39,519 nucleotides of DNA from Methanocella sp. (GTDB taxonomy: Archaea; Thermoproteota; Bathyarchaeia; Bathyarchaeales; Bathycorpusculaceae): contig JBLNCY010000016.1 in NCBI GenBank assembly GCA_050261115.1, positions 1 to 39,519 on the forward strand, read 5' to 3'. A program made the position numbers and the translations under genes. Of this stretch, positions 1 to 39,519 are shown one piece after another. Below the pieces are notes generated by a model that was not told the DNA's origin, searched no databases, and saw nothing but the letters and a program-made list of their open reading frames with translations. The stretch's first letter is position 1; each line of letters opens with the position of its first letter.

Positions 1-368
1 CTTAGGCAAGAGTATCGCGAGACTCTACTCGCCGACTAGATATAAAAACCTGAAATACACCCCTTCCATGTGGGCTTTACGCTTCTTCAAGACAACCCCC
101 ACTGTTTTCAGCTACAAGGGATTATTCCCCCAAGCAAATTTTGCATTTGAACCCCACCGCCACAGCCAAAGGCGACTGTACGGTGACTGCAGACATCAGG
201 CAGGTGCCCTGTACCTCAAAATTGAAAAAACGTGACTCTTCATGAACTGGAAGTGATTAAACAAAACTGTCCAAACACGGGGATAGGAATTGCACCCCCA
301 ACAACCGGAGAATTCACCAAAAACATTTCGTTTTCTGAGACAGGCAGCATATGCAGGGAGTATCGGTT

Positions 369-480
369 GTTTCAATCCTTGTTATGTTGGATTAGCTTTT
401 TGGACGGGAGTAACAGGATGTTATGGGTGTCGTTGTTTAGTTTGTTTCAATCCTTGTTATGTTGGATTAGCTTTTTGGAC
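369..480 (-). CRISPR. CRISPR mini-array: 2 identical 37-bp repeats and one 38-bp spacer
   Basis: GTTTCAATCCTTGTTATGTTGGATTAGCTTTTTGGAC at 369-405 and 444-480, spacer 406-443. The repeat is the exact reverse complement of the repeat at 30215-31129. Oriented minus because the leader is on the right and the repeat then ends in ATTGAAAC. Confidence 0.93.
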
Positions 481-591
481 AGGGGACTTTTTGGGCTTAT
501 TTCCCGATTTAGAGCATTTTCCCCAGGCGATTTTAGAGGGTTATGTCCGTATCGATTAATTATTTGTTCCCTTATAAAGATACGGCTGTTT
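481..591 (-). promoter_or_regulatory. CRISPR leader, copy 1
   Basis: Abuts the repeat, contains CTTTATAAG (TATA-like) on the minus strand, and matches 30104-30214 in inverted orientation at 110/111 nt. Confidence 0.88.
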
Positions 592-632
592 TACGCACCC
601 CTTTTTACAAGCCACAGTATCTGCGTAGTCGT

Positions 633-1145
633 TTAGGGACAAATCTTTCTATAACAGCAGTTTAAGCATCGATTATCATGTTTCGAATAAGGCATATTGC
701 CCGTCTTTACGGTATGACTTGCTTTTTGGAGCGTTAGAAGCGCCTTTTGCTTGATTTTTTCAGTTATATTGACTTTTACTTCCACACGGGTCTTCTTGTC
801 AAAAACTACGATATCCTGATTGACCTTTTTCCCAGTGTTTTCCTCTGCCAAAATAGCTAGTAAACCCAACTGGGTTTTCACCGTTGGACCTATAACGGTA
901 TAATCAGAATATTTACGTTCTATAATCAGAATCTGACCTACTGTCTCAACAGCCTCATCAATCGTCCCAGAAAACAAATACTTTTGTGAATAAAGCAGAA
1001 GTTCAGTTCGTTTGGAATGCCCGACCAGCTTGAACCGTACCCCGTTTGCCTTCTCTCTGTTCAATTCCTAAAACCAATTGAAAATAGGTAATCTTGGACA
1101 GAAAGCATGTTCCACTGCATTAGTTACAGTGAGGTAATTACTCAA
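633..1145 (-). pseudogene. cas4: cas4 pseudogene (two frame disruptions)
   Basis: TTG at 1145 gives MSNYLTVTNAVEHAFCPR. After a shift near 1090 it reads TYFQLVLGIEQREGKRGTVQAGRAF. After a second shift near 1015 it reads KRTELLLYSQ...GTID...IIERK...RCLNCCYRKICP (Cas4 N-terminal Cys, D..ExK nuclease motif, C-terminal CxxCxxxxxC). Confidence 0.85.
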
Positions 1146-1261
1146 AGAACCATACTCTCCAAATCATTAGCGACATATTCCTTGTCAAATCCACGACCGA
1201 TAATTGTAACCTTCCCAAAGCATTTCTGGCAGGCTAAAATCAGATATACAGTTTCGCTAAC
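1142..1261 (-). pseudogene. cas2: cas2 C-terminal remnant
   Basis: Minus strand reads VSETVYLILACQKCFGKVTIIGRGFDKEYVANDLESMVL*, which resembles archaeal Cas2 C-termini. Its TGA overlaps the cas4 TTG. An in-frame TAG lies at ~1277-1279 and no N-terminal portion is recognisable. Confidence 0.65.
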
Positions 1262-1418
1262 CAAACCAAAACCTACCTACTCTGGCACACCAAAAGCAAC
1301 TAAACGCTCAACTAACACCCTCTTATGCAATAAGGTTTCCTTTATTTTTAGAGGGTTTTCTAGTCAATTATATATTCTAGGTATTTTCATAGTTTAGACC
1401 TAATTTAGGAGAATTATC

Positions 1419-2963
1419 ATGGTCGCGCCTTCACCGCGTCCAGGCAAGAAAACCAAGAAACGGGTTCCTGCCTCCTTCTTGCAGCTAAACCCCTACCCAA
1501 TAGTAGAGGTGACTCTTGAAGGTGACCTCATCTACGCAAATCCCCCCGCAGAAGAAGCGTTCCCCGATCTGGCGCAACAGGGTTTGAAGCACCCAATGTT
1601 TGCTGAGTGGCAGAAAATGCTCCAACCCCTTAAGAGAGAACATACTCTTAGAAGAGAAATCCAGATCGGCAAACACTGGTTTATCCAACAATTCATCTTG
1701 ATTCCTGACACACAAAGAGCAAGGATTTATTTCACTCCCATAGACGAGTTAAAAGCTACCCAACGAGAACTTGAAAAAGAAAAATGTATCCTACAAACAC
1801 TAATGAACGGCTCAAAAAACGTTCACCTCGTCTACTTAGACAGGGACTTCAATTTTGTGCGGGTTAACGAGACATATGCCAAGGGCTGCGGCTACCAACC
1901 GGAAGAATTAGTTGGGAAAAACCATTTCAAACTCTTTCCCCACTCCGAAAACGAAAATATATTCAAAAAAGTCAGAGAAACAGGGGAACCTGTGGAATTC
2001 AAAGATAAACCATTCATCTTTCTAGATCAACAGGATAGGGGGGTAACGTACTGGGATTGGACATTGCATCCTGTAAAAAATTCAGACGGGCTAGTGGAAG
2101 GGTTTGTGTTATCGCTAATTGAAACCACGGAGCGCAAGAAAATTCAGAACAAGCTCCAAGTAAACGCCTATATACTGCAGCAATACGCAAACAATATGGA
2201 AGCACTGGCAAAGGCGAGAGCTAAGCAGTTAAGTCAAGTTGAGCGCCTCGTAGCTATCGGCCAAACCGCCGGTATGGTGGGCCATGACATCCGCAACCCC
2301 TTGCAAGCTATAGCGGGTGAACTCTATCTCTGCAAAGAAGAAGTTGAGACAATATCCAATGAAGAAGCTAAGAAGAATATGCGGGAAAGCCTGCAGAGTA
2401 TCGAACAGAACCTTTTCTACATCGACAAAATAGTTGCTGACCTCCAAGACTTTACAAAACCACTTAACCCTTGCCGGGAAAACGTCAACATAGAGAACAC
2501 CATAGAGGAAGCGCTCCTTATAGTAAACATTCCTAGCAACCTCGAGGTTAACATACATATCCAAGAAAACTTTCCGCTTCTATATGTAGACCAATCTATG
2601 CTCAAACGAGCATTAACTAACCTCATCCAAAACGCAGTACAAGCCATGCCAGACGGTGGCACCCTAAAAATAGTAGCGCAATATAACAATGGAGTGGCCT
2701 ACATCAGCATATCCGATACCGGCGCAGGCATCCCACCTGAAATCCAACCTAAACTTTTCACGCCGCTTTTTACAACCAAATCCAAAGGACAAGGTTTCGG
2801 GTTAGCCGTTACCAAACGCCTCATAGAAGCCCAAAACGGCACCATAACGTATCAGACAAAAACAAACCATGGCACAACCTTTACCATCCAGCTACCGACA
2901 ACGCAACCAGTGAGAAATAGCGATGGATCACGGCAGTTTGACGCCCAGACTCCGCCAAGATGA
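1419..2963 (+). CDS. PAS-domain sensor histidine kinase (cytoplasmic)
   Basis: Two PAS-like segments, H-box MVGHDIRNPLQAI, N-box NLIQNAVQAM, DTGAGI, FTTK, GQGFGL. AGGAG SD upstream. Confidence 0.93.
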   Translation: MVAPSPRPGKKTKKRVPASFLQLNPYPIVEVTLEGDLIYANPPAEEAFPDLAQQGLKHPMFAEWQKMLQPLKREHTLRREIQIGKHWFIQQFILIPDTQRARIYFTPIDELKATQRELEKEKCILQTLMNGSKNVHLVYLDRDFNFVRVNETYAKGCGYQPEELVGKNHFKLFPHSENENIFKKVRETGEPVEFKDKPFIFLDQQDRGVTYWDWTLHPVKNSDGLVEGFVLSLIETTERKKIQNKLQVNAYILQQYANNMEALAKARAKQLSQVERLVAIGQTAGMVGHDIRNPLQAIAGELYLCKEEVETISNEEAKKNMRESLQSIEQNLFYIDKIVADLQDFTKPLNPCRENVNIENTIEEALLIVNIPSNLEVNIHIQENFPLLYVDQSMLKRALTNLIQNAVQAMPDGGTLKIVAQYNNGVAYISISDTGAGIPPEIQPKLFTPLFTTKSKGQGFGLAVTKRLIEAQNGTITYQTKTNHGTTFTIQLPTTQPVRNSDGSRQFDAQTPPR

Positions 2964-3237
2964 CTCCAGCCCTACGCTCTTACCCGCACCCCCTTGAGCG
3001 CATAACGTCCAAACTTAGGTTGCTCTCTCCCGAGCCTAGCCAGGTTCGCCTGCTAAACAGTGAAGCAACTTCCCTACGGAAGCCACCCACTGACCGCCAG
3101 CCCCAAAGGACGGATAGTCACTGGTTCGGAACTAAAGATCCAAGCGGCCTTAAACGCCTCATCTGCCGATGTCAGCCCGTCATGTAGAGGATTTACGGAG
3201 ATAATGGACCCCTAACCCACCGCTTAAGATCCATCGC
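2920..3237 (-). ncRNA. ffs: Archaeal signal recognition particle (SRP, 7S) RNA
   Basis: On the minus strand 5' GCGATGGATC pairs with 3' GATCCATCGC (318 nt). Contains Alu-like GGGTTAGGGGTCC, helix-6-like GCTTCC-GTAG-GGAAGT and helix-8-like CTAGGCTCGGGAGAGAGCAACCTAAG. TATA-like CTTAAA lies upstream. Confidence 0.9.
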
Positions 3238-3373
3238 CGCAAAATGAGAAGTACAGAACACGGTTTAAGTCTTTCGTAGACTCCCTTTACCTATTTCCCG
3301 AATTAATTAAGAATGCCCTTAAAAGGCTCCACAGACTATCAATATATGGACACCGTTTTTTGGAGAAACAAAC

Positions 3374-4615
3374 ATGCGCAAGCCTTTCCCCTACGAAGAA
3401 CCTGAGTCTTACAAATTATTAAGCGAAATCGACCAAATAGCCCAAACCGGCGCCAGCACGGTTGTCTCCATGGGGTCACAGAAAAAGATACCCTTCTCAT
3501 TAGACGACTTCAATTTCGTTCCTGCACAAATCGCCAAAATCCCACTCAACAGCAACCAACCCATAAACACCGCCGTAACCATTGGGCCACAAGCAAAAAA
3601 GCCCCTCACCGTGTCATCACCTATAATGTTTTCGGCAATGAGTTATGGGGCAGTTACAAAAAACGTTCGATTAATTCTCACACAAGTCGCCTCGAACCTT
3701 AATTTGGCGGTAAACACAGGCGAGGAACTGGTACTTCCCGAAGTAGAACTGGCAACGCCGAATTTGATTGTTCAGTACTCGACAGTTAGAACAGGGCTAA
3801 CAGAGGAGATCCTAAAGAGCGCTTCGGCGGTGGAAATCCGCTTTGGCCAAGGCGCCTATCCTGGCTGGAGAAGCCTTCTACCAGCCGCAAAGATACCCGA
3901 TGACATTCGGCAACTGCGAGGACTTGCCCCAGGCCAAGACGAACATGATTTAGCAAGCCACCCAGACATCCAAAACCCCGCTGAATTAGCGGCAAAAATT
4001 CGCTACCTCAAAGGCATAACCGACGGTGTTCCCGTGGGGGCAAAAATAGGCTGCGGCAACATAGAAGCCGACCTAGAGATTCTAGTGAGTTGCGGTGTAG
4101 ATTTTGTTTCTCTGGACGGGTTTGGCGCAGGAACAGGCGCAACCGAACGGTTTGCAAGGGAAAATCTCGGTATTCCCCTCATAGTAGCGATATCCCGAGC
4201 AAGACGATATCTAGCAAAAACAGGCAACACCGACAAGGTGAGTTTAATCGCCGGTGGCGGACTACGCACCTCTGCAGACTTCGCAAAATGCCTAGCACTA
4301 GGTGCCGACGCAATCTACACAGGCACAGCCACCCTTATCGCGTTGGGATGCCAGCAATACCGGATTTGCCACACGGGCAACTGCCCTCGAGGGGTAACCT
4401 CAAGCAAACCCGAACTCTCAAAGCTGCTCGATGTAGCTGAAGGGGTACGTCGGTTAACCAACTTCGTAAAGGTGTCTACTGCAGAGATGGCAAATATCGC
4501 TAGAATAGTGGGAAAATACGACTTGAGATTAATGGATATTGAGGATCTTGTTGCTCTAAAAAGGGACGCCGCGCAAGCCACGGGGGTAAGGTGGCTTAAC
4601 GGCGAAGTCTTGTAG
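3374..4615 (+). CDS. FMN-binding glutamate synthase family protein (stand-alone synthase domain)
   Basis: AMSYGA, NTGE, EIRFGQGA, DGFGAGTGA, GGLRT..DFAKCLALGAD and the 3Fe-4S motif CQQYRICHTGNCP. Confidence 0.9.
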   Translation: MRKPFPYEEPESYKLLSEIDQIAQTGASTVVSMGSQKKIPFSLDDFNFVPAQIAKIPLNSNQPINTAVTIGPQAKKPLTVSSPIMFSAMSYGAVTKNVRLILTQVASNLNLAVNTGEELVLPEVELATPNLIVQYSTVRTGLTEEILKSASAVEIRFGQGAYPGWRSLLPAAKIPDDIRQLRGLAPGQDEHDLASHPDIQNPAELAAKIRYLKGITDGVPVGAKIGCGNIEADLEILVSCGVDFVSLDGFGAGTGATERFARENLGIPLIVAISRARRYLAKTGNTDKVSLIAGGGLRTSADFAKCLALGADAIYTGTATLIALGCQQYRICHTGNCPRGVTSSKPELSKLLDVAEGVRRLTNFVKVSTAEMANIARIVGKYDLRLMDIEDLVALKRDAAQATGVRWLNGEVL

Positions 4616-5411
4616 CCTCTTTTAGCTCTCTTGCTGTTTTTTCCAGCGCTTTTAGCATGGCATCCTGATTACTGCTGTGACTGACGATTAAGTTAATGAA
4701 TGCACTGCCAACTATAGCTGCATCGGCCCCTGAAGTTATCACTCGCTTGACATGCTCAGGCTTGGAGATGCCAAAGCCCACAGCAAGCGGAACCTTGCCT
4801 GCGGTGACTAGCTGCACCTTTTTTATCAATTCGACAGTTGTATCTGCGACGGCGGCTTGGGCTCCAGTGACTCCAAAGCGTGAGACGAGATAGAGGAAGC
4901 CTTGGGATGCATCGACGATTTTTTGGAGGCGTTCTTCGCTTGTGGACGGTGAAGCAAGGAATATGGCGTTGAGGTTCGCGTCTTTGGCTGCGTTTCTGTA
5001 TTCGTCTGCTTCTTCCACGGGCAAGTCAGGTACAATAATGCCGTTTATGCCTACAGATTTAGCTTTTGTTAGGAACTGTTTGACGCCGTACTTGAAGACA
5101 GGGTTGTAATATGTCATGATGACGATGGGGATGTCATGCTGGCTTCTGATTTCTCGGGCAATCTCTAGCACTTTAGTTGGCGTGGTTCCTGCTTTTAATG
5201 CACGTAGGCTTGCGTTTTGTATCGTGGGGCCATCGGCGATTGGATCAGAGAATGGCAGCCCTAACTCTAATATGTCTACGCCACCTCGGATAAGAGCGTC
5301 TGCGATTGCGGGGGTCTGCTCTGGGGTGGGGTCGCCTGCGGTTATATAGCCGATAAGGCAGCCGCTATCTTGTTGCTTCTGGTTTTGGAAAACCTGCTGT
5401 ATGCTGTTCAT
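4596..5411 (-). CDS. trpA: Tryptophan synthase alpha chain
   Basis: [40 protein letters not shown]. Confidence 0.97.
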
Positions 5412-6604
5412 ATTTTTGCACCTGTGTATTTGGCGATTGTTTCTACGTCTTTGTCGCCTCTGCCTGAGAGAGTGACGACAATCGACTGGGTCTTTTCCAT
5501 CTTTGGCGCAAGTTTAATAGCGTGCGCTAATGCATGTGAGGATTCAAGCGCGGGCAAGATACCCTCTTCTTTGCAAAGCATCAAGAAAGCGTCGACTGCT
5601 TCTTTGTCGTTGGCATACACGTATTCTGCTCGTTTAATGGTTTTTAGGAAGGAGTGTTCAGGGCCGACGCCAGGGTAATCCAGCCCAGCTGAGACGCTGT
5701 GGGTTTCTGCGATTTGGCCATGCCTGTCTTGGAGCACGTAGGTATACATGCCGTGGAAGATGCCCTCGGTGCCTGCGGATAGTGTTGCTGAGTGCTTGTC
5801 GGATTCTATGCCTTCACCTGCCGCTTCAACGCCATAGAGCTTAACTTCTGCGTCATCTTCGAAGGGGTAGAAGGTGCCCATCGCGTTGCTTCCGCCACCT
5901 ACACAGGCTACTAATGCGTCAGGTAAGTTGCCGGTTTTTTGTTTGAATTGCTGCTTGATTTCTCTACCGATGACGCTTTGGAAGTCTCGCACCATCATTG
6001 GATAGGGGTGAGGCCCCATGGTGGAGCCAATTAGGTAGTAAGTGGAATCCAGGTTAGTTACCCAGTCGCGAAAAGCCTCATTAATAGAGTCCTTTAGCGT
6101 TTTAGAGCCTGAATCTACGGGGTGAACCTCGGCGTTTAGCAGTCGCATACGATAGACATTTAGCCGTTGACGCTCGCAGTCCTCGGTACCCATATACACT
6201 ATGCATTTGAGTCCAAGCGCGGCGCATGCTATGGCTGTGGCGACTCCATGTTGACCCGCTCCAGTTTCAGCGATTACTCGGGTCTTGCCCATACGCTTAG
6301 CCAACAGCGCCTGAGCCAGGGTATTGTTGATTTTGTGCGCTCCGCCATGTGCGAGGTCTTCTCGTTTGAGGTAGATTTTTGCGCCACCCAGCTTTCGACT
6401 AAGGTTCTCTGCTAAGTAAAGCGGGGTTGGCCGCCCAACGAATTCGGCAAGGTAATAGTCAAGTTGCTTTTGGAACGAGGGGTCGGCTTTAGCTTCATTG
6501 TAGGCTTTTTCTAATTCTGTGATGGCTTCCATGAGCACCTCGGGTACAAAGCGTCCGCCATATTTGCCGTATTTACCGTCGATGGGGTAACTGCTAATTT
6601 TCAT
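5408..6604 (-). CDS. trpB: Tryptophan synthase beta chain (TrpB1 type)
   Basis: [15 protein letters not shown] (PLP lysine), [36 protein letters not shown]. Confidence 0.98.
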
Positions 6605-7380
6605 ATGGTATTCACTAACTCCTCAACTTTACTTTTGATATCTTTTGCTAACATTATGCTTGAACCAACCAGAAATGCGTCGGCTCCGCAGCCGCGCAGA
6701 AACTGCAGGTGTCCGGGACTCTTTATGCCGCTTTCGCTTATGATGGTGTAGCTTTGTTTGCCCTGTGCCGATAGGATTTGCTGTGTGGTTTTGAGGTCGA
6801 TTTTTAGAGTGTCAAGGTTTCGGTTGTTTATGCCGATGAGGTCAGCGTCTGTTTGCAGCGCCGTTTTGTATTCGGCTTCGGTGTGGGTTTCAAGCAGAAC
6901 CTCCAAACCTCGGTTGTGTGCGTAAGAGATCATTTCTTTAAGTTCTGTTTCGCAGTGGCCTTTGTCGAATAGGGCTTGCATGAGCAAGCATGCGTCGGCG
7001 CCAAGTGCGACGGCTGCATCTATCTGCTCAGTAGAGACGATTATGTCTTTCATTAAAATCGGTAGCTTGACAGAGTTTCTTGCTTGTATCAGTGTCTGGA
7101 GTGAGCCGTTGAAGTGATTGGGTTCGGTCAGGATGGAGAGGCCGATTGCGCCGCCTTGCTGCATCGCCGTCGCTATCTGGGCTGGGTTAATACTGCTGCG
7201 TATGGTTCCTAGTGAAGGTGATGCGGCTTTGATTTCAGTTATGACGGCGTTGGTTTTGCAGTTCTGGATTGCCTGTTTTAGGCTAGTTGGGGTATGGTTT
7301 TTAGGTGGAATGTTTCTGTAGTAGCCGCTTTGGATGGTTTTTTTTGCGCCCAGTGCTAGGGTGTCTAGGAAGTTATGCAT
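6601..7380 (-). CDS. trpC: Indole-3-glycerol phosphate synthase
   Basis: [35 protein letters not shown]. Confidence 0.95.
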
Positions 7381-8431
7381 ATTTTGTTTCTAGCTCCGTT
7401 AGTTTAGTTGGGTTGCTGCCTGAGGCTTCTATGAGCTCTTTTAGTTTAGCGTATGCGGCGCCGCTGTCGATGGATTGCTGTGCTAATTCAAATCCTTCTT
7501 TGAAGTCAGACGCTTTGCCTGTAACCATGATTCCGGCTGCAGCATTGATAAGCACAAGGTCTACTTTAGCGGTGCTTTTTTCTTTTCCAGTTAGAATTTT
7601 GAAGAGTATGTGGGCGCTTTCTTCTACTGATGCGCACAGCAAGTCGCTTATTTGAGCCTGTGTCAAGCCGAAATCAGCCGGCGTGAACTCAGTTTTGCAA
7701 ACGTTTCCATTTTTTAGGTGGGCGATAACGGTTTTTCCAACAGTGGAAATCTCATCTAATCCATCAAGTCCATGTACGACCATGGCTTCTTTGCAGCCCA
7801 ACTTTTGTAGGGCAAAGGCGATTGGGACTACGAGTTTTTGGTCGTATACACCCAGGATTTGTGCGTCGGCGTTGGCAGGGTTAGTAAGTGGACCCAGCAA
7901 GTTGAAGATTGTGCGGATGCCGATTTCTCGTCGAGGTTCAGCTGCGTACTTCATGGCTGGATGGAACGCTGGTGCAAACATGAAACCTACCCCAACTTTT
8001 TCGATTATACCAGCTGTATTTTGCGGCTCTAACGCAAGGTTTAACCCGAGATACTCAAGTACGTCGGCGCTCCCACATTTGCTAGTGACCCCACGATTGC
8101 CATGTTTGGCCACACTGACGCCTGCACCTGCAATCACTAATGCCGCGGCGGTGCTTACGTTGAAGGTTTTAATTTTGTCGCCGCCTGTACCGCAGGTATC
8201 CAGAAGTCGCCCTTGGACTTTGGGGCGAATTTGGCGGCAGTGTCTCTTCATTACTGAGGCAAAGGCGATAAGCTCTTCAACTGCTTCTCCTTTTGCGCGT
8301 AGTGCGGTTAGGAAGGCGGCGGTTTGGTTGCTGGTGGCTTGGCCTGACATGACTTCTGTCATGATGGTGGCTGCCTCTTCATAGGTGAGGTGGTTGCCTT
8401 CGACGAGTTTCTGTATACCTTCGCGTATCAT
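7373..8431 (-). CDS. trpD: Anthranilate phosphoribosyltransferase
   Basis: DTCGTGGD, FNVST, KHGNR..TSKCGSAD, RTIFNLLGPLTNP, DGLDE. Confidence 0.97.
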   Translation of the reverse strand: MIREGIQKLVEGNHLTYEEAATIMTEVMSGQATSNQTAAFLTALRAKGEAVEELIAFASVMKRHCRQIRPKVQGRLLDTCGTGGDKIKTFNVSTAAALVIAGAGVSVAKHGNRGVTSKCGSADVLEYLGLNLALEPQNTAGIIEKVGVGFMFAPAFHPAMKYAAEPRREIGIRTIFNLLGPLTNPANADAQILGVYDQKLVVPIAFALQKLGCKEAMVVHGLDGLDEISTVGKTVIAHLKNGNVCKTEFTPADFGLTQAQISDLLCASVEESAHILFKILTGKEKSTAKVDLVLINAAAGIMVTGKASDFKEGFELAQQSIDSGAAYAKLKELIEASGSNPTKLTELETKYA

Positions 8432-9012
8432 GGTTTTGCCTCCAAGAAGTTTTTGATTATGAGTTTGCCGTCTTCACAGAGGATGCTTTCGGGGTGGAAC
8501 TGGACACCATAGATGGGGTATTTGCGGTGGCGTATACCCATGATTTCGCCGTCGTCTACTGCTTCGGCGGTGATTTCTAGGCAGTCTGGGAGGCTGGTGC
8601 GTTCGCCTGCTAAGCTATGGTAGCGTGTGGCGTTGAATGGGTTTCGGACGCCTGCGAAAATGCCTTGGTGGTTATGTTGGATGGTGCAGGTTTTTCCGTG
8701 CATGAGTTTTTTTGCGTGGGTGACTTTGCCGCCGTAGGTGTGTATGATTCCTTGGTGGCCTAGGCAGACGCCGAGTGTAGGGATGTTTGGGCTGAGTGTT
8801 TGTAGGATGGCTTTGCAGACGCCAAAGAAGTGCTCGTCTTCGGGGTTGCCGGGACCAGGTGAGATGACGATGCGCTCGGGTTTGAGTTTAGCGGCTTCTC
8901 GCAGCGTTATTTGGTCGTTTCGATAAACAACCGTCTCGGCTCTCTGTTCGCCGATGTATTGGACAAGGTTGTAGACGAAGCTGTCATAGTTGTCGATTAC
9001 AAGGACTTTCAT
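8428..9012 (-). CDS. trpG: Anthranilate synthase component II (glutamine amidotransferase)
   Basis: IDNYDSF, SPGPG, GVCLGHQ, RYHSL, QFHPES. Confidence 0.96.
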   Translation of the reverse strand: MKVLVIDNYDSFVYNLVQYIGEQRAETVVYRNDQITLREAAKLKPERIVISPGPGNPEDEHFFGVCKAILQTLSPNIPTLGVCLGHQGIIHTYGGKVTHAKKLMHGKTCTIQHNHQGIFAGVRNPFNATRYHSLAGERTSLPDCLEITAEAVDDGEIMGIRHRKYPIYGVQFHPESILCEDGKLIIKNFLEAKP

Positions 9013-10440
9013 TGCTGTAAGCCTCCTTGAGCGTGCTCGAGTGCCTTCATTAGCGCCCGGGCTTTGTGGTCAGTTTCCATCCACTCTTTCTCAGGTTCGG
9101 AATCAGCGACGATGCCTGCCCCCACCTGAATGTAGGCGCAGTTGCCCTGGGCAAAGAGCGTGCGGATGGTTATGGCAAAGTCAGCATTGCCGTTGCAGCT
9201 AAAGTAGCCGACTGCACCAGCATACGGACCACGATGGCTAGCTTCAAGTTCCTCGATGATTTCCATGGCTCGAACTTTGGGTGCTCCTGAAACAGTGCCT
9301 GCTGGAAACATGGCTTTCAATGCATCAAAACTTGTTAAGCCGTTTTTTAGGTCGCCGACCACTTGTGAAACTATATGCTGCACATGGCTGAACTGGTGAA
9401 CCTGCATAAACTCAGGCACAGTTACAGAGCCGGGTTTGCTGATTTTTCCCACGTCATTTCTTGCAAGGTCAACCAGCATAACGTGCTCGGCGCGCTCTTT
9501 TGGATCACGTAAAAGCTCCTTGCATAGTTTCTGATTTTCCTGTTTGTTGGCTGAGATGGGGGTGGTGCCTGCGATGGGAAAAGTCATAACCTTGTTGTTG
9601 TCGATGCGGAATAGCATTTCGGGGCTTGCACCCACGATTTGGCGGTTACCCGATTTGTAGTAGAACATGTAGGGTGAGGGGTTGATTTGACGTAGGCTCT
9701 TGTAGAAGGTAAGCAGGCTTCCGCTGTATTGGACTTGGAAGCGTTTGGAGAGGACAACTTGAAAGATGTCTCCCGAGGTGATGTACTGTTTAGCCTTTAC
9801 AACCGCCCGCTTGAAGTCTTCTTTTGGTGTGTCCACGGTGGGTTGGGTATATGTGAAGGGTTCTTCTTTTGCGTCGGGTTGTTTTAGGAGTGCTTTGATT
9901 TCTTTTAGGCGATTTTCTTCTCGATAATAGTAGTAGGCTTGGTGTTGTGTGTGATCAAATACGATGCCGTCTTCGAATATGCCCATTTCTATGTCAGGAA
10001 AATTGAGAGGGTCGGGTTTTTGGTTGGGAAGTTTTTCTATGTATCTTATGGCGTCGTAGCTTACGTATCCTAGTGCTCCTCCGACGAAGCCGAAGTCTAC
10101 TATGTTGTTGGTGTAGGATTCTAAGAGTTGTTTTATTTGTTTGAGGGGGTCTGTGGTTTGTTGGGTTGTTGTTTGGTGGGTGGTGTTGTCGGTTATGGTT
10201 AGGGCGCCGTTTTTGGCGGTTAGGGTTGTTTTTGGGTTGAATCCTATGAAGGAGTATCTTGCGAGTTTTTGTGGTCCTTCGATGGATTCGAGAAGGTAGG
10301 CGGTTGGGTAGGTTTGGTGGAGTTTTGTGAATATTTCTATGGGTTGGTTGGTGTAGGTGAATTTAAGGTAGTTGAGTGGGTTTATGATTGGTTTTTTGGT
10401 TTGTTTTTGTGGTGGCGTTTTGCCAAAGGTGATTCCCCAT
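9009..10440 (-). CDS. trpE: Anthranilate synthase component I; full-length product needs a +1 frame change near 10427 or a non-canonical start
   Basis: The listed 325-aa ORF is only the C-terminal part. The same frame is open up to TGA at 10446-10448 and encodes [22 protein letters not shown] and [16 protein letters not shown], but has no ATG/GTG/TTG before 9986. ATG 10440 is in a different frame. Confidence 0.92.
10363..10440 (-). promoter_or_regulatory. trp leader ORF (25 aa, [25 protein letters not shown]) with candidate +1 shift site CTT-TGG-C at 10428-10422
   Basis: SD-like GGAGTATGATC lies just before ATG 10440 (a second in-frame ATG is at 10449). Single Trp at codon 6, TAA at 10365-10363, overlapping trpE out of frame. 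Confidence 0.6.
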
Positions 10441-10483
10441 TTTGATCATACTCCGTGTGTGTTCACATCAATACAATAATGTG

Positions 10484-10491
10484 CTATTTAA
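10484..10491 (-). promoter_or_regulatory. Candidate TATA box of the trp operon
   Basis: TTAAATAG on the minus strand about 45 nt upstream of ATG 10440, overlapping the stop codon of the upstream gene. Confidence 0.45.
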
Positions 10492-11354
10492 GGCTTGTTT
10501 GTACACTTCTGTACGTTAGGCTTGTTTTTCACTACCTCCCTAACCTTAAAACCAGCATAAACCCCAACAGCAACCAGCACAACCGAAAACAACCCAACCG
10601 TAAAAGTAAACTGAGCCTCGCTTCTATCTGTCCCTTGATCATCTGTCACAGTTGCATTATTCGGAAAACCCCTGCTCTCCCAGTACCCACGATAATCCGG
10701 ATCATTCGATACCTTGATTTCGGTAATCCACTCAACCCACTTATACCCATACTGGCTCTTAGCAACCAAAAAGAACGGCCAACCCAATTCAGGCGTCAAA
10801 GTAACATTGTTCATCTTGTATGCAATCATGATGTTATTTTCCTCAATATACTCAAGCGGCAAGGAGGAAGAGTAACCGTCAGAGGCATAGAAAATCACCG
10901 TATTCGCATCCGAACTAACCCCGCCAGCATACTCCAGCAAATTAGTTATAGCAACACCTTCCCAGAGCATAGTTACACTCCAACCCTCAACACAGGGCAA
11001 TGTAGCTACTTGCAAAACAGAATCAAACCCGTCCACGACTTCACTGTAGTTAAGCGATGTGGGCTTGTTTACTAGACCTGTGATGGGCAGTGTGTAGTTT
11101 TCTGGGTCGATGAATTGCGTTCCCTTGATTGCGGCATTCGGGTGCTGCTTTAGGTACTTTAGGTATTGGTTGATGGGTGTCAGGGTTTGGTTTTCATATT
11201 CTGCAATTTCGCTTGGCTGAAGCGTCGGCGATGGTGTAGGCTGTGGCGTAGAAATAGCGGCCAGAACCGTGAATGGAGCCATAGATAGGGCTATTGTAGA
11301 TATCAAAAGGGCGGTAATTAACACATTTACTTTGTGTTGTTTTAGAATTTGCAT
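10488..11354 (-). CDS. Molybdopterin-dependent oxidoreductase (sulfite oxidase/MsrP-like), exported and membrane-anchored
   Basis: LPCVEGWS..WEGV, DGYSSSLPL, YGYKWVEWI, GYWESRG. N-terminal signal peptide, Pro/Thr linker and C-terminal TM helix. Confidence 0.88.
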   Translation of the reverse strand: MQILKQHKVNVLITALLISTIALSMAPFTVLAAISTPQPTPSPTLQPSEIAEYENQTLTPINQYLKYLKQHPNAAIKGTQFIDPENYTLPITGLVNKPTSLNYSEVVDGFDSVLQVATLPCVEGWSVTMLWEGVAITNLLEYAGGVSSDANTVIFYASDGYSSSLPLEYIEENNIMIAYKMNNVTLTPELGWPFFLVAKSQYGYKWVEWITEIKVSNDPDYRGYWESRGFPNNATVTDDQGTDRSEAQFTFTVGLFSVVLVAVGVYAGFKVREVVKNKPNVQKCTNKP

Positions 11355-11431
11355 ATCTGATGGAGCGTTTTTGGCTCTATTTATGGGTGACTAAAAAAGA
11401 AGTGGCTTTTTGCCCGAATTCTTTTGTGCAG

Positions 11432-11764
11432 TTATTGGCGCAGGACACTGCTCATCCATGACAGGTAAGCCTCTGAACCATCTACAATTGGCAACGCTAA
11501 AACCTCAGGCACCTCATAACTATGCAGCGCCTTAACACGCAACTGCACCTCTCCAAACAGGCTCTTGCGGGTCTTCATTATAACTAAGCACTCCTCGGCG
11601 CGGTCCACTTTGTCCTGCCACCAAAAGCAGGATGCCACTGGACTGATGATGTTGGCGCATGCAATGAGTTTCTCTAATAGTAGGGTTTGGCTGATTTTTT
11701 CTGCTTCTGCCTTATCCTTTGTGGTGACTAGAACTATGATGAAATCGGTGGGCACATGAATCAC
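11432..11764 (-). CDS. cutA: Divalent-cation tolerance protein CutA
   Basis: LIACANI, FWWQ.KV..AEE..VIMKT, LHSYEVPEV. Confidence 0.93.
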   Translation of the reverse strand: MIHVPTDFIIVLVTTKDKAEAEKISQTLLLEKLIACANIISPVASCFWWQDKVDRAEECLVIMKTRKSLFGEVQLRVKALHSYEVPEVLALPIVDGSEAYLSWMSSVLRQ

Positions 11765-11875
11765 GTGAGTACTGTTAAGATTAAGACTGTAAAATAAGTT
11801 CCCTCTTGCTTCTAGCTGGGTATGGCAAGTTTTAATTGCTCTAACTTCTTATGTAGCTTGTAAGAGGCATCTGTC

Positions 11876-12376
11876 TTGAAGGACACCCACCTAAGAATTC
11901 TAAAAGCAATGAGTGAAGCAACCAGCCGCATGGACATAAATGTTTTTGCGCAATCCGTAGACTTAACCCCTAACGACGTGATGGCTATGTTTGGGCAACT
12001 AGAGACAGAGGGGTTTTTACATAAAGTCGGCACCGGCTACTCCCTAACTGAAAAGGGTAAAAACGCGCTTAAAATATCATCACAAGTGCCTGAGGGAAAA
12101 GAGTTTAATTTTCATGTCGGAGAAGGTAAACCGCTTGGATTTAGCGCTCACTCCCTCGAAGAATTCTACAGGCTCATCAAAGTTGTTACTTCAGACGCTT
12201 TAGAGTTTCATCTGTATAGGCGGGACTTTGAGAACTGGATAAGAGACGTTATAGGCGATAGGCAGTTGCCGCTAGATATTTCGGGGGTCAGAGGGGCCAG
12301 TTTGAAGGGTGAGGATCTTCGCAAGGGCTTACTTAGAGCGATTGATTTGCGCTATGGCGTCGGCGAATTACTGTAA
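11876..12376 (+). CDS. Winged-helix plus DUF5752-like domain protein
   Basis: N-terminal wHTH-like segment (YSLTEKG). C-terminal SLEEF...ALEFHLYRRDFENWIRDVIGD resembles DUF5752. Confidence 0.65.
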   Translation: MKDTHLRILKAMSEATSRMDINVFAQSVDLTPNDVMAMFGQLETEGFLHKVGTGYSLTEKGKNALKISSQVPEGKEFNFHVGEGKPLGFSAHSLEEFYRLIKVVTSDALEFHLYRRDFENWIRDVIGDRQLPLDISGVRGASLKGEDLRKGLLRAIDLRYGVGELL

Positions 12377-12467
12377 GATTGCCTACTATGCGAGCTTCGC
12401 TTTAATGAGTCTAAGAAACTCAGCATAATCTCACCTTTAGTATATTCCTGTTGAGGACTTGATGCTT

Positions 12468-13439
12468 TTAAAATGTTGATATGAATTCTCCATAAGTAGG
12501 CCAAGGTACTAGAACGGGGTAAATTTTCATGTCTATCTTTGAGATTCCCTTGATTTTGGTGACTTGGCTCTGGGTTTCGAGTAACTGATTAAGGCTCTTT
12601 AGCATAATAAAAGCAAACAAATCGATGTCGCCGCTAGTTTTGATCATTAGGACGCTGTCTTCTATCTTGAATAGTTCTTTAATCACTTCATTGGGATCCG
12701 CTTCTGACCCAAGTGTGATGGGGAAAACGAGCACCGCATGATACCCTAACTTGGGCAGGTTTAGCTGGATGACGGGCTTTATTATGCCTTTTTCGGTGAG
12801 TTTCTTGTATCTTCTCGCTACAGTGTTAATTGAGGTCCCGATTGTCTGCGCGATTTTGCTAAACGGTTGCATGCTGTCTTTTAGTAGCTGCTCGATTATT
12901 TGCTGGTCAATTTCTTCTATTTCATAATCGGCTTTGTATGGTTCTTCTGTTTGTAAGTCTATATCGCCTTCGCGGGGAGCATCCTCTATAATGTGGAGTC
13001 GTTCAGGCATGTTTTTAACGTCAGTCCAAACTTCCACCTTTACGTCGGTAACGTACTTATGTCGTTTAATACATTCTTTGAACTTGCCCGCCTCACGTAT
13101 ATCATTCAAACCGACGAGAAGACTAATGCAATTTTTAGGGGCCAAAGCAATCAACGATGTTTGATAAGGCAATTTCTTTATGAACTCAAGTACTTGCTCT
13201 GCTCCAGTTTGGTCGATGTTTACCACGACGCTGCTGATTGTTTTGTGTCCTATTGCTTTGTGATTGACTTGCACTGTGGAGCCTAGGATTATCTTGGCGT
13301 TTTCTAGTTCGGTAAAGCGTTCACTTATTGCTGCGGTGGATAGGTTGCATTCCGAGGCGATGTCGACGAAACTTTTACGCGCGTTAACCAGTAGGTTTTT
13401 GATAATTTTTGCGTCTGTTTCGTCTATTGTTCGATTTAT
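12468..13439 (-). CDS. Tandem (double-domain) Lrp/AsnC transcriptional regulator, probable ATA start
   Basis: The frame extends 55 codons beyond the listed ORF and encodes a first HTH (IDETDAKIIKNLLVNARKSFVDIASECNLSTAAISERF). The second HTH is IEEIDQQIIEQLLKDSMQPFSKIAQTIGTSINTVARRY. GGGTGA SD lies 6 nt before ATA 13439. Confidence 0.88.
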   Translation of the reverse strand: MNRTIDETDAKIIKNLLVNARKSFVDIASECNLSTAAISERFTELENAKIILGSTVQVNHKAIGHKTISSVVVNIDQTGAEQVLEFIKKLPYQTSLIALAPKNCISLLVGLNDIREAGKFKECIKRHKYVTDVKVEVWTDVKNMPERLHIIEDAPREGDIDLQTEEPYKADYEIEEIDQQIIEQLLKDSMQPFSKIAQTIGTSINTVARRYKKLTEKGIIKPVIQLNLPKLGYHAVLVFPITLGSEADPNEVIKELFKIEDSVLMIKTSGDIDLFAFIMLKSLNQLLETQSQVTKIKGISKIDMKIYPVLVPWPTYGEFISTF

Positions 13440-13668
13440 GGGTACTCACCCGGATGTATAACAGTAGAACGTGGAGTTGACTTTTAAATCCTTGCCCCAT
13501 GATGCATTATGGGTGGATTACTTTTTATTATTTTGTGCTGAGCTTAACGCTTGATGGCATTTTGTTGATAATAAAATAAGCAATATTTGCTTTGTGATTT
13601 AATTTTTTGCATTTTTTTCTGTGTTAATGGTAAATCTTATAAAGTGAACGAAACAATAGAGCAGCCAT

Positions 13669-13766
13669 CGGGCAACGGGTCGATAGTTAGCTTTTCAACC
13701 GCTAGCCAACCGTTTATCGGCTAGCTTAGCGGAGCATACCAATTAGCGCTAGCTATGCCTGGCCCG
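13669..13766 (+). promoter_or_regulatory. Structured 5' leader of beta-propeller gene 1
   Basis: Starts ~25 nt after CTTATAAA (13636-13643). Nested stems CGGGC/GCCCG, ATAGTTAGC/GCTAGCTAT, CCGCTA/TAGCGG. Ends just before AAAAAGGAG. Confidence 0.55.
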
Positions 13767-13784
13767 AAAAAGGAGAATAGAAAA

Positions 13785-16328
13785 ATGCAAACAAAACCTA
13801 AACATAAAATATTATCCGTTGTCGCCATGGCACTGCTTTTAGCATCGAGTCTAGTTGCTGCGCTGCCAATTGCTAAAGCCCAACTATCTGGTTCTGTCGC
13901 TACTGACGTTCCAACGTTTCTGATGCTTAACGTTGCTCCGAACCCCATCGGGGTTGGACAGGAAGCACTCATTAATGCTTTCATGACTAAACCGCCAATC
14001 ACCGCTGGCTTTGGGGGAACAGGCATCAATTATGAAGGCATCAAAATCGAAATCATAGAACCTGACGGAAACAAAAAAACCATCACAATGCCTACATCTG
14101 ACACTACGGGCGGAACATGGACAAACTTTACCCCTGACAAGGTCGGCAATTACACCTTCAAGGCTACCTACCCTGGACAGCACGCTGAAGCATGGATACC
14201 TAGCATGTTTGGATACTCGCAATTCTTCAACGTTACCTATCTAGCAAGCGAAAGCGATACTATCATTCTCACCGTTCAGGATGAGCCAATACGCGGAATT
14301 GATACTGCACCATTACCAACCGAGTACTGGTCTAGGCCGATTCACGCACAGAACTACCGCTGGGCTGAACTCGGCTCAAACTGGTATGGGTTAGCAGCAC
14401 CGGCATTTGCAACAACTGGCAGTTATGATGCAATGGGCAATTTCCAGCCATATGGCACCGCACCAAACACTGGACACATAATGTGGGCTAAACCAACACA
14501 CTTCGGAGGCCAACCGGGACTTCCAATACCAAACGACCAAATGAGCAACTACATGACAACAACAATCGCAACAAACTTCTTTGAACCCATAATCCTCAAC
14601 GGAATACTTTACTACACCGAATACTCCGGCCCCAGCGCGAAAACGACTGCATGGGTTGCTGTGGACATACGCACAGGCGAAACCGTCTGGACGCGTAGCG
14701 CAGGTGAATCAGGAAACGAAGTCATCCGCATGGGCCAAGTAATGCGCTTCAAATCGATACAGGAATTCGGCTCCTGGGCATTTCTGTACAGTGTTCCCGC
14801 AGGCGCATCATTCTTCGGCACTCCGACATTCATGTCTGTCTATGACGCATACAGCGGCGAATACTTGATGAACATCACAAACATCCAGAACCCAGCGTTC
14901 CTCATTGATGACACAGAAGACTCCGACCAAAAAGGTAGCTTGCTTGGTTACTACACAAGCGGTGGCAACCTAACGATGTGGAACTCCAGTCGGTTAATGT
15001 TGGGTGCAGATGGCATAACCATACGACCCTCCGGCACCAAAAACTGGACTGCCGGTATCGAATGGACCGTTCGGCTCCCAGCAGACGTTGCACAAGGCAG
15101 CATAGCAGTACGAAGCCATGACGTAATACTGGTCAGATACTCGCCAACATATAACCAGTTCTCTTCGCTGAGCTATGGTACCCAGGTAACCGCAGGCTTC
15201 GATGCTAAAACAGGGCAACTCCTTTGGGGTCCCAAGAACCAAACCATACCTGAACTACAAGACGTATCAATCCTAGGTGCAGACGACGAAGTATACGTAC
15301 TACACAACAAGGACACAAACGAAGCTTACGGCTACTCCCTGAAGAACGGAAATCTAATGTGGGGTCCTGTAAAACTTCCGGGAAACGCATGGGACCACAT
15401 ATCAATAGCTGCAGAGGTTGCATACGGTAAAATATTTGTCTTCGGCTTCGGCGGATACGTTAACGCGATTGATTTACAGACTGGCCACATAGAGTGGACT
15501 TTTGTACCCAGGAGTTCAGGATACAACACTGGCTATGGCATCTACCCCGTTTGGTATAACGGCATGATTGCAGACGGGAAGCTGTTCATTTCAGAAAGCC
15601 ACATGTACGACCCACCAGTATACCCCGGCGCACAACAACTTGCTATCAACACCACCACTGGCGAATTAGTCTGGAGCATACTTAGCTTCACAGGCAGAGT
15701 ACCCACCGCATGCGCAGATGGTTACCTCATACAGTGGAACTGCTTTGACAGCCAAATCTACTCAATCGGCAAAGGCCCAACACAAACCACCATCGAAGCG
15801 TCACCCAAGATCTCAGAGCATGGCTCAGTAGTCTTAGTTGAAGGCGCTGTTACAGATATATCCCCAGGAACCAAAGACTCAGACAGATCCGCCCGCTTCC
15901 CCGATGGTGTCCCCGCAGTCTCAGACGAGAGCCAAAGCGCATGGATGGAGTACGTCTACATGCAGCAGCCAAAACCCACCAACGCAACTGGTGTACCTGT
16001 AATTATAAGCGTACTAGACCCCAACGGCAACAACTATGTGGTTGGAACAACAACAAGCGATGCAAACGGACACTACAAACTAACCTTTACCCCAGAAGTT
16101 CCAGGCGAATATACTGTCATCGCTACTTTCGCAGGCTCTGAATCCTATTGGCCATCAACTCAACGAACCGCCATAGCAGTAACAGACGCAGCCGCAACTC
16201 CAACACCGCAACCAACACAGGCGCCATCTATGGCCGACCTATACTTCCTGCCAGCAATCGCAGCGCTGTTCGTACTTGTCATCGTAAGCACGGCTCTGAT
16301 GCTGATTATGCTTAGAAAGCGACCCTAA
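13785..16328 (+). CDS. Secreted PQQ-binding-like beta-propeller repeat protein with Ig-like flanks and C-terminal membrane anchor, paralog 1
   Basis: Signal peptide, repeated AxDxxTGxxxW blades (AVDIRTGETVW, GFDAKTGQLLW, AIDLQTGHIEW, AINTTTGELVW), Pro/Thr linker, TM helix plus RKRP. AGGAG SD favours ATG 13785 over 13755. Confidence 0.88.
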   Translation: MQTKPKHKILSVVAMALLLASSLVAALPIAKAQLSGSVATDVPTFLMLNVAPNPIGVGQEALINAFMTKPPITAGFGGTGINYEGIKIEIIEPDGNKKTITMPTSDTTGGTWTNFTPDKVGNYTFKATYPGQHAEAWIPSMFGYSQFFNVTYLASESDTIILTVQDEPIRGIDTAPLPTEYWSRPIHAQNYRWAELGSNWYGLAAPAFATTGSYDAMGNFQPYGTAPNTGHIMWAKPTHFGGQPGLPIPNDQMSNYMTTTIATNFFEPIILNGILYYTEYSGPSAKTTAWVAVDIRTGETVWTRSAGESGNEVIRMGQVMRFKSIQEFGSWAFLYSVPAGASFFGTPTFMSVYDAYSGEYLMNITNIQNPAFLIDDTEDSDQKGSLLGYYTSGGNLTMWNSSRLMLGADGITIRPSGTKNWTAGIEWTVRLPADVAQGSIAVRSHDVILVRYSPTYNQFSSLSYGTQVTAGFDAKTGQLLWGPKNQTIPELQDVSILGADDEVYVLHNKDTNEAYGYSLKNGNLMWGPVKLPGNAWDHISIAAEVAYGKIFVFGFGGYVNAIDLQTGHIEWTFVPRSSGYNTGYGIYPVWYNGMIADGKLFISESHMYDPPVYPGAQQLAINTTTGELVWSILSFTGRVPTACADGYLIQWNCFDSQIYSIGKGPTQTTIEASPKISEHGSVVLVEGAVTDISPGTKDSDRSARFPDGVPAVSDESQSAWMEYVYMQQPKPTNATGVPVIISVLDPNGNNYVVGTTTSDANGHYKLTFTPEVPGEYTVIATFAGSESYWPSTQRTAIAVTDAAATPTPQPTQAPSMADLYFLPAIAALFVLVIVSTALMLIMLRKRP

Positions 16329-16329
16329 A

Positions 16330-16374
16330 GGTGAAACTGAAATGAAAACAAATTCACCCTTTTTTTCTTTTTTT
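16330..16374 (+). terminator. Hairpin plus long T-tract
   Basis: GGTGAA...TTCACC followed by T-runs directly after the stop codon. Confidence 0.55.
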
Positions 16375-16521
16375 AACACATTGTTAGCGGAGATTGGGGC
16401 TGAGTGGGCTTCTAGCCATACTTACATGGTTATGCATTTTTTCTTTCTCCTAAATTTGTAGAAGCCCCAGCAAACCCTTTCTAGCTAACATGATAACTCA
16501 ATGATCTTTAACTTAGGCGCA

Positions 16522-16740
16522 CTATTTTTCAGGCTGCTTCTTTTTCCATGTTGTGGGGTCACGCAGGTTCTGAACAGGCGAATCTTCACCCAAACCCTGC
16601 TTAGCTTGCGCTGTCTGCTTGTATTTTTGTTCGGCGATTTTGGCTTTTCCTTCTTTGCTGCTAAGTTCTACGCTGTTGCCGAGTTTGTAGATGGTTCTGC
16701 CGAGGCGGCGTTCCCCGACGGTTTTTGTGCATCTTCCCAT
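16522..16740 (-). CDS. Small basic hypothetical protein (72 aa)
   Basis: ATG preceded by a GGGAG SD, Lys-rich, no family recognised. Confidence 0.35.
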   Translation of the reverse strand: MGRCTKTVGERRLGRTIYKLGNSVELSSKEGKAKIAEQKYKQTAQAKQGLGEDSPVQNLRDPTTWKKKQPEK

Positions 16741-17188
16741 GCAGATAATCTCCCTTTTGTGGGTTAAAAATCCTTTTCCAGTAGGCGCTCAATATGGATG
16801 TCTGGACTTCTAAACTATTTTTCGTCCCTATTAGATTAACTGGGGAGCCAAAAAAGTTGTCGCTTAGACCGTTGTAATGTTCCCGCCGGGCAAAGGCTAT
16901 TTGCGGGGGAACAGGGTAAACTAAACTCTTTATTGCCAATATGCCTGGAAAGTTTGCCATTTTTGATTGAGTGAGCAGCAGTTAGTCAATGTCGAGAATG
17001 AAAACTTGGAAGAGCAAGTAATAGTTGCCGCTGGTTTGGTAATCAGAAAAACGTCTTTTTTTCTTTCCGTTAGTGTTTATTATGTGAAAAAATATTTAGT
17101 GAATTGTTTGTTTGTCCTTGGTTTTTTAGCTTGATTTTGTGTTTGACGCAAAATTTATAAGTGGAGTGACTTAATACACCAAATTATT

Positions 17189-17278
17189 GGCATGTGCAAC
17201 GGCTTATTAGCTGTTATACTGGCTAAATAACGGACAACTTCTAGTTAGCCAAACAGTTAGCGATAGCTCTGCACTGCT
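17189..17278 (+). promoter_or_regulatory. Structured 5' leader of beta-propeller gene 2
   Basis: Starts ~28 nt after TTTATAA (17154-17160). Nested stems GGCA-T-GTGCA/TGCAC-TGCT, TTAGCTGTT/AACAGTTAG, TGGCTAA/TTAGCCA. Ends just before AAAAAGAGGAG. Confidence 0.55.
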
Positions 17279-17295
17279 AAAAAGAGGAGAAAAAA

Positions 17296-19884
17296 ATGAA
17301 AAACAACAAAAAAATTATTCTAGCTATCGCAATCCTCCTGACAGTATCTATGGCCACCTCAACCATGATAGTACCCACCCAAGCGCAGAGTTTCACAGGA
17401 CACAAAAAAGCCTACGCATACATCGGTGCAACACCCAATCCAGTCGCAGTAGGCGAAGAAGTACTCCTACACATCGGCATCACCGAAGCACTACAAATCA
17501 CCGAAGACAAATGGAAAGGCCTAACCGTAACCGTAACCTATCCAGACAACACAACCAAAACCCTTGGACCATTTGACACTGACTCAACCGGCGGCACAGG
17601 CACAGTCTTCATACCCACCCAAGAAGGCATATACAAACTGCAAACACACTTCCCTGGACAATGGTACAACTACAGTTCTTTTGACATGTTCTCGATGACT
17701 ATGTCAAACGTAAACTGCTACTATGAAGCAGACGACAGTGACATCCTTGAACTGGTGGTTGGCGCAGAAGCTTCACAGTACTGGCCAGGCTTTGCGATGC
17801 CCACCGAATACTGGACTCGCCCTATAGACAGCCAAATCAGAGAATGGTACTCAATTGCGGGCAGCTGGCTCTCGCCCTCAAGCATATACGGTAATGACCA
17901 ATCCGCAGGCTTGGGTCAAGATGACGCACCCGAAACCGCGCATGTACTATGGCAGAAACAACTGCAAATCGGCGGCTTAGCTGGCGGCACAGGCATCTCT
18001 GAACAGGCAGCAATATTCCCCGGAGACGCGTATGAAGGCAAATTCAGCAACTCACTAGTTATCATGGGCATCTTGATATACCAAAAGTTTGATTCCGTCG
18101 GAGGCACCAACGTTGACAACTGGGTATGCGCTGTAGACCTGCACACGGGCGAGACACTCTGGGAAAAGACGCTCTATGATCCAAAAGGAAACGTTGTCGT
18201 ACCCCAATATGGACAGATAATGTACTGGAAGAGTTTTAACACCCAAGGAGTCCATGCTTACCTATTCTGTGGAGTATCCGGCGGGTTCTTTGGCGGAGCC
18301 TCATCAACTCTTGAAGCATTTGATCCCTACACTGGACGCTGGCTATTTACCTACACCAATATGCCAAGCGGTAGTCGAATGTATGGACCAAACGGTGAAA
18401 TACTCATCTATACCGTAAACCAGCAAGCAGGCTACATGACACTTTGGAACTCCACCGCAGTAATTGACGCATACTGGGGCACCACCCAGAACAGCCCAAT
18501 GTTTGGCTCTTGGCAACCCCAAGGGAAAACCATCAACGCCACCGGACCCTGCCCAGTAACAACTGCTACACCCTATGGCTATAACGGTTACACACTTAAC
18601 GTCACCATACCCAAAGGCTTACCTGGCAGCGTACAACTCGCATACTATAACGACGTCATCGTAGGCTACCATAGACTTGAAACCTACGGATCCTTCAACG
18701 TTATAACCCTCAACGATGCACCATTCATTCTGTGGGCTATCGATGCACAAACTGGCTCGTTGAAGTTCAACAAGACTTACACCGCCCCACCAGGAAACGT
18801 AACTCTTTCGGTTGCATGCGGAAGCCAAGAAGAACGCTTGATATGTCTTTGGAGCAAAGAGCTCGGTCAATTCTGGGCTTACAGCATCGATAACGGCAAT
18901 CTAGTCTGGGGTCCAACGCCGCCGCAGCATTACTTAGACGTCTTTGCCATGTATCCACAGATCAAGTACGGCATACTCTACTCTAACGGCATGAGCGGCA
19001 TAATGTATGCTTACGATGCAAAAACAGGCAACTTACTCTGGAACTACACCTACAAAGATCCCTGGTCAGAAACTCTCTGGAGCGACTACTGGTCTTCACT
19101 TAGGCCGCGCATAGTCTCAGACGGTAAAATCTATCTCGGTCAAAGCGAACACAGCGTTAACCAACCCCAACCAAGAGGTGCACCCTTCGTATGTCTCAAC
19201 GCAACCACTGGCGAAGTAATCTGGTCCATCGCGGGCATGTTTAGACAAACTGATTGGGGTGGAAGTGCCGTGATGGGTGACAGCATCATCGCAACAATGG
19301 ATACCTACAACCAAATGATCTATGCTATCGGTAAAGGCCCCACATCAGCTACTGTAAGTGCGCCTGACATAGGGGTAGACTTCGGCAGGTCAGTTACCAT
19401 AAAAGGTACAGTCATGGACGTCTCACCTGGCACCCAAGACGAAAAAATTAAGCTACGCTTCCCCAACGGAGTCGCAGCCGTATCAGAGGACACAATGTCA
19501 GACTGGATGCTATATGTCTACAAGCAATTCACAAAACCCACCGACGGCACCGGCGTCCCAGTATCCATAAACGTGTTAGACGCTAATGGAAACTATCGTA
19601 CAATTGGTACAACAACCACCGACACTCAAGGGTTCTTCACGTACTCATGGACACCTGACATACCAGGCGAATACAAAGTCTACGCCGTCTTTGAAGGCAA
19701 CAAAGCATACTATGGATCTCAAGCAGAAAGTTCATTCACTGTAGAGCAACCGCCTTCACCGACACCATCTCCGCAGCCAGCGGCAGCTTTGCCACCCTTT
19801 GAATTATACATAGTCGGCTTAGCAATCGTCTTTATCGTTGCCATCGCAGTAGCAACCTTGCTAATTATCAGAAAACGGCCATAA
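17296..19884 (+). CDS. Secreted PQQ-binding-like beta-propeller repeat protein, paralog 2
   Basis: Same architecture as paralog 1 (PNPV, DSTGGT, PTEYWTRPI, APETAHVLW, AVDLHTGETLW, AYDAKTGNLLW, IGKGPT, RFPNGV, TM plus RKRP). GAGGAG SD. Confidence 0.88.
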   Translation: MKNNKKIILAIAILLTVSMATSTMIVPTQAQSFTGHKKAYAYIGATPNPVAVGEEVLLHIGITEALQITEDKWKGLTVTVTYPDNTTKTLGPFDTDSTGGTGTVFIPTQEGIYKLQTHFPGQWYNYSSFDMFSMTMSNVNCYYEADDSDILELVVGAEASQYWPGFAMPTEYWTRPIDSQIREWYSIAGSWLSPSSIYGNDQSAGLGQDDAPETAHVLWQKQLQIGGLAGGTGISEQAAIFPGDAYEGKFSNSLVIMGILIYQKFDSVGGTNVDNWVCAVDLHTGETLWEKTLYDPKGNVVVPQYGQIMYWKSFNTQGVHAYLFCGVSGGFFGGASSTLEAFDPYTGRWLFTYTNMPSGSRMYGPNGEILIYTVNQQAGYMTLWNSTAVIDAYWGTTQNSPMFGSWQPQGKTINATGPCPVTTATPYGYNGYTLNVTIPKGLPGSVQLAYYNDVIVGYHRLETYGSFNVITLNDAPFILWAIDAQTGSLKFNKTYTAPPGNVTLSVACGSQEERLICLWSKELGQFWAYSIDNGNLVWGPTPPQHYLDVFAMYPQIKYGILYSNGMSGIMYAYDAKTGNLLWNYTYKDPWSETLWSDYWSSLRPRIVSDGKIYLGQSEHSVNQPQPRGAPFVCLNATTGEVIWSIAGMFRQTDWGGSAVMGDSIIATMDTYNQMIYAIGKGPTSATVSAPDIGVDFGRSVTIKGTVMDVSPGTQDEKIKLRFPNGVAAVSEDTMSDWMLYVYKQFTKPTDGTGVPVSINVLDANGNYRTIGTTTTDTQGFFTYSWTPDIPGEYKVYAVFEGNKAYYGSQAESSFTVEQPPSPTPSPQPAAALPPFELYIVGLAIVFIVAIAVATLLIIRKRP

Positions 19885-19890
19885 AACTCG

Positions 19891-19918
19891 GGGAGCTCTC
19901 TCCCTCCTCCACTTTTTT
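19891..19918 (+). terminator. Short hairpin plus T-tract
   Basis: GGGAG-CTCT-CTCCC followed by pyrimidines and TTTTTT after the stop codon. Confidence 0.45.
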
Positions 19919-19994
19919 CGTAGTGTTACTGCCTTTTTATCGATTAGTTTTTAATCGTAGAGCGCCACAGTATGTCAGCAAACAGGCTATTTCA

Positions 19995-20852
19995 ATGACG
20001 CAACTTCGCGGTTTAATAAGACTCATGCGCCCCCTAAACTGTCTAGTCATGAGCTTTGCAGTACTAGTCGGCGTTCTTCTCGCCACCTCTGGAAGCATCA
20101 GCCTCCAATGGATTAATCTGCTCTTTGGCGGCGTAACTGCATTCACCCTAGCAGCCGCTGCGATGGTTATTAACGACTACTACGACTATGACATAGATCG
20201 AATAAACGAGCCCAACCGCCCTATCCCCAGTGGCGCCGTATCCAAAAACGCAGCGCTAATCGAAACAGGCGTCCTAACGGTTATCGGGTTAGCCGCGGCT
20301 TATGCTGTAAGCTTGTACTGTTTTATCTTTGCCTTGGGCGCTTGGGTCATTATGGCGACATACTCCACAGTTGGGAAACGCAGCGGGTTAGCAGGCAACT
20401 TCTTAGTCAGCGCATGTGTTGCTGCCCCCTTTCTCTATGGTAGCTTGATAGCGTTAGATACAATTACATCTAATGTGTTGCTGTTTGCGTCAATGGCGTT
20501 CCTATCCAACACCGGCCGAGAAATTGCCAAAGGCATAGTTGACGTTCAAGGCGACCGATCCTACCACATCAAAACCATGGCTGTGCGGTTCGGCGAGAAA
20601 ACCGCGGCGGTCTCGGCAGCATTCTTCTTCATTTTCGCCGTCTGCCTCACCGTTCTCCCGCCACTTATGGGTATAGTCACCTTCTGGTTCATCCCTGTTG
20701 TTCTTGTAACTGATGTGGGTTTGGTTTGGTGCTCAATTTCCCTAATCCATCGGCCCACAAGAGAGAACGCCCGCAAAGTAAAGCGCGTTGTGCTCTACCT
20801 GTTCATCTTTGGATTATTCGCGTTCATCGCAGGACTATTGATAACCCAATAA
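19995..20852 (+). CDS. UbiA-family prenyltransferase, likely digeranylgeranylglyceryl phosphate synthase
   Basis: RLMRPLN, INDYYDYDIDRINEPNRPIPSG, REIAKGIVDVQGD and multiple TM helices. ATG 19995 preferred over GTG 19923. Confidence 0.88.
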   Translation: MTQLRGLIRLMRPLNCLVMSFAVLVGVLLATSGSISLQWINLLFGGVTAFTLAAAAMVINDYYDYDIDRINEPNRPIPSGAVSKNAALIETGVLTVIGLAAAYAVSLYCFIFALGAWVIMATYSTVGKRSGLAGNFLVSACVAAPFLYGSLIALDTITSNVLLFASMAFLSNTGREIAKGIVDVQGDRSYHIKTMAVRFGEKTAAVSAAFFFIFAVCLTVLPPLMGIVTFWFIPVVLVTDVGLVWCSISLIHRPTRENARKVKRVVLYLFIFGLFAFIAGLLITQ

Positions 20853-20868
20853 TAAAAAAAATAAAGCG

Positions 20869-23760
20869 TTATTCGGGAGCGGCTTTTGCTTCTTTTTCGT
20901 GTTTATGGTTGAATATCTTTTCTAGAAATATGCCTGTGTAGCTTTGGGAGTTGTGGGCGACTTCTTCGGGTGTGCCCTGTGCCAGTAGCCTGCCGCCTGC
21001 CGCGCCGCCTTCGGGTCCGAGGTCTATGAGTTGGTCGCAGCTTTTGATCACGTCGAGGTTGTGTTCGATGATGAAAACGGTGTTGCCATTGTCTACAAGT
21101 CGGTTTAGTACTTTAATGAGGCGTTTTGTGTCATCAAAGTGCAGGCCCGTGGTGGGTTCGTCAAGCATGTACACGACGTGGCCCGATTTGTGCTTTGAGA
21201 GTTCGCGGGTGATTTTGATGCGTTGGCTTTCTCCTCCGCTTAGCTGTGTGCTGCTCTGGCCTAGTTTGATATAGCCTAAGCCCACGTCGAGCAGCGTCTG
21301 GAGTTTACGGTGTACCTGCGGTGTGTTTTCGAAGAATTTCACGGCTTCCTCTACTGTCATTTCCAGTACTTCGGCGATGTTTTTGCCCTTGTAGCGCACC
21401 GAGAGTGTTTCTTTGTTGTAGCGTTTGCCCTTGCATTCGCTACATTGCACATAAACGTCTGGCAGGAAGTTCATTTCTATGCGGAGGACGCCGTCGCCCT
21501 GGCAGGTTTCGCATCTACCGCCTTTGACGTTGAAGCTAAAGCGGCCTTCTTTGTAGCCGCGGGCTTTTGCTTCCTTGGTGGAGGCGAATATGCGGCGGAT
21601 TTCATCGAAGAGTTTGGTGTAGGTGGCAGGGTTGCTGCGTGGGGTTCGACCGATGGGATCCTGATCGATAACTATTACGTTGCGCACGAACTCTGGCACG
21701 TCGAGGCTCTGGTGTTTTCCTATTTTGTCGACTTGTTCGCCAAACAGGTTTTTCAGCGCAGGGATGACGGTTTGGTTCATTAGCGTGCTTTTGCCTGAGC
21801 CCGAGACGCCTGTGATGCCACAGAGTACGCCAAGTGGAAGCTGGACGTTGAGTTGTTTGAGGTTGTTCTCTTGGGCGCCTTTTATGGTGATGTAGCCGAT
21901 GGGTTTGCGGCGGTGGGTTGGGACTTCAATTTTTAATTCGCCAGAGAGGTATTTGCCTGTGAGGCTGCGGGGATTCTGCATAACTACGTCTGGGGGGCCT
22001 TCGGCTACGATGTGGCCTCCATGGACGCCTGCACCTGGACCCATATCAACCAGATAGTCGGCATGTCGCATGGTGTCCTCGTCGTGCTCCACTACAATTA
22101 GGGTGTTGCCGAGGTCACGGAGCCTCTCTAGGGTGCTGATTAGTTTGGCGTTGTCACGTTGATGTAAACCTATGCTGGGCTCGTCAAGAATATAGAGGAC
22201 GCCCATGAGGTTGCTACCAATCTGAGTGGCGAGTCGGATACGTTGGGCTTCGCCACCAGACAGCGTCTTAGCTGCACGAGAAAGCGACAAATAACCTAAA
22301 CCCACATTCTTGAGAAAGCCTAGTCGTGCGTTGATTTCTTTTAGAACCTGATTAGCAATCGACAACTCCTTCTCGTTGAGTTTGGGGGGTAAGTCGCGGA
22401 AGAAATCCACCGCTTCCTCGATGGAGAGGTCGGTGACGTCGATGATGCTTTTGCCCTGAATCTGCACCGCCAACACGAGCGGCTGGAGCTTTTTGCCATG
22501 GCAGCTGTTGCAGGGGCGGGCTGTCATGAATTTCTCTATGTCTTCTTTGCGCCATTCGCTTTCGGTTTGGCGGTAGAGCCGCATTGTCTGGGGGATGACG
22601 CCTTCCCAGCCATCCCGCATGGACATCGAGGCGCCGTTTGACCAGTTGGCGTTTATGGGCTCTTGATCGCCGTATAGTAGAACGTTGAGTTGCTGTTCGG
22701 TGAAGTCTTTGATTGGGGTGAATACGTCAAAGCCGTGCTTTCTGCCCACAGCGGCTAGTTGCTGGACGCGCCAGCTAAGATCCATTTTGCCATAGACCGC
22801 AAGTGCGCCGTCCATGATGGAGAGGTTGCGGTTGGGGATGACTTTGTCGGCGGTGACTTCGGTGATTTCGCCAAGACCGTGACAGGTTGGGCAGGCGCCC
22901 CATGGCGAGTTGAAGCTAAACATGCGTGGCTCAAGCGCTTCGAACATGATTTCGGGGTGGTTGGGGCAGGCGCCGAAGGTGCTGTACATGGTTGCGCCTT
23001 CAAAGCTTTCCAGTTCCTTTTTCTGGCTGGTGTCTAGGTTGGCGTCTATGACTATCATGGTGCCTTTGCCTGCTTTTAGGGCTGCTTCGACGGCTTCGGC
23101 TAGGCGGGAGCGTTCCTCGTCTGAGATGGTGATGGTGTCTATGACGGCTTCTATCCAGTGCTTCTCGTAACGTGCCAGTTTAACTTCTTCTTTCACAGTG
23201 TCGGATTCGTAGATTTTGCCGTCGATTCGGATTTTGGTATAGCCGTCTTTTTTGAGGTCGTCTATGACTTGTTCGTGGGTGCCTTTCATGCCCCGGATAA
23301 TTGGCGCTAAGATGACTAGGGTTTTGTCTTTTTCTGCCATGATGAGGCTGGTGATGTTTTCGGGGGTCTGGGGGTGAATGCTGCTGCCGCATTTGGGGCA
23401 GTGGTGGGTGCCGATGCGTGCAAAAAGTAGTCGGAGGTAATCGTAGATTTCGGTTACTGTGCCAACGGTGGAGCGTGGGTTCTTGCTGGTGCTCTTCTGC
23501 TCTATGCTGATTGCAGGGGAGAGACCCTCGATGGAGTCCACGTCAGGTTTATCCATTAAACCCAAGAATTGGCGGGCGTAAGCAGAGAGGCTCTCTACGT
23601 AGCGGCGTTGGCCCTCAGCGTAGATGGTGTCGAATGCGAGGGTGGATTTGCCTGATCCGCTGAGCCCAGTGATGACTATTAGTTTGTTGCGGGGCAACTC
23701 TAAATCGATGTTTTTGAGGTTGTGCTCTCTTGCACCTTTGATGGAAATGGCGTTGCGCAT
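20869..23760 (-). CDS. uvrA: Excinuclease ABC subunit A
   Basis: GAREHNLKNI, two Walker A motifs (GLSGSGKS, GVSGSGKS), LSGGEAQRI, zinc fingers. Confidence 0.98.
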   Translation of the reverse strand: MRNAISIKGAREHNLKNIDLELPRNKLIVITGLSGSGKSTLAFDTIYAEGQRRYVESLSAYARQFLGLMDKPDVDSIEGLSPAISIEQKSTSKNPRSTVGTVTEIYDYLRLLFARIGTHHCPKCGSSIHPQTPENITSLIMAEKDKTLVILAPIIRGMKGTHEQVIDDLKKDGYTKIRIDGKIYESDTVKEEVKLARYEKHWIEAVIDTITISDEERSRLAEAVEAALKAGKGTMIVIDANLDTSQKKELESFEGATMYSTFGACPNHPEIMFEALEPRMFSFNSPWGACPTCHGLGEITEVTADKVIPNRNLSIMDGALAVYGKMDLSWRVQQLAAVGRKHGFDVFTPIKDFTEQQLNVLLYGDQEPINANWSNGASMSMRDGWEGVIPQTMRLYRQTESEWRKEDIEKFMTARPCNSCHGKKLQPLVLAVQIQGKSIIDVTDLSIEEAVDFFRDLPPKLNEKELSIANQVLKEINARLGFLKNVGLGYLSLSRAAKTLSGGEAQRIRLATQIGSNLMGVLYILDEPSIGLHQRDNAKLISTLERLRDLGNTLIVVEHDEDTMRHADYLVDMGPGAGVHGGHIVAEGPPDVVMQNPRSLTGKYLSGELKIEVPTHRRKPIGYITIKGAQENNLKQLNVQLPLGVLCGITGVSGSGKSTLMNQTVIPALKNLFGEQVDKIGKHQSLDVPEFVRNVIVIDQDPIGRTPRSNPATYTKLFDEIRRIFASTKEAKARGYKEGRFSFNVKGGRCETCQGDGVLRIEMNFLPDVYVQCSECKGKRYNKETLSVRYKGKNIAEVLEMTVEEAVKFFENTPQVHRKLQTLLDVGLGYIKLGQSSTQLSGGESQRIKITRELSKHKSGHVVYMLDEPTTGLHFDDTKRLIKVLNRLVDNGNTVFIIEHNLDVIKSCDQLIDLGPEGGAAGGRLLAQGTPEEVAHNSQSYTGIFLEKIFNHKHEKEAKAAPE

Positions 23761-23833
23761 TTGTTCCCCTTCTCAATTGGCGGATTCTAGCTTGACTTAT
23801 GCTCTGAGATTAGAACATTGTTGCATTAAACCC

Positions 23834-25792
23834 CTAAATTTCGGGGTTAAGGCCCGTTTTTTCCTCTTTCTGAGCCAAAACCTTCTGCAGTTCAGCTATG
23901 GCGTCGCGTAGCTCTATGGCTTTCTCGAACTCTAGCTTCTCGGCCGCTTCTCGCATTTTTGCGTCTAACTCGATGATTTGGTGTTGGATGTCTGATTTGG
24001 CAAGGTGCTTGGCGCCTTTGATGGTGCTTTCTTTAACGGTGACCGCTTTGACGATGGTTTTGGGTGTTATGCCGTACTTTTCGTTGTAGCGTTTCTGGAC
24101 ATTGCGGCGGTAATAGGTGATTTCCATAGCTCTTTTAATGGACTGCGTCTGGTGATCAGCGTATAGAATGACCCTGCCGTTGACGTTGCGGGCTGCTCGG
24201 CCAATGGTTTGGATGAGGCTGCGTTCGTCGCGTAAGAAGCCTTCTTTGTCTGCATCGAGGATAAAGATGGTGGCTACTTCGGGTATGTCTAAGCCTTCAC
24301 GTAGCAGGTTGATGCCGACCAGGATGTCGAACTCTCCAACTCGAAGCTGTCGGATGAGTTCAATGCGGTCTAAGCTCTCGATTTCACTGTGCATGTAACG
24401 TACTCGGAAGCCCTCTTTAACAAGGTAGTCCGCTAGGTCTTCTGCCATGCGTTTAGTTAAGGTGGTGATTAAGACGCGGTCGCCACGTTCGATAGTCTTC
24501 TTGGCTTCAGCCATGAGGTGCCGCATTTGCCCTTCGATCGGATGCATCTCTACTTCGGGATCAAGAAGCCCCGTGGGTCTAGTGATAAGTTCAACCGGCG
24601 GCCCGCTTTTTTCCAGTTCATACTCGCCGGGGGTCGCAGAGACAAACAATACCCTCCCCATTTTGCTCTCAAACTCGTCAAACTTCAAGGGGCGGTTATC
24701 CAGCGCACTTGGCAGTCTGAAGCCGAAGTCCACGAGGTTCTTTTTACGGCTATAATCACCGTTGTACATGCCGCGGGCTTGGGGGAGGGTCTGGTGGCTC
24801 TCGTCAATGATTAGGAGGAAGTCTTTGGGGAAGTAATCGATTAATGTGAAGGGGGGCAGGCCTGGTTTTCTACCGTCGAAGTGGCGGCTATAGTTTTCCA
24901 TACCTGAGCAGAAGCCCACTTCTCTGATCATTTCTAAATCGTAGTTGGTGCGCTGTTTTAGGCGTTGGGCTTCAAGTGGCGGCAGTTCTGGGAGGCGGGC
25001 TTCGAGTTCCTGCTGGATTGCCTCAAGGGCAAGAGCATGCTTTTCTTCAGGCACAACATACTGCCTAGCCGGGTAGAGGGTCATGCGGTCTACGCTATTT
25101 TTTACGTTGCCCGTGATGGCGTGGACTTCTTTGATTTTGCTAATAAGGTTCCCTGTGAGTTCGACGCGTATAATGTCGTTTTCGTAGGAAGGGATGATGT
25201 CGATGCTGTCTCCTCTGACGCGGAATCGGCCAGGTTCAAGCACCATATCGTTGCGTTCATACTGCATATCCACCAGTTGATGGATTAGTTGCTGGCGACT
25301 CATTTTGGCGCCTACTTCAAGCCTCTGCGCCATGGTGCGAAAGTCATCGGGGTTACCCAGCGAATAGATGCAGCTAATCGAGGCTACGATTATTGTGTCA
25401 TTGCGGCTTACTATGCTGGAGACGGCGTGCATGCGCATCTTTTCTATTTCGTCGTTGACTGTGCTATCCTTTTCTATGTACATGTCCTGTGCCGGCAGAT
25501 AGGATTCGGGTTGATAGTAATCATAAAAGCTAATGAAGAATTCAACTCGGTTATTTGGGAAGAGCTCTTTTAGTTCGCCATAGAGTTGAGCAGCCAAAGT
25601 CTTGTTATGAGCCAAAATCAACGTGGGCTTCTGAAGCTTCTGGATGACGTTTGCCATCACGAAGGTTTTGCCGCTGCCTGTGATGCCCAGAAGCGTCTGC
25701 TTATCTTTGGTCTGGAAGTTTTGTATTAACTTCTCGACTGCCTCTTGCTGTCCGGGCGAAATTTTATATGGTGCAACAAGCTCAAACTGCAA
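23834..25792 (-). CDS. uvrB: Excinuclease ABC subunit B
   Basis: GITGSGKT, AHNKTLAAQL, YDYYQPESY, DESH, GFRLPSALDNRPL, C-terminal UVR motif. Confidence 0.98.
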   Translation of the reverse strand: MQFELVAPYKISPGQQEAVEKLIQNFQTKDKQTLLGITGSGKTFVMANVIQKLQKPTLILAHNKTLAAQLYGELKELFPNNRVEFFISFYDYYQPESYLPAQDMYIEKDSTVNDEIEKMRMHAVSSIVSRNDTIIVASISCIYSLGNPDDFRTMAQRLEVGAKMSRQQLIHQLVDMQYERNDMVLEPGRFRVRGDSIDIIPSYENDIIRVELTGNLISKIKEVHAITGNVKNSVDRMTLYPARQYVVPEEKHALALEAIQQELEARLPELPPLEAQRLKQRTNYDLEMIREVGFCSGMENYSRHFDGRKPGLPPFTLIDYFPKDFLLIIDESHQTLPQARGMYNGDYSRKKNLVDFGFRLPSALDNRPLKFDEFESKMGRVLFVSATPGEYELEKSGPPVELITRPTGLLDPEVEMHPIEGQMRHLMAEAKKTIERGDRVLITTLTKRMAEDLADYLVKEGFRVRYMHSEIESLDRIELIRQLRVGEFDILVGINLLREGLDIPEVATIFILDADKEGFLRDERSLIQTIGRAARNVNGRVILYADHQTQSIKRAMEITYYRRNVQKRYNEKYGITPKTIVKAVTVKESTIKGAKHLAKSDIQHQIIELDAKMREAAEKLEFEKAIELRDAIAELQKVLAQKEEKTGLNPEI

Positions 25793-25992
25793 ACTCTACT
25801 TCCTTCCCTAATTGATAAACGACAGAATGACCTTAACGTTTTGGTTAATAGGTTTTTGCATCCAAGAGTGGAAATTCAGGTGTCAGCGCATTGAGCAGAT
25901 ACCTGCAAGTAAATCGCTCTAGTTGACGGATATGAAACAGCTTAAAGATCAGAGTTCCGGCTTCTTGTTGTTCATTTAAGGGAAAAGCGATG

Positions 25993-26631
25993 TCACTTTG
26001 GTAGGTCGGCCTCATTAGTGAATGGGTTACTCCAGACATCGGCGTAACAATACTCTTCGGGACGCTTTTTGGGCGGAGCTGTAGGTGCCTCTGCGGGGAA
26101 CCCCATTACAATCAACGCGGATGGCTCAATGTTTGTGGGGATTTTTAGTACTGCTCTGACGGTGGGTTTACAGAAGGCGGGTGCACAGTACCAGCAAGCC
26201 CCCAAACCCAAACTATACGCGGCCAAAAGCAGGTTCTCCAATGCTGCACCTAAACTCTCCGCCGCCAAATCTCGCTCGCACCTCTGGCGCTCTTCGTCTC
26301 GGTAACTCCTTAACCCATCCATAGAGAAACAAGCAACAATGAGCACGGGGGCCTCTGCAAAGCGCACCTGACGCTCAAGGCGTTTGGTTTCGTCAACAGT
26401 TAAGCCGTCTTTAGCCATATCCGCCGCCCATGCCTCAGCCATCTTCTCCGCAAGGACACGTTTGGTCACGGGGTCTTCTATGACTATGAAGCGCCAGGGC
26501 TGAGAATTATGTGCCGACGGAGCCAAACCTGCAGCCTCCAAAACCAAGCCAACATGCTCTCTTGGGACGGGTTTGTTTTGGAAGATTCGGATGCTGCGCC
26601 GCTGTTTAAGTATCCAAAGCAAGTTTGACAT
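25993..26631 (-). CDS. Nitroreductase family protein (FbiB C-terminal-domain-like)
   Basis: RRSIR, APSAHNSQPWRF, ENLLLAA..LGLGACW. Confidence 0.88.
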   Translation of the reverse strand: MSNLLWILKQRRSIRIFQNKPVPREHVGLVLEAAGLAPSAHNSQPWRFIVIEDPVTKRVLAEKMAEAWAADMAKDGLTVDETKRLERQVRFAEAPVLIVACFSMDGLRSYRDEERQRCERDLAAESLGAALENLLLAAYSLGLGACWYCAPAFCKPTVRAVLKIPTNIEPSALIVMGFPAEAPTAPPKKRPEEYCYADVWSNPFTNEADLPK

Positions 26632-26663
26632 AAAAGAGAGATAGGGAAAAGGGGGTTTTATGT

Positions 26664-27701
26664 TTATGTGCGGTTGGGTTCTAGGATGACTTTTAGGCTG
26701 TTGCCTGCTTCGGCTGTTAATCGGAAGCCTTCCTGTGCCTCTCGGATGTCTAGGCGGTGTGAAATCATGTCTTTAACGTTGATTTCGCCTGTGGCTAATG
26801 TGCGCAGAGAGTCTTCGATGTCGTTTGGTGCGGCGCCATAGCTTGTGCGCATTGTGATTTCGTTGCGCCAGAACTGGTTGATGGGTACTGGCAGTTTAAC
26901 GCTGGGGTCGGGTACTGCGAAGAATAGGATGGTTCCTCCGTTCTCAACGCAATCCATCGCTGTAGCTGCCGCGGGCAGGGCTCCTGAGCAGACGATTACT
27001 TGGTCAGCTAAGTGTCCCGTTATCTCTTTGACTTTTGCCGGAACATCATCCTTGGCGTTTATGGCATGGTGTGCCCCGAACTTTTTGGCAAGCTCCAACC
27101 GATACGGGTTAATATCAGAGACAATGACGTTTTCTACCCCCCTAAATTTGGCCAGCTGCACATGGAGTATGCCAGAGATGCCGCTGCCGATGATGAGGAC
27201 GGTGTCTTGGGCTTTTATGTTTGCTAAGCGTTGCCCACGTGAGACGCATGCGAGCGGCTCGATGAATGTACCTTCCTCATAGCTCATAGCATCAGGAAGC
27301 TTGTATATGCCGTATTGCACGTTAATTTTTGGCACCAGCACGTACTGAGCAAATCCGCCAGGGTAATAGTTGGTGGTATGTAGCATATGGCAGGCGGTGT
27401 GGTTGCCGCGTTGGCAGTGCCGGCAGTTAAAGCAGGGGACATGGTGGCTGACAAAGACGCGGTCGCCGACTTGGACGTTCTTTACTTTGGTACCCACCTG
27501 TGTTATTATGCCTGTGGCTTCATGCCCCAGCACACGGGGCGCTTTGGGTACACGGTACCATTCCATAACGTCGCTGCCGCAGATGCCGCTTGCCATTACT
27601 TTCATGAGGACTTCTTCGTCGCCTGGTTTGGGTGTTGGGATTTCCTCGACTCGCACGTCATGGTTGTTGTAGTAGAATGCGGCAAGCAAAGTGTTCACCA
27701 A
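26664..27701 (-). CDS. Zinc-dependent medium-chain (polyol/sugar) dehydrogenase
   Basis: GICGSD, LGHEATG, structural Zn site CFNCRHCQRGNHTAC, IIGSGISG. Confidence 0.92.
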   Translation of the reverse strand: MVNTLLAAFYYNNHDVRVEEIPTPKPGDEEVLMKVMASGICGSDVMEWYRVPKAPRVLGHEATGIITQVGTKVKNVQVGDRVFVSHHVPCFNCRHCQRGNHTACHMLHTTNYYPGGFAQYVLVPKINVQYGIYKLPDAMSYEEGTFIEPLACVSRGQRLANIKAQDTVLIIGSGISGILHVQLAKFRGVENVIVSDINPYRLELAKKFGAHHAINAKDDVPAKVKEITGHLADQVIVCSGALPAAATAMDCVENGGTILFFAVPDPSVKLPVPINQFWRNEITMRTSYGAAPNDIEDSLRTLATGEINVKDMISHRLDIREAQEGFRLTAEAGNSLKVILEPNRT

Positions 27702-27714
27702 AAAAGAAGAGGGG

Positions 27715-28512
27715 TTATGCTTTTCCTGCGATTATTTGATTGTAGAGGTCTTCGGCTTCTTGAGCGGTGTAGCCTTTGTGGATGATTGCTTGGATGGCGC
27801 GTATGGATGCTACTGGATGCTCGGTTTGCCAGATGTTTCGGCCCAAGTTGACGCCGATGGCGCCCTGCTGCATACCATCATACACAAAATCAAAGACCTC
27901 GCGTTGGGTCTCCGTTTTGGGTCCACCTGCAATGACGACTGGAACTGGACATCCATCGACTACTTTATGGAAGTTCTCCTTGCAATAGTAAGTTTTAACC
28001 ACTCTTGCGCCGATTTCGGCTACTATGCGGGCGGCGAGTGCTAGGTAGCGGGCTTCACGTTTTTCGAGTTCTTTGCCAACTGCGCAGACTGCCATGACTG
28101 GGATGCCATAGTCTTCGCATTCATCGACTAGTTTTGAGAGGTTGGTGAGGCTTTTGTTTTCGTACTTGCTGCCGACAAAGCAGGACATGGATGCTGCGGA
28201 GGCGTTTAAGCGGATGATTTCCTGTATTGAGGTGACTATAGATTCGTTGGCTAAATCTTCGCCGACTACTGACACGGCGCCTGACACGCGCAGGATGACG
28301 GGTTTCTCGATTGCGGGGTCAACGCAGTTACGCAGGACACCCCGGGTTAGCATTAAGCCGTCGGCGTATTGTAGGATTGGTTTGATGGTTTCGCCAGGGC
28401 GTTCTAGGCAGTGTGTTGGGCCTTGGAAGTAGCCGTGGTCGATGGGTAAAAAGAGGGCTTTGCCGTCTTTTTGGATGAGTCTGTTTAAGCGGTTTTGCAT
28501 TCCCCATTCCAT
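27715..28512 (-). CDS. lsrF: LsrF-like class I aldolase/thiolase
   Basis: MEWGMQNRL, DHGYFQGP, VKTYYC, PVVIAGGPK, GRNIWQ. Confidence 0.8.
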   Translation of the reverse strand: MEWGMQNRLNRLIQKDGKALFLPIDHGYFQGPTHCLERPGETIKPILQYADGLMLTRGVLRNCVDPAIEKPVILRVSGAVSVVGEDLANESIVTSIQEIIRLNASAASMSCFVGSKYENKSLTNLSKLVDECEDYGIPVMAVCAVGKELEKREARYLALAARIVAEIGARVVKTYYCKENFHKVVDGCPVPVVIAGGPKTETQREVFDFVYDGMQQGAIGVNLGRNIWQTEHPVASIRAIQAIIHKGYTAQEAEDLYNQIIAGKA

Positions 28513-28706
28513 TTGTTTAGTCTCCTTGGAAGCAGTTGGTTTGAGGAGATAAATAACTTTATGCCCTTAGTGAGGGGTTGATATGGGTGCTTTGGCGTTT
28601 TCGGATTCCCCTGAATTAAGACAGCGTTTTTGCACTTGTCAGTTTTTTTATGAAAAGTTAGGCACTTGTCATAAACGCGTTTATATTAATTGACATTCCA
28701 TTAGTA

Positions 28707-28880
28707 ATGCGGTGTAAAGTTGAAAAAATGATGGAGTGCCCTAAATGTGGTGGCGGAATGGTACCCGAAGGCGAAACCTCCAACGACGGCGTCATATTAT
28801 TCTATCATTGTCCCAAATGTAAAAACATTAAACTGCGCGCCAGACGATTCGCAACCAGATATAGACTCGCCTACCTATGA
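28707..28880 (+). CDS. CPxCG-type zinc-finger microprotein (57 aa, or 50 aa from ATG 28728); absent from the ORF track
   Basis: MRCKVEKMMECPKCGGGMVPEGETSNDGVILFYHCPKCKNIKLRARRFATRYRLAYL*. Two CxxC motifs and TTTATATT ~20-27 nt upstream. Confidence 0.7.
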   Translation: MRCKVEKMMECPKCGGGMVPEGETSNDGVILFYHCPKCKNIKLRARRFATRYRLAYL

Positions 28881-29033
28881 ATGTGCAGTTACAGCACCTT
28901 TTCCCTGCAACCATTTTTTAGCATATTACAATAAAAGACAACCATAATTTTTGTTTCATGATTAGTTAGCGGGCAAGTTGAACTCTAAGTATAAATCAAA
29001 TGCTGAGTTCTAGAAACGTAGCGGTTTTTAGAG

Positions 29034-29639
29034 GTGAAAATTTTGAATCGAAAGTACCTATTTTTAGGCATAGCCCTGATTTTAGCAATCGCCTTCCCCT
29101 TAGCAGCCGCTGTTGTAACACAAACCCAAACCATACACGTCACCGGTACCGCAAACTACCCCCAAAACACCCCGCCCCCCACAGCAACGCCTACACCAAG
29201 CCCAGCAGCAACAGCCTCTGCCTCGCCTACGGTTCAGTTTTCCATATTTTTTCCAAACGGAACAGCCTACCCAACATCCGTAACGGGAGCGATTAACGGA
29301 GTAAACACAGTAGTTGTCGACCCCCTCTCAGGGCACAATGCCGGCTGGATACCCACCTGCATAGTCGTACGCAATGACGGAACAGTACCCATAACAATCA
29401 ACGCCACCGCAGTCAACATAAACATCCCAGCGAACCTGAATCTGGCGCTACAGTGCGGCCACTACGGCACCATAAACGGCGCATACGGCGTAGAACAAGC
29501 AACAAGCCAGCAACCCATACAGCCCGGACAAACCCACTTCCTGTCACTAATAGCGTTCCTAACGCCAACTGGCCCCTACTCACCCAATCAAGAATTTAGC
29601 TACAGCTATGACGTAGCCATAACGGCGACTCAGGCATAG
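29034..29639 (+). CDS. Secreted hypothetical protein with Pro/Thr linker and beta-rich domain
   Basis: Basic-plus-hydrophobic signal peptide, TPPPTATPTPSP linker, T-tract downstream. Confidence 0.7.
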   Translation: MKILNRKYLFLGIALILAIAFPLAAAVVTQTQTIHVTGTANYPQNTPPPTATPTPSPAATASASPTVQFSIFFPNGTAYPTSVTGAINGVNTVVVDPLSGHNAGWIPTCIVVRNDGTVPITINATAVNINIPANLNLALQCGHYGTINGAYGVEQATSQQPIQPGQTHFLSLIAFLTPTGPYSPNQEFSYSYDVAITATQA

Positions 29640-29719
29640 CGTTGCGGTTTATCCGCACCCACCATTTTTTAGAACCAGCATAGAAAATATGAGTGGCTGT
29701 TCCTTTGGTTATCTGCCCG

Positions 29720-29932
29720 TTAAGCGGATGGTTTTATGATTAGATAGCCTTTTTTGATCAGCCAGTGATGAAATTCATGGGTCGTATGAAGGCAGTTAGT
29801 GCTGCATTTTTTGCGTATCGCTTCGTATTCGGGTGAACCCTCTTTCTGCTTTTCGAGTTCAAGCTGGTTTGGGCACTGGATGTCTTTGCAGTATTCTCTA
29901 CGCTTATACTCTACGTAACCCTCGGGAATCAT
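29720..29932 (-). CDS. Small Cys/His-rich putative metal-binding protein (70 aa)
   Basis: YCKDIQCP...CSTNCLHTTHEFHHWL, with CTTATAT (TATA-like) upstream on the minus strand. Confidence 0.75.
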   Translation of the reverse strand: MIPEGYVEYKRREYCKDIQCPNQLELEKQKEGSPEYEAIRKKCSTNCLHTTHEFHHWLIKKGYLIIKPSA

Positions 29933-29960
29933 AGCATATCAAGGCTACGTTCCCATTTTA

Positions 29961-30043
29961 GCCATATAAGGGTTGCAGCCCAACGCTGCTGCTCTGCCAT
30001 AGACTTCCTGCCTTTATATATGGAGTCAATCCCGGGTTGGACC
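29961..30043. repeat. Dispersed ~80-bp intergenic element, copy A
   Basis: Collinear blocks GCCA..AAGGGT, CTG.TGCTCTGCC, AGAC.TCCT, TATATATGGAGTCA, CCCGGGTTG.ACC are shared with 36139-36219. Confidence 0.75.
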
Positions 30044-30103
30044 CCTCGTTGAAAAGTTAAGGTGCCGTTTTATCTAAAGGGCTGCCAGTCTACGGATAAA
30101 AAT

Positions 30104-30214
30104 AAACAGCCGTATCTTTATAAGGGAACAAATAATTAATCGATACGGACACAACCCTCTAAAATCGCCTGGGGAAAATGCTCTAAATCGGGAAATAAGC
30201 CCAAAAAGTCCCCT
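30104..30214 (+). promoter_or_regulatory. CRISPR leader, copy 2
   Basis: Precedes the first repeat, contains CTTTATAAG, and matches the reverse complement of 481-591 at 110/111 nt. Confidence 0.9.
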
Positions 30215-31201
30215 GTCCAAAAAGCTAATCCAACATAACAAGGATTGAAACATACCTACTGTGTCAAATCCATATCGCAGGTTCTCTGTCCAAAAAGCTA
30301 ATCCAACATAACAAGGATTGAAACTACGCCACATTATCCGCCAAAACTGCGCGGGGGCTGTCCAAAAAGCTAATCCAACATAACAAGGATTGAAACAACA
30401 GTATGGCGATGTATATACTTGGAAGATTTAGGTCCAAAAAGCTAATCCAACATAACAAGGATTGAAACTTTCTTCTAGGTCAACAGTGACTTTTTGGGGT
30501 GGATTGTCCAAAAAGCTAATCCAACATAACAAGGATTGAAACCCAAGTACGTTGCCTAAATGGAGTGACTATTCACGGTAGTCCAAAAAGCTAATCCAAC
30601 ATAACAAGGATTGAAACCCCCAATGGGCTACCTCCATCCTTTGGGGTATGGGTTGTCCAAAAAGCTAATCCAACATAACAAGGATTGAAACCAACTTTCA
30701 TCAGCACGTAACCCTACAAGCTGAATCTCGTCCAAAAAGCTAATCCAACATAACAAGGATTGAAACAAGTGTAGTGTTGGCTGTTGATGTCGCGGCGGTC
30801 AGTCCAAAAAGCTAATCCAACATAACAAGGATTGAAACCTATATTGCGGTTATAGGTCCATCGTGGCGTCAGAGTCCAAAAAGCTAATCCAACATAACAA
30901 GGATTGAAACTAGCAGCAACGAACATTTCCAAGCACATTTCTAATAGTCCAAAAAGCTAATCCAACATAACAAGGATTGAAACCGAGCACCATTTACAGG
31001 GGCACCTGACGACCAACGTCCAAAAAGCTAATCCAACATAACAAGGATTGAAACAGGTGTTATCCAGTCGGTTAAGCTTAAACCTTGACCCAGTCCAAAA
31101 AGCTAATCCAACATAACAAGGATTGAAACTCCGCAGAAAATGCCAGGCAGAAAAAGAACCAGTTGTCCAAAAGACTAATTCAACAAAACAAGGTTTGTGT
31201 T
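30215..31201 (+). CRISPR. CRISPR array: 13 identical 37-bp repeats, 1 degenerate terminal repeat, 13 spacers of 34-38 bp
   Basis: GTCCAAAAAGCTAATCCAACATAACAAGGATTGAAAC starts at 30215, 30288, 30360, 30432, 30506, 30581, 30655, 30730, 30802, 30874, 30947, 31018, 31093, with a degenerate copy at 31165-31201. The AATCC/GGATT stem and ATTGAAAC 3' end are typical of Cas6-processed class 1 repeats. Confidence 0.98.
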
Positions 31202-31244
31202 GTTTATGCTTTTTTTGTCTACCTGATAAGGGTGGGGGGGGAAG

Positions 31245-32678
31245 TTATTGGTGCATCTTGCGGTCTACGATGCGGTTTTTGCTGTCGATTAGTTTTATTT
31301 CCAGCGGCATCTGGCCTACCGCGTGTGTTGCGCAGCTTAGGCAGGGGTCAAACGCGCGGATAACCGCCTCCACACGATTCAACATCCCCTCCTCCAAAGC
31401 GCGTGCTTTCACATATTTCTTAGCCACTTGGGTGACGGCCATGTTGTAAGCTATGTTGCTGTGTTCGGTTGCGATAATCATGTTGTTCCACGTTATCATG
31501 CCTTGCTCGTCGATCTTGTAGTGATGGATGAGTGTTCCACGGGGGGCTTCTGCTACCCCTACTCCTTCAAAGTTGCTGACCGTTGCTTTCGATGTTACAT
31601 GGGGGTCTTGGATGGCGCGGTCTTCGAGTAATTGTTTTGCGGTTTCGATGCAGAAGAGGATTTCGATGAGGCGTGCGGTGTGGTAATGGAAGGTGCTCTC
31701 TACGACGCCGTTTCTGCCCAGCTTCTTGAACCACTTTAATTCTTCACCTGCAAGGGGTGTACCGCAGTGTTGGGCGACGTTTAATCTGGCAAGTGGACCT
31801 ACGCGGTAAGCGCCGTTTGGGTAGCCGACTGCTTTGTAGTAGGGGAACTTCATGTAAGACCAAGGCTCTACCGCTTCCCCAATAAAGTCGCTATATCTGG
31901 TTGGGTCTATGCATTCGTCAGCAACTTTCCCGTGGGGGTCGAGGATGCGTATTTTGCCGTCATAATGTTCTAGGCCGCCGTCGGGGGTTACTTGGCTCAT
32001 GTAGTAGGTTTGGAAGTTACCGAAATGATCAACCTCATCTTTCAAGTCGTCTAGCATGTGCTTCCACATTTCAAGCGTTTTCTGGGTTGCATCTAGCGCT
32101 TCAGGGAGGTAGCTTCGTAGGTAATCGGCGCGTTCCTTAGTGAGGGGCCATTTTGCTCCGCCGGGCAAGACCCATTCGCTTGAATGAATCTTTTTACCCG
32201 CGACTTTTTCGATGATTTCCTGTCCGAATTTTCGTAGTCTTATGCCGCGTTTTGCCAGTTCGGGGTTCTTTTCGATTAAACCAAAGATGTTGCGTTGTGT
32301 GGGGTCTGAATCGAACCCTAATAGTAGGTCGGGGGAGGAGAGGTGGAAGAAGTTGAGTGCATGCGACTGGATAAGTTGCCCCATATGCATTAGGCGGCGT
32401 AGCATGACGACGGTTTTAGAGGGGTTTACGCCGACAATCTGGTCGCAGGCTTTAACGCTTGCCAGTAGATGGCTGACAGGGCAGATACCGCAGGCGCGAC
32501 TGGTGATGGCGGGTAACTCGTAGAAGGGTCGTCCCTCTGTGAATTTTTCGAAGCCCCGAAAGTCGGTGACGTTGAAGAGTGCCTCTTTGACTGAGTCGTC
32601 GTCGTTTAGCAGTATGGTGACTTGTGCGTGGCCTTCTATGCGGGTGATTGGTCTGATTGTGATTTTTTTATCAGCCAT
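31245..32678 (-). CDS. hoxH: [NiFe] hydrogenase large subunit (group 3d, Hox type)
   Basis: ITRIEGH, L1 motif SRACGICPVSH, EAPRGTLIHHY, L2 motif FDPCLSCATH plus C-terminal extension AVGQMPL... Confidence 0.93.
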   Translation of the reverse strand: MADKKITIRPITRIEGHAQVTILLNDDDSVKEALFNVTDFRGFEKFTEGRPFYELPAITSRACGICPVSHLLASVKACDQIVGVNPSKTVVMLRRLMHMGQLIQSHALNFFHLSSPDLLLGFDSDPTQRNIFGLIEKNPELAKRGIRLRKFGQEIIEKVAGKKIHSSEWVLPGGAKWPLTKERADYLRSYLPEALDATQKTLEMWKHMLDDLKDEVDHFGNFQTYYMSQVTPDGGLEHYDGKIRILDPHGKVADECIDPTRYSDFIGEAVEPWSYMKFPYYKAVGYPNGAYRVGPLARLNVAQHCGTPLAGEELKWFKKLGRNGVVESTFHYHTARLIEILFCIETAKQLLEDRAIQDPHVTSKATVSNFEGVGVAEAPRGTLIHHYKIDEQGMITWNNMIIATEHSNIAYNMAVTQVAKKYVKARALEEGMLNRVEAVIRAFDPCLSCATHAVGQMPLEIKLIDSKNRIVDRKMHQ

Positions 32679-33210
32679 ACTTTGATCTTCCCTCCATAAC
32701 GGGTGTTCGGCCCGCTAAAAGCTCAGTTAAAACGTAGTTGATGAGGTCAGCGTTGGGTGGGCAGCCGGGGATAAAGTAATCGACTTTTACGACTTCATGT
32801 AGGGGTCTTGCATGGATGAGTAGTTTGGGCACTTCGGTGGGGATTTGGGCGTTCTTGTTTGACGGGTCAGCGTATGCACGTTCAAGGATGGCTTGGTCGC
32901 TGTGTTCCCAAGCGTTTCGAAGGGCGGTTACGTTTCCTGTGACTGCACAGTCCCCTAATGAGACAAGGATTGCGGTGTTGCTGCGAACTTTCTTGAGTGT
33001 TTCTTTTTGCTCCTCATTAGCCACCGCCCCCTCAACAAGAGTCACTGCGACGTTATCGGGGAACTCTTTAACATCCACAAAGGGGCTGTTAACCAGTGAT
33101 GCCTTTTGTGCTAAATCGATTAGGCGCTCATCTTGGTCTAGGAAAGACATATGGCAGCCGCTGCATCCGCTAAGCCAAACTGTTGCGATTCTAGTTTTCT
33201 TGTCACTCAT
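32671..33210 (-). CDS. hoxY: Hydrogenase small subunit (short, one cluster)
   Basis: WLSGCSGCHMS, GDCAVTGNV, PGCPP, 179 aa. Confidence 0.92.
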   Translation of the reverse strand: MSDKKTRIATVWLSGCSGCHMSFLDQDERLIDLAQKASLVNSPFVDVKEFPDNVAVTLVEGAVANEEQKETLKKVRSNTAILVSLGDCAVTGNVTALRNAWEHSDQAILERAYADPSNKNAQIPTEVPKLLIHARPLHEVVKVDYFIPGCPPNADLINYVLTELLAGRTPVMEGRSKYG

Positions 33211-33907
33211 GTGGTTGGTTCCTCCGTTTTAGCAGGAACACGGCTATGTCGTGGTCTTTTGTGTGCTCAATCATTTCGCCCTCGATGTAGATGGCGCCGA
33301 CAGGGCAGACTTTGGCGCATTTACGGCAAGACGTGCAACTTTTGGCGGTGCCCCATTTTTGGTCTTGATCCATTATGACCTGGGTGTTTCTGCCCCGCAT
33401 CTTTAGGTCTAAGGTGTGAGATCCCTCTATCTGGTCACAGACGCGGATACAGCGTGTGCATAGGATGCATCTGTTTCGGTCGATGACGAGGAAGTCGTGG
33501 GTAGAGTCGATTTCGTCACAGCTCCAGTTCCGTTCATACATGACATGGTCGACGCCGTGGTTGTTGGCTTCTGCTTGCAATTCACAGTGCTCGTTGGCAA
33601 CGCAAACAGCACAGATGTGGGTTCGCTCAGCCAGCAGGGTTTGCAGAACCATTTTTCGGTATTCATAGAGCTTGGGTGATTGGGTGGTTACTTCCATGCC
33701 TGAAGACGCCGGCGTAGTGCATGCGGGGAAAAGTTTGGTTGTGCCGCTGACTTCGACGAGGCATAGTCGGCAGCCGCCATAGGGAGTTAAGCCCTCGAGT
33801 TGGCAGAGGGTGGGGATTTTTATGCCGCTCAGCTGGGCTGCTTTGAGGATGGTTGTTCCTTCAGGAACCTGCACTTCAGCGCCGTCAATTCTTAATCTAA
33901 CGCTCAT
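33203..33907 (-). CDS. hoxU: Diaphorase Fe-S subunit
   Basis: IPTLC...GGCRLCLVE, HICAVCVANEHCELQ, CILCTRC, CTSCRKCAKVCP. Confidence 0.92.
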   Translation of the reverse strand: MSVRLRIDGAEVQVPEGTTILKAAQLSGIKIPTLCQLEGLTPYGGCRLCLVEVSGTTKLFPACTTPASSGMEVTTQSPKLYEYRKMVLQTLLAERTHICAVCVANEHCELQAEANNHGVDHVMYERNWSCDEIDSTHDFLVIDRNRCILCTRCIRVCDQIEGSHTLDLKMRGRNTQVIMDQDQKWGTAKSCTSCRKCAKVCPVGAIYIEGEMIEHTKDHDIAVFLLKRRNQPHE

Positions 33908-35550
33908 TGGACTTCAGCCTCATCCCTTGTCTTATAGCACTTGCCTGCCTCACAGGTCTTGTCAACGATGTGGTGGATGTATTCGTCTTTGAAGTATCGA
34001 AGCGTGGTTATGACTGGATTGGGGGCGGTTTGGCCTAAGCCGCAGAGGCTGGCGTCTCGGATGAAAACGCTGGCTTTCTCAAGCGTCCCAATATCGCTCA
34101 ACTTGCCTTGTCCATGTGTGATTTTATCAAACACTTCTAACATACGCGGCAACCCCGCCCTGCAAGGAGTGCACCTACCGCAGGATTCGTCGACGCAGAA
34201 CTCGGTAAAGTAGCGGGCGGTATCCACCATACAGTCATCCTGGTCGAGGACAACTATGCCGCCTGAACCCATAATGGCCCCAACTTGAATAAGCGAGTTG
34301 TAGTCTATGGGGGTTTCAAGGAGTTGTTCTGGCAGGCAGCCGCCTGAGGGGCCGCCGATGAGCACAGCTTTAAAATTTTTACCGTCTGGTACTCCGCCGC
34401 CGATGTCAAAGACGACTTCACGCAGCGTCATGCCCATAGGGACCTCGATTATGCCGGGGTTCATGATTTTGCCTGTGAGGGAGAAGCATTTGGTGCCTGC
34501 GCATTTTATGGTGCCTGTTTTGCAGAACCATGAGGCGCCGTTCTGGATGATTAAGGGTATGTTGGCGAGGGTTTCGACGTTTTGGATGAGTGTGGGTTTC
34601 TGCCATAGCCCCGAGTTGGCGGGGTAGGGCGGTCGGGGTCGGGGCATCGCTCTACGCCCCTCTACTGAGGCTAGGATGGCGGTTTCTTCTCCTGCAACAA
34701 AGGCGCCTGCGCCGAGGCGGAGTTCTATGTCGAATTTGAAGGAGGTCTCAAATACGTTGTTGCCGATGAGTGACATGGCTCTAGCCTGCGCTAGGGCTTT
34801 CTGTAGTGTCTGGATGGCGAGGGGGTATTCGCTGCGGATGTAGATGTAGCCTTTTTCGGCGCCGATGGCGTAGGCGGCTATTAGCATGCCTTCGATGATG
34901 GCATGGGGGTCTGCTTCTGCTAGTGACCTGTTAGCGTAGACTCCGGGGTCGCCTTCGTCGAGGTTGGCAACGATGTATTTGGGGGTTTTGTGGGCTCTGG
35001 CTACAAGGCGCCATTTTTGTCCCGTCGGGAAACCTGCGCCGCCTCTGCCCCGCAATCCGCTGGCTAAAACCTCGTTAATTACGGCTTGGGGCGCCATGCT
35101 GCTTAAGCACTTAGCGAGTGCCCCATACCCGCCGACTGCTATGTAATCTTGGATTCGGTTGGGGTCGATTTTACCGGCGTTGCGCAGAACGAGTCGAAGC
35201 TGTTTCTTGAAGAAGGTGCCGCCTTCATAGAGCAGGTCTTTGACAGGTATATCGAGGGCGATGTGGTCGCGTACGATTTCTCGGGCTTTCTCTGGCGTCA
35301 CAGCCTCATAGGCGTAGTCGCCGGGTTCCACGAGCACCATGGGGCCGACTGAGCATGCACCGATGCAGCCTGTACGTGCAACCCTACATTCACGCTCAAG
35401 ACCAAACTCCTTGACGGCGTCCTCAAATGCTTTTAGAATTTTTAGCGAACCAAGCGCGACGCAGCTGGTGGAGCAGCAGACGTTGATGCGGTACTTGTAC
35501 TCGAATTCGAGTTCCTGCTCCACGATTTTGGGTAAGTCAGAGAGTTTCAG
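33904..35550 (-). CDS. hoxF: Diaphorase NAD/FMN-binding subunit (NuoF-like), probable CTG start
   Basis: N-terminal 2Fe-2S domain, GLRGRGGAGFPTG, GAGAFVAGEETA, ESCGRCTPCRAG, SLCGLG. GGAGG lies 8 nt before an in-frame CTG at 35550 (listed GTG start 35523). Confidence 0.92.
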   Translation of the reverse strand: MKLSDLPKIVEQELEFEYKYRINVCCSTSCVALGSLKILKAFEDAVKEFGLERECRVARTGCIGACSVGPMVLVEPGDYAYEAVTPEKAREIVRDHIALDIPVKDLLYEGGTFFKKQLRLVLRNAGKIDPNRIQDYIAVGGYGALAKCLSSMAPQAVINEVLASGLRGRGGAGFPTGQKWRLVARAHKTPKYIVANLDEGDPGVYANRSLAEADPHAIIEGMLIAAYAIGAEKGYIYIRSEYPLAIQTLQKALAQARAMSLIGNNVFETSFKFDIELRLGAGAFVAGEETAILASVEGRRAMPRPRPPYPANSGLWQKPTLIQNVETLANIPLIIQNGASWFCKTGTIKCAGTKCFSLTGKIMNPGIIEVPMGMTLREVVFDIGGGVPDGKNFKAVLIGGPSGGCLPEQLLETPIDYNSLIQVGAIMGSGGIVVLDQDDCMVDTARYFTEFCVDESCGRCTPCRAGLPRMLEVFDKITHGQGKLSDIGTLEKASVFIRDASLCGLGQTAPNPVITTLRYFKDEYIHHIVDKTCEAGKCYKTRDEAEVQ

Positions 35551-36031
35551 CCTGTTCGCCTCCTGCGAGTTTCTCTTTTATTTTTTGGATGACGGCTTCT
35601 TTGGTGGCTTTGCCGATGACTTCGTCGTCGACCACTATGTTGGGGGCCATGGCGCATACTCCGATGCATCGGGTCATTAGTAGGCTGAGTTTGCCGTCTG
35701 CTGTAGAGCCGCCTCGTTTAAGGTTGAATTCCTGTTCGACTGCCGTCATAATTTGGTCGACGCCTTTTACGTAGCAGGCGGTTCCTAGGCAGCCTGTCAC
35801 GATGTGTTGGCCGGGTTTGCGGAGTTTAAAAAAGCTGTAAAACGTTGCGACGCCATAGACGTGGCTTGGCGGCAGATTCAAGGAGTCTGAGATGTCAAGC
35901 AATAGGTCTTTGTCGAGATAGCCGTAGATGTCTTGTGCCTTATGCAGTATCTCTAAGAGTGCGCTCTGCTGATAGTTGTGGTCTTTTAGTACCTTCTCAA
36001 GCATACCGCGCCGCTTATCGTCTCTTATCAA
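35537..36031 (-). CDS. hoxE: Diaphorase 2Fe-2S subunit (NuoE-like)
   Basis: VYGVATFYSFF, CLGTACYVKG, RCIGVCAMAP. GGAGG SD before TTG. Confidence 0.92.
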   Translation of the reverse strand: MIRDDKRRGMLEKVLKDHNYQQSALLEILHKAQDIYGYLDKDLLLDISDSLNLPPSHVYGVATFYSFFKLRKPGQHIVTGCLGTACYVKGVDQIMTAVEQEFNLKRGGSTADGKLSLLMTRCIGVCAMAPNIVVDDEVIGKATKEAVIQKIKEKLAGGEQAETL

Positions 36032-36138
36032 AAACGTTCCTCCAAGGCATTTATCTGCCTTAGTTCCAGAAAGTTACAATGTTTCCGATTATAAAAGTGT
36101 AGAGGAAGGCAGAAAAAACGGAGAAGACGGTTGCTAAC

Positions 36139-36219
36139 GCCAACGAAGGGTAGTGTGCGTCGCCTGTTGCTCTGCCGAGAGACCTCCTCCCCTATATATG
36201 GAGTCACCCGGGTTGAACC
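36139..36219. repeat. Dispersed ~80-bp intergenic element, copy B
   Basis: Diverged direct-repeat copy of 29961-30043. Confidence 0.75.
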
Positions 36220-36321
36220 TAAAAGCTGTAAAAGACTTGCAAGATTGAGACACAGAATCGTGGCTAGTTGCTGGGATACAGAAACAGTCTGCTATAGTAC
36301 TAAAAATGGGAAAGGTGAAAT

Positions 36322-39159
36322 TTAGGCTGGTGTGTGTTCGCGGTTTTCTTTAACCAGCGGTTTGGTCTCGACGATTGGCAGCTCTTCTTGGTCTTTGGCT
36401 ATGGGGGCGGCGGGTTTTTCGGTTGGCGGTTGGGGTAGGCGTTTTTGTATGCATTGGACGTCTATGTCCTCGCTTCTTAAGTCAAGTGTACCTTTGACTG
36501 TGCCGTCGCTTAGGTACTCGATGGTGAAGCCCATCTTTTTAGTCAAGCTAATCGCGCGGTAGTTGTCCTGTAGCATAATCGCATAGACGCTCTCGATTCC
36601 TTTCTCCTTAGCTATGTCTAGGCTGTAGTCAACTAGTTTTGTGCCTAAGCCGAGTCCCTGCCAGTAGTCGGATACGATAAAGGCCATTTCGCCGTGTTTA
36701 CCGTCAGGCTCTATGCTTACCCTGCTCACGCCTAATATCTTGCGTTTGCCGTTCTCAACGATTTCAGCGACTAGTGCCACTTCCCGGTCATAGTCAACGT
36801 TGCAGTAGCGTACGCGTACTTCGTGGGGTGTGTCTTTGAGCATTTGGAAGAATCGGTAGCGAATGGATTCTTCGCTTAAGCTTTGGAACCATTCAAGCCA
36901 CATGGGTTCATCTTCGGGTTTGATGGGTCGAAGGAGGACTTCTTGGCCGTTCTTTAGCAGCCAGAGGGTCTCGTACTTCTTGGGGTAGGGGCTGATAACC
37001 ATGTGCTCGTGAGCCTCAAACTTTTTGCATACTTTTTCTTTGTCTAAAACGATACGTGCATCAAGTATGGTGGCGTCTTTGTCACTTATAAGGAGTGGGT
37101 TGATGTCGATTTCCTTGATTTGCGGGAAGTCAATTAAGAGCTGGCTGAATTGCAGTATGGTTTCGTCGAGGCGTTTTAGGTCTACTGCTGTGGAGCCTCG
37201 GTAGCCTTTGAGTAAGCGGTAGATTTTGGTTTCTTCCATCATGCGTCGAATCAGGGTAGTGTTTAATGGTGGGAGCCCGATGGAGACGTCTTTGAAGAGT
37301 TCCACGCCGACGCCGCCCATGCCAAAGATGATAACGGGGCCAAATACGGGGTCGGTTTTGCCTCCGATGATGACTTCTTGGCCGCGTTTCTCAACCATAG
37401 GCTGGACTGTTACGCCGATGATTTGTGCCTGAGGGTTATAGGCGGTTGCTCGTTGAATGAGTAATTCGAAGGCGTCGCGGACTTCTCTTGGGCTGTTGAC
37501 GTTTAGTATGACTCCGCCGGCGTCTGATTTGTGGATAATCTGGGGGGAGAGTATCTTTAGTACCACTGGGAAGCCCATTTCAGTTGCAAAGGCGACTGCT
37601 TCGTCAACGTTGTTGGCGACTGCGGTGCGGACGACGGGGAAGTTGTAGTATTTGAGGATCTTTTTGGCTTCATCCTCGGTTAAGATTTCTCTGTCTTCTG
37701 CCACCGCATTCTTAAGGATAGCAAGGATGGGGCGTTTGGGTGGAGCAGCATCCACTGGCAGTTCTTCGGGTGTTTCATAGAGGTCTTCTATGTTACATTG
37801 ATAGTTGTACATGTACATGTAGGTCTTTAGTGCCTGCTCAGGTGTGCTGTAGGTGGGGATGTTGTTGGCGTTGAGGATAGAATTGGCTTCCTGTACTGCG
37901 CCAAAACCCATAAAGGAAGTTACGATAGTCTTGTTCTGGTAGGGTTTGCTTCTGACCAACTCGACGATGTCTTTAGCGATCTGGATTGCCTCAGAAACCG
38001 CTTGCTGAGTGAAAATAACTAGAATACCATCAACGTTCTCGTCGTTTAGGGCCGCTTCCATGGCTGCCTTGTAGCGGTCTGCTTTAGCGTCCCCTAAAAC
38101 GTCGATGGGGTTACCGTGACTCCAGAATGGAGGCAGGACGCCGTTGAGGGTATCAATGGTCTTTTGGTTAAGTTTCGCGAGTTGTCCCCCGAAGCTGATT
38201 AGTGCGTCGGTCGCCATGACTCCGGGGCCGCCGGCGTTGGTGATAATGGCAACCCTGTTACCCTTCGGCAGCGGTTGAGTGCCAAGGACTTCTGCAGCGT
38301 TGAAGAGATCAGCGATTTCATTTACGCGGACGATACCTGCCCGTTTGAAGGCGGCATCGTAGATTTCGTCAGCGCCACTAAGTGAGCCTGTGTGTGAGGC
38401 TGCGGCTTTTGCGCTTTCATTGAATCTGCCGGATTTTACGACTATGATGGGTTTGGTTCGGGCAAAGTGCCTTGCTGCGCTCATGAATTTGCGTGCCTGT
38501 GTGATGCCCTCGACATACATCAAGATGCTCTTGGTTTTGGGGTCAGAGCCGAAGTAGTCGATTAAGTCGCCGAAGTCGACATCAATCATTGAGCCGACGG
38601 AGACAAAGTTGCTAAAACCGATGTTTTCATGAATAGCCCAGTCAAGGATGGCGGAGCCGAGTGCGCCGCTCTGTGAGAGAAATGCTACGTTGCCTGCCTT
38701 GGGCATCTTGTCAAGAAATGTTGCGTTAAGGTTTATTCTTGGACGGAGGACACCGATACAGTTGGGTCCAATAACGCGTACGCCATACTTTTTGGCTATA
38801 GCACCAACCTGATCCTCAAGTGCTTTCCCTTCGGGACCCACTTCTTTGAAGCCTGCGGATACGATGATTACCCCTTTTACTTTGGCTCTACCGCATTCCT
38901 CCATGACGCCAGGAACAGTTTTAGCTGGCGTCGCAACCATAGCTAAATCGATTTCTTCCGGTATCTGTTCTACTGTTGGGTAAGTTTTAACGCCCAAAAT
39001 TTCTGGCTTCTTTATGTTGACAAAGTATACTTTTCCTGCAAAACCTGATTGAGTAAAGTTTTTGACGATGGCATAACCGACCGATCCCTCTACGTCGCTT
39101 GCACCGATGATGGCTACTGTTTGAGGATTGAAAACTTTGTCGAGATTTGTTGTGACCAT
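36322..39159 (-). CDS. NDP-forming acyl-CoA synthetase (alpha plus beta) fused to a C-terminal GNAT domain (Pat-like)
   Basis: IIGAS, GPNCIG, SQSGALG, AASHTGSL, TNAGGPG, NPIDVLGDA, IHKSDAGGV, DINPLL, and GNAT motif WQGLGLGTKL. Confidence 0.92.
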   Translation of the reverse strand: MVTTNLDKVFNPQTVAIIGASDVEGSVGYAIVKNFTQSGFAGKVYFVNIKKPEILGVKTYPTVEQIPEEIDLAMVATPAKTVPGVMEECGRAKVKGVIIVSAGFKEVGPEGKALEDQVGAIAKKYGVRVIGPNCIGVLRPRINLNATFLDKMPKAGNVAFLSQSGALGSAILDWAIHENIGFSNFVSVGSMIDVDFGDLIDYFGSDPKTKSILMYVEGITQARKFMSAARHFARTKPIIVVKSGRFNESAKAAASHTGSLSGADEIYDAAFKRAGIVRVNEIADLFNAAEVLGTQPLPKGNRVAIITNAGGPGVMATDALISFGGQLAKLNQKTIDTLNGVLPPFWSHGNPIDVLGDAKADRYKAAMEAALNDENVDGILVIFTQQAVSEAIQIAKDIVELVRSKPYQNKTIVTSFMGFGAVQEANSILNANNIPTYSTPEQALKTYMYMYNYQCNIEDLYETPEELPVDAAPPKRPILAILKNAVAEDREILTEDEAKKILKYYNFPVVRTAVANNVDEAVAFATEMGFPVVLKILSPQIIHKSDAGGVILNVNSPREVRDAFELLIQRATAYNPQAQIIGVTVQPMVEKRGQEVIIGGKTDPVFGPVIIFGMGGVGVELFKDVSIGLPPLNTTLIRRMMEETKIYRLLKGYRGSTAVDLKRLDETILQFSQLLIDFPQIKEIDINPLLISDKDATILDARIVLDKEKVCKKFEAHEHMVISPYPKKYETLWLLKNGQEVLLRPIKPEDEPMWLEWFQSLSEESIRYRFFQMLKDTPHEVRVRYCNVDYDREVALVAEIVENGKRKILGVSRVSIEPDGKHGEMAFIVSDYWQGLGLGTKLVDYSLDIAKEKGIESVYAIMLQDNYRAISLTKKMGFTIEYLSDGTVKGTLDLRSEDIDVQCIQKRLPQPPTEKPAAPIAKDQEELPIVETKPLVKENREHTPA

Positions 39160-39441
39160 CCATATCCTCTCGATAATCTTCGAAGGGGATGTGTATGCGA
39201 CAAATTAAAGCTTATTGTTCGAGAATCATTATTTTTAGAAGCCAAAGCTGATTATATATCACAAAAGAGAAGATTTAACTTTTCAGAATTCAGGCGCAAG
39301 CAAAACCCAGAGGGAGACAGTTGGAGAGACAGGGTTTACCTTTTTATGGTGTTGTCAAGACATCGCCTGCAAATGTCCTTCGAGGAAATGGCTGTTTTTA
39401 CCAATAATATTTTTATGTCACACTCCATCCTAGATTCACAC

Positions 39442-39517
39442 GCTGGGGTGGCCGAATCGCTGAGGCGGTAGCCTGCAGAGCTGCTCTATATGGGTTCAAT
39501 TCCCATCCCCAGCTCCA
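39442..39517 (+). tRNA. tRNA-Cys (GCA), intronless, CCA encoded
   Basis: Acceptor GCTGGGG/CCCCAGC, discriminator T, anticodon arm GTAGC-CTGCAGA-GCTGC, T arm ATGGG-TTCAATT-CCCAT. Confidence 0.93.
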
Positions 39518-39519
39518 AT

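Follow-up and report, generated by a model that had tools for sequence, protein, structure and literature searches.

A conserved leader cassette at archaeal trpE points to a +1 ribosomal frameshift as a likely tryptophan sensor

In this study, we closely examined the 5′ end of a tryptophan biosynthesis operon within a 39,519-nucleotide stretch of contig JBLNCY010000016.1 (here called the window). The archaeal host proposed for this DNA by an initial annotation was borne out, and it belongs to the Bathyarchaeia. The operon consists of six genes on the minus strand, trpEGDCBA, of which trpB was named from its operon position. The features of the locus, in the direction of transcription, are as follows.

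10485..10492, minus strand: TATA-like box CTTAAATA, the putative trp operon promoter, assigned from the archaeal TATA consensus
10451..10454, minus strand: Shine-Dalgarno (SD) sequence GGAG, 10 nt before the ATG at 10440
10363..10440, minus strand: leader open reading frame (ORF), frame 0, 25 sense codons plus the stop codon TAA at 10365-10363
10433..10438, minus strand: purine/G-rich, SD-like element GGGGAA, a possible stimulator of the shift located 4 to 6 nt ahead of the slip codon
10422..10428, minus strand: slip heptamer CTT-TGG-C, comprising the P-site Leu codon, the A-site Trp codon and the next base
9009..10424, minus strand: trpE (anthranilate synthase component I) as read after the predicted shift, from GGC at 10424 to the stop codon at 9011-9009; 476 amino acids predicted, including 5 leader residues
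8428..9012, minus strand: trpG (glutamine amidotransferase; PF00117, 8.4e-57), its ATG overlapping the trpE stop codon by 4 nt
7373..8431, minus strand: trpD (anthranilate phosphoribosyltransferase; PF00591, 7.5e-94), 4-nt overlap with trpG
6601..7380, minus strand: trpC (indole-3-glycerol-phosphate synthase; PF00218, 1.9e-70), 8-nt overlap with trpD
5408..6604, minus strand: trpB (tryptophan synthase beta, a pyridoxal phosphate enzyme; PF00291, 6e-46), 4-nt overlap with trpC
4596..5411, minus strand: trpA (tryptophan synthase alpha; PF00290, 4.8e-94), 4-nt overlap with trpB

The trpE frame runs without interruption from 10445 to its stop codon at 9011-9009, a total of 478 codons, and its first ATG, GTG or TTG is found at 9986, which is codon 154; the preceding 153 codons contain none. 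Two Pfam domains were identified in the predicted protein, Anth_synt_I_N at residues 34 to 171 (PF04715, 8.3e-38) and Chorismate_bind at residues 208 to 461 (PF00425, 1.9e-99). Since the first domain begins at residue 34 and the first canonical start at codon 154, conserved TrpE sequence precedes every canonical start codon, confirming the earlier observation of an open frame with N-terminal TrpE motifs and no usual start before 9986. TrpE homologues with 55 to 83% identity were present in 27 of 40 relatives.

Upstream of this frame, and in part overlapping it, lies the leader ORF, whose frame is -1 relative to trpE. It reads ATG (10449) ATC AAA ATG (10440) GGG AAT CAC CTT (10428-10426) TGG (10425-10423) CAA and continues to the TAA. 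The ATG at 10449 is just 1 nt past the SD sequence, and the 16S rRNA 3′ end of this genome (..GGATCACCTCCT) contains the anti-SD CCUCC. A spacing of 10 nt between an SD-like GAGG or AGGAG and the start codon was also found in DnaG and a SufS-like gene of the same genome. The leader holds a single Trp codon, at codon 6. The two frames are joined by a +1 shift at CTT-TGG-C: skipping one base there leads to TTT (10427) and GGC (10424), which is the trpE frame, with a predicted product of MGNHL followed by GKTPP... and a length of 476 amino acids. Direct inspection of the sequence therefore agreed with the initial annotation on the SD-backed 25-codon ORF, on its only Trp codon lying at the slip site and on a product of about 476 amino acids.

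The TATA-like box overlaps the stop codon of an upstream molybdopterin-oxidoreductase gene (10488-11354). The distance from the start of a TTAAATA-type box to the leader start was 46 to 55 nt in all 17 loci of family f1 and 39 to 58 nt in all 49 loci of the first two locus sets described below, and TTAAATA was invariant in alignment A1. In 16 of the 18 loci of family f21, a TTTAAATA-type box starts 29 to 31 nt ahead of the leader ATG, a spacing which, by archaeal promoter geometry, suggests that transcription starts at the leader ATG and that the transcript is leaderless. A literature search on leaderless transcripts, Nitrosopumilus and transcription start sites returned no paper. One RNA-library contig ended at 10614 and was uninformative.

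We then compared 129 non-duplicate archaeal trpE 5′ regions and found the same cassette, consisting of a start codon, mostly four further codons, NTT-TGG and trpE in the +1 frame, in 119 of them; these loci are related and partly hand-picked, and the counts are not independent samples. The carriers belong to the Bathyarchaeia and to records labelled Thaumarchaeota/Nitrososphaerales. The loci were pooled from a first set (29/30, with two genomes occurring twice), a second set of 29 loci retrieved with peptide words containing the motif (26/26 usable archaeal loci) and a third set hand-picked across families (71/80), while the genome comparison covered the lineage of the window. The expected pattern in relatives, a start codon and NTT-TGG in +1 phase followed by a diverging linker, was hence recovered. 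The leader starts with ATG in 111 loci and with GTG or TTG in 4 each, and in 105 of 119 its sixth codon is TGG. Past TGG, the leader runs for 0 to 45 codons before the frame-0 stop codon, and this tail is not conserved. The trpE frame, on the other hand, is open from TGG in every cassette locus. Relatives with a plain in-frame start, which would have spoken against the proposal, form a minority: all 10 cassette-less loci have in-frame starts, a search among them for leaders out of phase with trpE found none, and two are in-frame versions of the cassette itself.

These two natural in-frame versions (G006 and G064) retain the leader ATG and the upstream context. Aligned with G203 and others, G006 lacks one base of the slip-site T run, and its residues past the gap match the predicted shifted product; in G064, 24 nt separate the ATG from TCCGATAAACC, compared with 28 nt in G126. 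The site of the shift was narrowed further by stop codons. In 7 loci, which are spread over 5 genera and all have GTT, a stop codon of the trpE frame immediately precedes TTT, and in 3 loci a frame-0 stop codon immediately follows TGG, so that the shift must occur at NTT-TGG if the mechanism is shared. The linker downstream of the slip site is A/C-rich and divergent. Over the 10 codons past the slip site, differences numbered 102, 49 and 103 at trpE-frame positions 1, 2 and 3, a weakly informative result from 60 non-independent pairs with at least 80% identity.

The slip heptamer is conserved at the codon rather than the amino acid level. NTT precedes 119 of 124 frame-0 TGG codons within 12 codons of a start, compared with 1 of 21 in the control (other alternative) frame, a count that is non-circular. 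The P-site codon is CTT in 68 cassettes, GTT in 25, ATT in 15 and TTT in 11; the encoded amino acid varies accordingly (L, V, I or F), and the codon is always NTT. The base after TGG is C in 82 loci, A in 21, T in 9 and G in 7. The genome encodes tRNAs with the anticodons GAG, GAC, GAT and GAA; tRNA-Trp was not listed by an aragorn run without intron search. Upstream of the slip codon, counted from the first P-site base, position -8 is G and position -9 a purine in all 119 loci, position -7 is G in 79, T in 32 and C in 8, and positions -6 and -5 are purines in 107 and 117, respectively. The residues encoded at -9 to -5 vary (G/R and N/D/G/Y/E), indicating that the constraint acts on the RNA, and this purine/G-rich element probably stimulates the shift. 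RNA folding of 10340-10465 revealed no structure beyond that of shuffled sequences (z = -0.52), and an Rfam scan of 10250-10600 no family at E ≤ 1.

Within the 2.15-Mb genome, trpE is the sole site at which a start, at most 10 codons and NTT-TGG lead into a +1 frame that is open for at least 150 codons, lacks a canonical start upstream and has none within 30 codons downstream. A tighter pattern gave 13 other matches in this genome, with +1 frames of at most 55 codons. The layout at trpE exceeds chance in this genome, and the genome-wide search found no second such device. In five f21 genomes, 7 pattern matches were obtained, 5 of them at trpE; the other two are internal to other ORFs and have no TATA box. 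Two further candidate slip sites were rejected, an ATT-TGG in a PurF-like gene, which lies past the catalytic Cys, and ATT-TAC/CTT-TAC in DnaG, which is explained by a conserved ACG in place of ATG.

Startless genes are a common artefact in metagenome-assembled genomes, and an assembly error or a decaying trpE pseudogene had to be considered. The stretch is present in 17 public runs from 14 studies. Four runs from four studies (two DNA and two RNA libraries) were compared as contigs, which drop rare variants, and contained no indel in 9900-10700 and no substitution in 10363-10454. The indel check proposed for the trpE 5′ end thus found nothing against the shift in 4/4 independent contig sets, which together with the layout shared by relatives rules out a 1-nt assembly error. 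Given also the 119 loci with this layout, the intact TrpE frame of 478 codons and its strong Pfam scores, we regard artefact or decay as having a negligible chance of being right. Correction of the frame in RNA, by transcriptional slippage or RNA editing, is scarcely more credible: nothing specific speaks for it, the contigs from both RNA libraries match the genomic sequence without an indel (a minor edited form could be lost from contigs), the T run is just 3 long, and the site has no conserved long homopolymer. A more substantial objection is that no frameshift takes place, TrpE being initiated separately at ATC 10433-10431, at ATC/ATA 10388-10383 or, in f21, at GTG, and that the short ORF is a Trp-containing upstream ORF with a modulating role. 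The genus does use unusual starts, with ACG in place of ATG at 14 of its 15 DnaG loci and ATA in place of GTG at 7 of its 15 SufS-like loci, this genome (G000) included in both cases, which keeps a non-canonical trpE start as a minority rival. In addition, a trpE-frame ATH is found two codons before TTT in most Bathyarchaeia (here ATC 10433-10431), f21 has a trpE-frame GTG 4 nt after the leader ATG, and in 74 of the 119 cassette loci the conserved domain is preceded by some canonical start in the trpE frame, making independent initiation possible in many lineages. However, where DnaG and the SufS-like gene have a near-cognate codon about 10 nt past the SD, the trpE locus has the canonical ATG of the leader frame, at a distance of 10 nt as against 17 nt for the ATC. 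Loci L076 and L077 have neither an ATH nor a canonical start at that place, and where TTT is immediately preceded by a stop, in 7 loci, an ATH start is likewise missing or unusable although NTT-TGG is kept (as GTT). The ATC/ATA codons at 10388/10385, named at the outset as a possible N terminus that would refute the shift, lack conservation: in several close relatives, the stretch from the slip site to the conserved NPLNY block contains no Ile codon. Separate starts also leave aside that every cassette locus keeps trpE open from TGG with no out-of-register leader, that both in-frame variants use the leader ATG and that the leaderless geometry of f21 favours a 5′-terminal AUG. On this evidence, we consider separate initiation unlikely.

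The frameshift itself has strong comparative backing, and comparison across loci shows the cassette and its phase, where the shift falls and which codon serves as the start. Such evidence is silent on regulation, and the shift could be real but constitutive, giving a fixed low yield of TrpE or persisting as a tolerated historical accident with no tryptophan response. The SD-like element could suffice for this, as in bacterial cassettes, for which internal SD-like stimulators are described in the available part of a recoding review (PMC8211752). Against a constitutive shift stands the identity of the A-site codon, UGG in 119/119 cassettes of a search that required TGG, so that cassettes with another A-site codon would fall among the 10 cassette-less loci; any codon starting with U permits the slip, and an invariant UGG would be unexplained without a link to tryptophan. 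Moreover, the gene is always the one for the first enzyme of tryptophan synthesis, and no gene other than trpE has the cassette in this genome or in the five f21 genomes, where the two additional matches are ORF-internal. A constitutive shift therefore appears improbable, even though it is the foremost of the alternatives. We consider it likely that the cassette is a conserved +1 programmed ribosomal frameshift serving as a translational tryptophan sensor of the trpEGDCBA operon. From UGG in the A site of all cassettes and from the gene being trpE, we infer a response to low Trp-tRNA; a stimulating function of the G-rich element and coupling along the operon are likewise proposed.

Under this sensor model, translation would begin at the SD-led ATG 10440 (in thaumarchaeal-type relatives, at a leaderless ATG), and GGG AAT CAC CTT would be the next four codons read. 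Leu-tRNA(GAG) would then occupy CUU in the P site while the ribosome awaits Trp-tRNA at UGG. With ample charged Trp-tRNA, UGG would be read and translation would end at the frame-0 stop, giving a short unconserved peptide and no TrpE. When Trp-tRNA is scarce, the A site would stay empty and the P-site tRNA could re-pair in +1 from NUU to UUU, anticodon positions 34-35 (G-A) pairing alike in both frames. Gly-tRNA would next read GGC, and translation would proceed through trpE. Since the six genes overlap by 4 to 8 nt, translational coupling would probably carry expression through trpGDCBA.

More tentatively, though still favoured on balance, the cassette may represent an ancient translational attenuator, present in much of the phylum, that extends from the Bathyarchaeia to the Thaumarchaeota/Nitrososphaerales-labelled records, in which a single UGG reads the charging of tRNA-Trp and the choice of frame switches trpEGDCBA via translational coupling. 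Archaeal cellular genes would then have their first +1 programmed frameshift, and amino acid pathways their first natural case of feedback control by hungry-codon frameshifting. Our literature search found no description of a frameshift in trpE or anthranilate synthase; trpE might appear among the frameshifted gene clusters of the GeneTack survey (PMC3711429), whose lists lay outside that search. In its available part, a 2016 recoding review leaves open whether nature exploits hungry-codon frameshifting (PMC5009743), a question that the sensor, if confirmed, would answer. It would also add a third route by which amino acid supply is coupled to a biosynthetic operon, beside transcription attenuation and T-box/TRAP-type RNA control, with about 20 nt of mRNA sufficing and no dedicated protein or RNA structure. 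If cultured ammonia oxidisers carry the cassette, it would be directly testable by proteomics or ribosome profiling. For annotation, gene callers must truncate such a trpE (here by 153 codons) or misplace its start, and calls of the trp pathway in Bathyarchaeia and relatives may be distorted as a result.

Among known systems, the bacterial prfB gene for RF2 offers a close parallel, with an autoregulatory +1 shift at CUU-UGA-C in which the P-site tRNA re-pairs from CUU to UUU. The window has the same CUU-then-U arrangement (CTT-T), and both systems place the site early in the ORF, with a G-rich SD-like element a few nucleotides upstream; the C that follows the A-site codon in prfB is shared by 82 of 119 trpE loci. 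They differ in that the A-site codon of prfB is a stop, UGA, read by the gene's own product, whereas at trpE it is the sense codon UGG, read by a tRNA, in a gene for a biosynthetic enzyme of an archaeal host. In addition, the trpE P-site codon can also be GUU, AUU or UUU, and the distance from the end of the G run to the slip codon is 6 nt in the window but 3 nt in prfB.

The hungry-codon site of yeast Ty1, CUU-AGG-C, is a near-identical heptamer, at which a P-site Leu-tRNA slips while a sense codon with a scarce tRNA occupies the A site. There, however, the tRNA is constitutively rare and sets the Gag:Pol ratio, while the A-site codon at trpE specifies the amino acid made by the gated operon, so that the shift would be a feedback sensor. 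The Ty1 shift needs no downstream structure, according to the available part of the 2016 review (PMC5009743).

With trpL attenuation, the locus shares a short leader ORF with a Trp codon ahead of the first trp gene, here one UGG kept in 119 loci, and the principle that ribosome speed at UGG would report charged tRNA-Trp and so determine whether the operon is expressed. It differs in having a single Trp codon and neither a terminator/antiterminator structure (z = -0.52) nor an Rfam match; moreover, the leader overlaps trpE and would be fused to it by the change of frame, making the read-out translational and not transcriptional.

For archaeal cellular genes, the available part of a 2021 review lists as the only reported case a programmed -1 frameshift at A-AAA-AAT in fucA1 of Saccharolobus solfataricus (PMC8211752). 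In contrast to the trpE cassette, this shift is -1, concerns a single species and has no known regulatory logic. Finally, tryptophan shortage induces frameshifting at UGG in Trp-starved human cells, as described in the accessible portions of two reports (PMC8942854, PMC13751296). In those cells, the shift is a stress error that yields aberrant peptides, whereas the trpE cassette is proposed to be a selected and positioned device with a defined slippery codon.

In the window, the trpE frame is open from 10445 to a stop at 9011-9009 on the minus strand (478 codons), and its first ATG, GTG or TTG is codon 154 (9986). Pfam detects the anthranilate-synthase N-terminal domain at residues 34 to 171 and the chorismate-binding domain at residues 208 to 461, so that about 120 conserved TrpE codons precede any canonical start. 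A leader ORF runs one base out of register with the trpE frame: ATG(10449) ATC AAA ATG(10440) GGG AAT CAC CTT TGG CAA ... TAA(10365-10363). A one-base forward move at CTT-TGG leads to TTT(10427) GGC(10424), which is the trpE frame, with a predicted shifted product of 476 aa (MGNHL, then GKTPP...). The initial annotation had proposed a +1 programmed frameshift at this Trp codon, and all elements that it listed (trpE frame, Shine-Dalgarno [SD] sequence, ATG, CTT-TGG, and +1 phase) were found in place. The main features of the locus are:

4596-10445, minus strand: trpE-G-D-C-B-A operon with trpE as first gene, from gene order and Pfam
10492-10485, minus strand: CTTAAATA box, overlapping the stop of the upstream molybdopterin-oxidoreductase gene
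10454-10451, minus strand: SD sequence GGAG, 10 nt upstream of the ATG at 10440
10428-10426, minus strand: slip codon CTT, the P-site codon
10425-10423, minus strand: TGG, the A-site Trp codon

All five junctions of the operon overlap, each by 4 or 8 nt, and no trpF was seen within it.

The initial annotation had also raised a 1-nt assembly error, which is excluded. An 801-base stretch around the trpE start is present in 17 public runs from 14 studies. Four runs (two DNA and two RNA libraries, four studies) were compared, all as contigs, which show neither rare variants, transcript ends, nor expression. None of the four contig sets had insertions or missing letters in 9900-10700, and substitutions occurred only at 10145, 10205, 10615, and 10635, all outside the leader start and slip site. 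The startless trpE frame with its overlapping leader is not an artefact.

A TrpE match was obtained in 27 of 40 relatives of the genus and order. Of the 30 loci from these (two genomes appearing twice), 29 share a 5' end, here called the cassette, of the form RTG-RGG-NAT-NNN-NTT-TGG, in which trpE follows in the +1 frame. The trpE frame has no canonical start in most of these relatives, loci of the genus have CTT as P-site codon and those of other families GTT or ATT, and both the tail of the leader frame (frame 0) and the trpE-frame linker vary in length and sequence. Nearest named records place the window's organism in Bathyarchaeia. Named records yielded 29 loci, 28 with an anchor; one without a 5' end and one bacterial locus without the motif were left out, and the cassette was present in 26 of the 26 remaining, in a scan biased to it by peptide words that include the motif. 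Six carriers labelled Thaumarchaeota, Nitrososphaerales, or Nitrosopumilales have ATG GGC GAT CGT TTT TGG C. Among 401 genomes, 400 drawn evenly from the phylum and that of the window, 216 had a TrpE match, and 71 of 80 5' regions, hand-chosen to span families among the 150 matches listed, carried the cassette. Ten further genomes from the families with the weakest TrpE matches gave 11 loci, of which one (L146, same order) had the cassette; the others showed ordinary in-frame starts or no motif in an open frame, and the match at L150 comprised the C-terminal part only.

The pooled set (L001-L139) held 138 loci with the anchor, 131 of them non-duplicate and 129 archaeal with a 5' end; these are related, partly author-chosen, and partly found with motif-containing words, in a survey confined to the phylum. 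As the initial annotation had anticipated, ATG...NTT-TGG is kept in +1 phase while the linker diverges; in the pooled set, 119 of the 129 loci carry the cassette. When TT was not required, 120 loci had a start followed by TGG within 12 codons in a frame whose +1 is trpE, and NTT preceded 119 of 124 such TGGs (CTT 68, GTT 25, ATT 15, TTT 11). In the other alternative frame, used as a control, TGG occurred in only 17 loci, with NTT before 1 of 21. Across the 119 cassette loci, the leader starts with ATG (111), GTG (4), or TTG (4), TGG is codon 6 in 105, the following base is C (82), A (21), T (9), or G (7), and the frame-0 stop lies 0 to 45 codons past TGG. Some lineages have leaders of only four codons (MCLW), and a nascent-peptide sensor is therefore unlikely. 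A search of the window's genome and of five family f21 genomes found the cassette to be unique to trpE; two further pattern matches in f21 lie within other ORFs.

Several loci narrow down the position of the shift. Seven, from five genera, have a stop directly before TTT in the trpE frame and retain (TTA/CTA) GTT TGG; no upstream in-frame start is therefore possible in them. In three loci, the frame-0 stop directly follows TGG. Provided that these loci share one mechanism, NTT-TGG is the only place left for the frame change. Two relatives, G006 and G064, have in-frame versions. In the alignment with six genus relatives, G006 shows a single gap in the slip-site T run (CCTT-GAC versus CATTTGGC), with the same ATG, SD, and TATA box upstream and, downstream, residues (N-Q-x-T-K-Q-T...) equal to the predicted shifted product of its relative G203. 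G064 has the homologous ATG in frame, with 24 nt to TCCGATAAACC versus 28 nt in the relative G126. Among the 10 loci without the cassette, none had a stop between a leader and trpE. Of 18 loci of family f21, 16 have a TTTAAATA-type box that starts 29 to 31 nt upstream of the leader ATG. As archaeal promoter geometry sets the distance from box to transcript start, the f21 transcript is predicted to start at the leader ATG, as leaderless mRNA.

Aligned on the slip codon, all 119 loci have G at -8 and a purine at -9, followed mostly by G/T, R, and R at -7 to -5. The residues encoded here vary, which points to constraint on this element at the RNA level; we call it SD-like because the 16S 3' end of the window's genome is ..GGATCACCTCCT. 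The E-site codon, directly upstream of the slip codon (10429-10431 in the window), is mostly Y-R-Y (C/T 107, G/A 106, and C/T 106 of 119). The genome encodes tRNAs Leu-GAG, Val-GAC, Ile-GAT, and Phe-GAA, all with G34-A35, able to pair with UU both before and after the shift. At the leader region, neither an RNA family match nor a significant fold was detected.

An independent start of trpE at a non-canonical codon, ATC 10433-10431 or, in f21, GTG, is the main, though less probable, rival reading. When the window's genome (G000) was screened for long ORFs with no canonical start in the first 50 codons, 30 of 1,095 passed, and about 8 of these resemble genuine genes that lack a canonical start. 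Two were examined further:

G000 C28:22582-23838 (L183/L187; relatives L188-L211): DnaG primase, AGGAG 10 nt upstream in G000
G000 C31:79738-80976 (L184/L212; relatives L213-L231): SufS-like cysteine desulfurase, GAGG 10 nt upstream

In dnaG, 14 of 15 genus loci, including that of G000, have ACG at the position that is ATG in G006, of the same genus, and in several other families of the order (ACG GGA ACA TCC CAA ... versus ATG GGT TCA TCA CAG ...); this ACG is probably a conserved start codon. Of the 15 genus loci of the SufS-like gene, 7, among them that of G000, have ATA, and 7 others have GTG (ACA ATA AAC ... versus ACA GTG AAC ...), just past the upstream gene's stop, and one further locus is frameshifted there; ATA is probably the start codon in G000. 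Since the genus does appear to start some genes at ACG or ATA, with an SD-like GAGG or AGGAG 10 nt upstream, a non-canonical trpE start stays a rival. At trpE, however, the codon 10 nt past the SD is the canonical frame-0 ATG, and it is this leader ATG that the in-frame variants of G006 and G064 use. L076 and L077 have no ATH, the seven loci with a stop before TTT cannot have one, and the ATC and ATA at 10388 and 10385, candidate starts in the initial annotation, have no counterpart in close relatives. A weak codon-position test on the linker found least change at trpE-frame position 2, i.e., frame-0 position 3, a misfit with constraint on the leader frame.

The late-start screen returned five more apparently startless genes (contigs C31 [7339-8823], C65 [14683-16956], C53, C34, and C64): a PurF-like amidotransferase (AAC ACG GGC TGC, in which the catalytic Cys codon comes two codons after ACG), a family-B DNA polymerase (ATT TTT GAC GTT TAT after GAGG), a GNAT acetyltransferase, an acyltransferase whose ATG is in +1 phase to the main ORF and would need a -1 shift or an indel, and a 1451-codon ORF. 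In the window, an AsnC-type protein with two HTH domains (12471-13445, minus strand) has its first HTH (VPINRTIDETDAKIIKNLL...) upstream of the first canonical start, GTG 13274; candidate starts are ATA 13439-13437 and 13427-13425. Among the paralogues compared, most have ATG, GTG, or TTG near the N terminus, and several others do not. An AsnC-family paralogue, L155 (G013:C5, same place as L171), has a five-codon mini-ORF, ATG GAT CAC GCA ATT TAG, at whose end the main ORF, itself startless, runs on in +1 phase (TTT AGT GAA ...). This NUU-UAG layout is reminiscent of prfB but, as a single locus, could be chance.

Many trpE promoters contain GTAT(G/A)C..TGAAC or repeated TGTAYA-like half-palindromes between TATA box and SD (10455-10484 in the window; alignment A1 of trpE 5' regions; L096-L098, L100, and L101), as does family f25, which has no cassette. 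These motifs are a possible transcription-factor operator, which would add a second control layer.

All evidence for the frameshift reading is comparative. It shows that the start codon lies in the -1 frame, that it leads to an NUU-UGG junction, that the trpE frame is open beyond this junction, and that the cassette is unique to trpE. When Trp-tRNA is scarce, the empty A site would let the P-site tRNA re-pair on UUU, Gly-tRNA would read GGN, and TrpE would be made, followed by the overlapping downstream trp genes via translational coupling. With plentiful Trp-tRNA, UGG would be read and the ribosome would terminate shortly after.

The slip chemistry is familiar. The prfB heptamer, CUU-UGA-C, resembles the CUU-UGG-C of trpE. 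So does the Ty1 heptamer, CUU-AGG-C, given in PMC5009743, a review in which the natural use of hungry-codon frameshifting is called unclear. Frameshifting at UGG under tryptophan shortage is described for human cells, as an error, in the abstracts of PMC8942854 and PMC13751296. A 2021 review of archaeal recoding (PMC8211752) reports only a single programmed frameshift for cellular genes of Archaea, the -1 event of fucA1, and, in a haloarchaeal virus, a possible +1 event; it does not mention tryptophan, anthranilate, or trp. The main text of the GeneTack survey (PMC3711429) likewise does not mention anthranilate, trpE, or tryptophan, and our literature searches found no published description of the cassette. 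The unfamiliar part is the proposed role of the frameshift as amino-acid sensor for an archaeal biosynthetic operon, with a distribution over much of a phylum.
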